64,000 nucleotides of DNA, from positions 124,001-188,000 of IMG/VR virus record IMGVR_UViG_3300023179_000009; one strand, written 5' to 3'. This document shows, piece by piece, positions 1 to 64,000 of this stretch. Made by a program: the position numbers and the translations under genes. Each line of letters begins with the position of its first letter. Position 1 is the first letter of the stretch. The notes under the pieces were generated by a model that did not search any database, had not been told where the DNA came from, and worked only from the letters and a program-made list of their open reading frames with translations.

Positions 1-37
1 GAACAATTATTTTAAAATAAAAACAGAATACAATAAA

Positions 38-2065
38 ATGCCAAAAACTTTACAGGGAATTGATGATTTAGGAGATTATGATAATACTTCTATTTCAACA
101 TATGTACATTGGACAACAGATGATTATAGGGTTTTTGTTCCTGCTGCGCCCACTATTAAAAGTTTAATACCGGGCGTTTATGAAATGCACAAGAGCGATA
201 ACATTGGTTTATATTTTGAAAAAATACCAGTACGTTCAGAAGGTCTCCTAAGATTCCCTGACACCAATTCAGAGCGTGTTGTAAAAGAGATTCAAAAATT
301 TTGGGAAAGAGAAGATGTTTTTGAATCGTATAGTTTAACGTATAAGCGGGGAATCCTGCTATACGGCCCCCCAGGTTGCCATGCCAAGGGAACGAAAATT
401 TTGATGTACAACGGCGATCTTAAAAAAGTTGAAGACATAGTTGTCGGTGACGAGGTTATGGGACCAGACAGTCGGCCTAGGCGTGTTTTGGAACTTATAA
501 GAGGCCAAGATCAAATGTATAAAATTACTCCAAATCGTGGCGAACCTTTTGTTGTGAACGGTCATCACATTTTGAGTTTACAAAGAAGCAGCAAAAGAGA
601 CTGCGCAACGCCAGAAATATTAAATATTTCTTTAAATAATTACAAAAAATTATCTAAGCCATCTCAAGTCAAATATAAATTACGTCGTTGTGCTGTAGAT
701 TTTTCGAATCTATCAAATGAAGTAATCGTAGATCCTTATTTTTTAGGTGTTTGGTTAGGAGACGGCTCAGAGAATAAAACCGAAATCAACACCGCTGATA
801 AAGAGATAAAAGATTATTTATATCAAATAGCAAGTAGTTATAATCTACACGTAACAGAGAGAAGGAAAACGGATTCTATTTGTTGCAGTTATACACTCTC
901 TAGTAATGGAGGCATTGGCGAAAATGGCTTGCGTAATGATTTGAAAAAAATCGGGGTATTTAATTCAAAACACATTCCAAATGAATATTTTGTGGCTTCA
1001 AGAGAAGTCCGCTTGCAACTTCTAGCAGGGATAATTGACACAGACGGTGGTTATTCAACGGCTTCTTGGAGGAAGAATCAAAAATTTAAAAATAAAGGCT
1101 ATAAAGGTTATTTTGAAATAATTCAAAAGAGGGTCGATCTATCCAATCAAATTGTAAAATTGGCAAGAAGTCTTGGATTTGGAGTTACTATTCGTAGTTG
1201 TAAAAAAACAATTAAAAAAACCGGGTTTGTAGGAGAATATCAAAGAATTAGTATTTTTGGAGACATTTCCATTATTCCTACAAAAATTCTTAGAAAGAAT
1301 GCTCTTAAAGGTCGTGCAAATAAAGACCCACTTCGCACGGGAATATCTTTAATAGAATCTTTGGGCTTTGGTGATTTTTATGGCTTCACGCTGTCGGGAG
1401 ATCATCTATACCTCACAGATGATTTTATTGTTCACCACAACTCTGGTAAATCGTGTACAATTCAATTAATTATGGAAGATGTGGTGAACAGAGAAGGAAT
1501 TGTCATAAAGTTCACAGATCCTTTTTTGTTTACCCAAGGCATGCGAGTTCTTAGACAGATACAAGAAGATACACCTGTGGTTGTCATAATTGAAGATATA
1601 GATTCTTTTTTAGAAATTTATAACGAATCTGAGATACTAAATGTTTTAGACGGAGTAAACGAAGTCAATAAAGTTGTTTTTTTGGCTACCACTAATTACC
1701 CAGAAAAACTCGGAGCAAGAATAGTAAACAGACCCAGTCGTTTCGATAAAAGGTTTAGAATAGGTTACCCTTCAAAGACTTCAAGAAGAATGTATTTCGA
1801 ACACTTGATTGGCGAAGGAGATGAAAATAAACTTAAACAAAAAATATCAGATTTAAATTTGGATTTGGATCGCTGGGTCGAAGACACAGACGAGATGTCG
1901 GTTGCCCATCTCAAGGAGTTGTTTATACAAGTTGTTATTATAGGTGACACTTATGAAGAATCAATAGAAACTTTAAAAAGTATGAAAGAAAACCTTGAAG
2001 ATAAAGAGTTCGACAGTGAGATAGGGTTTAGTGGTCCAAAAAAATCCAAGAACTACTACGGTTAA
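38..2065 (+). CDS. AAA+ ATPase (intein-interrupted)
   Basis: Walker A reconstituted after intein removal (LLYGPPG|SGKS), Walker B VVVIIEDID, sensor/Arg finger FLATTNYPEKLGARIVNRPSRFD. Confidence 0.9.
   Translation: MPKTLQGIDDLGDYDNTSISTYVHWTTDDYRVFVPAAPTIKSLIPGVYEMHKSDNIGLYFEKIPVRSEGLLRFPDTNSERVVKEIQKFWEREDVFESYSLTYKRGILLYGPPGCHAKGTKILMYNGDLKKVEDIVVGDEVMGPDSRPRRVLELIRGQDQMYKITPNRGEPFVVNGHHILSLQRSSKRDCATPEILNISLNNYKKLSKPSQVKYKLRRCAVDFSNLSNEVIVDPYFLGVWLGDGSENKTEINTADKEIKDYLYQIASSYNLHVTERRKTDSICCSYTLSSNGGIGENGLRNDLKKIGVFNSKHIPNEYFVASREVRLQLLAGIIDTDGGYSTASWRKNQKFKNKGYKGYFEIIQKRVDLSNQIVKLARSLGFGVTIRSCKKTIKKTGFVGEYQRISIFGDISIIPTKILRKNALKGRANKDPLRTGISLIESLGFGDFYGFTLSGDHLYLTDDFIVHHNSGKSCTIQLIMEDVVNREGIVIKFTDPFLFTQGMRVLRQIQEDTPVVVIIEDIDSFLEIYNESEILNVLDGVNEVNKVVFLATTNYPEKLGARIVNRPSRFDKRFRIGYPSKTSRRMYFEHLIGEGDENKLKQKISDLNLDLDRWVEDTDEMSVAHLKELFIQVVIIGDTYEESIETLKSMKENLEDKEFDSEIGFSGPKKSKNYYG
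377..1441 (+). mobile_element. Intein (355 aa) with in-frame LAGLIDADG homing endonuclease, inserted in the Walker A motif
   Basis: Starts CHAKGTKILM, block B VVNGHHIL, LAGLIDADG motifs LGVWLGDG and LLAGIIDTDG, ends FYGFTLSGDHLYLTDDFIVHHN followed by Ser+1. Confidence 0.93.
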
Positions 2066-2080
2066 TTTGGAGTATTAATT

Positions 2081-5000
2081 GTGCTACAAGAACGCCAGCA
2101 ACTTTTAAAACTGTGTGTTTCCTCTTTGGAAAAAAAAGGTTTTTCCGAGGATCAGAGATACAAAGACAGGCTCAAGAGAGAATTGAAAGAAATAGATGCC
2201 CAAGGAGAGCATGAGTATCTATTAAATTTACAAAATCAATTTCAATCAAAGGGATTGATTTTGCCTTATAATCAACATAATCTTCTTGTTTATTATCTTT
2301 TAGATTTGTGTAAAGATTTTGATATTGAAAAAGAATATGCTTGGTATCAAGGTGAGTTTCCAGATATTGATATCGATTATTTAAAAGATGTTCGTGATTA
2401 CATTAAACGTACTTGGGCCGCAGAAAATTTTGGTCAAGATAAAATTTGCGAGATTGGAACATATGGAACAAGTGGTATTAAATCGGCCATTTTAGATATG
2501 GCACGAGTCCATGACGCTGAAAAAGATAGAATTCAGGCTATTACAACAAAGATGTCCGACAAGGACGAAGATGGGCATGATTTAGAGTGGGAAAAAGCTT
2601 TAGAGACATACCCGGAATTTAAATCTTATTGTGAAGATCACTCAGAAGTTGCCGATGCAGCCAAAGCATTATTAGACAGAATACGCACAGGGGGCGTTCA
2701 CGCTGGTGGCTTAATTGTTGCTGATCGTCGTTTAGATGGATTTGTTCCACTTGAAGTTAGAATGGTGAACAAAGAAAATCCAAATGGGGTTATTTGCTCG
2801 GCTTGGACAGAAGGTTTGAACCGTCAAGATCTTGGCCCTGTGGGTTTGATTAAATTTGACTTGTTGGTAATTAGCAATTTAATGCAAATAGCCTTGGCTT
2901 GTGACCTTATAAAAAAAAGACACAGTATTGAAAAAATATGCGCCGCACCTAATCAATGGGATTTCTCCGATTTAAATTATCTCAATGACCCAAAAGCATT
3001 GGCCATGGCAGACAAGGGTGATTTAAAATGTATTTTTCAATTTGATAGCGAAGGCATAAGGAATCTGGTTAAACGTGGTGGGGTTTCTAGTTTTGATGAT
3101 TTAGCAGCTTACTCAGCCATTTACCGCCCAGGGCCTTTAAATATGTCGATGGACGTTCATTATTGTAAAAGAAAAAGAGGCGAAGAGCCTTATGAAATTC
3201 ACCCTTTAATGCAAAAGTCTCTTGCTAAGACTTACGGAATTTTGGTTTTTCAAGAACAAGTTATGGACATCTTGCGTGTTGTTGGTGAAATCCCAGACAT
3301 GCACACAGAGAAGGTCCGAAAAGCTATCTCTAAAAAGAAAATTAAAGATTTTATAAAATACAAAGAAATGTTTATTAAAAATGGACAAAAAAATTTAGGA
3401 GAAAGCGAAGAATATGTTGAGAATTTGTGGAGTACTATAGAAAGTTTTGCAGAATATGGTTTTAATAAAACTTTGACCGAAGATACTATAATAGATTGTG
3501 TTGATGGCTCTAAACAAATTAAACACATAGGTGTTGGCGACAAGGTTTATTGCATAAACGAAAAAGGAGAACGAGCAGAAACAGAAGTTGTAGCAGTTCA
3601 CGATCATGGCGTAATTGATGTTGTTGAAGTCACATTTGATGACGGGTACTCGGTGAAATGCACATTAGATCATAAATTTTTAACCGAAGAAGGGCAAATT
3701 CCACTTTGGAAAATTATTCAAGATAATTTGGTTGTGCTTAGTTCTCCGTTGGGAGAACAAAATGCCACAGAGAAAAAATTGGGAAGCAATTTGCGGAGAG
3801 ATTCTCGGCAACAGAAAAAAAATTATAGAACATCGCAAGAATTGTACAAAATGCAGAGAGATGTATTTGCAAAAGAGAACAGAAAAATACAATCACAAAT
3901 CTCATTGCGGAAAGAAATTTCCAACAAAACACAAACTAGCAGATCACTTGAAAGAATGTCAGGACTGTATTTATTTGAAATGGCGAGAGACAGGAAAGAA
4001 ACACATATCTCGATGCGGGATAGAATTTTTGAGATACAGTTTGTTGGCGGAACACCATCGTCATTGTGCGAAATGCACGGAAATAAAAAAAGAGAACATT
4101 CAAAATCGGATGGACAAGTTAAACAAAGACAACCTGTCTCCAGATCGCAAGGCTATATTTTCTGCAACTGCCAAGAAAACTTCGGCAAGGAAAGATGTTC
4201 AAGAAGCAAGATCTGCACAATTAAAAAGATGGAGGGACAACAACCCAGAAGAGTTTGCGAGATCTATAGAAAAGGCACAACATGCTCCCAAAAAATCAAA
4301 AATGGAAACGTGGTTGAGAAAATATCTGGGATGGAAGCCGAAGAAAATATGTTGTGGGAAAGACAGGAAATTTGTGGATTTAGTAAAGAAAAATATTTGG
4401 ATAGAGGTGGACGGACCGTTCCACTTTTGGCAGGTCGGATCAAAATCGAACAAAAGAGGTCACAATTTAAACTATGTTCAACTCAGAGACCAGATGCTCA
4501 AAGAGGAGTGTTTGAGGAGACAAGATATAATGCTTTTGAGATTGAGCATGACTTGTTTTCACAAAAAAACAGGAGAAATGAAGAAGGAAAGTTTGGATTT
4601 GTTCCAGACTATGCTCCGATCTCCAATACCGGGGATTTGGTGCATAGGAAAGTTCTACGAATTGTGCCCGTGGGCAAAAGACAATGTTACGATCTTGAAG
4701 TTGCTGTAAGCACACATAACTTTATTTTGCCAAATGGGGTTGTCACATCGAATAGCCACTCTTATGCATACACTTATATATCGGCAAGGCTTCTTTGGCT
4801 AAAGGCGCATTATCCTCTTGAGTTCTACGCTGCTATTTTGATGTGTGAAACCGATACGGATAAAATAAAAGATTACAAGATCGATGCCGAGAAGCATGGA
4901 ATTGAAGTTTTGCCTATTCATATAAATTATTCTAAAGAAAATTTTACTATTCACGATAACAAAATATATTTTGGTTTTTCCAATATTAAATCTATAGGAG

Positions 5001-6124
5001 AAGAAGTTGCAAAAAGAATAGTGACCAATCAGCCATATAAAAACGTAACAGACTTCCTTGATAGGTTCGGCACAGATTTAACTTGCATCAAAGCTCTTGT
5101 TTCTCTTGGTGTTTTTGGTGATAATCGTGTCAAGATTAGAAAATTTACAGAGTACTATAAGGGAAAAATAAACTCAAGAAAAGATAGAAAAAAAAGATTC
5201 GAGCAATCTTTAGAAAAAAAATTACAAGAATTAAAAGATTTGTTGTTGGAAGAAATTAATGAAAACGATCCTGATTTTCAATCTCTTTGCACATTTACAC
5301 CGGAATCTCAGTCTTTATGGGTGTCTCGATTTGAAAAAATTACAAGAGAAGTTGATTACAATTATCAAGGCAATAAAAGAAAAAAACAAGTTACTTTTTT
5401 AAAACAATTAGAAGATTTGGCAAAAAAAAGATCTAGTATAATTGAAAACTTTCATCTTAAAGAAAAAGAAGATGATGGTGTGGATTCTTATGAATTTTTT
5501 AATACTTCATCTATCAAAATAGACGATAAAGAAATTGATATCTTGAATGATGAGTTAATTATTGATGGCAAAAAGTTTTTTCCAAAAGCCGAATCTAATT
5601 ATTATGGTTTTCAATGGAAGCACATTTTAGAAACTTGTGATCAATACTCCGGAAAAACTATTGATAATTTTTTACAAGAAATTGAAAATCAAAACGACAA
5701 GTCCGGAGTTATACAAATTCAAGTTTTAGCCGTGAAGAAGAAAACCAGCAAAAGAGGCACAGATTTTTATAGCATGGAAGTTGAGGATGCAAACGGGAAA
5801 AAGGTTTTTGTCAATGTTTGGAAAGATGATTATCTAAGGTTTAAAGATAGGTTCGTATCTGGCGAGTTGTTGTCTATAAAAGTAACGCCGCCATCTGGTG
5901 GTTTTAGCACATTCACCTTCTGCTCTATTCCAAGACACAAACGCAAAGAAATTCCTGATAAGGAGTGTGACCAAAGATGTATTGTTCTTGAGCCTCCAAA
6001 ATTTGAAAATTTAAAGCCCGACACTGAAGAAAGAATCATGAAATTTAATACGGAGATTCTCAAGAAGCAATCTTCAAAAAACACCACAATTAAAACTGGT
6101 GGTTTTGAAATTTTTCAAAATTAA
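2081..6124 (+). CDS. dnaE: DNA polymerase III alpha subunit, lacking N-terminal PHP domain, intein-containing
   Basis: Catalytic FPDIDID, GVHAGG, GLIKFDLL, FQFDS, SAIYRPGP, YGILVFQEQVM, YGFNK|SHS, KAHYPLEFYAA and a C-terminal OB fold; GTG start with GGAG upstream. Confidence 0.93.
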   Translation: MLQERQQLLKLCVSSLEKKGFSEDQRYKDRLKRELKEIDAQGEHEYLLNLQNQFQSKGLILPYNQHNLLVYYLLDLCKDFDIEKEYAWYQGEFPDIDIDYLKDVRDYIKRTWAAENFGQDKICEIGTYGTSGIKSAILDMARVHDAEKDRIQAITTKMSDKDEDGHDLEWEKALETYPEFKSYCEDHSEVADAAKALLDRIRTGGVHAGGLIVADRRLDGFVPLEVRMVNKENPNGVICSAWTEGLNRQDLGPVGLIKFDLLVISNLMQIALACDLIKKRHSIEKICAAPNQWDFSDLNYLNDPKALAMADKGDLKCIFQFDSEGIRNLVKRGGVSSFDDLAAYSAIYRPGPLNMSMDVHYCKRKRGEEPYEIHPLMQKSLAKTYGILVFQEQVMDILRVVGEIPDMHTEKVRKAISKKKIKDFIKYKEMFIKNGQKNLGESEEYVENLWSTIESFAEYGFNKTLTEDTIIDCVDGSKQIKHIGVGDKVYCINEKGERAETEVVAVHDHGVIDVVEVTFDDGYSVKCTLDHKFLTEEGQIPLWKIIQDNLVVLSSPLGEQNATEKKLGSNLRRDSRQQKKNYRTSQELYKMQRDVFAKENRKIQSQISLRKEISNKTQTSRSLERMSGLYLFEMARDRKETHISMRDRIFEIQFVGGTPSSLCEMHGNKKREHSKSDGQVKQRQPVSRSQGYIFCNCQENFGKERCSRSKICTIKKMEGQQPRRVCEIYRKGTTCSQKIKNGNVVEKISGMEAEENMLWERQEICGFSKEKYLDRGGRTVPLLAGRIKIEQKRSQFKLCSTQRPDAQRGVFEETRYNAFEIEHDLFSQKNRRNEEGKFGFVPDYAPISNTGDLVHRKVLRIVPVGKRQCYDLEVAVSTHNFILPNGVVTSNSHSYAYTYISARLLWLKAHYPLEFYAAILMCETDTDKIKDYKIDAEKHGIEVLPIHINYSKENFTIHDNKIYFGFSNIKSIGEEVAKRIVTNQPYKNVTDFLDRFGTDLTCIKALVSLGVFGDNRVKIRKFTEYYKGKINSRKDRKKRFEQSLEKKLQELKDLLLEEINENDPDFQSLCTFTPESQSLWVSRFEKITREVDYNYQGNKRKKQVTFLKQLEDLAKKRSSIIENFHLKEKEDDGVDSYEFFNTSSIKIDDKEIDILNDELIIDGKKFFPKAESNYYGFQWKHILETCDQYSGKTIDNFLQEIENQNDKSGVIQIQVLAVKKKTSKRGTDFYSMEVEDANGKKVFVNVWKDDYLRFKDRFVSGELLSIKVTPPSGGFSTFTFCSIPRHKRKEIPDKECDQRCIVLEPPKFENLKPDTEERIMKFNTEILKKQSSKNTTIKTGGFEIFQN
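3470..4753 (+). mobile_element. Intein (428 aa) in DnaE with Thr at position 1 and an out-of-frame endonuclease gene inside
   Basis: Removing TLTEDT...VVTSN restores conserved YGFNKSH; block B VKCTLDHKFLT, block F CYDLEV, C-terminal SN plus Ser+1. Confidence 0.9.
3762..4709 (+). CDS. Vsr/DUF559-like homing endonuclease with N-terminal Cys/His zinc-binding repeats, nested in the +1 frame of the DnaE intein
   Basis: GGGAGA at 3751-3756 precedes ATG 3762; motifs SKMETWL, FVDLV, WIEVDGPFH, RDQML; HxxxCxxC repeats at N-terminus. Confidence 0.82.
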   Translation: MPQRKNWEAICGEILGNRKKIIEHRKNCTKCREMYLQKRTEKYNHKSHCGKKFPTKHKLADHLKECQDCIYLKWRETGKKHISRCGIEFLRYSLLAEHHRHCAKCTEIKKENIQNRMDKLNKDNLSPDRKAIFSATAKKTSARKDVQEARSAQLKRWRDNNPEEFARSIEKAQHAPKKSKMETWLRKYLGWKPKKICCGKDRKFVDLVKKNIWIEVDGPFHFWQVGSKSNKRGHNLNYVQLRDQMLKEECLRRQDIMLLRLSMTCFHKKTGEMKKESLDLFQTMLRSPIPGIWCIGKFYELCPWAKDNVTILKLL

Positions 6125-6140
6125 ACTCTTCTATTTTAGT

Positions 6141-6593
6141 ATGGAAAATAAAAAAGAAGACACAGAATTGGTGATAGATCAAAATAATTTTAACGATTAT
6201 TTTTTTGATGTGAGAAAATTTGGCCCAAAACAAGGGCAAATTTTGGCAAAGTTTTCAGCGGTTGCTATTTTTGGAGATGGTCCAGAAAAAAGAGATTTAA
6301 TAAAAGTTTTAAAACGAGACAAAGCAGAAGCCGCTGCTATGGTTATGAAAAAAATACACTGCTGTAAAGAGCCTGATTGTTATAAAATTTGTAGAGAAAT
6401 GTGCGAGGATCTTATATCCGGTATGTCAGAAGATGATGTTGCCAAAAAAGAACATGAGTTTATTATAGAAGCTTTTTATTATGCTAATCGTGAATATGTT
6501 CCAAAAAATGATCCCCACTGGGAAACTATAGAACTTATTAAATATGACCCAGAGACTAAAACTTTTAAATCTAATATTGAATTAAAAATTTAA
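6141..6593 (+). CDS. Hypothetical protein
   Basis: Long open frame with plausible composition; first ATG at 6141 (track extends upstream to 6099). Confidence 0.7.
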   Translation: MENKKEDTELVIDQNNFNDYFFDVRKFGPKQGQILAKFSAVAIFGDGPEKRDLIKVLKRDKAEAAAMVMKKIHCCKEPDCYKICREMCEDLISGMSEDDVAKKEHEFIIEAFYYANREYVPKNDPHWETIELIKYDPETKTFKSNIELKI

Positions 6594-6616
6594 TTAAAAA
6601 TGCTACATATACTAAT

Positions 6617-7114
6617 ATGAGCGATAATAATTATCAAGATTACAAATCTCAAATTGACGTTTGGGCTTCTATGTGGGACGAAATGGAAGGAGAAAAAGTT
6701 CATCCTTCTTTGCAAAAACCCGAGAGGTCAGAGTTTGCATCAAAAATTTTTGGTGACCAAGATTTCGAAAATGACGACCAAGAAGAAGACCCAGGTTTAA
6801 TTCAAGAGTCAGAATCAATCACACAAAACCCTGTGAGAGTTCACACTGCCGGAAGAGACGATCAACATCCAGAACCTTGTTGGGTTAAAGAAGATCTTTT
6901 GTCGGAAATCGAAAAACTAAAAAATAGTTTGTTCGATATGGAAAATAAATTAGCCAGAATGAACCAACCTGAAAAAAAATCTCAAAAAAGCAAAAATCAA
7001 AAAGATCAAGATGTTCTTAAAAAGATAGAATCTATTAGAAAAGATATTGATGATTTAAGTGACAAACTGGGGATTGGCAAACAAGACGTTAGTTTGTTTG
7101 CAGTAAAAAAATAA
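6617..7114 (+). CDS. Hypothetical acidic protein with C-terminal coiled coil
   Basis: 165-aa ORF in operon context; heptad-like C-terminus. Confidence 0.7.
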   Translation: MSDNNYQDYKSQIDVWASMWDEMEGEKVHPSLQKPERSEFASKIFGDQDFENDDQEEDPGLIQESESITQNPVRVHTAGRDDQHPEPCWVKEDLLSEIEKLKNSLFDMENKLARMNQPEKKSQKSKNQKDQDVLKKIESIRKDIDDLSDKLGIGKQDVSLFAVKK

Positions 7115-7153
7115 TTTGGTAATATAGTTGAAAACCCAGAGTACTCTGTTTTG

Positions 7154-8206
7154 ATGATTTACGAAGATTTTTATAATAAAATTAAATCTTTAGAAAATCC
7201 TAAAGTAGCCATATTTACTCATCGTTACCCTGATCCCGATGCTATGGCATCCATGATGGGGGTTGCTTGGATTCTTAAAAAAAATTTTGGAATAGAACCA
7301 AATTTGTTTTACTCCGGAGAAATTTCACATCCTCAAAATGGAGTGATGTTGAACTTATTAAATCCAGATTCATTGAAAAAATTAGATGATAGTTTCAATA
7401 GTAAAAATTATAATTTATTTATATTAGTGGACACTGTTCCAGAAAATGCTGGATCTGATTCTTTCAATTTGAATTTTGATATAGTTATAGATCATCATAG
7501 AGAAGCACCTGTTAATTTTGATGGTGTTTTAATTCATAAAAAAGTTGGAGCTTGTGCTTCAATTGTTTATGATATGATGATTAATCTTGTTGATAAAAAT
7601 AATTGGCTAGACGAGGACTCAGACAGTGACCAAAAACTAGCGACTGCATTGATTGCCGCTATAGTTACCGACACAGAATACTTAATGTCAGATGACAGTA
7701 CAGAACATGAATTTAAAGCCTTCTCAGAACTTTTCCCTTTTAGAAATTCTAATCTTTTAAAGCAAATAGTTTTTTTCAAAAGACCAAAATTTTGGATAGA
7801 CAAAAAAGCACTCGGATCTGCCGAAGCAGAAATAACAGACGATGGTTATGCTATAGTTGGTTTGGGCATCATACCAGAGAAACATCGTGATTTAATTGCT
7901 GATATGGCAGAGGAGATGATCCACTGGACAAGCGTAGAGACAGCTATTGCTTTTGGGGTTGTCGGCGGAGACCGCATAGAAGGATCTGTTAGATCATTGA
8001 ACCCTAGCCTAACAGTTTCAGATTTTTGTAAAAAACTTGGCGGCAAGCATGGCTCTGGCGGCGGCAAACATGGGAAAGGAGCCTATAGATTAATTCTTGG
8101 CGGCATGAGTATAGATCCAGATGAGGAAGAAGAAGATGTTGAAGAGTTTTATAAATCCATAGATAAAAGAGAAATAAAAAGAATAATGAGAACAATAAAA
8201 AAATAA
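7154..8206 (+). CDS. DHH/DHHA1 family phosphoesterase (NrnA-like)
   Basis: HRYPDPDA, LVDT, IDHH, IVTDT motifs and DHHA1 SVRS...GGGKHGKG. Confidence 0.88.
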   Translation: MIYEDFYNKIKSLENPKVAIFTHRYPDPDAMASMMGVAWILKKNFGIEPNLFYSGEISHPQNGVMLNLLNPDSLKKLDDSFNSKNYNLFILVDTVPENAGSDSFNLNFDIVIDHHREAPVNFDGVLIHKKVGACASIVYDMMINLVDKNNWLDEDSDSDQKLATALIAAIVTDTEYLMSDDSTEHEFKAFSELFPFRNSNLLKQIVFFKRPKFWIDKKALGSAEAEITDDGYAIVGLGIIPEKHRDLIADMAEEMIHWTSVETAIAFGVVGGDRIEGSVRSLNPSLTVSDFCKKLGGKHGSGGGKHGKGAYRLILGGMSIDPDEEEEDVEEFYKSIDKREIKRIMRTIKK

Positions 8207-8229
8207 ATTATAATGGCTCTCTTATTGTC

Positions 8230-8430
8230 ATGGATGAAAATGTTCCAAAAAATTTTGTTTTAATGTGCCAAAAATGTAAGTGGTCTAAAAAATCTACTGG
8301 ACTAAAGGAAGACCTCGCTGATCTAACCAGACTAAACGCAGGTTGTTCATCTTGTGGCAAAATAAAAAAGTATAAATGCCCGAAGTGTGGCGGAGTTTGT
8401 GTTTTAAAAAGAACTAAAGGCAACGCTTAA
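8230..8430 (+). CDS. Small zinc-ribbon protein
   Basis: Three CxxC pairs (CQKC, CSSC, CPKC) in 66 aa. Confidence 0.65.
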   Translation: MDENVPKNFVLMCQKCKWSKKSTGLKEDLADLTRLNAGCSSCGKIKKYKCPKCGGVCVLKRTKGNA

Positions 8431-8433
8431 AAA

Positions 8434-9639
8434 ATGATAAATTCACTCAAAACCCCAGTTGATTTTAGCCCTCCTTTGGCTTTTTTTAAAAAAAAACAAA
8501 CTAAAGATGAAATTAATCTTGAAGAAGTTAATTTTAAAATATACAAATTCAACAACAGACCCAGGCCATCAAAAACTGATAGGATCATCATAGTATCCTG
8601 TTTCTCCGAATTTGGATGCGAAACTTTGGGTTGCATGTATTGTATACCTCGATTGTTAAAGCAATTTCCTGGGAAATATGTCATCGCTATGGGTTGGTAC
8701 GGTAGAGAATATCTGTACAGACATCTTGTGGATGAGTTTTGGGAAATAGATGAAAAATTTATGTTTCTTAGGGATTACACCAAAGCTTTTCATCATGTTT
8801 CAGACAACTTAAAAAGAATAGAACACTCGGCATCAAAATTTGGATCGGTGGTCCCCTCGGCCACCTTGGGTAAATACGTTGTTTCTAATCTTTGTAGAAC
8901 TTGTGGTAAAGTTTGGCACGAGTGGAGAAAAAAAACAGACAACTGTCCAAATTGTCAAAGTACAGTTTTGGTAAGATCTGTTTTTACTGATATAAATTCT
9001 TATAAGCCTTTTGCAAAAAAGATACCTAGGCCAAAACAACCTTTGTTAGATTGGGCCAAATCGATTGTGGGCGAAAACTGTGTGGGTGTTTTTGCAAGAA
9101 AAAGAAAGACTTACGGAAGAAATTTACCAAAAGAATTTTATTTAAAATTAATAGATTTAATTAAATCAAAAGGCTTCAATATAATTTGGCTTGGGGAAAA
9201 ATATAACACCCTACCCTGCCCAGATCCAAGTGTTTTTGACTTTTCGGCAACTTACGAATCTAGAGATCTTGAAAAAACTTTGGCAATTATATGTAATTTA
9301 AAATTTACGATTCAATTTTGGACGGCTTCCACAAGATTATCCGGCATGATGGGCGTTCCCTTTTTGCTTTTTGAAAGCCCAGAACAAATTTACTCCTCAT
9401 ATTCGGGTCTTATGGCCGCTCAAGAAGGAAAAAGATTAGAATTAACTACCTTTGGAAATAAAAAAATTGTAATTTCACATTATCATAATGTGGTGGAAAA
9501 CCAAGAAGAGTGCTTGAATTTAGTTCATAGAGCCATAGATGAGATGGGCAACAATAATTGGCAAGACATAATTGGTTTGGTTGAAGATAATGACTTCTCA
9601 GAAGTTTTGAAAAAAGAATTTTATGAAATGTTAACATGA
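8434..9639 (+). CDS. GT-B glycosyltransferase (GT9/heptosyltransferase-like) with zinc-ribbon insert
   Basis: IIIVSCFSEFG..., IIWLGE, DLEKTLAIICNLKFTIQFWTASTRLSGMMGVP pattern; CRTC...CPNC insertion. Confidence 0.6.
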   Translation: MINSLKTPVDFSPPLAFFKKKQTKDEINLEEVNFKIYKFNNRPRPSKTDRIIIVSCFSEFGCETLGCMYCIPRLLKQFPGKYVIAMGWYGREYLYRHLVDEFWEIDEKFMFLRDYTKAFHHVSDNLKRIEHSASKFGSVVPSATLGKYVVSNLCRTCGKVWHEWRKKTDNCPNCQSTVLVRSVFTDINSYKPFAKKIPRPKQPLLDWAKSIVGENCVGVFARKRKTYGRNLPKEFYLKLIDLIKSKGFNIIWLGEKYNTLPCPDPSVFDFSATYESRDLEKTLAIICNLKFTIQFWTASTRLSGMMGVPFLLFESPEQIYSSYSGLMAAQEGKRLELTTFGNKKIVISHYHNVVENQEECLNLVHRAIDEMGNNNWQDIIGLVEDNDFSEVLKKEFYEMLT

Positions 9640-10772
9640 GCGATACATCAGATTTTTTAAAAAGAGTTTCCAAAAGAACCGGGTTTAAAAGGGAATTTTA
9701 TATAGAAAAAAACATTCCCACAGAGCCCAGTAACATTTTAGCCATACCATTTTTTGGCGATTTTGAGTCATTGTTTATTTTATCTTCTTTGATATTAAAA
9801 CCTTTTAAAGAAAAAAATTATGAAAAGTATATTGTTCTTTGTTCCTGGCCAGGGATGCAGGCACTTTTTCCTTGCGTTGATGAATATTGGACAATAGATG
9901 ATCCTTCTTTGTTATCTAATCTTTCTTTAGGATCAAATGGTTTTTTCAATAACTCCAATATATCAGCAGAATTAACAAAAGGCTTGTCAGAGGTTTTAAA
10001 TATTTTCACGCCAAGAGACCTCCAAAAAATTTACAACAAGGGATTTACATCAATTTTTTGGCAAGAATTTAAAGAAATAAAAAGATTCCTTCCGGAAATA
10101 AATTCTTTTTCTTCTTTGCAAGAAGATATTAAAAGACAATTTTTAAAGAAGGAAGGAAGAAAAGTAGTTATTTATCCTTCTTTGAAAATGAATTCTTGGC
10201 AAAGGGGTGCTAGTGTTTCTTTGCCAATTATAAAAGATTTTTGGGTATATTTGGTTGAAAAATTAATTAAAAATAATTTTGATGTTGTTGTTTATCAAAA
10301 CTACTTCACGCATGACCTTTCTAAAGAATTTGCTGATAGGTGCGTTTATTTAAATTTTAATGAAATTTCTAAAATCCTAAGTTGCATAAGGGAGTCCGGT
10401 TTGTTACTGGATATACATTCAGGAATATCAAGATTTGCGGTGGCAGCACGTTGCCCATATCTTGCTGTTGTAGAAAGACAATTATTTGTTTATAATAAAG
10501 TTTATGAGGTGGATGATTTGTGTGCCAAAGATTTGCAGAAAAAATATATCTTTTCTTTTGCCTCTCAAACGACAACCTGTTCTAAGGAAGAGTGGGATGT
10601 AACGGTATTGGATAATGTTTTTAATAAATTAAATTCTTTTTTACCTGAGATTGACTATAAAAAAATTCCTAGCACCGCTAGTTCTTATGATGTAGTGTCT
10701 CATGATAATATAAGAAATATAGTTTCTAAAAGATTAGGCACTCATTTTATAAAAACTTCAAAAAATAAATAA
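9636..10772 (+). CDS. GT-B glycosyltransferase-like protein, apparent paralog of the upstream gene
   Basis: Similar layout (VDEYWTID vs VDEFWEID; LLLDIHSGISRFAVAARCP); ATGA overlap. Confidence 0.55.
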   Translation: MSDTSDFLKRVSKRTGFKREFYIEKNIPTEPSNILAIPFFGDFESLFILSSLILKPFKEKNYEKYIVLCSWPGMQALFPCVDEYWTIDDPSLLSNLSLGSNGFFNNSNISAELTKGLSEVLNIFTPRDLQKIYNKGFTSIFWQEFKEIKRFLPEINSFSSLQEDIKRQFLKKEGRKVVIYPSLKMNSWQRGASVSLPIIKDFWVYLVEKLIKNNFDVVVYQNYFTHDLSKEFADRCVYLNFNEISKILSCIRESGLLLDIHSGISRFAVAARCPYLAVVERQLFVYNKVYEVDDLCAKDLQKKYIFSFASQTTTCSKEEWDVTVLDNVFNKLNSFLPEIDYKKIPSTASSYDVVSHDNIRNIVSKRLGTHFIKTSKNK

Positions 10773-10786
10773 TTAAGGAGATTTAA

Positions 10787-11113
10787 ATGTCAAATGTAAC
10801 AAGAGTTAAAGTAGAATTGAAAAAGAAGCACAATGATCCTCAAAGAAACTTTAAGGATATGCTTCAAGAATTTAAAAAAAGAGTAAGCAACGCAGGAATA
10901 TTGCACGATTATAAAGACCATCAATTTTATGAAACCAAGTCTCAAAAGAAGAGAAAAAAAAGAATTGCTATGGAAAAGAAATTGCAGATGGAGAACTTAG
11001 AAAAAAGAATACTTGGCGGAGAACAAGTGAGAGCCTCGGCTGGACTTTTAAAAAAGGTTTTAGCTCATATGAACAAAAATAGCAAGAAGAAGAATTATAA
11101 TCACGAGGATTAA
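10787..11113 (+). CDS. rpsU: Ribosomal protein bS21 with C-terminal extension
   Basis: VKVE...FKDMLQEFKKRVSNAGILHDYKDHQFYETKSQKKRKKR matches the bS21 pattern; strong AAGGAG RBS. Confidence 0.8.
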   Translation: MSNVTRVKVELKKKHNDPQRNFKDMLQEFKKRVSNAGILHDYKDHQFYETKSQKKRKKRIAMEKKLQMENLEKRILGGEQVRASAGLLKKVLAHMNKNSKKKNYNHED

Positions 11114-11137
11114 TAATATATAATAAAGAGGTTTAAT

Positions 11138-11437
11138 ATGTCGAAAAACAAAAAAGTAATGAGTATAGCTATTCTTCCAGAGATGCACGAAGATCTAAAA
11201 AGAGCGGCAAAAAGAAAAGGTGTTTCTTCTTCTACTTACGTTGGTGATTTGGTAGAAAAAGCTTTAAAAGTTAATCCCGATGAGGATGTTGTTGTTATTG
11301 GCAAACCAATAGAAGATGACATTCAACCAATTATATTAAAAATACCGGTTTCAATTACTTCTAATCATGAAAAGTTAAAAGATTGGTTGGATTTACAACT
11401 TAAAGGTATCCTACAAGCCATGACTGGTCAAGATTGA
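11138..11437 (+). CDS. Ribbon-helix-helix (CopG-like) DNA-binding protein
   Basis: N-terminal VMSIAILPEMHEDLKRAAKRKGVSSSTYVGDLV is an RHH pattern. Confidence 0.65.
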   Translation: MSKNKKVMSIAILPEMHEDLKRAAKRKGVSSSTYVGDLVEKALKVNPDEDVVVIGKPIEDDIQPIILKIPVSITSNHEKLKDWLDLQLKGILQAMTGQD

Positions 11438-11955
11438 TGTTTATTGTAAAACCAGAAGACATACCTGAATATAATAATATTTTAGATGTAAATTTTGAAA
11501 ATTTGATTGAAAAATATAAAATTTTCCAAGATTTACAATTTATTTGCGAGAAAGAAAAAGGGATAGGCATATCAGCCGTACAAGTTGGTTTGCCTATTAA
11601 ATTATTTTTAATAAAAGGAGATGGAAGTTGTCCTTTTATTAAAAATAATGAATACGCTTGTTTCGTCAACTGTAACTATGAACCTTTAGATGATTCTAAA
11701 AATATAATTACAATAGAAGGCTGCTTGTCTTTAAAAAATAAAAATAACCAAATTCGTCACTTCAAGGTTGAAAGATACAGCGGTGTTAGAATTCATGGTT
11801 ATCGATTTTTATTTGATAAAAAATTAGAATTTGTTAAGATAAATGAAAATTTAAACTTTGATCAACAAGGTATAGTTTTTCAACATGAAATTGATCATCA
11901 AATGGGAAAAGATGGATTAATTTCAAAAAAAGGTCAAGAAATATTCATCTGGTGA
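11434..11955 (+). CDS. def: Peptide deformylase
   Basis: All three motifs: GIGISAVQVG, EGCLS, QHEIDH. Confidence 0.93.
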   Translation: MMFIVKPEDIPEYNNILDVNFENLIEKYKIFQDLQFICEKEKGIGISAVQVGLPIKLFLIKGDGSCPFIKNNEYACFVNCNYEPLDDSKNIITIEGCLSLKNKNNQIRHFKVERYSGVRIHGYRFLFDKKLEFVKINENLNFDQQGIVFQHEIDHQMGKDGLISKKGQEIFIW

Positions 11956-11958
11956 ATC

Positions 11959-12243
11959 ATGTCTTTAAGTAAAAAACAATTAAAAGATGTTTGTTGTTTG
12001 GGCCTCAAAAGTCTGCAATGCAGATATTTGGATGAGGACACCAGCGATTCTGGTGGTCTTGTTTATATTTGCAAAAAAAAGTCGCCGGATAAAAAAATTA
12101 TAGACTCGGAGATTACGGATTTTTTGAATATGTTGAAAATGAGAGGGCAAGACCCCAAACAACAAACAGTGGCTTTAAGCGATAATTGTGAAGGCTTTAT
12201 GCCTTTTAAAAACAAAGTTCAAGGGTATGACATTAAAAATTGA
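11959..12243 (+). CDS. Hypothetical Cys-containing protein
   Basis: 94-aa ORF closing the operon. Confidence 0.65.
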   Translation: MSLSKKQLKDVCCLGLKSLQCRYLDEDTSDSGGLVYICKKKSPDKKIIDSEITDFLNMLKMRGQDPKQQTVALSDNCEGFMPFKNKVQGYDIKN

Positions 12244-12265
12244 ATGAAAATAATCCAAAATTTTA

Positions 12266-12302
12266 AAAATTAAGAATTTTAGAATCAAAAATTCTTAATT
12301 TT
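12266..12302. terminator. 15-bp inverted repeat between convergent genes, probable terminator
   Basis: AAAATTAAGAATTTT-N7-AAAATTCTTAATTTT perfect stem. Confidence 0.55.
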
Positions 12303-12321
12303 GGTTTGAAAAATATTTTAA

Positions 12322-12825
12322 TTATTTTTGCATTGCCTTTAGTGATTTTTGTTTTTTAATCAAATTAAGAATTTTTTCTTCGCAATTTGTGTTCAAAGCT
12401 TTTTCAAAAACAGCATTTTCGATTTCTTGATTGTCGGAAAAAACTATTTCTTTGGCAAGAATATTTGCTGTTTTTTCGTATTTTTTAGACTCAGATCTGT
12501 AGTGCAACACCATTATTGTTAAGCAACCTATCCCAATTATGGCCACCATCGTTCCGCCCGGACCAGATAAAACTTGAATTCCGCTATTTTCATAGACACT
12601 TTGCAAATTTATGATCCCTTGTTGAATCTTGTCCAGGCGACTGTTTTGGATGCTTTGCTGGTTTTTTAAAGCCTCCAAGTCTGCAATAATTCCGTTTTGA
12701 TTATTCTTTAATTCCTCTATTTTTCCATTTTGGTTATTGATTTTAGGAGATCTAGGTGAGAAATTTCCACAACCTGATAAAACCAGGACTAAAAAAGTGA
12801 AGATTAAAAAATATGCAGTTTTCAT
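12322..12825 (-). CDS. Lipoprotein with coiled coil and internal transmembrane helix
   Basis: Lipobox LVLSG|C, Asn/Gln-rich heptad region, hydrophobic GTMVAIIGIGCLTIMVLHY; AAGGAGG RBS. Confidence 0.7.
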   Translation of the reverse strand: MKTAYFLIFTFLVLVLSGCGNFSPRSPKINNQNGKIEELKNNQNGIIADLEALKNQQSIQNSRLDKIQQGIINLQSVYENSGIQVLSGPGGTMVAIIGIGCLTIMVLHYRSESKKYEKTANILAKEIVFSDNQEIENAVFEKALNTNCEEKILNLIKKQKSLKAMQK

Positions 12826-12953
12826 AAAGCCTCCTTGATTACAAAATTATTTATTATTGATAAGAGGAAATCTTAATGAATTTCTTATTTAAGGGGTCTT
12901 GATTTATTTTAAGAACTTGTGCATAATCCTGACTTCCCCCAAGGAGATAACTT

Positions 12954-13370
12954 GTGTCGAGAAGACCAAAGAGAACCTATGAAGAACCTTTTTTTGAAAA
13001 AGGTCGTCATATAAAAGATCTTAGAATTATCATAAAGGAGGGAATTAAGATTTTCTTTGAAAATAAAAAGTGGTTTGCTGGAGGAAAAATTCCTCAATGC
13101 GAACTGCTCTCGGATAGTAGTGTTGATGTAGTTCTTAAAACTCCATTTAACGAAAGTTCTTTTGGTTTTTTTCATGATTGTTGTTTGTCAAAAATTTCTT
13201 GTCCAAAAGATTTTGTAGACGAAGGTGTCCCTTGGGAGGTTTGTTATCTCATAAGTCTTTTGAGAGAAATGAAAATCTACGGCTTGCCAAAAGATTTCCA
13301 GCCTGGATTTTTAATGTTGTTTTTCAAATTCTGTAAGGGAATAAATATCCCTCAACCGCCTGTTTTTTGA
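12954..13370 (+). CDS. Hypothetical protein
   Basis: GTG start with AAGGAG RBS; 138 aa. Confidence 0.7.
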   Translation: MSRRPKRTYEEPFFEKGRHIKDLRIIIKEGIKIFFENKKWFAGGKIPQCELLSDSSVDVVLKTPFNESSFGFFHDCCLSKISCPKDFVDEGVPWEVCYLISLLREMKIYGLPKDFQPGFLMLFFKFCKGINIPQPPVF

Positions 13371-13371
13371 G

Positions 13372-13707
13372 ATGGAATCCAAAGATCTAGAACTTATATC
13401 CGGTAGATTTTTAGAGATGGAAATACCTAAAGAAAAAAAGTTTCTTCTTAAGTATTTTACCGGAAAAGTTCAGGTTGCTTTTTTGAGATTTTATTTGGTC
13501 TTTGGAACAATTCGAAATTTTACAAACCACACAGGTCTTTACTGTAGTCACACTTTGCTGAAAAGATTTCGTAAAAGATATTTGGACATAACTTTTTTGT
13601 ATGAAAAATCAAAAAAAGAAATGACCGAAGAAAGTTTGCGAATTTTGAATTTAATTGAATCGGGTAAATTAAACTTAGCCAAATTAAAAAAAGGAGAAAT
13701 AAAATGA
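13372..13707 (+). CDS. Hypothetical protein
   Basis: 111-aa ORF abutting neighbours. Confidence 0.65.
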   Translation: MESKDLELISGRFLEMEIPKEKKFLLKYFTGKVQVAFLRFYLVFGTIRNFTNHTGLYCSHTLLKRFRKRYLDITFLYEKSKKEMTEESLRILNLIESGKLNLAKLKKGEIK

Positions 13708-13940
13708 GTGATTTCTTAAAAATTCAAAGTTTGATCCAAGAAGGTTTTTCTTGCTTGGGTATGCTTAATGAAGCTCAATCTAAGTGTTGTTTAATAAAAA
13801 ATAAAATTGAAAATGATTTTTTTAATGAAGATTTTGACCCATCCACCGAAATTAATCAAATATCAGCCGACATCGATACATATTCCAATAAGTTGTTTTT
13901 GCTTAAAAAGGAATTAAAATCTTATGGGGCAATTTGTTAA
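13704..13940 (+). CDS. Hypothetical protein
   Basis: AAGGAG RBS, overlap with upstream stop. Confidence 0.65.
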   Translation: MSDFLKIQSLIQEGFSCLGMLNEAQSKCCLIKNKIENDFFNEDFDPSTEINQISADIDTYSNKLFLLKKELKSYGAIC

Positions 13941-14331
13941 TTGGAAAGAATGGCTTCTTTTTAAAGAATCAAAATCTAAGAAAAGAAAAAATAAAAAGAA
14001 AACGCTTGCGGTAAATTTTTTAAATTATTATCATCCCTATTATAGTGATGACAATAGTGGAGAAGAAATAACAGGAGCAGATCATCAAGGAGACTCAGGA
14101 TCTGAGATATCAGAGTCCAAAAAAAGTATAAGAACACCAAATTATTTTTTTGATAAATGGCTGGAAAAAATTGAAGATTTACAGAAGGAAGTCAAAAATT
14201 TAATCAACAAGCCAGAGACAAAGAAGCCAGAGACAAAGAAGCCAGAGACAAAGAAGCCAGAGACAAAGAAGCCAGAGACAAAGAAGCCAGAGACAAAGAA
14301 GCCAGAGACAAAGAAGCCAGAGACAGACTGA
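13924..14331 (+). CDS. Low-complexity protein with CTS-like N-terminus and (KKPET)n tail
   Basis: MGQFVNWKEWLLFKE N-terminus; C-terminal NKPET plus 7x KKPET. Confidence 0.7.
   Translation: MGQFVNWKEWLLFKESKSKKRKNKKKTLAVNFLNYYHPYYSDDNSGEEITGADHQGDSGSEISESKKSIRTPNYFFDKWLEKIEDLQKEVKNLINKPETKKPETKKPETKKPETKKPETKKPETKKPETKKPETD
14206..14325 (+). repeat. 15-bp tandem repeat AAGAAGCCAGAGACA x7 plus one 1-mismatch copy
   Basis: Read directly; the seven copies at 14221-14325 are identical. Confidence 0.97.
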
Positions 14332-14332
14332 G

Positions 14333-14800
14333 TTGGTAGATATTTTTATGCAAAATGATTTTTGTTTTGTGTTCGATACAAATGAACATCTTAAATATAC
14401 AAAGTTTATTTCTAGAGATTCAAAAGAAATTAAGAAATCCTTACACGTTCAGCAAAATATTGTTGGTACTTTTGTGTACGCTCTTTGTGTTCACGAAAGT
14501 TTAAATAAAAACAAAAAAATAGAAATCAAAAATAGTTTTGGAAACTGTTTAACGCCAGAAGTTTACGATACGGTCAGAGATTTGTTTTGCTTTGAGGGCG
14601 TTGATGTTTCCTATATAGGATTTGTTCCAATAAGTTACAGGATAATATCTCCCGAGTCAGATTGGGATTCATATGTTCCTTTGCCTTTTTCTTTAATTAA
14701 AAAATACTTAAATAAAGAAGAAATTACTAATTTTTCTAAATGGTCAAGTCAATATAAAGATCAACATTTTAAAATACAATTAATTCAATTTGTTGGGTAA
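14333..14800 (+). CDS. Hypothetical protein
   Basis: 155-aa ORF in operon; start uncertain. Confidence 0.65.
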   Translation: MVDIFMQNDFCFVFDTNEHLKYTKFISRDSKEIKKSLHVQQNIVGTFVYALCVHESLNKNKKIEIKNSFGNCLTPEVYDTVRDLFCFEGVDVSYIGFVPISYRIISPESDWDSYVPLPFSLIKKYLNKEEITNFSKWSSQYKDQHFKIQLIQFVG

Positions 14801-14803
14801 AAT

Positions 14804-15334
14804 ATGGCAAAATTTAGACAGACCGCAGATAGAGATTCTAGATACATGGGCCTTGCTTGGATGATGGCATATTGTTCAAAAGACCCCAATACGCAAGTCG
14901 GGGCTTACATAGTGTCTGAAGATAATTATGTTTTAGGAGGAGGATATAATGGCCCGCCGAGAAACATTAAAGATGAAGACGTTAACTGGGATAGGTTTCC
15001 TAACGAAGAAAATAATTTATGTAAGTATGATGTAATTATTCACGCAGAGATTAATGCGATGAGTAACATGTATTTACAAAATATAAATTTATTAAATGCA
15101 ACACTTTATGTAACCGCTTTGCCTTGCCCAACTTGCATGAAGCAAATTGTCGGTAGAGGTATAGGCAGAGTTGTTTATTTGGATTTTCAATCCAGTCCAG
15201 AATCAAGTCTAAGAAACACAGAATGGTGTGAAAAAACTTTTAAAATAGCTAATCTTGGCAACACAAAAGTTGAAAAATTCATAGGCAACATCGATTGGGT
15301 GGAAGATTGGGCCTCAAAACGTCCAAAAAATTAG
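14804..15334 (+). CDS. dCMP deaminase
   Basis: SKDPNTQVGA, GYNGPP, HAEINA, PCPTC zinc-deaminase motifs. Confidence 0.92.
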   Translation: MAKFRQTADRDSRYMGLAWMMAYCSKDPNTQVGAYIVSEDNYVLGGGYNGPPRNIKDEDVNWDRFPNEENNLCKYDVIIHAEINAMSNMYLQNINLLNATLYVTALPCPTCMKQIVGRGIGRVVYLDFQSSPESSLRNTEWCEKTFKIANLGNTKVEKFIGNIDWVEDWASKRPKN

Positions 15335-15367
15335 AAATATTTGGATGGAGTTTTCTGGCAGTAAACA

Positions 15368-15375
15368 TATAAATA
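15368..15375 (+). promoter_or_regulatory. TATAAATA, T4 late-promoter-like element 5 nt before ATG 15381
   Basis: Exact T4 gp55 consensus directly upstream of a probable virion gene; the AT-rich background lowers certainty. Confidence 0.4.
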
Positions 15376-15380
15376 ATATC

Positions 15381-16424
15381 ATGGCTTTAAAATATAACCT
15401 AAAAACAGGAAGTTGCAATCATAATTGCAGAAACATTGAATCGGAAATCAATCCAGATTTTTCTATAAAAAGACACGATACAAGGCCCTCTTTTCGTGTT
15501 TCAATAGAGGATTGCAATGGACCTTTTGATTTTCGTGGATTAATTGTTGAAATCAATATGTGGTCCGCTGCAAAATTGAAGACAGACCTGAGCGAATCTG
15601 CTGATTATTTTTCTGTTGCCGATAATATAGGGTTCAATCAGATTATGGTGGGAGACATCATCATAGTGGATCAGGTAAGATCACCAGAAAAGATGTTGGT
15701 TCTTGGTTTTGATGAAAAAAATAAATTTATTAAGGTCCAAAGATCTTATCACGGAACAGATGCCAATTCTTATAAAAAAGGAACCAAGATAAGAATTTTT
15801 AGAATAATGAATGAACAAGCTAGAGTAGAAATGGATTTTAAAGATGTTGAAAATGTTGATGGCACACTTGATAATGATGTCATTCAATCTTCTTTTTTAA
15901 CATATGATTGGAAGCCAGAGGACACATGTCTCCCAGGAATCTATTACTTGGAATTCAAGGTTTTAAAAATGATAGATGTTGTTTATTTTATTCCTGATGG
16001 TGCTTGGGTTGGCGAAGTGTTTAAAAATAATGAAGACGGATTCTATTACACAGGTTCCACCGAATCCAACTCATCCGTTAGATTAGAATACAATCAAGTG
16101 GATAATAAGTATTTCTTAAAACAAATTCCTTGGAACGGCGAGATCCACCTCCACTCAGATAATCAACACTACACTGGAGAAAATCACAATGACGGCTCTG
16201 TGTTGTTGATAAAAGATAAATCAGATAAAAGTAATTCCTATAACAATAATGGAATTTTAAATTCTCAAAACGTCTCGGTTATACCGAGTTTTACAAGCCC
16301 CAGTTTAACACCCGAAGATTTTGGTTGTTTTATAGGGGAAGGCGTTGAGTGGGTCAGAAGATTTCCTTCTAATAACGAAGGATTCATTGTGCAAATAGTC
16401 GATAGTTTTACAACAGAAATCTAA
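15381..16424 (+). CDS. Probable virion structural protein (BppU-like N-terminal domain)
   Basis: IKRHDTRPSFRVSIED and YDWKPEDTCLPGIYYLEFKV resemble baseplate upper-protein N-domains; start placed at ATG 15381. Confidence 0.55.
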   Translation: MALKYNLKTGSCNHNCRNIESEINPDFSIKRHDTRPSFRVSIEDCNGPFDFRGLIVEINMWSAAKLKTDLSESADYFSVADNIGFNQIMVGDIIIVDQVRSPEKMLVLGFDEKNKFIKVQRSYHGTDANSYKKGTKIRIFRIMNEQARVEMDFKDVENVDGTLDNDVIQSSFLTYDWKPEDTCLPGIYYLEFKVLKMIDVVYFIPDGAWVGEVFKNNEDGFYYTGSTESNSSVRLEYNQVDNKYFLKQIPWNGEIHLHSDNQHYTGENHNDGSVLLIKDKSDKSNSYNNNGILNSQNVSVIPSFTSPSLTPEDFGCFIGEGVEWVRRFPSNNEGFIVQIVDSFTTEI

Positions 16425-16443
16425 GAAAGGATATAAAGCCCTA

Positions 16444-17019
16444 ATGGCTATAAATGGTAATTTTGGAAGGTATTCAAAGTTTGATGATAATTCAAAAAAG
16501 GATCGAGTCAGGTGCAACGAACAAATCAGAATACCTCAGGTTTTAGTGATTCATGATGGGAAAAATTTAGGGGTGATGCAAAGCAGATCAGCCCTACAGT
16601 TGGCTAGAAGTTTTGATTTAGATTTGGTTGAAGTTGCTCCCAACGCCAGACCTCCAGTTTGTCATATTATAGATTACGGAAAATACATGTATGACAAGCA
16701 AAAGAAGCAAAAAGAATCCAATAGTAAACAAAACCAAGTTAAAGAAAAAGAAATAGACTTCAGGTACGTTATAGCTGATGGGGATCTTAATACAAAATCT
16801 AATCAAATAAGAGTTTTCTTAACAAAAGGCTACAAAGTAAAGTGTGTTTGTAAATTTAGGCAGCGTGAAAATGCTCATAAAAATCAAGGCTTTGAGGTTT
16901 TCAAAAAGTTATTGGATTCTTTAAATGATATCGCAGCCGTTGAATCTCCGCCAAAACTTGATGGAACTAATATAGTTTGTCGTTTAGAACCAATTAAAAA
17001 TAAGTCAAAAGTATTATGA
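16444..17019 (+). CDS. infC: Translation initiation factor IF-3
   Basis: NEQIRIPQVLVI, DLDLVEVAPNARPPVCHIIDYGKYMY, KEIDFR, FLTKGYKVK. Confidence 0.95.
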   Translation: MAINGNFGRYSKFDDNSKKDRVRCNEQIRIPQVLVIHDGKNLGVMQSRSALQLARSFDLDLVEVAPNARPPVCHIIDYGKYMYDKQKKQKESNSKQNQVKEKEIDFRYVIADGDLNTKSNQIRVFLTKGYKVKCVCKFRQRENAHKNQGFEVFKKLLDSLNDIAAVESPPKLDGTNIVCRLEPIKNKSKVL

Positions 17020-17843
17020 GATGTTTAGTTACCGGAGGGTCGGGATTTATCGGCTCTCATCTTGTTGATAAATTGGTTTCTTTGAATTATGAAGTTGTTT
17101 CTTTAGATTGTGCTTTGTGCAAGTACGAAAATCCAAAAGCAACATACAAGTATGGTTTTGTTCAAAATATAGAATCTTTTCATTTTTTAAATTTTGATTT
17201 TATTTTTCATTTGGCGGCTTTGCCAAGAATTCAGCCTAGTTTTAAAGATACAACAAATGTTCATGATTCAAACACCACGGGGACTTTTAAAATTTTAGAG
17301 TTTGCAAAAAAATCAAAATCTAGAGTAATTTTTGCTGGATCCAGTTCTGTTTTGCATGACATTTATGCTAATCCTTATTCTTTTAGCAAAAGCATAGGCG
17401 AACAATATTGTGTTCTTTACAATAAAATTTTTCAAGTTCCTGTGGCTATTGCTAGGTTCTTTAATGTTTATGGGCCTAGACAAATTGAAGAAGGAGAGTA
17501 TGCCACCGTTGTGGGAATTTTCGAAAAGCAAAAAAAGCAAAATAAAAATCTTACAATAACAGGAGATGGCGAACAAAGGCGTGATTTCACCCACGTAGAT
17601 GATATAATATCTGGCCTCGTTTGTATAATGAAAACAAATTGGAATTTCGAAATTTTTAATTTAGGATCAGGTAAAAATTATTCTATTAATGAAATAGCTT
17701 CTTTTTTTAATTCGCCTGTTGAGTATATTGAATCTAGAAAAGGTGAGGCAAAAACAACGCTTGCCGATATTGAGTACACTTGTGCAAAAACTCAATGGAG
17801 TCCTGTAGTTGATATAAAAGACTATATTGAAAAAATTATTTGA
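17016..17843 (+). CDS. NAD-dependent epimerase/dehydratase (extended SDR)
   Basis: VTGGSGFIGSHL, YSFSK, RFFNVYGPRQ, RDFTHVDD. Confidence 0.92.
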   Translation: MRCLVTGGSGFIGSHLVDKLVSLNYEVVSLDCALCKYENPKATYKYGFVQNIESFHFLNFDFIFHLAALPRIQPSFKDTTNVHDSNTTGTFKILEFAKKSKSRVIFAGSSSVLHDIYANPYSFSKSIGEQYCVLYNKIFQVPVAIARFFNVYGPRQIEEGEYATVVGIFEKQKKQNKNLTITGDGEQRRDFTHVDDIISGLVCIMKTNWNFEIFNLGSGKNYSINEIASFFNSPVEYIESRKGEAKTTLADIEYTCAKTQWSPVVDIKDYIEKII

Positions 17844-18451
17844 AAACAATGTACAATCATAAAGACGGTGTAGTGTTAAGAAAAATTGAAAGAAGTGACC
17901 TCCAGTATCTTTTGAATTTAAAAAAAGAAAGTTGGTGGGGAACTCATTCTACACAAATAATTAACTTAGATGATCAAAATTATTGGTTTGATAACATTCC
18001 CAAAAATCAATTGTTTTTAATTGGAGAAGTTGAATGTGAAAGAATAGGTGTTGCCTCTTTAACCAATATAGATACCACAAACGGATCCCTCAACATATCA
18101 GGATCTGTTTTTAAAAATTATAGATCAAAATGGGCTTTTCCTTCTTTCTGTGCGGGTCTGGATTTTGCTTTTGAGATGTTTAACGTTCATCGTGTGGAAG
18201 CAGAAGTTCTGGAGTACCATGTGACAGCTCAGAAATTAGAAATTGAAAAGTTGGGATTTGTTGTAGAGGGCAAAAAAAGAAAATCTGTATTTAAATGTGG
18301 AAATTATTACGATTCAATCATATTAGGTATGCTTAGAGAAGATTGGTTAAAAAGCGAACGTGTAAAGCAATACGGAGATAGTTGCAATTTAAATTTTAGT
18401 CCAAATAGATTTAAAAAATTATCTAATTACTTTTCTAGAAAACTACCCTGA
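17840..18451 (+). CDS. GNAT N-acetyltransferase (RimJ/PseH-like)
   Basis: LRKIERSDL, FAFEMFNVHRVEAEVLEYH, LGFVVEGKKR, YYDSIILGMLREDW. Confidence 0.8.
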   Translation: MKTMYNHKDGVVLRKIERSDLQYLLNLKKESWWGTHSTQIINLDDQNYWFDNIPKNQLFLIGEVECERIGVASLTNIDTTNGSLNISGSVFKNYRSKWAFPSFCAGLDFAFEMFNVHRVEAEVLEYHVTAQKLEIEKLGFVVEGKKRKSVFKCGNYYDSIILGMLREDWLKSERVKQYGDSCNLNFSPNRFKKLSNYFSRKLP

Positions 18452-19315
18452 TCTTCCTTCCTTCTTTATTATTTTTTTTGGCCACTCTCCTATGTTTGGC
18501 AAAAGATTTTTCCCAATAATATAACTAATGGTCTCTGGTGTTGACCAAAATTCTAATAAATTTGCTAAATCTTCTTTATTTGGTTTCTTAATCATGTTTG
18601 ACCAAGATTGACATACTTTCTTATAAAGATCTTCTAATAAACCAAAATTATACAAGTCGTACCATTTTTTCCAACGATCACAAATAGCACTTCTTTTTAG
18701 TAAAGATTCGTGACCCTCCACCGCTTTTTTAACAAATTGAGAATATGACCTAATTGGATAGTGATGTCTCCATATTGTGTTTGCGTAGTGTACATTATTT
18801 ATTCCATCAAAACTATGATTTCCGTGTTTGATTACAATGTCGGGATCGGGTCTGTGTGCCACCTTGCATTCTCCTGGTAAATCGTGAAAATTTTCAAAAT
18901 CCAAATAATATCTCATCTTAATTTGGTCAAATTCACAACCAACGGGAGGGTGCAGGAACATTCTTGGAGAACTCACATACTTAACAGGTATATTTTTTAA
19001 ATTATTTAATCCACACCAAAATTCATCGGCATCTAGGTGAATAATCCAGTCGGGCTTCAATTTGCAAGCCACTCTTGCCATTTTTGTAACCCACTCTGAT
19101 TGATTATGATCTTCTCCTTGTTCTTCTATAATTTCACAAACTTCAGGATATGATTCTATTATATTTTTAGTTTTATCTTTTGATCTATTGTTTGTAACAA
19201 TAAAATACTTTACTCCCTGATTAATATGATGTTCTATATTTTTTCCTATAATATCTTCTTCGTCTTTTGCCAAAATTGTTGCGACTATTTTTAAATTAGA
19301 ATTTAATTGAAACAT
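18443..19315 (-). CDS. Glycosyltransferase family 2-like
   Basis: AKDEEDII, DWIIHLDADEFW, KVAHR, GNHS, RHHYPIRS. Confidence 0.85.
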   Translation of the reverse strand: MFQLNSNLKIVATILAKDEEDIIGKNIEHHINQGVKYFIVTNNRSKDKTKNIIESYPEVCEIIEEQGEDHNQSEWVTKMARVACKLKPDWIIHLDADEFWCGLNNLKNIPVKYVSSPRMFLHPPVGCEFDQIKMRYYLDFENFHDLPGECKVAHRPDPDIVIKHGNHSFDGINNVHYANTIWRHHYPIRSYSQFVKKAVEGHESLLKRSAICDRWKKWYDLYNFGLLEDLYKKVCQSWSNMIKKPNKEDLANLLEFWSTPETISYIIGKNLLPNIGEWPKKIIKKEGRSG

Positions 19316-20096
19316 GAAAAATAAGTTAAAAATTTTAATATTGATGGTTTATTATAATAGACCTATTTTGGTAAAAAATGCTTTAAGAAGTATTATAAAA
19401 TGCAATAATCATCATCAAAATTGGGTTCTTTTCTTTGGCGACGACGGCAGTCCCAATCCAGGAAAACCAATAGCAGAGGAAATCCTAGCAGATTTTAAAA
19501 ATCAAATTATTTTTGCTAATTCAAACGCCTCCCCAGAACAAAAAATACAGGAAGGTTTGGCGATAGGCAAATATGCAAATCAAGCCATAAAAAACTCCGA
19601 TGCTGATTTGGTTGTGACTCTTTGTGATGACGATGAGTTTTATCCTAATTATTTTTATAATTTAAATAATTTTTTTTTAAAAAATCAAGAAGTTCTTTAT
19701 TGTTATTCAAATATTATAACGTATAATCCTTTGTTCCAAAAAAGTGAAGACTCGGATTTTTTGTCGCACAAATACAATCAATATAAAAATCCTATAAATC
19801 CAGTTGGAAAATTAGATGCAACTCAAGTCGCCTGGAGGTCCGATTGTTGTAAAAAATTTGATGCTTGGTTCGCAGAAACTACAAAATTTATACAAGGCAA
19901 ACCATTAATTAAAGACACAGATCGCTCTTTTTTTGAAAATTTATATGATAAATGTGGGTTATGTCACCCAACTCATTTTATTTCTCAATATAAAGGCATT
20001 CATGACTATCAATTGTTATGGCACAAGAATGCACACAAAGAATCTCTTTTATCTTATTACAATAATTGCCAAAGACTGGCTGGAGAACTATTTTGA
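19314..20096 (+). CDS. Glycosyltransferase family 2
   Basis: YYNRP, GDDGS, LCDDD (DxD) GT-A motifs. Confidence 0.8.
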
Positions 20097-21175
20097 AAAA
20101 CTTGTATGAAATCTTGGGTCTTGAAAAAAGTGCCTCAGAAGAAGATATTCGTAAGGCTTATCGTGATTTGGCAAAAAAATACCACCCTGATTTAAACCCT
20201 AACGATCCAGATGCAGCAGAAAATTTTAAACAAGTTTCTCGTGCTTTTGAAGTTTTAAGTAATAAAAATTCAAGATTTAATTATGACAACTATGGATCAA
20301 TTGAAGGAAATGATTTTTTTGAAAAACGCAAACCGTTTTCCTCGGCTTTTGAAGATATGTTTGCTCAATTTTTTAATAATAGACCTCAACAAGTTTCCAA
20401 AGGTGATGACATATTTTTGGAAGCCAACATAACATTAAATCAGGTTTTAAGTGGTGATGAAATAGATCTTTTTTATCAGAGAAAAAATATTTGTGATAAG
20501 TGCAATGGTTTTGGTGGTGATAGGATAAAGTGCAAACACTGTAACGGCACCGGTTCAAGAGTAATTCAGGGGAGAGCGATGACCGTTAGAACCGGCTGTC
20601 AAGCGTGCGGTGGCACCGGCAGCGTTATAGGTGAATCTTGTTCCAATTGTGAAGGAGGATACACCAACTCAGAGGAACAAAAAATAAAATTCAAAATTTT
20701 CCCTGGAGTAGACAATCGAATGAGATTTGTTCAAAAAGGTCTGGGAAACCCTCCAGTTGATTCTGATGGTGTTTTTGGCGATTTGTTTATATCAATAAAT
20801 GTGCAGAAGCATGAATATTTTGAAAGATTACCAAAAGGAGACATTTTAATAAATTGGCCTGTTGGATATTCTGAACTTGTTTTGGGAACTCAAATAGAAG
20901 TTCCTACGTTGGAAGGACGAGCCATGGTTGTTATTCCTCCAAAATCGAATCCGAATCAAAAGCTAAGACTGAGGAACTTGGGATTGCCCATATTTAATAC
21001 CAGTGACACTATATACCAACGTGGCGATCAATACGTTAACCTTTCGCTCTACACACCAAATGATTTGGGTGACAAAGAAAAAGAAATTTTTACTAAACTA
21101 ATGGAGTTAGAAAACTCTTGTTTAAATACAAATAGACAAGAAATTTTTAAAAAAATAGGAGAAAAAAATGGATGA
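20093..21175 (+). CDS. dnaJ: Chaperone DnaJ
   Basis: J-domain with HPD, CxxCxGxG repeats, C-terminal domain; TTG start at 20093 with GGAGA RBS. Confidence 0.93.
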
Positions 21176-21497
21176 TTTAAAAAATAATAAAATATTTTTA
21201 ATAGTTGTTTTTTTAATTACAAGCAATCTGCTAGGTTTTGCTTTTAGTAAATTTATAATCAACGCCACAACAGATTGCGTTATTGAAAAATTAAAACAAA
21301 ATTATTCTCCATCTCCATATGGTCCAGGTTTCGACCCAGATAAAGTGAACCCTGAGAGTTTGCAGGTTGACACTCAGGGCGACGAATTATACTCAAAAAT
21401 TTCTTTTAAAAATGATCTCGCCCATGGATCTTATAATGGATTTGAATCTTGGCAAAAAGATTGGGAACAAGATCGTGGCTTCAATCCAGTACGATAG
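21168..21497 (+). CDS. Hypothetical protein with N-terminal membrane anchor
   Basis: Hydrophobic [18 protein letters not shown]; GGAG RBS. Confidence 0.65.
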
Positions 21498-21900
21498 CTT
21501 TTTCTATTTTTGAAAAATTTTTTGAAAAATCATTGGGGTTTCTTTGAAACACCAAAGTTATAGTTTTGTTTATTTCAGGAATTCCTTTTATCTTTCTAAA
21601 CTCAACCTCAGAAAACAAGCACTCGGTTCCATCCGACAAAAGCATTCTTATTGGGGTCTTTTTAACGTCTAAAAATATTATTTTTGCAGTTTTTTCTATA
21701 TTTGGAATCACTAAATCAACAGGCTCTTTTTGATTATTTATGCTATCGTTTCCTCTCCATGGAGAATAATCATAAGTGTTATTTGTTGCCGATGATAAAA
21801 AATTTGAATAATTTTTGTTGTCAAAAATTTTATTTATTTTCTGTTCTATGTCTCCTAATCCAAACTCTTCTTTAATTAAAAATTGTTTAAATTTGGACAT
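21481..21900 (-). CDS. Hypothetical protein with CTS-like N-terminus
   Basis: Begins MSKFKQFLIKEE. Confidence 0.7.
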   Translation of the reverse strand: MSKFKQFLIKEEFGLGDIEQKINKIFDNKNYSNFLSSATNNTYDYSPWRGNDSINNQKEPVDLVIPNIEKTAKIIFLDVKKTPIRMLLSDGTECLFSEVEFRKIKGIPEINKTITLVFQRNPNDFSKNFSKIEKAIVLD

Positions 21901-21937
21901 ATATTACTCTTATAAAATATAGGCAGCCCCAATATCT

Positions 21938-22231
21938 ATGTCTGAAAAAATAGAAATAAAAGAGTTAGTTTTCTTAACACCAGCAAAATTGAAAATGGTT
22001 GTTGATGGTCAAGAAAAAACTATGATGGTCAATGTGGATTTGGTTAATAAAAAAGTTTACTCCCAAACCGGTGATTCTTTTTATAGTGATCATATTTTTT
22101 CTTATTTAGATTCGATGTATATTCTTCCAGAAGACTTTTTCTCGTCCTCTGAAGAAGTTAATGAAGAGGTGGCCGAAGCAGAGAAAACTGTTGACGAGAT
22201 AATGAACCAAGACATAGGAGAAATAATATGA
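21938..22231 (+). CDS. Hypothetical acidic protein
   Basis: 97-aa ORF, translationally coupled downstream. Confidence 0.65.
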   Translation: MSEKIEIKELVFLTPAKLKMVVDGQEKTMMVNVDLVNKKVYSQTGDSFYSDHIFSYLDSMYILPEDFFSSSEEVNEEVAEAEKTVDEIMNQDIGEII

Positions 22232-22524
22232 GTGAAGCCGGTTCTATAAAAGCCCAAGTTTACGTCCCAGGCAAGTCTGGTGGAAAATTACAGAGGCAGT
22301 TAACCCTGGATACCATCGTAAGTTGGATCAAGGTGCAAGGTTTGGACGAATATACAACAAATGGACTCATAGAATTAGCAAAAAGATATCCCACACAAGC
22401 TTTTCCTAGTTTTAGAAAAAATTTCAACTTAATGATCGAAAGAGTAAGGTCAAAAAGAAAAAAAGAAATTAATGCTAATTGCGATTCAAAAGAAGAAAAA
22501 TCTAAAGAATTGGATGATGTATGA
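22228..22524 (+). CDS. Hypothetical protein
   Basis: AGGAG RBS, ATGA overlap. Confidence 0.7.
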   Translation: MSEAGSIKAQVYVPGKSGGKLQRQLTLDTIVSWIKVQGLDEYTTNGLIELAKRYPTQAFPSFRKNFNLMIERVRSKRKKEINANCDSKEEKSKELDDV

Positions 22525-22727
22525 GCGTATCTATTCTGGTTAGTATAGCTCGCCAAGTTATGGGTGAGTATGTTTTTGTTCGTGTTGTAAAAGCCGACAA
22601 AAATAGTGAAAATTTATTTAAATTTTTAAGAGAAAATGAACTTCCAAGAACAACCAAAATAGGAGAAATAGAGTGTTTTATAGAATATGGTGTTATAGAG
22701 AATGTAGAAGTTGAAGGTTTGAATTGA
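22521..22727 (+). CDS. Hypothetical protein
   Basis: ATGA overlap with upstream gene. Confidence 0.6.
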   Translation: MSVSILVSIARQVMGEYVFVRVVKADKNSENLFKFLRENELPRTTKIGEIECFIEYGVIENVEVEGLN

Positions 22728-22732
22728 CTATT

Positions 22733-23395
22733 CTATTCTATTTCTAATAGTAAATTTTTAATAGAATGTTTATCGGATAAACCTCCAGTAACCCCATAAA
22801 ATCTTAATCGGTATAAGTCTAGATTGCTTGCCGCTGTATCAAAAAAATTACAAGATGTACTCGATAAATCTATTATTGTTTTGGATACCAACCCATCTAT
22901 GCTAAAGTTTATTTGTTTTTTTGACTTATCTGCCTCAAAATTTAATCTTCTATAAGAGTTATTTCTTAGACCACTATTGCTGTAGAAAAATCTATTTGAT
23001 ACATCTCTATAAAATTTTATCCCAACCCCATCGCCGCTATTATTATATGTGTCTATAAAAAATCTTAGTCCCTGCGACCTGTACCTGTTTCCCCCCAACA
23101 ATGGTTGAGCGGCTATCACGGATAATTCAAAACCAAGACCATCCGCCCCGCCGCCATCAAATATCCTATAATCAAAAGACATTTTAAAATAACGTTTTTC
23201 TTTAAATTTTATATTAGAAAATTCAGCCGATCCTGTGCTGTTGCTTATATTTGGAGTTAAAATTAATTCATTATTTAATATGGAAGCGCTATTAGATAAT
23301 ATAATTCCTGTTGAGTTTGAAAAATCAAAAAAATATCGAAATAATGACGAAGTCGATCCTCTAGAAACTATTTTGTGTATCAAACCACCAAACAT
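22733..23395 (-). CDS. Concanavalin/L-type lectin-like domain protein, possible virion component
   Basis: FKMSFDYRIFDGGGADGLGF and YGVTGGLSDKHSIKNL match legume-lectin-like folds; start set at TAATG overlap. Confidence 0.6.
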   Translation of the reverse strand: MFGGLIHKIVSRGSTSSLFRYFFDFSNSTGIILSNSASILNNELILTPNISNSTGSAEFSNIKFKEKRYFKMSFDYRIFDGGGADGLGFELSVIAAQPLLGGNRYRSQGLRFFIDTYNNSGDGVGIKFYRDVSNRFFYSNSGLRNNSYRRLNFEADKSKKQINFSIDGLVSKTIIDLSSTSCNFFDTAASNLDLYRLRFYGVTGGLSDKHSIKNLLLEIE

Positions 23396-23790
23396 TAGTA
23401 GTTTTGCCCTCCAATAAAACCAAACCAATTAACGCCTTTATCCATTGTAATAAAACTAAAAAAATCCTTTTTACCATCCGTCTGAGTGACGACAGCCGAT
23501 GCACTATTTTGCCATTTTACGTTACTAGGCCAAGAAACCACCCTACCTGACCCTGATATTGTCAACACTAAAGTAAAAGCAACTATAATGTTGTCTAAAT
23601 TAGGTACATTTAAAATGTTTATTGTGGTTATATTTTCATTAAGTGTTATTAAAAAAACATTACCTTGATTTAAATCTATATTTAAAATTCCACTTGTTAT
23701 AGTCGAATTTGTATAAATTTCTTTATATTTTGATAAAATTAAATCAGTAACATTATAGTCTGTTAGTTTTAGTTTGTTTTTAATTGGCAT
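23395..23790 (-). CDS. Probable tail-fibre-associated protein
   Basis: IDLNQGNVFLITLNENIT...VSWPSNVKW...DFFSF...NWFG pattern typical of phage fibre C-terminal modules. Confidence 0.6.
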   Translation of the reverse strand: MPIKNKLKLTDYNVTDLILSKYKEIYTNSTITSGILNIDLNQGNVFLITLNENITTINILNVPNLDNIIVAFTLVLTISGSGRVVSWPSNVKWQNSASAVVTQTDGKKDFFSFITMDKGVNWFGFIGGQNY

Positions 23791-23794
23791 TTTA

Positions 23795-24124
23795 TTACTT
23801 AGATTCTCTCCACTTTAACCACTCTTGAAAAGTTGGAAGTGATTTATGGTATTTTTGACTCTCTTCTTTTTTGCAATCGCATCCCTCTTCACAATCACAA
23901 TCTTTTTCTTTTATTGCTTTTTGTATTGCTTCTCCTCTCTTCTTTTCATATGAAGAAAGTTTCCCATCTTTATCCAAGTCCGCTTTTTCTTTGTTTATTT
24001 CATGATCATCATGATTATCTTTGTTTTTTGTTTTTTTGTTTTTTTTGCTATTTAAAATAGCGTCTTGTAATTTTTGGGGTAATTTTTCTTGTGCCGGTGT
24101 GAGTTTGCTGCTTGATTTTTTCAC
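23795..24124 (-). CDS. Hypothetical charged protein with EF-hand-like DLDKDGKLSSYE motif
   Basis: KADLDKDGKLSSYEKKRGEAI; C-terminal PTFQEWL; GTG start with AAGGAG. Confidence 0.65.
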   Translation of the reverse strand: MKKSSSKLTPAQEKLPQKLQDAILNSKKNKKTKNKDNHDDHEINKEKADLDKDGKLSSYEKKRGEAIQKAIKEKDCDCEEGCDCKKEESQKYHKSLPTFQEWLKWRESK

Positions 24125-24204
24125 AATAAATCTCCTTTTCTTAATTTATCTAGTTTTTTTTGAAAAATTTTTTATACAAACTATCTTAAAAAGAGGTAAA
24201 CTTT

Positions 24205-24936
24205 ATGAATCAACCGTTTAATCCACTAGAATCACCATCGGACAAGCCCACTCTTAGTTTTAATTTAAATGATGGATCCAATGAGCAAGTTTCTATTATC
24301 GTGGTTCACCACAATAGACCCGAATATTTGAATATATGTCTTCAATCTATTCATGCAATGAGTAATCTTAATAATTATGAGGTCATAGTTGTTGACAACG
24401 CTTCGGATCAAGAGACTCAAGAATATTTAGAGGTTCTTCAACAAGAGGGAATTAAGGTAATTAAAAATAAAACTAATGAGTATTGGTCAAAGGCCGCAAA
24501 TCAAGGTGTTGCTGTTGCTGATCCAAATTCAAAGTATTTTATTTTTATGCACGCAGATACGGTTGTTTTAGACCCTGCTTGGATTGATGTTATGGTTAAC
24601 CTGTCAGAAAGTAGATCTGCTGGTGTTGTTGGAACAAGTCTTCACGCATATTATATTCAAAAACAGCAGGTTAATTTTGTTCAAGAATACTGTATGTTGG
24701 TGAGTCGTCGTTGTTGGGATGATATCGGCCCTTGGCCAGAGGAATTGCCTCTTGTGGGAATGTCATTTATTATGACTCTAAGGGCACAATATAAAGGACA
24801 CACTCCACAAGCAATAGGCAATAATATTGTGCATCACTATAAGGCTTTTGGGATGGACCCAAGCGAATACGAGAGAATGTGCGAACAAGCCATGGGAATA
24901 GTTGGCAAGTTGATGGCTGCGGCACAAAAGAAATAA
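24205..24936 (+). CDS. Glycosyltransferase family 2
   Basis: VSIIVVHHNRPEYL, VIVVDNASD, FMHADT. Confidence 0.85.
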   Translation: MNQPFNPLESPSDKPTLSFNLNDGSNEQVSIIVVHHNRPEYLNICLQSIHAMSNLNNYEVIVVDNASDQETQEYLEVLQQEGIKVIKNKTNEYWSKAANQGVAVADPNSKYFIFMHADTVVLDPAWIDVMVNLSESRSAGVVGTSLHAYYIQKQQVNFVQEYCMLVSRRCWDDIGPWPEELPLVGMSFIMTLRAQYKGHTPQAIGNNIVHHYKAFGMDPSEYERMCEQAMGIVGKLMAAAQKK

Positions 24937-24937
24937 T

Positions 24938-26089
24938 TCACACGCTTGTTACTCTCAAAGGCGTTATTTGACGACCAGATTTGCCCACGATCCCAATTTG
25001 GTCATTGATTTTTATTTTTGTTGGCGAAGATAACAATGTTCCATTTAAAATAGTTTTATTCACCGCTGTCGCAACGGGAGTAATATACCAACCATCTTTT
25101 GATTTTTTAAATAGCATTTGTGGGTTTGAGAAATATTGAGACACCTCCTGCCCCAAATATTGTTTTAGCCGTATTGCTCCTATAGTTGCGTCAATGTTTA
25201 TATTTATTGGCCCCCCGTTCGTTGCTATAGTTAAGGTTTTTGGAGAATATTCTTGTGAAGTTGATTGTGGATTTTGGCTTGTTTTCGATTGACCATGCCC
25301 GCTTAAATAAGGAGAAGCGACAGGGTCAGACATTAAAAATTCTAGTTCTGTATCTTTCCATAACCGTAACTTTGTAGTTACAAAATTAGGTCTGGGAATA
25401 CCAGGTTTACTTAATAATATTGCAGATAATCTTAGACTTACAAGCTCGGTCTGACTAAGTTTATTACCAGTGCTACCTGTAAAATCTTCTCCTGTGTCTG
25501 TCGCCAATCCTAAAACATTGATTCCTTTTGTGAGTTCGCCTATTTTGCTTTCGCCTTGTTTCGATAAATAAATTACAAAATTATCCCTCCTGGATTCAAA
25601 ACTGCCCCCTTTGGCTGCAAATTTGAACTTGCGGAAGTTTGCTGAATTTTGTTTTATAAATTCAGCAAGATTCACAGCATACTCTAAATTACTTGGTGGT
25701 ATTTTTACATGTATCTTTTTTTTCGCATCATCGGGTTTATATCCCTCGATTTCAAAAAAGTACCAAGATCCCTCAGTGTCATTTGTGACATCAAAACCCA
25801 TAGATTTAATTCTATTAGCAATTGTGTATAATTTAGACGCCAACTCTGGATTTGTTTCTGGCATGAACATTCCTCTACTCGTATCACCAGATATTAAATT
25901 ATAAAAAGCATCCTTCCAATTGTGTCCTAGTTGAGTATATTGGTCCGTCTTAAAATTAGGAATCACCCCCGCACTGGACAAATTTTTTATTGCATCTTGA
26001 TATGTGGGTGCGGATAAAATCAATGAAGACAATCTCTTAAAGATATCTTCGGCACTTTCCATGTTTTCTAGCCAAATTTTAAATCGCAT
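24938..26089 (-). CDS. CTS-bearing protein with putative phosphothreonine-lyase-like domain and C-terminal FHA domain
   Basis: N-term MRFKIWLENME; middle KKIHVK...KFKF...RRDNFVIY...VSLR; C-term YFSNPQMLF...WYITP...NKTILNGTLL...IKINDQIGI. Confidence 0.55.
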   Translation of the reverse strand: MRFKIWLENMESAEDIFKRLSSLILSAPTYQDAIKNLSSAGVIPNFKTDQYTQLGHNWKDAFYNLISGDTSRGMFMPETNPELASKLYTIANRIKSMGFDVTNDTEGSWYFFEIEGYKPDDAKKKIHVKIPPSNLEYAVNLAEFIKQNSANFRKFKFAAKGGSFESRRDNFVIYLSKQGESKIGELTKGINVLGLATDTGEDFTGSTGNKLSQTELVSLRLSAILLSKPGIPRPNFVTTKLRLWKDTELEFLMSDPVASPYLSGHGQSKTSQNPQSTSQEYSPKTLTIATNGGPININIDATIGAIRLKQYLGQEVSQYFSNPQMLFKKSKDGWYITPVATAVNKTILNGTLLSSPTKIKINDQIGIVGKSGRQITPLRVTSV

Positions 26090-26561
26090 TGTGCAAAGTC
26101 CTTATAAATCCCATCCACTCAGGGTTGTTGTAGGTTGCATTTTTGTGTTTGGAATAAAAATTGGCATAGCAATGACAAAAAATTTCTTCGGGTATTTGTT
26201 TTAAAGAATCCTTTGCCTCAGGATTTTCTTGTGTTTGTTTTTCAAAGTTTTTTTTAACAACACTAGACCATTGATTTTTTATTTCTTTTGATAATCTTTC
26301 ATATACAAGATGAGCTATTTCGTGGAGAATTGTAAATTCTCTTGAAAAATTCCAAGGTGCCGCTATTGCTATTTCTTTTGAGTATTTGTCCATATAGCCA
26401 ACGTGCTTATCATCTCCATTTAGTGTGTTTCCGGCATGAAACTTCCATTTGTACCCTCTAACAAGATCTGAGTGTGCTTTTGGTAACTTGGAAAGAGTTT
26501 TTTGAATATCTTCTTTTTCTTCTTCCATGTTATCTTGAAGAAATTTTTTAAAGTTTAACAT
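26079..26561 (-). CDS. Zincin-like metallopeptidase domain protein with CTS-like N-terminus
   Basis: TILHEIAH (HExxH) and downstream EEIFC; begins MLNFKKFLQDNMEE. Confidence 0.65.
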   Translation of the reverse strand: MLNFKKFLQDNMEEEKEDIQKTLSKLPKAHSDLVRGYKWKFHAGNTLNGDDKHVGYMDKYSKEIAIAAPWNFSREFTILHEIAHLVYERLSKEIKNQWSSVVKKNFEKQTQENPEAKDSLKQIPEEIFCHCYANFYSKHKNATYNNPEWMGFIRTLHNAI

Positions 26562-26599
26562 AAAAGTATTTAGTTTTTTCTATTATATTTTGTACAAAC

Positions 26600-27039
26600 A
26601 AGTCTACTTTGGACTTTAAATTTAGCATTATCTTTTTTGTCGAAAAGAGGTTCATGTGATTTCCCATAAAATTACACATACCACCAATGTTTGGTGCGAG
26701 GTTGCGAACCTAACCTAATGGGCGGAAAGTCCGGAAAGAACAGTAATCTTTTCAAGTTTGTATTAAAAAAATCATTGAAAAAGTAAAGATTTAAGGGTGG
26801 GGTGACAAAAATTGTCAATAAATATTATTAAAAGTTTCAATAATTAAATACTTTTTAGTTGTAAAGTATTTAATACAAATCCAAATTGGTTGAGATTCTT
26901 TTAAAAACAACTATCTTCTTTTCAATTGTCAAGGTTATGAAGACAGGGTTGAATTTAGGTTGTTAGATTAGCACTTGGTATCTTTTCAAATGAATTGTGA
27001 TATTTTTTACCTTGCCAATTAATATTGGCAAGGTTTTTT
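26600..27039 (+). ncRNA. Candidate large structured non-coding RNA (unassigned)
   Basis: ORF-free 528-bp intergenic region with at least seven short stems, ending in a + strand intrinsic terminator. Confidence 0.35.
27009..27039 (+). terminator. Rho-independent terminator
   Basis: ACCTTGCCAAT-TAAT-ATTGGCAAGGT followed by a T run. Confidence 0.8.
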
Positions 27040-27089
27040 ATTATTAATGTTGGATTCTAAATATAGTATGCATTTTTGAAAGGACATAG

Positions 27090-27803
27090 ATGGGATTTAA
27101 AAAAAGAAAATCTGCAAATTTAAAAAACGAAAAAAATAAAAACGCAAAAAACACCAAACCGATTAAAGTTCCTCAATCCAATTCAAATTTTCATATTGAA
27201 TTTAAGAATAAAATTCAAAACGAAGCTTGGGCGGCTTTTCAAAAATTTGATGTTCTTTTTTTGCTAGGATCAGCAGGTACAGGCAAAACTTTTTTAGCTA
27301 GCGCTTTTGCAATAGAACAAATATTAAATAATAAAAGAAATAAAATTATTTTGACTAGACCCATTGTAGAAGCCGGTGAGTCTTTAGGTTTTTTACCTGG
27401 AGAGTTTTCTGAAAAGGTGCATCCTTATATGATACCTCTTTATGATTGCATGGATCAAATGGTTGGATCTCATGGGCCTTGGAGAGAAAAAATAGACCAA
27501 GCCGTTGAGGTGGCTCCTATAGCTTTTATGCGTGGTCGTTCATTTTTAAATTCTATTTGTATTTTTGATGAAGCACAAAATGCTTCTCTTTTGCAATTAA
27601 AATTATTTCTTACTCGCTTTGGGGAAAATAGTAAAATTATCATCACAGGAGATCCGACTCAAAGCGATATTGGTAACAAAGTTGCTTTGGTAGATGTTGT
27701 TCAAAAATTAAGAGGACTAGATGGTGTTGGTGTTATAGAATTTAATAATGATTGTATAGTTAGACATCCTTTAGTTGGTAAAATAATTGATAGATTAGGT
27801 TAA
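27090..27803 (+). CDS. phoH: PhoH family ATPase
   Basis: GSAGTGKT, TRPIVEAGESLGFLPG, MRGRSF, IFDEAQN, ITGDPTQSD, VRHPLV. Confidence 0.95.
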   Translation: MGFKKRKSANLKNEKNKNAKNTKPIKVPQSNSNFHIEFKNKIQNEAWAAFQKFDVLFLLGSAGTGKTFLASAFAIEQILNNKRNKIILTRPIVEAGESLGFLPGEFSEKVHPYMIPLYDCMDQMVGSHGPWREKIDQAVEVAPIAFMRGRSFLNSICIFDEAQNASLLQLKLFLTRFGENSKIIITGDPTQSDIGNKVALVDVVQKLRGLDGVGVIEFNNDCIVRHPLVGKIIDRLG

Positions 27804-27805
27804 GA

Positions 27806-30800
27806 ATGAATATTTACGACGAAATATCTTTTGGCGGCATGAATTTAGGCGGTCAAGCGAGCGTTTTTCTCATTAGAAGTTCTTATGGGGTTGATTTTTT
27901 TGAATCTCGAACCTCCCTTGGCGGCGTGAATAATGGCGGCTCCGGATCAGAGTCTTTGATTTATGATATTGTTTCGCAAGGTGTAACACGGATTGGCGGC
28001 TCCGGATCAGATTCATTGATTAATGTGATCGTCGCCGTTGTTGAAATAAACTTATCAGGGGATGCAATCGCCACCGACGCCATTATCGCCGCTGGTGGAA
28101 TTACAATTTCGCCTTCCTCTTCATCGTTTTTTGTTTATAATTGTATTTCATTTGGTGGAGTTAAATTCTATGTTGATTTCAATAACACACACTCCACAGA
28201 ATTCTTTGTAGAAAGTGGTGGCTTACTATTTCAAGGCACGGCTTTGATTAGGGCTCGCTATCGGAACAATTTCGAAGGATTTTGTTTAGTTTCTGGTGAT
28301 TTTTTTGTGTCCGAAGGTTTTGTTTCTCTTGGAGGTGCCGTTTGTTCTTCATCTTCTAATTTTAATTTAGCAATGAAGGAAGTCAGAGGGTTTGTTGTTG
28401 GTGGTTTGAAACTATCGGGGAAAAATTCACTAAATGTAAACAATAATTTTTTTGTCACAGCCTCCGGATCTTTATCCACCGAGGGATCTGGTTTTTATTT
28501 TATAAATGACACGCTGTTCGTTTCAGACGGTGGCCTATCCCTTAAATCAGACGGTACTTTAATAAATTTTAAATTTAATAAAGATATAGAATTTAAATGG
28601 AACACAGATCTTAAATTAGAGAAAAAAGTTGATTTTTATTGGAATTTAGGTCAACAAACAATGTATTGGTATCGTGTTGTTGGTAAAGGAATTATAGACC
28701 CCTGTATTCCACAAGACGTTTGTTGCGGCAAAATCATAGTTAACTTGCACGCAAGATCATTATCTGAGTTGTGTCAAAAATTAAGTAAAAGAAAATATAA
28801 ATTTCCAATAGACACAGTTGAGAGATTTAGTAGACCTGCCGAAACTGTCGTTGTTGAAGAACAGGAATCAAATGGCGTCAATTTAGATTGCAATAATCTT
28901 GTTAATGTTGAGTTGTGTTCAATTCCAGAGTGTGCAGATTTTTGCGTCGATCAAGACATTAATTTAAAAACTGGCTTTTATTTTAAAGCTTGGTTGGTTT
29001 TTCAATCCACGGCATCAGGAAGTTTGCAAACATCAGGCGAATCTAGTTATGTTTTTGTTAAAAAATTACCCAATATTAAATTCAAGTCTGAGGGAGAGTT
29101 GTTTTTTGATGGCAATTTTATAATTGGAACAAATTCTTTTAGAGGTCGTGGTGGTTGTGTGGTTGGCGGCAAGTCTAGGCTTAGACACAATCGTTGGTCT
29201 TATAGTGGAGGCGTTTGGCCAAACAAAACTCCAAAAATTTATGCAAAAAAATCAATTAGCCTTAAGCATGTCTCAACGCATTCCCCTTGGCTTTTACCGG
29301 AAAGAGCAATTTCGGAAGACAATCTCTTTTCATCATCGGACATTAGTTTCAAAAAAACATCCGAACTTTTAGTTTTGACAAATTTTTCTTTTGATATACC
29401 TGAAAATAGCAAAGTTTTAAAATTAATTGTTAATGTTGATAGGGTTGCAACAAAAAGTGGCGTTCGAGACAAAGATTTGTTTTTGGTTATAAACAACAAA
29501 GTAATAACAAGCAATCTGGCCGTGACAAATATAGATTGGCCTTTACTACAAACTACAAAATCTTATGGATTGGATGTTTGGAGAAAAGAAGATTTTGATA
29601 AGTATGTGGACGATTCTTATTTGATTAATTTAAATATTAACAACCAACCAGGAGAAATTTCGACAGTTCCATCTCTTGAGGAAATAAAAAATTCTTCTTT
29701 CGGGGTGGCTATTAGAGTCCAATCTGTTTTAAATATAAATCAAACTATTGCTAGAGTTAATTCAATAAACATTGAGATTGAGTATGAGGATCCAAATGGT
29801 TCCACCATAAGAGTTTCTTCAAATAGCGGGGCTTTGGCTAAATCCCCGGCTTATACATCTAAGTCCACAGGAAAAATTTACTCCTACGGCTCTGCTAATG
29901 CCCGATACACAAAAAGAACGTTATTTAAAGTTTTTTCTTTTGGAGCCAAAATAGGTGGTGATTCGCTTAAAACCGTTGTTGAAGACACCAGCGGAGGTTG
30001 TCTATTATCTTCTTCTTCAAAAGTAACTCCTTATTTGGAAAATCCAATTATAAATTTGAATTTTGGTGGGGAGGCTTTTGTTTTGCCTTGGTGGCACTCG
30101 ATGAGTGGCGGATTGAAAACACGAGGATCAGCATCTAGATTTGAAAGATTTAAATATCAAGTTGTTGGCGGTATAAATGTCACCGGAGAGTCTTTTGTAC
30201 CAAGAAAATTTTCTGAATATTTTGCCGCTGGTGGAGTAAGTCTCCTAGGTTCAGCCAGATCGAAAAAGCAAAATTGGAAATGGATATCAGATGGTAATGC
30301 TGTGTTTGTTATAGGACAGGCCGTAAACAAATCGGGAAATGTTAGTGTGCCAGACCAGATTTTTGATTTTTCTATGAATTTATTAAAGATGGATGTGTAT
30401 TTTGCTGGCATAGACAAACAAGACGCCGAAGGCAATGTTGATTTTTTCAACAAATGTGGTTGTTTTGATCTTTCTTCAACAATGACTTTAACTCATAATT
30501 TTGCAATTGATAATGTTTTTGCTAAATTTTTAACGAGAAATAATTTTGCTATTTCTAAAAATTTAGAATTAAGGTATAATAAAGTTAATGATTCTTGGCA
30601 AAATAATTTACACTACAAAGGAATATCGGGTCTAGGCAATTACCACGAATCCTGGAATGTAGTCTCTGAAATTTCTTGTTCTAATAATATCGGAGGAACC
30701 ATACTGGGATCTAGACTCTGGAAAGTTGCTCTTCAATTTTCCAGAAACAACCTACTTACGGGCGATAGCTATGAAACTAGGATTGTGATCGCTGTTCTAC

Positions 30801-31045
30801 CAGACAACTATTGTTTAACATCATCCAACAGGCTTGAATTTGAAATAAATTATGACACTCAAAGCGATCTCGCTGTTTCAAACCCCTCCGCTACAATTTA
30901 TCAAAATACAATCTATGATAATATTGGAATTTTTAAGAACAGAGCTTGGATAGAATCTCCCGATTTAATTTTAAAGGTCACTCAATCTTTGGCAGAAACT
31001 AGTAGAAAAAGAGTTAGAATGCCAACTTCAACCCTCACTGAATGA
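27806..31045 (+). CDS. Large Gly/Ser-rich repeat protein, probable virion structural protein
   Basis: Recurring xGGxxxSGxA units plus a beta-sandwich-like domain shared with 42756..45524. Confidence 0.65.
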   Translation: MNIYDEISFGGMNLGGQASVFLIRSSYGVDFFESRTSLGGVNNGGSGSESLIYDIVSQGVTRIGGSGSDSLINVIVAVVEINLSGDAIATDAIIAAGGITISPSSSSFFVYNCISFGGVKFYVDFNNTHSTEFFVESGGLLFQGTALIRARYRNNFEGFCLVSGDFFVSEGFVSLGGAVCSSSSNFNLAMKEVRGFVVGGLKLSGKNSLNVNNNFFVTASGSLSTEGSGFYFINDTLFVSDGGLSLKSDGTLINFKFNKDIEFKWNTDLKLEKKVDFYWNLGQQTMYWYRVVGKGIIDPCIPQDVCCGKIIVNLHARSLSELCQKLSKRKYKFPIDTVERFSRPAETVVVEEQESNGVNLDCNNLVNVELCSIPECADFCVDQDINLKTGFYFKAWLVFQSTASGSLQTSGESSYVFVKKLPNIKFKSEGELFFDGNFIIGTNSFRGRGGCVVGGKSRLRHNRWSYSGGVWPNKTPKIYAKKSISLKHVSTHSPWLLPERAISEDNLFSSSDISFKKTSELLVLTNFSFDIPENSKVLKLIVNVDRVATKSGVRDKDLFLVINNKVITSNLAVTNIDWPLLQTTKSYGLDVWRKEDFDKYVDDSYLINLNINNQPGEISTVPSLEEIKNSSFGVAIRVQSVLNINQTIARVNSINIEIEYEDPNGSTIRVSSNSGALAKSPAYTSKSTGKIYSYGSANARYTKRTLFKVFSFGAKIGGDSLKTVVEDTSGGCLLSSSSKVTPYLENPIINLNFGGEAFVLPWWHSMSGGLKTRGSASRFERFKYQVVGGINVTGESFVPRKFSEYFAAGGVSLLGSARSKKQNWKWISDGNAVFVIGQAVNKSGNVSVPDQIFDFSMNLLKMDVYFAGIDKQDAEGNVDFFNKCGCFDLSSTMTLTHNFAIDNVFAKFLTRNNFAISKNLELRYNKVNDSWQNNLHYKGISGLGNYHESWNVVSEISCSNNIGGTILGSRLWKVALQFSRNNLLTGDSYETRIVIAVLPDNYCLTSSNRLEFEINYDTQSDLAVSNPSATIYQNTIYDNIGIFKNRAWIESPDLILKVTQSLAETSRKRVRMPTSTLTE

Positions 31046-31055
31046 TGGACTCACT

Positions 31056-31268
31056 ATGATCAACTATGTTTGTCTTTTTTTGTCTTTTTTAAATTTACTT
31101 TTTTTAATAGCCATAGCTGGCTCTTTATCAAAAATTATTTCTTATTTTAGAGATAATAATTTTAATCAAACAAAAATAAATAGTAAAAATTTTGAAATAA
31201 ATGATAGACAAAATTGGGATGGAGTTAAAAATTCTCAAAATTGGGATGGAGTTAAAAATCTAAAATAA
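31056..31268 (+). CDS. Small membrane-anchored protein with duplicated QNWDGVKN
   Basis: N-terminal TM helix; C-terminal duplication. Confidence 0.65.
   Translation: MINYVCLFLSFLNLLFLIAIAGSLSKIISYFRDNNFNQTKINSKNFEINDRQNWDGVKNSQNWDGVKNLK
31209..31259 (+). repeat. 24-bp direct repeat x2 (27-bp period)
   Basis: CAAAATTGGGATGGAGTTAAAAAT at 31209 and 31236. Confidence 0.9.
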
Positions 31269-31317
31269 AGACTATACTATAATTGGATAATTAAACTTCA
31301 CAATTTTTGGTGTTTAA

Positions 31318-32241
31318 ATGATTTTAAAAATTTTTTTGTCTGTTATGTTAGCTTTTTTATTCACGGCCAACTCCTTGGCGGATGAAAAAATTACTAGGGT
31401 GTCTAGCCCAAGTGAAGTTTCTACGGAAGTTTCAAAATATCGTGGTGTTCCCAAAGAATTGGAAAATCTTGTTTGGAACAGATGGACTAGCAAGAACTTT
31501 GTGGTGTGCAGCCTGAACGATTCCCAAGCCCAATATTTGCACAAACACTTAGAACTTGTTAAATCTTGGATGTTTTTACGTTGGGGCATGAAGGACATAG
31601 ACTTTTCAACAACATGCAAATTGATATGTGTTGACGACAAAGAGTTGTTTAAAAAGTTGTTTAATATCGAAAATACAAAAGTTGAAATTCGTCGAGATGA
31701 AAACAAAAAAATAACCGAGACCGTTATTTTTTTGTTGATAGATGGAACCCCATCTCAAACAATACCAGTCCCTTTGACCCAAATTTGTTTGGCTGAATTT
31801 TCTCAAAAATTTCGAGTTGATTTTAAAACTTGGATTTACAAGGGTTTTTCTCATTTAAATGATTCTCTTATAAAAATTAGAGAAAATTTAAACAAATTAG
31901 AAGATTACAAAAATAATAATTCCTTTGTCGTCAAAGATTTAGTTGATTTTGATAATGAAAAATATAAACAATTAAAAGATGAAGATAAAAAAATATTTGA
32001 TTGTTATTCTATGTACCTTTGTCTCATGATCAGAAAAGAATTTGGCGAAGATGTATTTCTAAATTTTATTCAAGAATCTTCAAAAGAAAATTTTGAATAC
32101 GCTGTTAAAAATGTTTTAAAATTTGATAGTTTGGAACATTTTGATAAATCTTTTCAAAGATATTTAAAAGATTTATCAAATGATGTAAAATTAGGAAAAA
32201 CTCCAAATTATTATTTGCAAATTAATTCTAAAGATAATTAG
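31318..32241 (+). CDS. Secreted protein, degenerate peptidase-MA/gluzincin-like fold
   Basis: Signal peptide ending ANSLA|D; WIYKGFS and YSMYLCLMI align loosely with gluzincin-like proteins, but HExxH is absent. Confidence 0.45.
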   Translation: MILKIFLSVMLAFLFTANSLADEKITRVSSPSEVSTEVSKYRGVPKELENLVWNRWTSKNFVVCSLNDSQAQYLHKHLELVKSWMFLRWGMKDIDFSTTCKLICVDDKELFKKLFNIENTKVEIRRDENKKITETVIFLLIDGTPSQTIPVPLTQICLAEFSQKFRVDFKTWIYKGFSHLNDSLIKIRENLNKLEDYKNNNSFVVKDLVDFDNEKYKQLKDEDKKIFDCYSMYLCLMIRKEFGEDVFLNFIQESSKENFEYAVKNVLKFDSLEHFDKSFQRYLKDLSNDVKLGKTPNYYLQINSKDN

Positions 32242-32453
32242 TTCTTTTTCATGGATTTTTTCATCATGGAAGCATTTGTTGGATTTGAATTTCCAGACGA
32301 GGATCTCGGTGTAGAACCACCCACAGATCTTAAATTTTTAAAAGGCAATCCATCAGACGGCTTTCGGGCAAATAAAGATACAGGAAAACCCATCAGCCCC
32401 TTGTCAGACGCACTTTGTTCTTCCTGAAAATCAATAAATTTCTTAAATCTCAT
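32238..32453 (-). CDS. Small protein with CTS-like N-terminus
   Basis: Begins MRFKKFIDFQEE. Confidence 0.65.
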   Translation of the reverse strand: MRFKKFIDFQEEQSASDKGLMGFPVSLFARKPSDGLPFKNLRSVGGSTPRSSSGNSNPTNASMMKKSMKKN

Positions 32454-32467
32454 AATTATTATATACT

Positions 32468-32704
32468 ATGGACGAAACACAATTAGCTTTAAAAAAACGA
32501 TATGATCAATTCGGGTCTCTTATCTTTTACAGATCTTTGGATAAATCTTTGACAAATGGAGATCTTTTTGACATATTAGAGGATATGCCAAAAAAATTTC
32601 CTGTTGTTTGGGACAATAAAAAAAGACGATGGGTTCACACCAATGATTTATTGCAAGGTGATTTTTCAAAAAACACAAGCACAATTGAAAAAGACAACAC
32701 ATGA
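32468..32704 (+). CDS. Hypothetical protein
   Basis: 78-aa ORF, coupled to the next gene. Confidence 0.65.
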   Translation: MDETQLALKKRYDQFGSLIFYRSLDKSLTNGDLFDILEDMPKKFPVVWDNKKRRWVHTNDLLQGDFSKNTSTIEKDNT

Positions 32705-33285
32705 AAACTTCCATAATTAAAGAATATATTTTAAGAAATAAAATAAAAGTTCCGGTGGTTTGTTTTAAAAAAAAGTCTTGTGTTGTCTTAAAAAATAAAA
32801 AAAATGAAAATTATCGGATTTTATCGATAACTTGGAGAAATCAAGACTACCACCCAGGTTTTTATGATATAAATTATTACGAACCAATTAAAAGCGGAAT
32901 AGACACAACAAAATTATTCCACAGCCTACTATCAGATATTTGGCATTATGAAGAATACGAAGATAATCTATTAGATTTTTGCCAAATAATTAAACAAGAA
33001 AATTTTTATTGCGGACCTTATTCTCAACAAATTTTTGATGCTTGGAAAATATTTTTAGATCTAGCCGGTGACGATTTATCTAGAACTTATAATTTTGACT
33101 TTCGCCAACAATTTTTTGTTCTTCAATCAATAAGATTTCTAAAGGATAAAAAACATCACTTTAATTATTTGCAGAGTGTGTTAAGGTCAACAAAGAACCA
33201 GTATTCCGATCTCTGGTTTTATAGAATAAAGAGTGTATTTCTAACGTCTAATTCAAAATGGCTAACAGACTTGCTTAAAAACTAG
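32701..33285 (+). CDS. Hypothetical protein
   Basis: 194-aa ORF. Confidence 0.65.
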   Translation: MKTSIIKEYILRNKIKVPVVCFKKKSCVVLKNKKNENYRILSITWRNQDYHPGFYDINYYEPIKSGIDTTKLFHSLLSDIWHYEEYEDNLLDFCQIIKQENFYCGPYSQQIFDAWKIFLDLAGDDLSRTYNFDFRQQFFVLQSIRFLKDKKHHFNYLQSVLRSTKNQYSDLWFYRIKSVFLTSNSKWLTDLLKN

Positions 33286-34123
33286 ATTGGGTTGAATCTA
33301 CAACACAAATCCATTTTATTTGTTTACTGGCAACGCCGTTAACTACAACGTCCACGGAACCAGTCGAGTTGTTTGCAACTATATCGACATTTGTGTTTTC
33401 TAAAGTTGCATCATACCAACTTTCTATAGACAAATTTCCAACCCTGCTTATAACACCGGAGTTATTTCTTTTAAAAACACCCTTTACAATAAAACCAGCA
33501 GATTCGTTATCGGTGTTGTTGTATAAACTAATTTGTGCTTTTATTGTCCAAGTATTTTTAGTAGAAATTTGCAAAATATTCAAATTACTTGGCTCATTGC
33601 CGTCTAAAGTTAATAAAGATTGGGCAGAGTTTGTTGTTGTTCTTTGAAGAATATATTGTTTAGAATAAAGATTATCGATCCCCGATTGAATTGTTTTATA
33701 TCTATATGGAACTATTTTAAGTGTATTGTTGTTAGGAGGTAAGTCGGCCCCAGTTTTGTTTATTATTAAATATTTGTATTTGCAAGGAGGAATAGTTATT
33801 TGTTTCAGTGTTTGTCTTTGAGAGTTAACCGATGGCATTATGTTAAAAACGCCAACCAAAGATGATGGAGAAGGATTTATTGTAGCACTTCCATCTTCAA
33901 AATTGGCGTTATTTATCGCAGATAGCAAATATAACTCCACGACTGATCCATATTTTGGCGTTTGATTGTTAGCGTTTAAAAATAACTCTACGTCATTAAA
34001 CAAGTACAAACCAGACGAGTTGTTTATTTCTTGGCTAACACACCGGAACTCTGGTTGAAGTGAGTTCATCTCTGTACTCATCACTGTAGAAACATCTGCT
34101 GAATCCCACAAAATTGAAGCCAT
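33275..34123 (-). CDS. Probable virion fibre/structural protein; N-half paralogous to 34133..34573
   Basis: Shared motifs EINNSSGLYLFNDVEL, VELYL, PPCKYKY, NKTG, NTLKI; extra C-terminal beta domain. Confidence 0.6.
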   Translation of the reverse strand: MASILWDSADVSTVMSTEMNSLQPEFRCVSQEINNSSGLYLFNDVELFLNANNQTPKYGSVVELYLLSAINNANFEDGSATINPSPSSLVGVFNIMPSVNSQRQTLKQITIPPCKYKYLIINKTGADLPPNNNTLKIVPYRYKTIQSGIDNLYSKQYILQRTTTNSAQSLLTLDGNEPSNLNILQISTKNTWTIKAQISLYNNTDNESAGFIVKGVFKRNNSGVISRVGNLSIESWYDATLENTNVDIVANNSTGSVDVVVNGVASKQIKWICVVDSTQSSF

Positions 34124-34132
34124 TTTTAATCC

Positions 34133-34573
34133 TTAATTTTTGTATCTATATCCTAATATTTTAAGCGTATTTCCACTATTTGCCCAATTAACCCCAGTTT
34201 TATTTTTTATTGCATATTTGTATTTTCTAGGAGGAACTATAAATTTTCTCAAACTATATCTTTGAGCAACCACCGATTGTTTAAAACTAAAAATTCCTAT
34301 TAGATTGTTGGTAGAAATATCTAAGCCGTCCGAAACTCCGCTTTCATAATTAATCCCGTCTATTGATTGAATTAAATAAAGTTCTACTTTTGCGTCTTCA
34401 ATTGGTTGTGTGTCTAAATCGTTCAGTGACAACTCAATATCATTGAATAAATACGAACCCAAACTATTGTCTATTTCTAAACTTAAAACGGTTTGTTCTG
34501 CGGCAAAATTGTTTAATTCGCTAGATAAAATCGTTATCGGATCAGAAGTTTCCCATTGAACGTTGTTGTTCAT
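34133..34573 (-). CDS. Probable structural protein, paralog of the 33275..34123 N-domain
   Basis: EIDNSLGSYLFNDIEL, VELYL, PPRKYKY, NKTG, NTLKILGYRYK. Confidence 0.65.
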   Translation of the reverse strand: MNNNVQWETSDPITILSSELNNFAAEQTVLSLEIDNSLGSYLFNDIELSLNDLDTQPIEDAKVELYLIQSIDGINYESGVSDGLDISTNNLIGIFSFKQSVVAQRYSLRKFIVPPRKYKYAIKNKTGVNWANSGNTLKILGYRYKN

Positions 34574-34672
34574 TTTTTCTCCAAGTATAGTTATTATTTT
34601 GGGAAAATTTTTTCTTTACCAATTGTTTTTTAGTTGTAGAATGACCTAAGACTCATTTTTCAAGGAGGTTTT

Positions 34673-35566
34673 ATGGTTTCTGCAACTTTAAAATTCAATA
34701 AATTAAAGAAAAATCAAAAACATGCTGTTTTGACTGAAGCCGAACAGCGTCTAAAAAGAATATTTTTTCACGAAGACTTTGAAAAACCCGCAGAGATCAA
34801 AAAAATTCTTGGACCCATGCCAGATTCCTCAATCTTCGCAGAAGAATTAAGATCAGTAAGATCAAAATATTGTTTTGGCGGCAACAATTTTCAATCTCGT
34901 ATTTTTTATGAAAGTCCTTTGTTAACGAAGGAACAAGAAACTCATTTGTTTAAAAAATACAATTTTTACAAGTACAGAGCAAAAAAAAGATTACACAGAA
35001 AAGAAATCACGGACTCTCTCAGAGATCTTGTTTTGGCTGAAGACGTTAGAAACACTATAGCCGCAGCAAACCTGAGATTGTGTGTTCCCGTTGTCAAAAA
35101 GATGGGAGAAACCCAAAGACTTGATGATTTATTTTCAGAAGGCTGCGATTTGATCCTGAAGTCTGTTGACTACTTTGACCCAAACAGGGGTTTTAAGTTT
35201 TCTACTTACGCAACTTGGGTTCTAAAAAGAAATCTCTACAGAGCCTTAAAATCGTGGCGCAACTTTGAAGAAAGAAACTCTACTTGTTTGAACGAATCTG
35301 GCACCCAAGAAGCCGTTTTTAATCATGATTTTGAAGTAGTTTTTGAACAAACAGATAGGCTTTTAGTTATTAAAAAATTGTTGAATCTTTGCAACGAAAG
35401 AGAAAAAAAAGTTATAGAAAGACGATTTTTTGAGTCTAAAAAACTAATTGATATAGCCTCGGAGTTTGGGCTTTCTAAAGAAAGAATTCGCCAAATTGAA
35501 ACAAGGGCTTTGGAAAAAATGCACCGACAATGTGAACGGATTGGGATTTCTTTTGATTGCTTTTGA
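34673..35566 (+). CDS. Sigma-70 family RNA polymerase sigma factor
   Basis: Region 1.2 PLLTKEQE, region 2 AANLRL...DLFSEG...FDPNRGFKFSTYATW, region 4 SKERIRQIE; AAGGAGG RBS. Confidence 0.93.
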   Translation: MVSATLKFNKLKKNQKHAVLTEAEQRLKRIFFHEDFEKPAEIKKILGPMPDSSIFAEELRSVRSKYCFGGNNFQSRIFYESPLLTKEQETHLFKKYNFYKYRAKKRLHRKEITDSLRDLVLAEDVRNTIAAANLRLCVPVVKKMGETQRLDDLFSEGCDLILKSVDYFDPNRGFKFSTYATWVLKRNLYRALKSWRNFEERNSTCLNESGTQEAVFNHDFEVVFEQTDRLLVIKKLLNLCNEREKKVIERRFFESKKLIDIASEFGLSKERIRQIETRALEKMHRQCERIGISFDCF

Positions 35567-35589
35567 GTATTAGGAGACATGTTGCCAAA

Positions 35590-35853
35590 ATGAGTATTCC
35601 AAGTGATTTGTTTAAATGTTTAAAGATACTCCCATCTGACTACCAAGAATATGGTGGAGATATCAAAAGATGGGAGCATAATGACAAAAATTACCCCGAC
35701 TGCTCTAGTGGTTGTAAGCACTTTGTCGCACTTCAAGAACCTTTTAATTTTGATTGGGGTGTTTGTTCAAATCCAAAATCACCAAGATCTGGTTTGTTAA
35801 CTTGGGAACATCAAGCTGGTTTCGAATGTTTTGAGCAACAAAAAGACAATTAA
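35590..35853 (+). CDS. Small Cys/His protein (DUF3027-like)
   Basis: CSSGCKHF...DWGVCSNPKSPRSGLLTWEH; family recalled, not searched. Confidence 0.5.
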   Translation: MSIPSDLFKCLKILPSDYQEYGGDIKRWEHNDKNYPDCSSGCKHFVALQEPFNFDWGVCSNPKSPRSGLLTWEHQAGFECFEQQKDN

Positions 35854-35915
35854 TTATTCCATATTGACATTTTGAAAAAAATTATACAATACAACCAACT
35901 GTGGAGAAAAAACTA

Positions 35916-37511
35916 ATGTCCAATAGTAATATTTTTTCAACTAAAACCAAAAAAACTGGGTTTTCTACAAATACAAAAAACAATGCTGGAGGCGATGCTT
36001 ATGAATTTGATCCAAAACATTGTTTGGCTCAAATCGCTGCCACAAACACATTTAGTGGAACTTTTTATGCAACCGCAGAGCAAAATTTTAATTTAGCCAA
36101 AGAATCTGCATTGCGTTTGAAACACGACCCAGAATTCATTGCAAAAGTTGCAATTTATTCTCGTGATAAGTCCTACATGAAAGACATGCCTTGCTTCCTG
36201 ACGGTGTTGCTCTCGGATATTAGCAAGCCTTTGTTTCGCAAAGTTTTTCGTCGTGTGGTTGATAATGGGAAAATGCTTCGAAATGTTATTCAAATGGCTC
36301 GAAGTGGAGTTGTAACCGGAAAAAAAGTTAATGTATCGGCAGGAAGTTGGAGGCACGCCATACAAGAGTGGTTTAATACTCAAAGTTCTTCTAGTATTTT
36401 TAAAGCTTCTATAGGCAACAATCCAACCATGCACGACATTTTAAGAATGTCGCACCCAAAACCAAATTCAATTGAAAAACAATCTTTGTTCGCTTACCTC
36501 TCAGGCAAAGAATTCGATTTTGAAAAACTTCCAGATCAAGTTAAAAAACTTCAAGAATTTAAATCAGGCAAATCAAAAGATATCCCTGATGTCGATTTTA
36601 GATTTTTAGACTCTTTGAATCTTGGTCAAAAAGAGTGGGAAACAATCGCTATTCAATCTCCTTGGCAAATGACAAGGATGAATCTTTTAACTTTTGCTAG
36701 ACATAATGTTTTTGCAAATGAAGATGTTATTCAAATCGTGGCAAATAAATTAAAAGACAAAAAATTAATTAAAAAGTCTCGTGCGTTTCCATACCAATTA
36801 TTCGCTGCTTGGAGACAAGTTGAGAATCAAGTTAATTATTGGATACCTGAAATAATTAAATCATCACTCGAAGAGGCTATGGAAGTTGCCATCGACAATG
36901 TCCCAGAAATCCCTGGAAAGGGTCTGGTCTGTGTGGACTGCTCTGGATCCATGACTTCACCAATAACCGGTTTTAGAAACCACAGGAGTAACTCTAGTGT
37001 ATCTTGCAGCGACGTTGCTGGACTTTTAGCTTCAGCCATACATCGAAAAAACAAATCTGTTGAGGTTTGGACTTTTTCGGATAGTGCCAACATGGTTGAA
37101 TTAGACCTTAAAGACAATGTGCTAAAAAACACAGAAAAATTAAATCGTGCTGGCGGGGGAACCAATATATCGGCACCAATGCACCGTTTCAATTCAGACT
37201 TCAAAAACGCTGATTGGATTTTATATGTATCAGACTATGAGTCTTGGATTGACTCGCCATCTGCTGGTTACGGTTATAACTCAACGGGTCTGTCCTATGA
37301 ATGGGACATTTTTAAGAAAAGAAACAATCACGCTAAATTAATTTGTTGTGATTTGACCCCTAGAGATAACTCTCAAATTTCTGTTAGAAAAGATGTTCTT
37401 CAAGTCGGAGGATTCTCAGATCAAGTTTTTGATGTCGTTTCTTCTTTTGTTTCTCAATCTAAAAGCAAAGATTTTTGGGTTGAAGAAATAAATAAAATAT
37501 CTTTGGACTAA
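35916..37511 (+). CDS. Ro60/Rsr-like TROVE-vWA RNA-binding protein
   Basis: NNAGGDAY, GTFYA, KDMP, PWQMTRMNL, SRAFPYQLF, vWA VDCSGSM, GGTNIS, VSDYESW, VGGFSDQVF; GGAG RBS 9 nt before ATG. Confidence 0.92.
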   Translation: MSNSNIFSTKTKKTGFSTNTKNNAGGDAYEFDPKHCLAQIAATNTFSGTFYATAEQNFNLAKESALRLKHDPEFIAKVAIYSRDKSYMKDMPCFLTVLLSDISKPLFRKVFRRVVDNGKMLRNVIQMARSGVVTGKKVNVSAGSWRHAIQEWFNTQSSSSIFKASIGNNPTMHDILRMSHPKPNSIEKQSLFAYLSGKEFDFEKLPDQVKKLQEFKSGKSKDIPDVDFRFLDSLNLGQKEWETIAIQSPWQMTRMNLLTFARHNVFANEDVIQIVANKLKDKKLIKKSRAFPYQLFAAWRQVENQVNYWIPEIIKSSLEEAMEVAIDNVPEIPGKGLVCVDCSGSMTSPITGFRNHRSNSSVSCSDVAGLLASAIHRKNKSVEVWTFSDSANMVELDLKDNVLKNTEKLNRAGGGTNISAPMHRFNSDFKNADWILYVSDYESWIDSPSAGYGYNSTGLSYEWDIFKKRNNHAKLICCDLTPRDNSQISVRKDVLQVGGFSDQVFDVVSSFVSQSKSKDFWVEEINKISLD

Positions 37512-37512
37512 T

Positions 37513-37540
37513 TTGACAATTCGAAAATTTACCGTAAAAT
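37513..37540 (+). promoter_or_regulatory. Sigma-70-type promoter for the RNA cluster
   Basis: TTGACA (37513)-N16-TAAAAT (37535), 6 nt before the tRNA-like RNA. Confidence 0.65.
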
Positions 37541-37546
37541 AAATTT

Positions 37547-37634
37547 AGACAAGTAGCTCAATGGCAGAGTCCGTCATTGTAAGAAGGTTTGCACCTTTGG
37601 ACGGAGGTTGCAGGTTCAATTCCTGTCTTGTCTT
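37547..37634 (+). tRNA. tRNA-like RNA (Thr-UGU-like loop) with 17-nt hairpin insertion in the anticodon arm
   Basis: Acceptor AGACAAG/CTTGTCT, D arm GCTC-AATGGCA-GAGT, stem CCGTC/GACGG enclosing 24 nt, T arm GCAGG-TTCAATT-CCTGT; no CCA. Confidence 0.75.
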
Positions 37635-37636
37635 TT

Positions 37637-37702
37637 TAGCGGAATGCCGTTGTGGTCCACATCACTACTGGAAAGATGACTATAACAATAAGTTGTCCGC
37701 TA
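37637..37702 (+). ncRNA. Y-RNA-like RNA 1
   Basis: Terminal stem TAGCGGA/TCCGCTA, inner stem GTTGTGGTC/GACTATAAC followed by a bulged C (Ro60-site-like GGUC-C/GACU), 3' U tract; downstream of Ro60. Confidence 0.75.
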
Positions 37703-37718
37703 TTTTTTTTGTTTAATT

Positions 37719-37781
37719 TGAGGAATGCCGAACAGGTCTACATCAAAAGGTTTAATGAACTTGTTCAAAATTTTGTCCTCA
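37719..37781 (+). ncRNA. Y-RNA-like RNA 2 (paralog of RNA 1)
   Basis: TGAGGA/TCCTCA and GAACAGGT/ACTTGTTC stems; shares GGAATGCCG, GGTCyACATC and TGTCC with RNA 1; 3' U tract. Confidence 0.7.
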
Positions 37782-37797
37782 TTTTTGGAGAAAAATT

Positions 37798-38214
37798 GTG
37801 AAAAATAAAATTTATCTTGTTGTTTCTTTAATTCTGGGCTTATTTTTTGTTTTCTTTATTTCTAATTTAGAAAACAAAAAATCTAATTCTAATTCATTGA
37901 TTAATAAAAAAACTCAGCAAGAAAATAATTTTGTTGTTGAAATAAACAATAAAATAGATGAATCAAAAATTTATGAGATTGCCTATCAAAGAGGATACAA
38001 TTCTTTTATGAGACAAGTGGGAAGACCAGATCTTGTTCACAACGGCAACAATAATGAAAAAATTGAGATGTATACATCAAATATAATTGAAGAGATGTCA
38101 GAGGAAGAAAAACAAAAAATAGAAAAAATATCTGCCAAAGCTTATGTCGATGGATATCATAAAGCAGGCGATTCCACCGTTTGTCCTAGATTCAAAGAAG
38201 CAAGACACAATTAA
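37798..38214 (+). CDS. Membrane-anchored hypothetical protein
   Basis: GTG with GGAG RBS; N-terminal TM helix. Confidence 0.65.
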   Translation: MKNKIYLVVSLILGLFFVFFISNLENKKSNSNSLINKKTQQENNFVVEINNKIDESKIYEIAYQRGYNSFMRQVGRPDLVHNGNNNEKIEMYTSNIIEEMSEEEKQKIEKISAKAYVDGYHKAGDSTVCPRFKEARHN

Positions 38215-38927
38215 TTATCCAGCGGTCTTGGAATATAATTTTTTGGGTAAACGCCTTGTGGGTTGTTTTTGTCTACTATTGGTATTTTTCCTAGTAAACC
38301 TTCAACCTTATCGGGGAAAATATCTTTTTTTCCATAAATTACCAATATCCAGCCTCCCCATAATTTATTAAACTTGTCCATGCTCCAAGTTTGTATCCTT
38401 AGACTTCTGTCAGAGTTGTCTATAATTTTTACAATTTTATTTTTTTCGTCGTAGTGGCAAATCACTATGGCATGACCAGGAACGTCCATTAGGGCACCAC
38501 GACCCTCAGCCATTGCACGTTTTAATAATTCTATAGCTTTGATTTTGTTATTATAAACATTTTCAAATTTCACCCCAAAAGTGCTTAATTTAGAAGAAGC
38601 GTCTTTGGGGCCAGAATAACTTTTGCAACCCGGCCTGCTAGTCAAAGGATCTGGCTCTAAAAGTTCTTTTATCTCTCCCCAACGAGCCAAACACTCTAAA
38701 GATGAAAAAACACATTGTATACCTGTGTAATTTTTAACTCTGCAATCCATAGGTATAGGACACTGTACATCTTTTAACTCATCTTCATCCGGGGTTCCAG
38801 AGTCGTATTCTTGTGTGTAAGTTGTGCTATAGTTTGAATCCCAAACAGGTAGTTGGGAAAAATTTTTTTCTTTTTGTGTACAACCAGAGACAAAAAGAAA
38901 AAAGATTACAATTAAAATTTTTCTCAT
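38211..38927 (-). CDS. Lipoprotein with papain-like (C39-like) cysteine peptidase domain
   Basis: Lipobox FVSG|C; QCVFSS (Cys), PGHAI (His), IIDNSD (Asp/Asn); start at MRKIL with AAGGAGG. Confidence 0.7.
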   Translation of the reverse strand: MRKILIVIFFLFVSGCTQKEKNFSQLPVWDSNYSTTYTQEYDSGTPDEDELKDVQCPIPMDCRVKNYTGIQCVFSSLECLARWGEIKELLEPDPLTSRPGCKSYSGPKDASSKLSTFGVKFENVYNNKIKAIELLKRAMAEGRGALMDVPGHAIVICHYDEKNKIVKIIDNSDRSLRIQTWSMDKFNKLWGGWILVIYGKKDIFPDKVEGLLGKIPIVDKNNPQGVYPKNYIPRPLDN

Positions 38928-38998
38928 TACAGCCTCCTTGTGTAATACTCTAATATTTAGTATTATCAACTAATCATATTCCACAGCGGTACACGATT

Positions 38999-39976
38999 AT
39001 GTTTAAGTCAATTACAAAAGAACAAGCAAAAAACCTTGTCTTGGAAATACTCAAAAAATCTGGGAAGAGATTGAGTCAAGAATTACAAGGCGATAACGAA
39101 GAGTTCCTAGATCGTTTGCTGAGACAGTTCAAAACAAAAATTGCACGTTGTTCTTGGAAGAAATCACAACATTGGTGCAAGTGGGATAATGATGGACCAA
39201 TTCTTATGCCGGATTTTACTAGAATATATTACACAAAAGGAACCACCGAGGTGCTTGTGCAAGAGTTTGCTCCTCAAATTAGACTTCTAAAGTTTAAAAG
39301 TGATTTAGTTCTTAAGTCAAATAATTTTGATTTAATTGAAAACAAAACTGACTTAGCTAAAGTTTTTAATTATTCTTTATCTCTTCCCTATGTTGTTTTT
39401 ATTTTTAAATTTGTTGATGGCTTTTTTGTAGAGGTTAAGTGTTCTTTTTTAGACAAACCTCTTAAAAATTTACAAGAAAAACCACTAAAACCTTATTTGC
39501 CAAATATAGATTCTAATTTAAATGTTTGCCTGGGATCTGGCTTTGATAAATCTATGTTAGAAAAGGGAAATGTGACCCAACAATCAGCTTTGGTTTTAAA
39601 TTATTTTTGGAACTCTGTTTTTTCAAATGAATGGGCGGATCACTATTGGTATTATCGTTCTTATTTTCAGAAAGGTGATATTCGTTTGTCAAATTTGGAT
39701 TCTTGGCAGTCCAATTCTATGAACGATCCACTTTTCGTGATAGATGGCGTTAACTGGACGCACAATTCAGATTTTAACTATGGTGACACTATAGTGAAAA
39801 TGTTTGACAACGATAAAAAAAATATAGTACTACAAGAAGAACTATACCAAGAACTATCTGAAGATTTTTTGAAAGAAGTTGTTAAAATAATCAATGAAAA
39901 TATAGAAAATCTCAACAACAGACCTCCAGAAAATTTAGTTGATCAATTGGCAGACTACCTCGTTTCAAATATTTGA
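38999..39976 (+). CDS. Prokaryotic E2-like (PRTRC protein B type) conjugating enzyme
   Basis: SLPYVVF and PYLPNIDSNLNVCLG (catalytic Cys), FWNSVFS; first gene of the E2-JAB-E1-Ubl operon. Confidence 0.65.
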   Translation: MFKSITKEQAKNLVLEILKKSGKRLSQELQGDNEEFLDRLLRQFKTKIARCSWKKSQHWCKWDNDGPILMPDFTRIYYTKGTTEVLVQEFAPQIRLLKFKSDLVLKSNNFDLIENKTDLAKVFNYSLSLPYVVFIFKFVDGFFVEVKCSFLDKPLKNLQEKPLKPYLPNIDSNLNVCLGSGFDKSMLEKGNVTQQSALVLNYFWNSVFSNEWADHYWYYRSYFQKGDIRLSNLDSWQSNSMNDPLFVIDGVNWTHNSDFNYGDTIVKMFDNDKKNIVLQEELYQELSEDFLKEVVKIINENIENLNNRPPENLVDQLADYLVSNI

Positions 39977-39982
39977 GAAAAA

Positions 39983-40897
39983 ATGAACACTGAATGGACT
40001 CCAGATTTTCCAGTTTATGTTTATTATAAAGACATGAAACTTCCGGATAGTGGCAATTATTTTGTGATTGCTGGCAATGGTTGCTGGATGCACAAAGACA
40101 CAGGTTTGTGTAAGTGTTTTATACCAGTCGATAGAATTAGTTTTTTAGACGATCTTAAAACTGACCTAAGATTAGAGTTTAACTTGCCAAAAATACCACC
40201 AGATTTGGTTTGGCAAGTTAAACAATTTTTCAAAATTGTTTTCGATAATTTTTCGTCAGAGGCAGAGGTTAATTTATTATTTAATAAAAAAGAAAATAAG
40301 TTTAAGATCCATGTGCCAGAGCAAATTGTTAGCCACACTAGTGTGAAATATAAACGTTGGAGTTCAAACCAATCAGAGGATTTAAAAGATTATTTATTTG
40401 TTGGAACTTTTCATTCACATAGTGACTTTGATTCATTTCATAGTCACACGGATGTTCAAGATGAGACACATCTGGATGGTGTTCATTTTACTTTTGGCAA
40501 TAACGATAAAAAAGAGTTTAGTATAACTGCAAGTATAGTTATAAATGGATTTAGAAAAGAAGTAGATCCTTTAAATTTCTTACAAGGAATTCAAAATTCG
40601 GACCTTGAAGAAAGATTCATTTTTATTAATCATAAAAATGAAAAACAGGATGAACTGTTGCAAGAAGTTAACGATTGGTTAGAAAATGTAAAACCTTTAA
40701 ATAATAAGTATCTAAAAAAACAATACGCACACTGGAAAGACGGTATGTTTTCTTCCACCCTCAGGAACCATTTTGGCAATGGTCCTTTTGAGGTTTTGTC
40801 AAAAAAAGAAGACAAAATATCACTTAAATCATTGAATGGTGGTGCATTTGAATTATCAAATAAACTTTTTGAAATAAGGTCAAAAGATGGAAAATAA
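39983..40897 (+). CDS. JAB/MPN+ deconjugating metallopeptidase
   Basis: SEAEV (Glu) and GTFHSHSDFDSFHSHTDVQDE (HxH-x7-S-xx-D). Confidence 0.85.
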   Translation: MNTEWTPDFPVYVYYKDMKLPDSGNYFVIAGNGCWMHKDTGLCKCFIPVDRISFLDDLKTDLRLEFNLPKIPPDLVWQVKQFFKIVFDNFSSEAEVNLLFNKKENKFKIHVPEQIVSHTSVKYKRWSSNQSEDLKDYLFVGTFHSHSDFDSFHSHTDVQDETHLDGVHFTFGNNDKKEFSITASIVINGFRKEVDPLNFLQGIQNSDLEERFIFINHKNEKQDELLQEVNDWLENVKPLNNKYLKKQYAHWKDGMFSSTLRNHFGNGPFEVLSKKEDKISLKSLNGGAFELSNKLFEIRSKDGK

Positions 40898-41597
40898 TAT
40901 AGAAAAAATTAAAATCATAGGTCTGGGCGGAATTGGCTCCTATCTTTTAGATCCAATCTCTAGGTATCTGTCTTGCTCCGAAAAACAATATGAGATAACT
41001 TTTATCGATGGTGATTTTTATGAAGAAAAAAATTTAAATAGACAAAACTTTAGTTTATTTCAAAATAAAGCAAAGGATGCATTCGAGAGAATGCAAAGCG
41101 TTTTTAAAAACATTCACTTTAAATACAAGCCAGAATATGTAAACGAAGACAATGTGGTGTCTTTAATAAGAAATAATGATATAATATTTTTATGTGTAGA
41201 TAATCACTCCACCAGAAAAACTGTATCGGATAGGTGCAAAGAATTAGATAATGTTGTTTTGATAAGTGGAGGAAATGATTTAATAGATGGGAATGTTATA
41301 ATTTATATTAGAAAAAACTCAGTAGATATCACACGATCCTTAACGGATTTGGATCCAAGAATACACAACCCAAAAGACAGCAATCCTTCAACTTTGAAAA
41401 ATAATAGTGGTTGCCAAAATTCTACCCAATCCGAACCTCAATTGCTTTTCACAAATTTTGCCGTTGCCTCCACTATGCTGAACTGTTTTAGAAGATACGA
41501 AAATAACGATGTGAATTTTCATCAAGTTTATATTGATATACAAACTCTAAGAACTAGACCTTCACCAGAGGTAGAAATTGAAAAGAGGAATTTTTAA
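40887..41597 (+). CDS. ThiF/E1-like activating enzyme
   Basis: IIGLGGIGS, IDGDFYEEKNLNRQ, FLCVDN, ISGGND, candidate catalytic Cys in SGC. Confidence 0.9.
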   Translation: MENNIEKIKIIGLGGIGSYLLDPISRYLSCSEKQYEITFIDGDFYEEKNLNRQNFSLFQNKAKDAFERMQSVFKNIHFKYKPEYVNEDNVVSLIRNNDIIFLCVDNHSTRKTVSDRCKELDNVVLISGGNDLIDGNVIIYIRKNSVDITRSLTDLDPRIHNPKDSNPSTLKNNSGCQNSTQSEPQLLFTNFAVASTMLNCFRRYENNDVNFHQVYIDIQTLRTRPSPEVEIEKRNF

Positions 41598-41942
41598 ATG
41601 TCGCAAGAAAGAAGAACAGATCAAGGCGATCTAACAAACAAAAAAGATACCCTAGACTCCACCAAAGACAAAACCGAGATTGTTTTTTCTCAAGCAACAA
41701 AAACTGATTCTAAGGTAAGAGTTGTTCATGGGGCCAATCAAGAATATTTCAATTTAGCAGGAAAGACCGTGGGATCAGTTAGAAAAAATTTAAGAGAAAT
41801 TTTTAATATACCTAGCGATGCAGAGGCCCTCATCTCAGGAAACGCTGTTCCTGATGATTTTGTTCTTGAGGGCGGTCAATCTCTTGAATTTTTAAAAGAA
41901 AGTGGAGTAAAGGGTTTTGAAAAAATGTGCTTCTTTTATTGA
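41598..41942 (+). CDS. Ubiquitin-like (beta-grasp) protein with C-terminal extension
   Basis: VRVVHG...GKTVGSVR...FNIP...ALISG...VLEGGQSLEFLKESGVKG then FEKMCFFY. Confidence 0.75.
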   Translation: MSQERRTDQGDLTNKKDTLDSTKDKTEIVFSQATKTDSKVRVVHGANQEYFNLAGKTVGSVRKNLREIFNIPSDAEALISGNAVPDDFVLEGGQSLEFLKESGVKGFEKMCFFY

Positions 41943-42549
41943 AACTAGGATTGGTAATAATTATATTGATTCTATAAATAATCACCTTAGACACTTGTGT
42001 GGTTGGGATTTTTTTGTTTTAACTACAAAAAAATCTTGGAATAGTTTTTACAATTGCTTAAATTTAAAATTTAAATACATTAACGAAATAAAAGATTCAA
42101 ATGATTACAACAAAATGCTTACTAGTTTTGATTTTTGGAATTTTTTTGTGAAAAAAAAATATGATAGAGTTTTAATATGTCAACACGACTCTGGCTTGCT
42201 CTTAAATAACATTGATGATTATTTAGAGTATGATTATGTTGGATCCCCCTGGGATTTTCAAGAACATGGTGGCAATGGCGGCTTGTCTTTAAGGAATCCC
42301 AAAGTTATGAGGGATATATGTTCCAATTTTTTATTTGATACAAGTTATTTTAACGAAGACATCTTCTTCTGTGATATTATGTACAAACAAAAAATAGGAA
42401 ATATGGCCCCTAGAGAAGTTTGTAGAAAATTTTCTATGGAGGTAATACTAGAATTAAACACAACAGGATATCACGGTATTGAAAAATATCATCATCCAAA
42501 TGTGGTTGATACGATAAAGTCTCAAGAAATTATTTCTTCAAAACTTTAA
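41917..42549 (+). CDS. DUF5672-like (glycosyltransferase-like) protein
   Basis: VLICQHDS, YDYVGSPW, GGNGGLSLRN, NEDIFF, FSME, GYHG. Confidence 0.7.
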   Translation: MKKCASFIETRIGNNYIDSINNHLRHLCGWDFFVLTTKKSWNSFYNCLNLKFKYINEIKDSNDYNKMLTSFDFWNFFVKKKYDRVLICQHDSGLLLNNIDDYLEYDYVGSPWDFQEHGGNGGLSLRNPKVMRDICSNFLFDTSYFNEDIFFCDIMYKQKIGNMAPREVCRKFSMEVILELNTTGYHGIEKYHHPNVVDTIKSQEIISSKL

Positions 42550-42751
42550 TTCCAAAAAATATTAACACAATTGAAATTAGAGAAATTGGCACAGGAGCAA
42601 ATATCAACCAATATATTGATATAATTAAGCCCATAACAGCAAAAATTTTTGATAAAATTTTAAATTTTAAGTAATCAAACAAAAAAGCCAAAGGAACAAA
42701 AGTTAAAACACTAAGAAAAATTAAACAAACAAGGAGTGCTAAAGAAAACAT
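42530..42751 (-). CDS. Small multi-pass membrane protein
   Basis: Almost entirely hydrophobic 73 aa. Confidence 0.5.
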   Translation of the reverse strand: MFSLALLVCLIFLSVLTFVPLAFLFDYLKFKILSKIFAVMGLIISIYWLIFAPVPISLISIVLIFFGIKVLKK

Positions 42752-42755
42752 TTTT

Positions 42756-45524
42756 TCAACTCGTTGTTAAGGTTGCTATTTGACGACTCATTTTTCCGAT
42801 TGGTTGTTTTTTTGGAACAATGCCTTTTTGTCTATTTTTTATAATTTTTGGCACATAAGCAAAATCACAAGGATCTCCTACGTCACACCAACCGCCATCA
42901 ATTTGAGATCTTAAATTGTTAACTTCTTGCGGTTGCTCTTCTTTAAATTCTATTAATTTGGATTTTTTAATTACTTGTGTTTTTAGGATATTATCGCTGG
43001 CTAAAGCATAGCCATAACTTGTTGTTCTTTTCAAGAAAGGTTTTAAGTTTTCACTTCTAGCCTTCCCGCCAGTTTTTGCAAATCCCGTAATTGGAGGAGG
43101 CCCGTAAAATTGCGTTAAAGAATGAAAGCCCTTGCAAGCAACGCCTTTTGTTGGGAATGTATTGAAATGTATATTTTCCTTATTTTCTCCATTTAAGCTT
43201 ATTCCTCCTTCAATATAGGGTTGAATTCCTATGACAAAATTGCCCCCGATAATAGAAGATCCAAAGATGCTTTGATTGTATATTAGTTTTATATCAAGCA
43301 AGCCGCTGGCAATTAGTCCAAAAGAGTCTATGGCAACATTGTTCGACTTAATATTTTCCGATTTGGGCGAAACAAAAGAACCGCCAATCATGCCGAGAGA
43401 TAAGGATTTTTCAGACTCTCCGGATGTTGTTGCCCCTCCGCTTACATCAGAATTATTATAGATCAGTTGCTCAAGGGCCGATCCACTAATTGACGCCCCG
43501 CCGGAGGACACTTCATTGTTGAACATTCCCGTATTCGATGTTCCACCCAACACCGCATCGGTATTATTTTTTGCCGATCCGCTTACCCAGACTAATTTTC
43601 TTTCTCCTCCCAAGAAACCATTATTCAACGAACTGTAGCTTAAAGGACCAGGAGTTGAGAAGTTGGCACTAGGTGTGTTCCCACCAGAAACTGTTAGTGT
43701 GATCGGCCCAAAACCAAATAAAGTTGAGAGGCCATTTTGTGGAGGCGTGCTTATAGATCGGAATATTCTAAAACCAGGGTTGGCACTATAGGTTAATCTT
43801 CCGGGAAATTGTCCATTGAAAAAAGCAATCGGATAAGATTCGGGTACATTTAAAATGTATGTTCCAGATTGCAGTCCGTAGAAATTAGATTCACGATCAT
43901 TGTTAAAAACATATTCAAGTTGACCATCTATTCCGGTTGGTCTTACACGAACTTCATTGATCACAGGGTTGTTGGGATTTAGTGACGGTCTTAGTAACGA
44001 TACATTTTGCCAATTGCCATTTAAAACCCTTCCACCAACGGCAGATCCTCCCAAAATTAAATTGCCGCTACCTGTCGATACTTCTAAACCCAATACCGCC
44101 GATCCAGACAAGCCAACTCCATTTGTTGGCTCAAATTTCGGGTAAGATACAAGTGACGCACCTGAAGCAATAATTGATTTAGAAACATCAACAGATACGT
44201 TGTTTACTTGCTCACCCTTAGTATCTCCGTTTAAAACCAAACCACCATTTCCAAATTCGAAAATATTTTGAGTGTAAAAAACTGATATTTCTGCATAATC
44301 AACCAAGCCAACTGAGTTAAGTGCTGGGTCTCCTAAAACTTCTAAAACTACACCAAAGTCTTCGTTGTTAACCTCGTTATAATCCCAAACTTTCCCCCAT
44401 GTATCTGTATTGCCGCCATATGAATATGGCGGCAATACAGATGACGATGTCCAATTTCCATTTAATTTTTTATTTGTTGGTACTATCTCTTTGATTCCAT
44501 TATTGCTCCAAACCAATCCAACAAACGAATCTGATATTTCTCCTGCGGGGGCATATTTTTTAACTTTAAGCGATATTCCAAGTACCACACTAAACTCTGG
44601 AATTTCTAATTTGAAATTAGATAAATATAAAAATGTACTTGATCCAACCGATGAATTGAATGTCACTATCGCTGTCTGGAGGTCATTTGGTAAAAGTGAT
44701 CCATTTAAGTTATTCCAACTAACAGCCCCACTCACCCCTGTTGGTAAATTGTTTGCTGTATTTGCAAAATTTTTGATTGGGTTTGATAATCTTCCAACAA
44801 CGTCAGACCTGCCGCCTGCTTTTAATCCATAACCCTCTACAATAAAATTGTTCAAACGAACTGCTGACCCACCTAAAGCAACGCCCCCTGTTGCCGGAAT
44901 GTCTCTTAGAACTCTAACTCCTGCTTCTCCTGTGGCGAAGAACAAATTATCAGGAACAATAAATCTTGTTATTTTTCTTATTGTCGAATTCCCACTCAGC
45001 ACCACATCTGTGTTTGCTCCAAGACAAGATGTTGAATAAACAAGATTATTTAAACCTCCCAAATAACCATCATTGTATGACTGGTAACTTAAAGGTGATG
45101 TTCCTATGTTGGCTGTTATTGTTAAAGTTACCGTTCCCCAGAAAAAGTCATATTTGTTACCATCTAAAGCAGTCTTGTTTCCTTTAAAATTTGATCCTAT
45201 ATAATTAACTCTTAATCTTCCAACATTCAAAAAAGCAATAGGGTGCGACTCTGGTATATTGAATATGTAAGTTCCTATGGCCAACCCATATATTCCGAAT
45301 TCTCCACCAAAAACATAAACATTTTCTCCATTTATATTTTTTATCTCAACATTATTTACAACAACATTTGGCCCGGTAGTTGCGAGGGTCTGCCTCAAAC
45401 AGATTAACGTTGCGGATTCGGTGTTGTAAATTGTTGAAACGCCTGAAAAGCCACCGTTAAATAAACCTCCGGAGGATTCTTCCAAGTACTCTGATTGTGC
45501 GGACAGGTTGATTTCTTTGGCCAT
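42756..45524 (-). CDS. Large Gly/Ser-rich probable virion protein with duplicated internal domain
   Basis: GGxxxSGxA repeats; two copies of YGL..GTY..N.PES.PIAF...T.T...PLSY.S.N.G.LGG...LV; domain shared with 27806..31045. Confidence 0.65.
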   Translation of the reverse strand: MAKEINLSAQSEYLEESSGGLFNGGFSGVSTIYNTESATLICLRQTLATTGPNVVVNNVEIKNINGENVYVFGGEFGIYGLAIGTYIFNIPESHPIAFLNVGRLRVNYIGSNFKGNKTALDGNKYDFFWGTVTLTITANIGTSPLSYQSYNDGYLGGLNNLVYSTSCLGANTDVVLSGNSTIRKITRFIVPDNLFFATGEAGVRVLRDIPATGGVALGGSAVRLNNFIVEGYGLKAGGRSDVVGRLSNPIKNFANTANNLPTGVSGAVSWNNLNGSLLPNDLQTAIVTFNSSVGSSTFLYLSNFKLEIPEFSVVLGISLKVKKYAPAGEISDSFVGLVWSNNGIKEIVPTNKKLNGNWTSSSVLPPYSYGGNTDTWGKVWDYNEVNNEDFGVVLEVLGDPALNSVGLVDYAEISVFYTQNIFEFGNGGLVLNGDTKGEQVNNVSVDVSKSIIASGASLVSYPKFEPTNGVGLSGSAVLGLEVSTGSGNLILGGSAVGGRVLNGNWQNVSLLRPSLNPNNPVINEVRVRPTGIDGQLEYVFNNDRESNFYGLQSGTYILNVPESYPIAFFNGQFPGRLTYSANPGFRIFRSISTPPQNGLSTLFGFGPITLTVSGGNTPSANFSTPGPLSYSSLNNGFLGGERKLVWVSGSAKNNTDAVLGGTSNTGMFNNEVSSGGASISGSALEQLIYNNSDVSGGATTSGESEKSLSLGMIGGSFVSPKSENIKSNNVAIDSFGLIASGLLDIKLIYNQSIFGSSIIGGNFVIGIQPYIEGGISLNGENKENIHFNTFPTKGVACKGFHSLTQFYGPPPITGFAKTGGKARSENLKPFLKRTTSYGYALASDNILKTQVIKKSKLIEFKEEQPQEVNNLRSQIDGGWCDVGDPCDFAYVPKIIKNRQKGIVPKKQPIGKMSRQIATLTTS

Positions 45525-45577
45525 AAATATTATTTAGATTATTTTTTATAAAAAACTATTATAATTTAAGAAAACAA

Positions 45578-45650
45578 CAGGGCGTAGCGCAATTGGTAGC
45601 GTCCTTGCTTTGGGAGCAAGTGGTTGGAAGTTCGAGTCTTCTCGCCCTGA
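45578..45650 (+). tRNA. tRNA-Pro(UGG)
   Basis: CAGGGCG/CGCCCTG acceptor, CTTGC-TTTGGGA-GCAAG anticodon arm, TTCGAGT T loop; no CCA. Confidence 0.93.
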
Positions 45651-45658
45651 TGAAACTA

Positions 45659-45696
45659 AAACGGCTAGTGTTTTAAAACACTAGCCGTTTGTTTTT
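45659..45696. terminator. Perfect 32-bp palindrome, probable terminator after tRNA-Pro and the convergent gene
   Basis: AAACGGCTAGTGTTTT|AAAACACTAGCCGTTT followed by GTTTTT. Confidence 0.75.
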
Positions 45697-45714
45697 AAAA
45701 ATTTAAGAATTTAA

Positions 45715-45939
45715 TTAACGAATGTTGGGATATGAGGACAATCCACCAATATCATCGGTGAATGTGCCGCCATCTTTTACATTTCCAACCATTTTTCTTC
45801 CGCTATTGGTTACAACGTGAACTCCGAACATGGTTCTTTGGAGCGAATTGCCGTTAGCGTCTCTGACGGTATCTAAAGATCCCTCAGAAGCCATTCCCAC
45901 AGCGGTTGCGGGGGTCAGATCTACTGTATAAGTTGCCAT
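45715..45939 (-). CDS. Small hypothetical protein, possible virion component
   Basis: AAGGAG RBS before ATG 45939; TATAAATA upstream on the minus strand. Confidence 0.7.
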   Translation of the reverse strand: MATYTVDLTPATAVGMASEGSLDTVRDANGNSLQRTMFGVHVVTNSGRKMVGNVKDGGTFTDDIGGLSSYPNIR

Positions 45940-46005
45940 AGTTTTTCTCCTTTGCAAAGAATGAAATCTACATATATTTATAATTTATAATTCAAAATTT
46001 ATTGG

Positions 46006-46593
46006 ATGTATTTAATGATTATATCGTGTAGTTGGGATGATGGTACACGCTCAGACAAAAAATTAGTTAGATTATTAAACGAACTTGGTATTAAATCAAC
46101 TTTTTTCTTAGTTGGGAGACACTTTAATAAAGATTGGAAACAACTTTATCAAGGCCACGAAGTTGGCAACCACACGATGAATCATGTCAATCTTTTGAAA
46201 TGTAATTTTAAGGAAATTAAAAAAGAAATATCAGACTGTCAAAAATTGTTGGAAGACACCTTTCAGAAGAGAATAGTTGGTTTTTGTTATCCTTATGGCC
46301 ATCGATCCAACTATATTGATGATATTGTTTTTGAGCAAAATTTTCTTTACACTAGAACAACAAGAATTATTGATGAATTTAACCCAAAAAGAATAGATAG
46401 CCAATCTTGTTTTGATAATAAAAATAAATTTTGGCAAACTTATTATAATAAAAATAAATATTTTGTTTTTCACGGTCATTCGCAGAGAATTGTCAATGAA
46501 CCAAATTTAAGAGATAATTTTAAAAAGTTAGTTGAAGATAAAAATATTTTTGTCACACATGATAAAATTATTCAACTTAGAAATACAATTTAA
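46006..46593 (+). CDS. Polysaccharide deacetylase (NodB/CE4)
   Basis: SWDDG, KSTFF, HEVGNHTMNH, FCYPYG, FHGHS. Confidence 0.88.
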   Translation: MYLMIISCSWDDGTRSDKKLVRLLNELGIKSTFFLVGRHFNKDWKQLYQGHEVGNHTMNHVNLLKCNFKEIKKEISDCQKLLEDTFQKRIVGFCYPYGHRSNYIDDIVFEQNFLYTRTTRIIDEFNPKRIDSQSCFDNKNKFWQTYYNKNKYFVFHGHSQRIVNEPNLRDNFKKLVEDKNIFVTHDKIIQLRNTI

Positions 46594-46597
46594 TAAT

Positions 46598-46668
46598 GCG
46601 GGTGTGGTGTAGTAGTAACACGAAAGTCTTCCAAACTTTAGATTTCGGAGCATAACCGAATACCCGCT
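46598..46668 (+). tRNA. tRNA-Gly(UCC) with non-canonical D/T loops
   Basis: GCGGGTG/TACCCGC acceptor, AAAGT-CTTCCAA-ACTTT anticodon arm, D loop AGTAGTA, T arm TTCGG-AGCATAA-CCGAA. Confidence 0.85.
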
Positions 46669-46686
46669 CTTTGGAGTTAATTAATA

Positions 46687-47517
46687 TTGATTAAAATCGA
46701 TAAATTTGTTTATTGTGTTGCTAATGGAGGTTTAAACGATGTTTTAAATCAAATAATTTTGTGTTATGAATATTGCAAAAAACACAAAAGGCTATTAGTT
46801 GTCAATTGTGGCCACTCAAAAGTAAAAGAAGATATTGATAATTTTTTTGAATTTAAAAAAAACAAATTTATTTACAAAAAAGATTTAGATACATTCTTTA
46901 AAATTTCCGAAAAATTAACCAAATTTCCCGATTATAAAATTGATGAAAAATTGAAAAAAGAAATTTTTTTTGATATAAAAAAAAAATATAATGAAGATAT
47001 TTTAATATTTTCTTTTTCTTCTTTTAAAAGACATTACTTTACTCACTCCAATGATTTTTTTAAAAATTTTGAATTAAAAGAAGAAATTCTAAATGAACTA
47101 AAAAATAGACTTCTAAAACTTCCAAAAGATTATATATCGGTACACATAAGAGACACAGATTTAGAATCTGATGTTTTTTCTTTTTTAAACAACAATATAA
47201 ATAATTTTATTGATAAAAACATATTTCTATCATCAGATAATTTTGACACTATAGAATTTTTTAAAAATAGTGTAAAAGCAAAAATTTTTACATTTTCAAA
47301 CATTCCTAAATTAGACAAACAAAAATCCAAGATGGGTCTTCATAGATTAAATTTTTTAAATAAAAGACAGATCATAACAGATAGCATCCTGGATTTAATA
47401 CTTTTATCTTTGGGAAAGCAACTATACTGTTCTTGCCATCACTCAGGTTTTTCAAGAAACGCCGCCGTTATGATGAAAGATAAAAATTTTACATCCAAAT
47501 TCAGTAACCTAGAATAG
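46687..47517 (+). CDS. Fucosyltransferase-like glycosyltransferase (NodZ/GT11-like)
   Basis: NGGLNDVL, YISVHIRDTD, IFLSSDN, DLILLS, SGFS. Confidence 0.65.
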   Translation: MIKIDKFVYCVANGGLNDVLNQIILCYEYCKKHKRLLVVNCGHSKVKEDIDNFFEFKKNKFIYKKDLDTFFKISEKLTKFPDYKIDEKLKKEIFFDIKKKYNEDILIFSFSSFKRHYFTHSNDFFKNFELKEEILNELKNRLLKLPKDYISVHIRDTDLESDVFSFLNNNINNFIDKNIFLSSDNFDTIEFFKNSVKAKIFTFSNIPKLDKQKSKMGLHRLNFLNKRQIITDSILDLILLSLGKQLYCSCHHSGFSRNAAVMMKDKNFTSKFSNLE

Positions 47518-47785
47518 AAAAAACATCGGCAGGTAGTATTTTCTTAATATGCTCTAAATTATTTTTTGTCATATCTTGTTCCCGACATTATTATTTCATA
47601 AGGATGACGAATAATAGACAAACTTTTTCTTTCTTTTAAATCTTCTTGCTTTAAAGAATGAAAATTATTTGTGAATTGAATTTCATAACCAGTTTCTTCA
47701 CAACACTTTTCAAAAATACTCTTAACCAAACAGGTTCCAGTTTTGTGATAACTTCAACAATTGGGCATTTTTCGATTTTAATCAT
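47501..47785 (-). pseudogene. Sulfotransferase remnant (frameshifted, internally deleted)
   Basis: MIKIEKCPIV then a frame change to SYHKTGT...IIRHPYEIIMSG (PAPS-binding-like motifs), a stop, then an out-of-frame tail ending ILGY. Confidence 0.55.
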
Positions 47786-47788
47786 AAT

Positions 47789-48190
47789 TTAATAGTAATG
47801 CGACAAATTCATAAAGTTTGTTGGGTGACCTGTTGGTCTTATCCCCACATCGCTTTCATAAAGTCCGGTATTGTGACCAGTTGGTCGTATGCCTTTTTGT
47901 TTTTCTCCTACCACATTAAAGTTTTTTATTTGTTCTTTGTTTGAAAAATTTTTCAACACTTGTTTTTGATTTAAAATTTCTTTTATTTGTTTTTGTTGTT
48001 GTTTTAAAGGTAAAACTTGATTGTGATAAATCGGAGGAGAGAAAGGATCAGGAACCCCAGATAAGGCGATGAAAGGGCTTACGACTGGCCTCCTGTAGAT
48101 ATCCGAAAATGGAGGCAATCCTGGTGATTGAGCAAAAATTTTTGTTTCAAATATGAAAAAAATCAAAAATATTTTCGCTATTTTTTTCAT
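47789..48190 (-). CDS. Secreted protein resembling planctomycete-specific proteins; GIRPTGH repeated twice
   Basis: Signal peptide; RRPVVSPF...; C-terminal TGHPTNFMNLSHYY. Confidence 0.6.
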   Translation of the reverse strand: MKKIAKIFLIFFIFETKIFAQSPGLPPFSDIYRRPVVSPFIALSGVPDPFSPPIYHNQVLPLKQQQKQIKEILNQKQVLKNFSNKEQIKNFNVVGEKQKGIRPTGHNTGLYESDVGIRPTGHPTNFMNLSHYY

Positions 48191-48251
48191 GCGTCAATCC
48201 TTTGACTTAAGTTTAAATTTATTTATAATTATTAAAATCAAAGAGGATTTT

Positions 48252-48461
48252 ATGTGGTGCTTAGAAACAATTATTGAATTAAATCAAAAAGCTATGGAGG
48301 CTTATATAGATGGTCGTCATTTGGCGGAGGCATACAAAGACGTAGGTATAAATTCAGATATTCAGAATTCAAATTATATTTTTGATGAAAGTGAATTAAA
48401 TGAAATTGCTTATAGTTTGAAAGGAGATCAAGCTAATGTTACTTCAAGCCGATGGATTTGA
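48252..48461 (+). CDS. Hypothetical protein
   Basis: ATG 48252 with GAGGA RBS (track ORF begins further upstream). Confidence 0.6.
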   Translation: MWCLETIIELNQKAMEAYIDGRHLAEAYKDVGINSDIQNSNYIFDESELNEIAYSLKGDQANVTSSRWI

Positions 48462-48699
48462 AGATGCTCTTCTCGGCATCGGAACCAAAAAAGGATCGGA
48501 AGATTCTTTGGTCTATGATTATGATAAATGTGTAGAAATATTAATCGAGCGAGAAGGCATGTCGCACGAAGAAGCAATTGAGTGGATGGAATTTAATGTT
48601 GTAGACGCTTATGTTGGCCCGACTACCCCAATATTCGTTCACACGGACCCAGAATATACAATTCAATATATTCAATCTAATAGTGACGACATTGCCTAG
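48436..48699 (+). CDS. Conserved phage-type hypothetical protein
   Basis: ADGFEDALLG...VYDYDKCVEIL...GMSHEEAIEWMEFNVVDAYVGPTTPIF; 3' end overlaps tRNA-Cys. Confidence 0.75.
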   Translation: MLLQADGFEDALLGIGTKKGSEDSLVYDYDKCVEILIEREGMSHEEAIEWMEFNVVDAYVGPTTPIFVHTDPEYTIQYIQSNSDDIA

Positions 48700-48767
48700 T
48701 GGCGACGGCAACAGTCTGCAAAACTGTCGAGGAAACTCCATCGTGGGTTCGAGTCCCACTGTCGTCT
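48685..48767 (+). tRNA. tRNA-Cys(GCA) with long variable arm
   Basis: GACGACA/TGTCGTC acceptor, U73, ACAGT-CTGCAAA-ACTGT, variable region CGAGGAAACTCCATC, GTGGG-TTCGAGT-CCCAC. Confidence 0.88.
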
Positions 48768-48821
48768 TTTTTTCTAACAAAATCATATATATAATTTCAA
48801 AATTTAACAAGTGAAATTTAT

Positions 48822-49091
48822 ATGAAAACTTTTCAGCAATTTTTAGAAATGCAAACACCCGTTGTTGGCGGCAGTCAACCAATACCAAGCCCTTTATCTT
48901 CATATGATTCAACGGGTGCAAGGTACACACCTGACCAAATGCCAGAAAAATACCAACAATACAAAAAAGACATCATAAGAGTTTGGGATTTTATACAAGC
49001 CCAGTCGGTTTCTTTAAACAAACCAGAACTTCAAAAAATATTCCACGAATTTATCAATTCTCTAAAGTCAGCCGGATTCACCGGTGCTTAG
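48822..49091 (+). CDS. Small protein with CTS-like N-terminus
   Basis: Begins MKTFQQFLEMQ. Confidence 0.7.
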   Translation: MKTFQQFLEMQTPVVGGSQPIPSPLSSYDSTGARYTPDQMPEKYQQYKKDIIRVWDFIQAQSVSLNKPELQKIFHEFINSLKSAGFTGA

Positions 49092-49172
49092 TTTTTTTGC
49101 AAAAAAAAATTGAATTTGTTGACCAGACTGCTTACTTGTTTTAGAATACAAACTCAACCCAGGGGGCAAGGC

Positions 49173-49376
49173 ATGAACAATTTGCAAAAATTGAGAAATC
49201 AAATGGCCGAATGTGGCTATGAATGCACGATTGAAGAAACAAAGGGCTTGTTTAAAATAGCAAAAAGACTTAAATCTATGGCAAAAATTTCTAACGAAGA
49301 ATTGGCCGTTATTTTGGATTTAGAAAATCCTCAACAACGACATATTTTTAACACAATTCAAACGATGAAAAGGTGA
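49173..49376 (+). CDS. Hypothetical protein
   Basis: ATG 49173 after AGGGGG. Confidence 0.55.
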   Translation: MNNLQKLRNQMAECGYECTIEETKGLFKIAKRLKSMAKISNEELAVILDLENPQQRHIFNTIQTMKR

Positions 49377-49380
49377 TTTT

Positions 49381-50022
49381 GTGACCAAAAAATGGAAATT
49401 TTTAATTCTAATCGCTATTTTTTTATTTGTTTTTGCTTTTTCAAGTTTTAATATTTTTTTGGAAAAACACACCTTTAACGTTAACCAACAAAACGAATAT
49501 GTTTTAGATTGTGAGTTTGAAAAAGTTAAAAAAATTTTAGTAAGAATTGATGTTCTTGAAGAAATCATATCTTATGAGCAAGGCCGGTTATTAGATAAAA
49601 AATGGAATAAGTTAGTATTCTCATCTAACCGTCCTTTGATAGACGGCGTAGACATAGATGCTCGCTGTGAGTTTTTAGTTTTAAAAAATGACCACTATTT
49701 GGGTGATTTAAAATTAAGATTTAAACAAGATACGCATATTGATAAGTCTAAAATAATATCCCGCACAGAGTTAATGGAACCTGTTGGTTTTATGAAAAAA
49801 CTACAGACTGAGATGCTTGTTTCAAAAAAAGAAAAACAAACTCAATTTTTTGTAAAAAATTACATAGAGTACGAAAGAACCGTACCCAAAAAAATGGTAA
49901 AAGAAATTTATAACAATATTGAAAATTCTCTTAAAACTATGCTGGACAACAATCAAAAAGTAATCACAGATTTGGTTTCCAAATACTCTAACAAATCTTT
50001 TATCATATCAACTGAAAAATGA
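49381..50022 (+). CDS. Membrane-anchored hypothetical protein (possibly START/SRPBCC-like)
   Basis: N-terminal TM; the alpha/beta pattern is only suggestive. Confidence 0.55.
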   Translation: MTKKWKFLILIAIFLFVFAFSSFNIFLEKHTFNVNQQNEYVLDCEFEKVKKILVRIDVLEEIISYEQGRLLDKKWNKLVFSSNRPLIDGVDIDARCEFLVLKNDHYLGDLKLRFKQDTHIDKSKIISRTELMEPVGFMKKLQTEMLVSKKEKQTQFFVKNYIEYERTVPKKMVKEIYNNIENSLKTMLDNNQKVITDLVSKYSNKSFIISTEK

Positions 50023-50618
50023 ACGGCGAAGAAGTCAATTTATTGATGACCCCAGAGTCTCGTGCTTCTTTGGATGAAAACAAATCCAAGGAGCAATTGT
50101 TGGTAAAACTTCATGTTTTCGATGTTGCTTTTCATAATTTCGAAGCACTCCAGGTGGCTTCGGGGGATATAATCGAAGGAGACAATTTTGCTTTTGTTCC
50201 CTTTCCTTGTGGTGCATTTGCCGATTTGTTGATCGAGGCTTTTTTTGTTTTAGGACAAGACCGTTCAAAAAAATTTTTAGATGTTGGTTGTGGGATTGGC
50301 ACAAAGGTGGTTTTGGCTTGTTCTTTTTTTGATGCTTATGGGATTGATTATGATCAAAAATATGTAGATAAAGCCCACCAAATAGGAATAAATCGTGTTG
50401 GATTTTGCGATGCTTTAAAATTTGATAAATATAAAAATTATGATTTAATATATTACTATAGACCAATATTTAACCCCGAAATTTATTTTAATTTTGAATC
50501 TTTAGTTCACAAAAGTATGAAGAAAGGAAGTTTAGTTGCTCCAATGTTCACAAATTATCCTTGGGATAAACAAGAAGACATGGAAAGATTAACTAAATTT
50601 TTATATAGAAAAAAATGA
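50019..50618 (+). CDS. Class I SAM-dependent methyltransferase
   Basis: FLDVGCGIG motif I, AYGIDYD, CDAL, YDLIYYYRP. Confidence 0.8.
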   Translation: MNGEEVNLLMTPESRASLDENKSKEQLLVKLHVFDVAFHNFEALQVASGDIIEGDNFAFVPFPCGAFADLLIEAFFVLGQDRSKKFLDVGCGIGTKVVLACSFFDAYGIDYDQKYVDKAHQIGINRVGFCDALKFDKYKNYDLIYYYRPIFNPEIYFNFESLVHKSMKKGSLVAPMFTNYPWDKQEDMERLTKFLYRKK

Positions 50619-51001
50619 CAAAACAAGTAATTGTTATGAGGTGCAAATACCCTGACGGCAAAGGCGGCACCACCGGGTTGAGAAAAGGCAAAATGATTGC
50701 CCAAGCGTGCCATGCTTCAATGGCATTTATTACAAGAAGATTAGATAAAAATGAACCAATTACACAAGTTCAAAAAGATTGGCTTGATAATAGTTTCACT
50801 AAAATATGTGTTGGCGTAGATACAGAACAAGAATTATTAGACGTTGCCGAAAAAGCAAAAAAAATGAATGTAGAATGTCATGTAATAACCGACAATGGCA
50901 AGACAGAGTTTGGCGGCATTCCAACAAAAACGTGCTTAGCCCTCGGACCAGACCTGTCTGAAAAAATAGATGAAGTAACTGGCGATTTGAAACTATTATA
51001 A
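50615..51001 (+). CDS. pth2: Peptidyl-tRNA hydrolase, Pth2 (archaeal/eukaryotic-type)
   Basis: KQVIVMR, GKMIAQACHAS, KICV, ITDNGKTE, TCLALGP, IDEVTGDLKLL. Confidence 0.92.
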   Translation: MTKQVIVMRCKYPDGKGGTTGLRKGKMIAQACHASMAFITRRLDKNEPITQVQKDWLDNSFTKICVGVDTEQELLDVAEKAKKMNVECHVITDNGKTEFGGIPTKTCLALGPDLSEKIDEVTGDLKLL

Positions 51002-51004
51002 TTC

Positions 51005-53236
51005 ATGTCTCCGCAGAACAAGAGTTGGGTAAATTTCGCCGGCCAGTCTATAGCAAAATTACTAAATGAAGATTTTGATCTCTCTGTTTTTTTGGATCAA
51101 TTTAGAAAGTGTTCTAAAAATTTAAAAATAGAGTTGGAGGATTCGTTTATAAAAGCAATTTTGCTCAAGCCCGACAAACCTTGGCCCTATTTTTTTTTGG
51201 CAGAGATAGCCGATAGTGTAGATGATAAATTATATCTTTATCGTGAATCGCTCAAGATCACCAAGACAGACTATGCCAAAAAAATGATAGAGAGTCTGTC
51301 TGATCTGAATTTTGTTAATTTGCCAAATAAAGATATAAGTTATGAGAAATTTCCTTTATGCAAGAACGTTTTATATTTTTCCCCAGAGGCACCAGATTTT
51401 GATTGCAGCAGCGGCGGTAATAGACTTTATGAAATTTTAAAAATACTAGCAGAGTCTGATTTTAATGTTTACTTTTTGTGCAATAATTCAAAAAATATTA
51501 AACATATAAATTGTTTAAAAGATTTGAAAATTAATTGTTTTGAGGCGGATTTTTCTAAAAGAATTTTCATTCAAGATTATATTAAACAATTTAAGGAAGA
51601 AGGTTTAGTTTTTGAAGTTGCTATTTTTTCTTGGTACGATTCGGCTCATCAATACTTTGATTTTGCAAAAGAACAATACCCTGACATAAAAACAATAATA
51701 GACACTGTTGATGTCCACTGGAAAAGAGAATTTAGAGGATTTGAAAAAGGATTTTTTCAACAAAAGCAGGTTATTGAAAGAAAAAATATTGAAATTGAGG
51801 TCTATTCCAAAGCAGATGTGTTGTTGGCTGTGACTCAAGAAGATAGTTTAGAATTAAAAAAAGAACTAGGAGAAGACGCCAATGTTAAGATATTATCTAA
51901 TATTCACAAATTAAAAAACAATGAAAAACTTGGGCAAGACATTGTTTTTATAGGTAATTATAATCACACTCCCAATGTTGATGCAGTAATTGATTGTATC
52001 GATATATTTCAACAATTCTCTAACACAGATTTTTATAAAAATCTTTCTTATAAACCCAAACTAAGAATAGCTGGTCCAAACTTAGAATTTGGTATTTTAG
52101 AAAAAGCACAAAATATTGAAGATATTGTGGTTGAAGGACACGTTCACAACTTAAATGATTTTTATAAAAATGCAAAAGTTCTAATGGCTCCTATAAATTG
52201 GGGAGCAGGAATTAAAGGAAAAATTTGCGACTCATGCATCAGAGGAGTTCCAGCTATAACCACGGATATTGGCAACGAAGGAATAAATTTAATAGATAAT
52301 GAAAGTGGTTTTGTTGCCAATACGAAAGATGAGTTTTTAGAAAAATTAAAAAATGTTTATTTAATGCCCTTAGATCAACTAAAAACAATAGCTAAAAATG
52401 GACAAAATTTAATTGATTCTTTAGTTTCTCCAAGTAAAGCCAAAAATGTTCTTGTGTCTAATCTAATCCCAAAAAACATAATAATAAGCATTGTTATGTT
52501 TAACAAATTAGACATAATAAAAAATTGTTTAAATTCAATACTAAAAAAAACACAATACTCAAATTATAAAATAGCACTGACCGACAATACCCTTAATCCA
52601 GATGTAGAGAATTATGTTTTGGATATTCAAAAATTACATAAAGAAAAAATAGTATATTTTAAAAATCAATCAAATGATTATTTTGTAGAATCTAATAACA
52701 AAATATTTAATCACCCAGATTTTATCTCATCAGATGTAGTTTTGATAAATGACGATATAGAAATAGTAAGTGAATGTTGGTTATCCTACCTGTACTCAGC
52801 CGCCTATTCCGAATACGATATTTGTGCTGTTGGGGGTAAGATACTCCACCCTGATAATAAAGTCGCTGAGTGCGGTTCCGAACTAAACAATCAAGGTTTT
52901 GGTGGCCACCATGGTTATGGGTTAGATCCAAATATAGACTTTTTAAATAAACGGAGATACGTAGGATATTGTTCTGGTTGTTTGTTGTACATGAGAAGAG
53001 ATGCTTTGGATATATTTGGCGTTTTCGATAAAGATTTTGCTCCTATGTACTTTGAAGATAGTGAGTGGCAATACCGGTGTCACATTGGAGGATACAAGAC
53101 AATTTATGAACCGAAGTGTGTGGCCATCCACCATGAAGAAAAGCAAGAAAATAAACCCATGAAGAAACATCAAGAAACAAACAGAAATAAATTTTTAGAA
53201 AAATATAAAGATATAGATATAGAAAAATATAATTAA
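51005..53236 (+). CDS. Bifunctional GT4 + GT2 glycosyltransferase
   Basis: SGGNRL, FIGNYNHTPNVDA, GAGIKGKI (GT4); LINDDIE, SGCLL, YFEDSEW (GT2). Confidence 0.88.
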   Translation: MSPQNKSWVNFAGQSIAKLLNEDFDLSVFLDQFRKCSKNLKIELEDSFIKAILLKPDKPWPYFFLAEIADSVDDKLYLYRESLKITKTDYAKKMIESLSDLNFVNLPNKDISYEKFPLCKNVLYFSPEAPDFDCSSGGNRLYEILKILAESDFNVYFLCNNSKNIKHINCLKDLKINCFEADFSKRIFIQDYIKQFKEEGLVFEVAIFSWYDSAHQYFDFAKEQYPDIKTIIDTVDVHWKREFRGFEKGFFQQKQVIERKNIEIEVYSKADVLLAVTQEDSLELKKELGEDANVKILSNIHKLKNNEKLGQDIVFIGNYNHTPNVDAVIDCIDIFQQFSNTDFYKNLSYKPKLRIAGPNLEFGILEKAQNIEDIVVEGHVHNLNDFYKNAKVLMAPINWGAGIKGKICDSCIRGVPAITTDIGNEGINLIDNESGFVANTKDEFLEKLKNVYLMPLDQLKTIAKNGQNLIDSLVSPSKAKNVLVSNLIPKNIIISIVMFNKLDIIKNCLNSILKKTQYSNYKIALTDNTLNPDVENYVLDIQKLHKEKIVYFKNQSNDYFVESNNKIFNHPDFISSDVVLINDDIEIVSECWLSYLYSAAYSEYDICAVGGKILHPDNKVAECGSELNNQGFGGHHGYGLDPNIDFLNKRRYVGYCSGCLLYMRRDALDIFGVFDKDFAPMYFEDSEWQYRCHIGGYKTIYEPKCVAIHHEEKQENKPMKKHQETNRNKFLEKYKDIDIEKYN

Positions 53237-53237
53237 T

Positions 53238-54518
53238 ATGAAATCTTGTATATTAACAACATTTTACAATCCAACAAAATCAAAGAATAAAATAAAAAAT
53301 TTTCATTCTTTTTATAATTCTTTAAAAAAACAAAAACTCAACGATTTGCTTTATGTTTGCGAAATTTCTCATGATGGACAATTTGAAATAAGTGATATAG
53401 ACAATTACTATCAAATAACCAACCCAGATTTTTTGTGGCACAAAGAATCAGCTATCAATTATCTTTTAACTAAAGTTAAAAATGATTTTGATGGAATAAT
53501 TTTAGCTGATTGTGATATAAAAATAGATAATAATAATTGGTATGATAAAACAAATTTTTTTTTAAATGATTATATTTGTTTGCAACCTTTTGAAAAAATA
53601 AATTACTTAAATTGGGACAAATCATTTGTAGAATACACAGATAGTTCTATTTTTAATTTTTTGAGTTCAAGTTCTATTGTTGATCGTGGTAATCCCGGCA
53701 CTCTAATAGCTTATAGAAGAGACTACTTAGAAACTGTCGGAGGTTTGTTTTCTAAATGTTTAATTGGGGGCGGAGACACCATTAACATAATTCCATTGTG
53801 TTATGATAAATTTTTTCAATTAAAATTTCTTGATAGAGTTTGTAAAGATATTAGATTTGAAATATTTGATTATTTTGATAAATGCTTGTTGGCTATTCAA
53901 AAATTAAATAAAAAAAATTATACTTTTTTAGAAAATATTAATATTTTTCATATGTTTCATGGATTAATTAAAAAAAGAAGTTATGAAGAAAGATACAAAA
54001 TAATAAACGATTTGAATTTCAATGATTATTTTTTAATAAATTTTGATGGATTTTTTAACATAATTAAAAATTCAAAAAATTTAAATCATCAAATTTTAGA
54101 TTTTTATAAATCTAGAGATGATGATTTTTTTGTAGAAAAAAATACCCCAATTATTGTTTCAACTTTAAACAAGTTAAAAAAAGAACAAGAAGGATCTTGG
54201 TTGTGTGGTTGTGATAGTTTTTATTTGTCTAATATTAAAAAAATAAAAATTAATTTAAATAAATGTCATTTAAGATTAAATTACTTTGAAGTTTATTTAA
54301 ATAATCAAAAATTTCTTTTTGATTTTAATAATCAAAAAGAAATAGAACTAGAATTTGAAGATCCTAAAACTATACAAATCAAATCCGACAGTTACGTTCC
54401 ATTTTTAATAAAAGAAAGTGAAGATATAAGAAATCTTTCTTTTCTTATAAAAGATATAAAAATACAAACTAGAAAAGATAACTCATACATAAATTATCCA
54501 TTGGAAGAAATTTTTTGA
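53238..54518 (+). CDS. GT-A glycosyltransferase-like protein with C-terminal beta domain
   Basis: LWHKESAIN, LADCDI, CLQPF, IGGGD, HMFHG. Confidence 0.65.
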   Translation: MKSCILTTFYNPTKSKNKIKNFHSFYNSLKKQKLNDLLYVCEISHDGQFEISDIDNYYQITNPDFLWHKESAINYLLTKVKNDFDGIILADCDIKIDNNNWYDKTNFFLNDYICLQPFEKINYLNWDKSFVEYTDSSIFNFLSSSSIVDRGNPGTLIAYRRDYLETVGGLFSKCLIGGGDTINIIPLCYDKFFQLKFLDRVCKDIRFEIFDYFDKCLLAIQKLNKKNYTFLENINIFHMFHGLIKKRSYEERYKIINDLNFNDYFLINFDGFFNIIKNSKNLNHQILDFYKSRDDDFFVEKNTPIIVSTLNKLKKEQEGSWLCGCDSFYLSNIKKIKINLNKCHLRLNYFEVYLNNQKFLFDFNNQKEIELEFEDPKTIQIKSDSYVPFLIKESEDIRNLSFLIKDIKIQTRKDNSYINYPLEEIF

Positions 54519-54521
54519 AAA

Positions 54522-55769
54522 ATGATTGGTAAATTAATATACGAAGCGGAGAAATTCTTAGACTCAACAGAAACTGGCCCCGAGTTAGTTGAAAAATATG
54601 CATCCACTATATGCACAGATTTACTTTTCTTGAATGAAAAATTAGTTCGCTCTATCGTTGACAAAATGAAACAAAATGTTATAGATTTTGCTGTAAAAAA
54701 TAGTAAATTGTATTTTAATTTTGATAATAGTAAAATTTACACAAGAGAAGATTTAAAGTTTAATGTAAATTGGCTTGTGCCACAATTAAAAAATGAAGTT
54801 GCAAATTTTAATACCAGCGGTAGCACATCGGGCAAACAATTTTTTTATTATGTTTGGAAAAAATATATTGATTTTATTGAAGACAAAAATCAATACGGTA
54901 TGATACTAGATGAATACGAAATAAATAGATCTATTGATAATAAATTGAATATTTTAATTCTAATCAACCTGCATTATAATCCAAAATTTAAAGATTTTTA
55001 TATTCAAGACGATAGTGGTCATCCTTACACCATGCATACTCATCAATCTTTGAAAAGCAATAGATTCTTTGTTAATTTTGAAAATTACTCGCATGAACCA
55101 GAGGAGTGGCACAGAAATTTATTTCAATTATTTGACACATTTAATTTTGACGTAATATTAATAAGTTCACCAATTTTACACAACATGGTTTACTATATTA
55201 AAAATTTTAATTATAAGAAAAAATTGTCAAAATTAATTAGCCAAACTGGGCAGTTTTTAATAGAAAGTGATAAAAATTTTTTATTGTCCAATAATTTTGT
55301 TGAAAATTTTTGCGATCATATGCGATGTTGGGACGGTGGCGCTACTTTTTTTAATTGCAAACATGGCAACTATCATTTAATGGACAATCTTAGCTTTGTT
55401 GAAAGTTTTGATAAAAAAATGATTTCAACCGATTATTTTTCTTTACCTTCTCCATTTATAAATTATTGGAATGGAGATCTTTGTCTGGTTTCAGACGATT
55501 ATAAAAGATGTGATTGTGGAAGATTATTTAGAGAATTTAAAATGTTAGAAAATAGACCTTTTGCATTAAAAGGCACCGAAAAGCTTACAAACATAAAAAA
55601 ACAAATAAGTAAATTAGATTTTAAATCTCAAATTAAACAAGTTCAGTTTGAAAATTTTAATGCTAAAATACATGTATCCAAAGATATGGATTGTGAACAA
55701 ATAAAATTATTAGAAGAAATATTAAAAGATTATAAAATAAACATTTATAAAATGGACTCAGAACAATGA
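54522..55769 (+). CDS. Phenylacetate-CoA-ligase/CapK-like adenylate-forming enzyme
   Basis: P-loop NTSGSTSG, QTGQ, STDYFSLPSPFINYWNGD, CDCGR. Confidence 0.7.
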   Translation: MIGKLIYEAEKFLDSTETGPELVEKYASTICTDLLFLNEKLVRSIVDKMKQNVIDFAVKNSKLYFNFDNSKIYTREDLKFNVNWLVPQLKNEVANFNTSGSTSGKQFFYYVWKKYIDFIEDKNQYGMILDEYEINRSIDNKLNILILINLHYNPKFKDFYIQDDSGHPYTMHTHQSLKSNRFFVNFENYSHEPEEWHRNLFQLFDTFNFDVILISSPILHNMVYYIKNFNYKKKLSKLISQTGQFLIESDKNFLLSNNFVENFCDHMRCWDGGATFFNCKHGNYHLMDNLSFVESFDKKMISTDYFSLPSPFINYWNGDLCLVSDDYKRCDCGRLFREFKMLENRPFALKGTEKLTNIKKQISKLDFKSQIKQVQFENFNAKIHVSKDMDCEQIKLLEEILKDYKINIYKMDSEQ

Positions 55770-55945
55770 CAGACTATGAAAGCAATGATGATTATTTTGA
55801 TCAAGACGGTCCTATATACAGTATTTTAGAAGACAAAGGTTGCTGTTGTCCCGATGAAACCGGCGACCGCTGCGGAAGTGACTGTTGTTGTTGCGGACTT
55901 GGCTTTGCCCCAATCGGCCCAGGTTGTGCATGTGCGCCAGCTTAA
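55766..55945 (+). CDS. 59-aa acidic-leader, Cys-rich peptide (not in ORF track)
   Basis: MTDYESNDDYFDQDGPIYSILEDKGCCCPDETGDRCGSDCCCCGLGFAPIGPGCACAPA; ATGA overlap with the upstream stop; fills an otherwise empty gap. Confidence 0.75.
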   Translation: MTDYESNDDYFDQDGPIYSILEDKGCCCPDETGDRCGSDCCCCGLGFAPIGPGCACAPA

Positions 55946-55977
55946 AAATTCTTAACAAAAATTGAAAGATTATAAAA

Positions 55978-56241
55978 ATGGAAATTGAAAAATTATCAAA
56001 AATAATTTACGCTTTGACACTAAGAGACAGGAAGGATAAACAAAGTTTTTGGTTTGAAAAAGGCTTTAGAAGAATGCACGAAATGGGAATAAACTTACTA
56101 GATTATTGGCAGAAGAAAATACAGTCCAACCCAGAATATTATGAAAAATTAGCTGAGGAAGTTTTTAAAAAATATGAATTTTTAGAAAACAACCCAGAAT
56201 TAAAAAATATTCCTAAACCACCAAAAAATTATGATAAATAA
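55978..56241 (+). CDS. Hypothetical protein
   Basis: 87-aa ORF. Confidence 0.65.
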   Translation: MEIEKLSKIIYALTLRDRKDKQSFWFEKGFRRMHEMGINLLDYWQKKIQSNPEYYEKLAEEVFKKYEFLENNPELKNIPKPPKNYDK

Positions 56242-56632
56242 TGCAAACATTTTAGATTGTTTAATTTTGCTTTCAAAAAATGTAGAATCCTTCAATTTAT
56301 TAAAAAAAGAATTTCCCGATATTCTAGCAGATTTGGTTAGTTTTCAAAATAACAATAACTGTAGTTGTAAAAATAAATTGATTAATTTTTTTATAGAAAA
56401 AATTAATAGTGATTCAAATTTTTTTGATAAATATATAAAAGATAATGATTTTTTTACAAAATTAGATAATTTATCAAAAGAAAAATTAGAAAAAAATTAC
56501 GCCGGTAGGGTTTTTGTTATTGAAAAAAATGAATCTTCTTGGAAACAATTTACTCAAAGTTTAGTTGGTAAAAATTTTAAAATGTTTAGTGTCGCAGAAA
56601 GAGAAGACACAGTAGCTGTTTATTTTTTATGA
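56231..56632 (+). CDS. Hypothetical protein with CxC motif
   Basis: NNCSCKNK; coupled to neighbours. Confidence 0.65.
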   Translation: MINNANILDCLILLSKNVESFNLLKKEFPDILADLVSFQNNNNCSCKNKLINFFIEKINSDSNFFDKYIKDNDFFTKLDNLSKEKLEKNYAGRVFVIEKNESSWKQFTQSLVGKNFKMFSVAEREDTVAVYFL

Positions 56633-56913
56633 TTTTTGTAATTTATCTAATGTCTACTTTGGGAATTTGCTACGCTTGGAGCGACACAGAGGTTAGTGTT
56701 CCTCTGAGAAATTATGTGGCCAGATTTCCTTTTCTAAGAAAGGTTTTACTTTGTCACGAGTGTTCTAGTTTTTGGATAAGTTTAGCAATTAGTTTTTTTA
56801 TTAATCCAGCAGAAGGGTATTGTTTTCCGATAATAAGTAATTTTTTAAGCGCTTTTTGTGGATTTTTTATTAATTTATTTTTTGTTAGAAACAATAAAAT
56901 ACCTTCTAATTAG
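56629..56913 (+). CDS. Small membrane protein with CxxC (DUF1360-like)
   Basis: LRNYV...LLCHECSSFWISL; family recalled, not searched. Confidence 0.55.
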   Translation: MIFVIYLMSTLGICYAWSDTEVSVPLRNYVARFPFLRKVLLCHECSSFWISLAISFFINPAEGYCFPIISNFLSAFCGFFINLFFVRNNKIPSN

Positions 56914-57970
56914 ATATTTTTTGAATTAATTTTATGGATTCTTTCAAAGATATATTTTTTATTTGACATTCCCTTAATCTAAATATTTGATCCAAGTTGT
57001 AATCTTTTGCTTCTTGTGCCCAATCCTCCGATAATATTTTTTTTCTTATATCAATGTCGGGATTATCAAAGCATCTTGTGAATTTAAAACGACTTGGACG
57101 ATTTTTAAGTGCATCATCTACTTTGTTTATGTCATTCACTGTCATGATAAAAACAACATTTTCATATGTGTTGTACACACCATCTAATCCATTTAGTATG
57201 ATATCAAATGTAAACTTGATTTGTTTGTTTTCTCCTCCTCCAAGGATACACTTTCGACCATCAAAATAATTATCAAAATCTTCAAATAAAACTATACATT
57301 TTTTTGGAATTTGCGCAAACAAAAGAAGCAAATCATGATTGGTCCAATCAGGATTTAGTGTAAATATCATGATCGGCAATCTGTATGTTGTTGCCAGATA
57401 TTTTACTAAAGAAGTTTTTCCGTTCCCTGGAGGGCCATATAAAAGTGCCGATGTTTTTTTTCTATCACCAGCAACAACCTCTATGACTTCTTTTTCAAAA
57501 TCTTTCCAAAGAAATTCATTCACTATTGGTGGTGGCGGTGTTTCTTTTAAAGATCCTATTTTGTCAACACCGTATGGCATCATCAACTCCACAGGGATGC
57601 CAAGGTTAATTAGTTGTAGTTCTTTTAACTTTTCTTTTAGAAATTTTTTTATGTTCTTGTATTGCCATCTTAAACAATAAATTGTTGTTATATAATCTTT
57701 GCTACTAAAACCAGCTTGCATCAGCCGTTCGTTGTGATAAATATAGAACCAAGGAGCGTCTTTAAAAAAGCAAAAAGAAGAATATTCAATCGGATGGCGT
57801 TCATCGGACACAAATTCTTCACTTAAAACTATTTGTCTTTGATTTTTAAATAAATCGAATAAAGTTTTAAATGTATTTTCTTCTATCCTTATTTCTATCA
57901 ATATTAAGTACTTAAAAACAGCCCAAACTCCAAATCCTGATGCGATTATTGCTAAAATATTTGATAACAT
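56906..57970 (-). CDS. BCS1-like membrane-anchored AAA ATPase
   Basis: N-terminal TM; LLYGPPGNGKT, VLFEDFD, ILNGLDG, FIMTVND, RPSRF. Confidence 0.85.
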   Translation of the reverse strand: MLSNILAIIASGFGVWAVFKYLILIEIRIEENTFKTLFDLFKNQRQIVLSEEFVSDERHPIEYSSFCFFKDAPWFYIYHNERLMQAGFSSKDYITTIYCLRWQYKNIKKFLKEKLKELQLINLGIPVELMMPYGVDKIGSLKETPPPPIVNEFLWKDFEKEVIEVVAGDRKKTSALLYGPPGNGKTSLVKYLATTYRLPIMIFTLNPDWTNHDLLLLFAQIPKKCIVLFEDFDNYFDGRKCILGGGENKQIKFTFDIILNGLDGVYNTYENVVFIMTVNDINKVDDALKNRPSRFKFTRCFDNPDIDIRKKILSEDWAQEAKDYNLDQIFRLRECQIKNISLKESIKLIQKISN

Positions 57971-58005
57971 TATTATATTTTAGCAATATTTTAAACTTTT
58001 GTAAA

Positions 58006-59496
58006 CTATTTCCAACTTATTGGCTCGCTGCTCTTTTTACGTTTTGTTCCCTTTTTGTTGCAAGCAGATAGAGTTGGCCTACATGCCGGATAACTTCTTT
58101 CGGCTCCCTTGCCTGTTTTTTTTCTTCCACATGGTACCAAATGACCTTTACGGCTTTTTTTACAATCTATCCAGCCCTTTCCATTATTTCTATCAAACCA
58201 CCCTTTAAGTCCACGTTCTTTTTCTAAATCAAATGCTCCTTCTCTGAAGTCTTCAGGTTTTACGGTTCCCTTCGCCACAGATCGTATTCTTGCTGCGAAC
58301 AACCCTGGCCCCACACCCTCAGGTATTTGTTTTCCTAAAGATTGCATTGATTGAATTATTTGTTCGCTAGACATTTGAGATACATCCATGCCTTGATACA
58401 TTAAAGCCATAGCAACGCTCATGGCATCACTGTATTGCTTTGGTTCTTTTAGTTTTTCATCAAGATGAAAAACTTGTTCTTGCATGTGCTTTTTTTTCTT
58501 TTTAGAATTGCCCCAATTTTTAGCACCAACTTTGCGGCACTTTACAAGTGCCCCCGAGTTGCCAGTTATAGTAATCAGCCCGTTGCCATCCGTTTCCTGC
58601 ATCATGACCCAAGTGCCGTTCTCTGTTTGAGGACACCAAACATCCGCTTTTCTTTTTTCTATTAATTTAAAATTTTCTAAATGTTTGGTGCCATTATAAG
58701 CAACATAATGGCAACCATAAACGTTGGTAGTTTTGTGTTTTTTAAATGTTACCAATCCCTTATTTAGAAAAGCAGATATTAGGAATGCATCCCTGTGATT
58801 TATATCTTTTTGTTTAAATCCGAAAGATTGTTTTCCATGTGGTGAACCATACATGTACTCATGATTACTCTCATTCTTCTGCACAGTTAATCTTTGTGTT
58901 TTGATTTGATTTCCATCATAAACTATGGCACTATAAAGCCAACTTTCACGTTGCTCTGGCGAGCAATTCAAAAGATACTCAATCCAATTTGTTTGATATT
59001 TATAAATTTTATCTAAGCTGATTGGATTACCCCCATGGTATTTTGAACTTATGACCAACGCTCTGTTGCTCCCAGATCCCGATACAATTTCTTCAGTTGT
59101 TAACAACCTCATATCATTTACAAGGTCGGTGTGTCTTTTTCTTCCTCTGTTGCCTTTGCATTTAGGGTATTTTACAACCCATTTATGATTTGGGGTGCAT
59201 TCAAATTTCCAACCAGTATTGCCATTTTTAATCACATAAGTTTCAGCATCTTTGTAATTAAACAAATTTAATATTGGCTTAAACTCAAGGCTGTCTTTTT
59301 CAAGATTAAATGTTAGAATTTCTTCTCCAATTTGAAGCTGTTCGTGTGTCTTCCAGCCCTCTCTTGTAAGAGCTTTGGAAGTCTCTACCGGAACACAGGC
59401 ATAAGCTGAAGGCCAAACGGAATACCTGCTTTTTACCTTGTGATAACAAGCATCCTTTTCTTCATTTAACTCAAACCATTCTTTAAAACTTTTCAA
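58006..59496 (-). CDS. CTS-bearing phage hypothetical protein, intein-interrupted
   Basis: TTG start (MKSFKEWFELNEE) with AAGGTGG RBS; spliced extein DACYHKVKSRYSVWPSAYA|SGALVKCRK. Confidence 0.75.
   Translation of the reverse strand: MKSFKEWFELNEEKDACYHKVKSRYSVWPSAYACVPVETSKALTREGWKTHEQLQIGEEILTFNLEKDSLEFKPILNLFNYKDAETYVIKNGNTGWKFECTPNHKWVVKYPKCKGNRGRKRHTDLVNDMRLLTTEEIVSGSGSNRALVISSKYHGGNPISLDKIYKYQTNWIEYLLNCSPEQRESWLYSAIVYDGNQIKTQRLTVQKNESNHEYMYGSPHGKQSFGFKQKDINHRDAFLISAFLNKGLVTFKKHKTTNVYGCHYVAYNGTKHLENFKLIEKRKADVWCPQTENGTWVMMQETDGNGLITITGNSGALVKCRKVGAKNWGNSKKKKKHMQEQVFHLDEKLKEPKQYSDAMSVAMALMYQGMDVSQMSSEQIIQSMQSLGKQIPEGVGPGLFAARIRSVAKGTVKPEDFREGAFDLEKERGLKGWFDRNNGKGWIDCKKSRKGHLVPCGRKKTGKGAERSYPACRPTLSACNKKGTKRKKSSEPISWK
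58558..59397 (-). mobile_element. Intein (280 aa) with degenerate LAGLIDADG-like remnant
   Basis: Starts CVPVETSKALTREGW, block B CTPNHKW, EQRESWLYSAIVYDG, block F DVWCPQTENGTW, ends TGN plus Ser+1. Confidence 0.88.
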
Positions 59497-59708
59497 AATA
59501 CCCACCTTAAAAACAAAAATGCAAACAAAACTATTCCAACAATCATCAAAGTAGTTCCACCAAAAAACCAGAAGGCCAGGAGACCGAGTGCTATTATGGT
59601 AAAAGATTTTTGTTGCTTTGCCTTGTAGTCGAGATAAAGATATCTTCCTATAAAACAAGCACCAACAAGTAAAGATACGATTGCTGCTATTAAAAGATAG
59701 TTTTCCAT
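59493..59708 (-). CDS. Small membrane protein
   Basis: Two or three hydrophobic helices in 71 aa; overlaps the start of the downstream gene. Confidence 0.65.
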   Translation of the reverse strand: MENYLLIAAIVSLLVGACFIGRYLYLDYKAKQQKSFTIIALGLLAFWFFGGTTLMIVGIVLFAFLFLRWVF

Positions 59709-59717
59709 TTTTGCCCT

Positions 59718-59981
59718 CTATAATTTTTTGATTTTTACCACTAAGTCTCCATCACCTTTGATGACACGATGCCATTCATTTGCTTTTATTTTTATTGGTT
59801 TTTGAATACTCTCAGGGAGTTGATTGTCTCTTTGAAACAACCAATTTGTTTGTTTTAAAGGAATCACTAGGCGATCTTCCTTATCTTTGTGCCATTTTAA
59901 TTCATGTGAATGAACGTCCCCAGAAAATGTTCTTACATATTCTTTTGTTGATACTTTTTTTTCTTTAAATGGCAGACTCAT
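59718..59981 (-). CDS. Small cupin-like protein
   Basis: ELKWHKDKEDR...IKANEWHRVIKGDGDLVVKI. Confidence 0.65.
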   Translation of the reverse strand: MSLPFKEKKVSTKEYVRTFSGDVHSHELKWHKDKEDRLVIPLKQTNWLFQRDNQLPESIQKPIKIKANEWHRVIKGDGDLVVKIKKL

Positions 59982-60137
59982 ATAAATATATATATTGATT
60001 GGTTCATTTTCGCTGCCTTTTAATTTGTAAATCGAAGAAGAATGGTGTCAGAATTTAAAGGGTTGCGTAAGTCAATGACTATTTGGTTTTCACCATTTCT
60101 CAAATACGAGATAACGAAATGAACCGTATATACCATT

Positions 60138-60635
60138 ATGCAAACTTTTGAAGAGTGGTTGGTTAAAAACTACCCAGAATCATTGGACGAAAACTGGCGA
60201 AGGACATTGGGTTCTTTTGCTCTTGGTGCCGCTTCTTTTTTGCCCATGGCTAATGCTCAAGCGGCCCCGCCATCTGCCCTCCAAGCAGCCGCAACACAAC
60301 CAGTGTCTCAAAATCAAAAAACAAGATTAGACGCAATGAAAAGAGTCTCCACCGTTCACAAATTCAAGAAGAACTGGGGATCTGAATTCGGATCACAACA
60401 AGAGCAAAAACTTTTTGACACCATACTAAAATTGCAAACAGAGAAGGAACATGATGACCTCTTGAGTAAAATAGAAAAAGATAAAGAAGATTTATTTCGT
60501 TATCAAATGCAAGGACGATATCACCCAGATAAGAACGTCCAACAATCTGAGGTGCGACAAATAAATAATTCAAGAGATTTCCAATATATGGATTACCTCA
60601 AGACACTTGTGATTGCAAGTAAAATTAATCTTTGA
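60138..60635 (+). CDS. Protein with CTS-like N-terminus followed by a hydrophobic segment
   Basis: MQTFEEWL...ENWRRTLGSFALGAASFLPMANAQAA. Confidence 0.7.
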   Translation: MQTFEEWLVKNYPESLDENWRRTLGSFALGAASFLPMANAQAAPPSALQAAATQPVSQNQKTRLDAMKRVSTVHKFKKNWGSEFGSQQEQKLFDTILKLQTEKEHDDLLSKIEKDKEDLFRYQMQGRYHPDKNVQQSEVRQINNSRDFQYMDYLKTLVIASKINL

Positions 60636-60637
60636 AT

Positions 60638-61282
60638 TTACCAAGGGCGACTACTCTTGAGGCCCAAAGATTTTGAATATCGTGCCACGTTGCACGACCA
60701 GTAACCGGGTGTTGTGCGATCTTTCTTTTCGTGACATTTGTGCCTTGCACGAAAACTTTTTGCACGAGCGGGACTATTATTTTTAATGCTAAGACCTGAT
60801 GCCTTTGAGTCTCCAAAACGAACCATTTTAATTCTTCCACTTGGTGTTTTTACGTACACCTTGAATTTTTTAGGACCGCCTGGAGTTCTCATGGGTTTGT
60901 TTAATGGAGGATTCTTTTTTGATTTTGATTTTTTAGATTCATTTAAATTTTTTGATTTATCCAAGAATGGAGCATCCAAATAAATTGTTTTTCCGTTATG
61001 CTCAACCACCATCCCTACATCTGTTTCTAACAAATCGGCATCTTGATCGTTAACTTCTATTAAATTTTTATTATAAAGTTCTCGGGTTTCATTTATTAAA
61101 TCAAAATATGCTTTACTATAAACACGAAATATGTTTTCGCACAAGGATAAATTATTATCTAAATGATATTTTAAATTTTCACTTATTTTTATATTACTCA
61201 GCAGTCTCATTGGGCTGATAATGTTTTGTTCTTTTAGTTTTACAAAATTTGCAAAAGAATAATCTTTGTTTGAATTTATCAT
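60638..61282 (-). CDS. Phage hypothetical protein with basic Cys/His C-terminal domain
   Basis: LNKPMRTPGGPKKFKVYVK...VRFGD...KSFRARHKC...GYWSC, a module I recall from large T4-like phages. Confidence 0.7.
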   Translation of the reverse strand: MINSNKDYSFANFVKLKEQNIISPMRLLSNIKISENLKYHLDNNLSLCENIFRVYSKAYFDLINETRELYNKNLIEVNDQDADLLETDVGMVVEHNGKTIYLDAPFLDKSKNLNESKKSKSKKNPPLNKPMRTPGGPKKFKVYVKTPSGRIKMVRFGDSKASGLSIKNNSPARAKSFRARHKCHEKKDRTTPGYWSCNVARYSKSLGLKSSRPW

Positions 61283-61362
61283 TGTTTATTCATCCGGTTG
61301 AGTTTTGATTAAATAAATGGTATAATTTTTTTTGTATTATTAACTTATTTATGCGGCTTAAA

Positions 61363-62265
61363 ATGAAAATAATAGTCACAGGAAGTTCAGGTTTGGTTGG
61401 AAGTGCATTTAAAAAAATTCAACACGAATATGATCATGATTTTATTTTTTTTTCTAGAAAAGATTGCGATTTACTTAAATTTGACGATTCTATAGATAAA
61501 ATTGCACAACAAAAACCTGACTGCGTAATACATTTGGCAGCAGATGTTGGCGGTTTGTATAAAAATATTCAAAACAATGTTTCTATATTTGAAAATAATA
61601 TTCTAATAAACACAAATATAGTTCGTATATGTTATATTCTTAAATTAAAGTTTGTAGGATGTTTGTCAACATGTGTTTTTCCAGATAACGTGGATTACCC
61701 CATCACAGAAGAATCTTTATTTAACGGACCTCCTCATAATTCTAATTATGGGTATTCTTATGCCAAAAGAATGTTAGAAATTCACTGTAAAGCTTATAGA
61801 GAAAATTATAATTGTGATTTTCGTTGTTTTATACCTACAAACATGTATGGGCCAAATGATAATTTTAACTTAGAACAAGCTCATGTTATACCTTCTCTTG
61901 TTCATCGTTGTTTTGTTGCTAAAAAAAATAACCAAAAATTTGTTGTTTTCGGCACAGGTAAACCATTGAGACAATTTATGTATGCAGAAGATTTTGCTAG
62001 AATTATATTAAATGAGTTTAACAAAGATGACAAAAGATCTAAAATAATTTGCCCAAAAACCGAAAACAGCATTCGAGAAGTTGCACAAATAATATCTGAT
62101 AACTTTAATTATAAAGATAAAATTGTTTTTGATTCAACAAAATCAGATGGGCAATTCAAAAAAACGGCCGCATGTGATATAAATTATAATTTTACAAAAA
62201 TTGAAGATGGGATAAAAGAAACCGTAGATTGGTTTAATAAAAATTATTTACAAGCTCGAAAGTGA
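61363..62265 (+). CDS. fcl: GDP-L-fucose synthase
   Basis: VTGSSGLVG, LSTCVFP, YSYAKR, PTNMYGPNDNF, AHVIPSL, GTGKPLRQF, SDGQFKK. Confidence 0.92.
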   Translation: MKIIVTGSSGLVGSAFKKIQHEYDHDFIFFSRKDCDLLKFDDSIDKIAQQKPDCVIHLAADVGGLYKNIQNNVSIFENNILINTNIVRICYILKLKFVGCLSTCVFPDNVDYPITEESLFNGPPHNSNYGYSYAKRMLEIHCKAYRENYNCDFRCFIPTNMYGPNDNFNLEQAHVIPSLVHRCFVAKKNNQKFVVFGTGKPLRQFMYAEDFARIILNEFNKDDKRSKIICPKTENSIREVAQIISDNFNYKDKIVFDSTKSDGQFKKTAACDINYNFTKIEDGIKETVDWFNKNYLQARK

Positions 62266-62789
62266 ACCGCATGAAAAAAACATTGATTAAAGAAATTAAA
62301 GATGCTTTCATTTTAGAAATAGAAAAGCACGAAGATAATCGTGGGTATTTTCAAGAGACATTCTCTGTATACAAATACATCACGGAGTGTTGGCGTCCAG
62401 CACAAGTAAACGTAAGTTCTTCTAAAAAAAATGTAGTAAGAGGTTTGCACATTGCTCCTTTTAGTAAATTATGCACGTGCATTCGTGGAAAATTATTTGA
62501 TGTGGTTGCGGATTGTAGAAGAAATTCTTCAACATTTGGTAGTTGGTTTGGGATTTGGTTAGATGAAAATTGCAATAAACAAATATATGTGCCAGCGGGA
62601 TGCGCTCACGGCTTTTACTCAGCAGAGGACGATACTATTTTGCTTTATCAGCAAGATTTTCCTTATACTCCAAGCATTGAAAAGCAAATACACTGGAAAG
62701 ATCCTCTGTTTTCTATAGAATGGCCAAACGCAGACAATTATATATTATCTGATAAAGATGCCAACGCTGGAGTTTATGATGTTAATTAG
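62262..62789 (+). CDS. rfbC: dTDP-4-dehydrorhamnose 3,5-epimerase
   Basis: HEDNRGYFQE, SKKNVVRGLH, DVVADCR, YVPAGCAHGF, LSDKD. Confidence 0.9.
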   Translation: MNRMKKTLIKEIKDAFILEIEKHEDNRGYFQETFSVYKYITECWRPAQVNVSSSKKNVVRGLHIAPFSKLCTCIRGKLFDVVADCRRNSSTFGSWFGIWLDENCNKQIYVPAGCAHGFYSAEDDTILLYQQDFPYTPSIEKQIHWKDPLFSIEWPNADNYILSDKDANAGVYDVN

Positions 62790-63240
62790 AAAAATTGATC
62801 ATATTGATTTAAAAGAAATTGAAGAATTGGCAAATAACACCTATCCGGATAATTTTTTTGAATCAGCCGAATCTTTTAGTTCTAAAATTCTAGGATTTCC
62901 AGACGGTTGTTTTGTTTGTGAAGTTGACAAAAAATTAGTTGGATACGTTGTTAGTTTCCCGTCTCGAATAAATTTCGTTGAACCTTTGAACAAGATTTAC
63001 AAAAAGTGCGAAAACGCAAATTGCCACTATATTCACGACGTTTGTGTTAATTCAAATTTTAGAAAAATGGGCGTAGCGAATAACTTATTGAAAAAAATAT
63101 TTGATAAATTTTTTGTTGATTTTGCTCTTGTGGCCGTAATGGGATCAGCAAGTTTTTGGCAAAAATTTGGATTTGAAGTTGTCCAGCAGATCGATTATTA
63201 TAATTCACAGGCCCACTATATGGTTAAAAAACATGGCTAA
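62779..63240 (+). CDS. GNAT family acetyltransferase
   Basis: YIHDVCVNSNFRKMGVA, FWQKFGF. Confidence 0.8.
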   Translation: MLIRKIDHIDLKEIEELANNTYPDNFFESAESFSSKILGFPDGCFVCEVDKKLVGYVVSFPSRINFVEPLNKIYKKCENANCHYIHDVCVNSNFRKMGVANNLLKKIFDKFFVDFALVAVMGSASFWQKFGFEVVQQIDYYNSQAHYMVKKHG

Positions 63241-63604
63241 AAATAATTGTGTTTGCTCTATATGCGGACAGCAAATGGATTTAATTGTATTAAGCCACAA
63301 AAATAAGCCTTTTGTGGATGGAAATTGTTATCCAAAAATTTGCTTTGGTTGTTTTCAAGTTCCAAAACAATTTATAGATTCTTATGACCAAGAGGGATTT
63401 TTAACCTCCCAAGAAGGTCCATTTTATAGTTATAAAGTTTTACACTCTCCGCAAGAACTTGTTGATATCGGATCTGCCGACAATTTGAAACAAGCAAAAA
63501 TTTGTGTTCGTGCGGTAAAAGAAGCAATCAAAAAATCTGATTTGAGCAAACTCAAAAAAACACAATTAAAAAAACCACAACCCGATTTTGAATTAAATGA
63601 TTGA
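63233..63604 (+). CDS. Hypothetical protein with CxxC pairs
   Basis: CSICG...CFGC; start at ATG 63233. Confidence 0.65.
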   Translation: MAKNNCVCSICGQQMDLIVLSHKNKPFVDGNCYPKICFGCFQVPKQFIDSYDQEGFLTSQEGPFYSYKVLHSPQELVDIGSADNLKQAKICVRAVKEAIKKSDLSKLKKTQLKKPQPDFELND

Positions 63605-63635
63605 CTATAAATATTTTTGTTATTAAAATAGAATT

Positions 63636-63791
63636 ATGCATAATTTTGTTTTTTTAATCTTCTTACTTTTACTTATTTTTGTTTTTCTTATTGCTGTTCT
63701 TTTTTGGGGGTTTTTATTTTTTGAATCGTTAAAGAATTTTTGTGAGCAAAATGAAAATAGAAAAAACAAAAAAAGTAAAAACAGTCGATGA
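63636..63791 (+). CDS. 51-aa single-pass membrane protein (not in ORF track)
   Basis: MHNFVFLIFLLLLIFVFLIAVLFWGFLFF then a basic tail; low-complexity T-rich DNA. Confidence 0.4.
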   Translation: MHNFVFLIFLLLLIFVFLIAVLFWGFLFFESLKNFCEQNENRKNKKSKNSR

Positions 63792-64000
63792 AATAATTTG
63801 TGATATTTGCGGCTGTTCTTGCAAAGATATAAATTGCGGAAACGAATATGCTTTTTTAATGGCCGACTGGGGCTATGCATCTAAAAAAGATGGAGCAAAA
63901 TATGATATTCATTTTTGCGAAAATTGCTTTGATGAAACAATAAGATTTTTAAAAAATAAAAGAACAAGCCAACACAAACCCGATCCGCTAGAACCAAATT
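63751..64000 (+). CDS. Zinc-ribbon hypothetical protein (runs off the window)
   Basis: CDICG...WGYASKKDG...HFCENCF; open to position 64000. Confidence 0.7.
   Translation, partial: MKIEKTKKVKTVDEIICDICGCSCKDINCGNEYAFLMADWGYASKKDGAKYDIHFCENCFDETIRFLKNKRTSQHKPDPLEPN

Follow-up and report, generated by a model that had tools for sequence, protein, structure and literature searches.

A tagged cysteine-rich mini-protein encoded beside a predicted PaaK-type ligase in a large phage genome

A 59-residue ORF encoding 10 cysteines in a 459-kb, AT-rich phage genome was found to be a real gene, the N-terminal tag of which places it in a family of mostly cysteine-rich proteins encoded beside a predicted PaaK-type adenylate-forming ligase in large aquatic phages. 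This association points to an undescribed form of tag-directed protein modification, rather than to a metallothionein or a classical RiPP, although the enzymatic step itself is inferred. No description of such a system was found in literature searches. The window analysed was a 64,000 nt stretch of this genome, within which the following features, all on the plus strand, are relevant:

51005..53236 (+), 743-aa glycosyltransferase, a GT1 and GT2 fusion, the first gene of the conserved block upstream of the ligase
53238..54518 (+), 426-aa protein of unknown family, immediately upstream of the ligase
54522..55769 (+), 415-aa adenylate-forming enzyme of the PaaK family (ANL superfamily), as judged by its predicted fold
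55766..55837 (+), N-terminal tag of the 59-aa protein (residues 1-24, ending DGPIYSILEDK)
55838..55945 (+), 35-aa, 10-Cys module (residues 25-59; CCCPDETG..CCCCG..APxGPxCxC) and the stop codon
55978..56241 (+), 87-aa protein with no Cys
56231..56632 (+), 133-aa soluble protein with a CxC motif (CSC)
56629..56913 (+), 94-aa membrane protein with a CxxC motif (CHEC)

The small gene and the upstream enzyme

The statements made about the sequence in the first-pass annotation all hold. The start codon of the 59-aa ORF at 55766-55945 shares the sequence ATGA with the TGA stop codon of the 415-aa ORF, the first 24 residues contain eight Asp or Glu and one Lys, and the remainder contains the 10 Cys. 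The GC content is 0.43-0.47 over the ORF, against 0.17-0.31 in the flanks; however, this rise results from the amino acid composition, as the GC1, GC2 and GC3 values in the core are 0.60, 0.80 and 0.40 and Cys codon usage matches that of the neighbouring genes, and hence it is not a sign of foreign DNA. An orthologue of 60 aa (P0121), which is 88% identical, retains all 10 Cys and differs by an in-frame 3 nt indel, 16 synonymous codons and six non-synonymous codons (dN 0.070, dS 1.07, dN/dS 0.065), indicating purifying selection, whilst the two ORFs that overlap the gene in other frames change heavily in this orthologue. The gene is called in four independent assemblies. A word-based protein search with the peptide found only this near orthologue, a search of the Protein Atlas gave no usable hit, and megablast and tblastn searches of a phage collection with the region and the ligase gave no match.

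That the genome is that of a phage is evident from the presence of Terminase_6N (E 2e-10) and a tail sheath (E 5.5e-17), the absence of Pox_A32 and a DNA polymerase III alpha of bacterial type; a search for an NCLDV capsid was uninformative, as its control was silent.

The first-pass annotation had proposed, from a motif, that the upstream gene encodes an adenylate-forming enzyme. The single protein has no Pfam hit at E 0.1, no relevant NCBIfam hit at E 1 and no PHROG or PDB sequence hit, but the proposal is supported by its predicted fold: the AF2 model (pLDDT 89.6, pTM 0.83) has the two-domain structure of PaaK-type ligases, and the top 37 Foldseek rows are all PaaK-family ligases (E 3.6e-15 to 2.6e-9), with matches including BT_0428 (4r1m, E 3.6e-15), ClxA (9s45), PaaK1 (2y27), AjiA1 and NatL2. 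The TM scores are about 0.5-0.56 over the full length, but sequence identity to solved members is only 10-16%. A profile of the family matches the ClxA sequence at E 0.0018, with a C-terminal GD...C-x-C-G-R region aligned to ClxA. The P-loop-like motif TSGSTSGK begins a stretch at residues 98-107 (TSGSTSGKQF), in which G100, S101 and G104 are invariant, and T98 and S99 nearly so, in 46 homologues. In total 284 homologues were found, some of them fused to GT47, GT2 or methyltransferase domains. Unlike the solved members, this enzyme is encoded by phages beside glycosyltransferases and tagged Cys-rich proteins.

The 743-aa glycosyltransferase matches Glyco_trans_1_4 (E 4.6e-12) and Glycos_transf_2 (E 2.9e-6), and the same gene order is found in relatives (loci L002-L005 and L057). 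The 426-aa protein has no Pfam, PHROG or NCBIfam hit; it keeps its position directly upstream of the ligase in ligase clade I, with homologues there in L002, L058, L061 and L062 as well as the window, to which tblastn adds L057 and L059. More generally, a GT2 glycosyltransferase usually precedes the ligase or is fused to it, lying directly upstream in 8 of 9 clade II loci and in L066.

The N-terminal tag and the cysteine module

The 59-aa protein is composed of two independent parts. Residues 1-24 belong to a family of N-terminal tags with the pattern hydrophobic-hydrophobic-[YF]-[SAV]-x-[LIV]-x(0-2)-K within the first ~30 residues, represented here by P-I-Y-S-I-L-E-D-K at residues 16-24. An HMM built from 14 tags of other phages found this ORF as its only hit among the 7089 six-frame ORFs of the 459-kb genome (E 3.1e-4, with the next at E 1.9). 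We found 29 tagged proteins in about 17 phage types, ranging from 59 to 2306 aa and mostly Cys-rich, all of which lie within about 4 kb of the ligase. An ATGA overlap with the ligase stop, as in the window, was recorded at L060, L071, L072, L073, L080 and L081, although L071 lacks a recognisable tag and its neighbour is a five-Laminin_G_3 protein. By comparison, a loose tag pattern hits 5 of about 780 other ORFs in the same loci, whilst an exact DNA pattern for DNN[DENK]GP[IV]YS was too strict and gave 0 hits in IMG/VR. In the complete 238-kb genome G005, a whole-genome scan found four GP[IV]YSxL tags, all directly after the ligase; these copies differ at synonymous sites, indicating that conservation is at the protein level. 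Two complete genomes without the ligase, of 192 and 230 kb, have none.

The 64-67% relatives, which at first seemed to lack the peptide, carry a tagged 89-91-aa Cys-rich protein (MVVFSALRK) convergent on the ligase. The tag variants follow the ligase tree, with B, C, D and E each monophyletic with 100% support and A ancestral in clade I, but the proteins which they head differ completely, one having Stig1 repeats (E 4e-31). Neither the tag Ser, which is Ala or Val in some variants, nor the spacing to the Lys, which varies from +4 to +7, is invariant.

Residues 25-59 form a small 10-Cys module which matches no described family but is reused by other phages. A profile search of 1.84 billion proteins found it at the C terminus of, or inside, seven unrelated proteins of 41-317 aa with all-Cys-rich matches, and a DNA pattern scan found it in 473-748-aa Thr/Ser-linker, multi-module Cys-rich proteins of phage contigs; it also recurs at the C terminus of a protein with a signal-peptide-like N terminus. 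In locus L022, its carrier is the second-to-last gene, followed by a 204-aa ORF, of a gene string that begins with a tape-measure-like gene. Together with a Trp/Gly module, this 35-aa sequence adds to the catalogue of very small Cys-rich folds. Of the 13 small Cys-bearing type A tagged proteins, 12 have an even Cys count, and where the first Cys of the module is missing an extra one lies just upstream; however, over all 27 Cys-bearing tagged proteins only 20 have even counts, some of these being truncated.

Possible roles of the tag, ligase and module

The reading which we consider somewhat more likely than not is that the peptide is a tagged client of a glycosyltransferase-ligase pair. We propose that the ligase recognises the tag and modifies it after translation, the simplest chemistry for this enzyme class being activation of a carboxylic acid as an acyl-adenylate followed by transfer to a nucleophile of the tag, for which the conserved Lys is the obvious candidate. 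LuxE acyl-protein synthetase, and other ANL enzymes that load a protein rather than CoA, may represent a precedent, although no sequence or family match to LuxE was obtained and the proposed acceptor here is an N-terminal tag on diverse proteins, not a dedicated reductase partner. The Cys module would then probably act as a disulfide-knotted binding or decoration unit on the virion or outside the cell; of the alternatives in the first-pass annotation, a disulfide-rich virion peptide is the closest for the core. Nevertheless, the peptide has no signal peptide, leaving disulfide formation unexplained, and a run of four adjacent Cys is unusual for disulfide-rich domains. A complex prediction of the ligase with the peptide gave no answer (score 0.17), and is not evidence either way. 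The link between peptide and enzyme suggested by that annotation is not peculiar to this locus, and the finding passed the test of co-occurrence with the ligase. The Thr/Ser-rich linkers and nearby glycosyltransferases resemble known virion glycosylation targets, as in mycobacteriophages (PMC12619734), and the tagged neighbours of the ligase in clade II are giant Stig1-repeat proteins, but neither virion location nor glycosylation has been shown for any member.

If the ligase does act on the tag, it would be a new use of the ANL/PaaK enzyme class, in which a portable 10-20-residue tag directs protein modification, and a new way for phages to equip or diversify surface proteins. A more elaborate version, which remains doubtful, is that a GT2 glycosyltransferase and the PaaK-type enzyme together recognise the tag and covalently modify its Lys, through an acyl, glycan-acid or isopeptide linkage, such that diverse Cys-rich adhesin-like modules, from 59-aa mini-proteins to 2300-aa giants, are anchored or decorated, with the CxC and CxxC gene pair supplying their oxidative folding.

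It is also possible, though less likely than the client reading, that the association reflects inherited synteny only, with the tag being an assembly, attachment or packaging signal for virion-associated Cys-rich proteins and the ligase acting solely with the neighbouring glycosyltransferases on a glycan. Adjacency and tag variants that track ligase clades are also what plain vertical inheritance of neighbouring genes would give. About a third of ligase loci, including the deep branches L084-L093, show no tagged neighbour, and therefore the ligase has, or can have, a tag-independent role, most simply in glycan synthesis; this accords with its fusion to, or position behind, glycosyltransferases and with the sugar-nucleotide enzymes that lie nearby. 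The L022 module protein lies in a tail gene string, and the large module proteins start with a tag-like IVYNDSISALSSGEC, yet their complete genome, G006, has no ligase. Against this, no GP[IV]YSxL tag was found in the two complete ligase-less genomes that were scanned, several paralogous tagged genes cluster at the ligase rather than in structural operons, and the tag is kept whilst the body is swapped completely.

The first-pass annotation also suggested a RiPP precursor, with a leader and a Cys-rich core, which describes the architecture but is only loosely right. Among type A members a conserved N terminus is joined to unrelated, hypervariable Cys-rich C-terminal parts, with two to four paralogues per locus, an enzyme gene is translationally coupled upstream, and a subtilisin-like S8 peptidase lies 3 kb downstream in locus L030. 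However, the same tag heads proteins of 277, 351, 811 and 1438-2306 aa, and the core in the window is a conserved domain rather than a hypervariable one. No YcaO, LanB/M, radical-SAM, ATP-grasp or RRE-type gene was detected by Pfam in the window genes scanned or in the precomputed Pfam calls of the relatives' loci, and Pfam, PHROG and NCBIfam scans of the neighbouring genes showed only glycosyltransferases, the ligase and an AAA ATPase. This reading is therefore unlikely, the evidence suggesting a protein-modification or protein-sorting logic.

The metallothionein or metal-handling alternative is slightly less well supported still. The module has 10 Cys in 35 residues, in CC, CCC, CCCC and CxC arrangements, the absence of a signal peptide implies that it is made in a reducing compartment, and nine Cys are invariant across the module family, a number that would fit an M3Cys9 cluster. 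Nevertheless, there is no metallothionein or other Pfam or NCBIfam match at E 0.1-1, non-Cys positions (P, E, T, G and A-P-x-G) are strongly conserved, aromatic residues are present in the core, the module is embedded in extracellular-type proteins, and Cys counts in the small tagged proteins are mostly even. That the ORF arose by chance in a GC-rich patch, as its short length and lack of a family match might suggest, is contradicted by the dN/dS, the in-frame indel, the conservation of the module in distant proteins and the significance of the tag against the whole genome.

Genes downstream of the tagged protein

The 87-aa gene, not mentioned in the first-pass annotation, is variable, being 94% identical in the near relatives L006-L008 and having one weak relative next to another module protein in locus L013 (directly after P0126; tblastn E 3e-5 to 3e-4 in a small database), as well as a weak hit to phrog_12630 (E 0.0046). 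The 133-aa and 94-aa genes that follow are a separately conserved pair. The 133-aa protein, found in 18 IMG/VR loci, has an invariant N-x-N-C-x-C motif, but its confident AF2 model (pLDDT 93.3) has no significant fold match (Foldseek E at least 0.88, best Z 4.6), resembling lanthipeptide dehydratase leader-binding regions only at noise level (Z 4.1). A thioredoxin-like structure is not supported, and a role as redox partner of the membrane protein remains speculation. The 94-aa protein does not appear to belong to DUF1360 (PF07098), which only 1 of 12 homologues touches, at E 0.11; these homologues are 55-72% identical, apart from one distant member (L052, 27%), and share an invariant L-C-x-x-C-x-S-F-W motif and a third invariant Cys. 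Its gene lies next to or near the 133-aa gene in 17 of the 18 loci, the eighteenth being cut off inside that gene, and in ligase-less phages the pair sits beside tail-fibre-like genes and other large Cys-rich proteins.

A small cysteine-rich gene and the adjoining ligase

The features around which the analysis centres, with the coordinates of the window, are:
54522-55769, 415-aa ORF encoding the predicted adenylate-forming enzyme, hereafter the ligase
55766-55945, 59-aa ORF containing 10 Cys
56231-56913, a pair of genes encoding a 133-aa protein with CSC and a 94-aa membrane protein with CHEC

The ATG of the 59-aa ORF overlaps the TGA stop codon of the ligase as ATGA, and an 87-aa gene is also found downstream, ahead of the 133-aa and 94-aa genes. 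The first 24 residues of the peptide include eight acidic residues and one basic residue. The GC content rises to 0.43-0.47 over this ORF, compared with 0.17-0.31 around it; however, GC at codon positions 1, 2 and 3 is 0.60, 0.80 and 0.40 in the Cys-rich half, and Cys codon usage matches that of the neighbouring genes. The peak therefore reflects Cys, Gly, Pro and Ala codons rather than foreign DNA.

The ORF is a real gene. A 60-aa orthologue (P0121, 88% identical) is annotated in four assemblies, in all of which the order of ligase, peptide, 87-aa, 133-aa and 94-aa genes is the same. In comparison with the near relative L006 (L006:1529-1711), the gene exhibits 16 synonymous and six non-synonymous codon differences, along with an in-frame 3 nt indel, giving a dN of 0.070, a dS of 1.07 and a dN/dS of 0.065, with every Cys retained. 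Nucleotide identity is only 83.6%, whilst the neighbouring genes are 90-97% identical with dS values of 0.10-0.56. Five of the six replacements require two or three base changes, and all six fall at positions that also vary across the wider family of related modules; this points to a local hotspot of divergence, or to an exchange of alleles.

The 415-aa protein alone has no match in Pfam, PHROGs, NCBIfam or the PDB sequences, but has 284 homologues, mostly on contigs of 100-460 kb. A structural model constructed using 46 homologues (pLDDT 89.6) matches PaaK-family adenylate-forming enzymes, the best being BT_0428 (E 3.6e-15), followed by ClxA, PaaK1, AjiA1 and NatL2. The family profile also reaches the ClxA sequence, with an E value of 0.0018, and both the TSGSTSGK motif and a GD...CxCGR region are conserved. 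The first-pass annotation of this protein as an adenylate-forming enzyme is correct by predicted fold, although the protein lies outside all curated sequence models.

Two separable halves of the peptide

An exhaustive profile search of 1.84 billion representative proteins found the 35-aa Cys-rich core in seven unrelated proteins of 41-317 aa with Cys-rich matches, in which it is located either internally or at the C terminus; one of these has an N terminus resembling a signal peptide. Nine Cys are invariant, as are P, E, T, G and A-P-x-G positions. A DNA pattern scan also identified the core in proteins of 473-748 aa encoded by phage contigs of 75-142 kb, where it lies between poly-Thr/Ser linkers amongst other small Cys-rich modules. 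In one such locus, L022, the gene carrying the module is the second-to-last (a 204-aa ORF follows) of a gene string beginning with a tape-measure-like gene. In the locus L013 (2220-3175), a 173-aa protein ending in the CCCPDETG module (P0126) is followed by a gene weakly similar to the 87-aa gene of the window (25% identity, E 3e-5 to 3e-4 in a small database), which may represent a second conserved neighbour of the module. The complete 141.8 kb genome G006 has the module but no ligase; therefore the module itself does not need the ligase.

By contrast, the N-terminal half is a tag tied to the ligase. In relatives with ligases only 39-49% identical to that of the window, the gene following the ligase again encodes a small Cys-rich protein, present in one to four copies per locus, that shares only its N terminus (M-x-Y-D-N-N-D-G-P-I-Y-S-x-L-x-G-K) with the window peptide. 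A scan of the complete 238 kb genome G005 found four such tags, all in the 3.3 kb after the ligase; these differ at synonymous sites, hence the conservation is at the protein level. Two complete genomes that have the 133-aa and 94-aa gene pair, but no ligase, have no tag. When an HMM of 14 tags from other phages was used to search the 7089 ORFs of the genome containing the window, the peptide was the only hit (E 3.1e-4; the runner-up had an E value of 1.9).

Widening the analysis to 38 ligase loci showed that the rule is general: the protein encoded beside the ligase starts with hydrophobic-hydrophobic-[YF]-[SAV]-x-[LIV]-x(0-2)-K, with the first Cys a few residues later. The body ranges from 59 aa to 2306 aa, examples being 267-403 Cys in Stig1-like repeats (E 4e-31). 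Relatives with 64-67% identity, which first appeared to be counter-examples, carry a tagged Cys-rich protein of 89-91 aa (MVVFSALRK) on the opposite strand, convergent on the ligase. A loose regular expression for the tag matched five of about 780 other ORFs in the same loci. On a maximum likelihood tree of the ligases, tag variants B, C, D and E are each monophyletic, and A is ancestral within clade I; however, the deepest, long-branched ligases have no tagged neighbour. In L058, a ligase locus without a recognisable tag, the gene immediately after the ligase (L058:8222-8401) is a 59-aa ORF with 12 Cys and a lipoprotein-like N terminus (MRTFFLILLLSLFCIGCK...).

Tag-like sequence is also found in large proteins bearing the Cys-rich module (L018/L022:2899-4317, L024:8928-10331 and P0128), which begin with MN..D.ELLRLYGVE.PNEI.VYNDSIS.LSSGEC, the second half of which resembles the type A tag (VYDNNDGPIYSVLSGGKC). 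Yet G006, which encodes a different large module protein (L017) with another N terminus, has no ligase, and none was evident in the partial record of L018. A second small module, roughly C-x-[YW]-x-W...G-G-x-W...C-x-x-x-C-x-C, appears by eye to recur both in small tagged proteins and in the large Thr/Ser-linker or Stig1-repeat proteins (L041:7784-7987, L042:5720-5944, L042:6798-7208, L028:8794-9144, L017, L021 and L072; also L002:6223-6492).

Neighbouring genes and a proposed role for the tag

A GT2 glycosyltransferase is encoded directly upstream of the ligase in eight of nine clade II loci and in the ligase locus L066, whilst in the clade of the window this position is held by a 426-aa protein. 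Fusions of the ligase to GT47, GT2 and methyltransferase domains exist, and sugar-nucleotide enzymes are encoded nearby. The conserved unit is therefore glycosyltransferase, ligase and tagged protein, the tag and ligase being genetically coupled across about 17 phage types. In one phage type, a 535-aa subtilisin-like S8 peptidase (L030:10516-12123) lies about 3 kb downstream of the ligase and tagged genes, and could either process the tags or be unrelated.

We infer that the ligase, probably together with the glycosyltransferase, recognises the tag and modifies it, with the conserved Lys being the most plausible acceptor for an acyl-adenylate, although prediction of a complex between the ligase and the peptide gave no answer. 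The Cys-rich module is likewise inferred to be disulfide-bonded, and to act outside the cell or on the virion, given that 12 of the 13 small Cys-bearing tagged proteins have an even number of Cys and that the protein contexts are of an extracellular type. The enzyme itself is a divergent member of the PaaK branch of the ANL superfamily, and no description of such a unit was found in three literature searches; that it constitutes a new tag-directed protein modification system can only be suggested tentatively. Of the alternatives raised in the first-pass annotation, the leader-like tag does recall the logic of RiPPs, but clients of up to 2306 aa, a conserved 'core' and the absence of RiPP enzymes among the genes scanned argue against this. 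Metallothionein membership fails on every point tested except Cys density.

The 133-aa and 94-aa genes are found next to, or near, one another in 17 of 18 IMG/VR loci (L035-L052), with the eighteenth being cut off; the motifs N-x-N-C-x-C, in the former, and L-C-x-x-C-x-S-F-W, in the latter, are invariant. The pair also occurs in phages without the ligase or tags: in five of the eight such loci it sits beside other large Cys-rich proteins, and in two of those five also beside tail-fibre-like genes. It is a candidate thiol-disulfide relay, although such a role is an idea rather than a result. The model of the 133-aa protein is confident (pLDDT 93.3), but matches no known fold.

The phage genome and its insertions

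The 458,813 bp record is that of a tailed phage, rather than a giant eukaryotic virus, having hits to Terminase_6N (E 2e-10) and a tail sheath (E 5.5e-17). Other features of note within the window are:
35901-37511 and 20066-21175, a Ro60/TROVE-vWA protein and a full DnaJ (J domain, CXXCXGXG, C-terminal domain)
58006-59658 (- strand), a 550-aa ORF with an intein-like insertion
38-2065 and 2081-6124, intein-type insertions, one an AAA protein with Hom_end_hint and a homing endonuclease, the other a bacterial-type DNA polymerase III alpha with an intein splicing domain

DnaJ/DnaK are a hallmark of the recently described large aquatic 'moraphages' with Bacteroidota hosts (PMC12619734), which may be related phages. 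The 550-aa ORF corresponds to proteins of 219-221 aa in L006 and in L057, another relative. Although no Hint domain was detected with Pfam, it looks to contain an intein: the insertion, of about 280 aa, begins with Cys directly after ...SVWPSAYA and ends ...TGN before SGALVKCRK.
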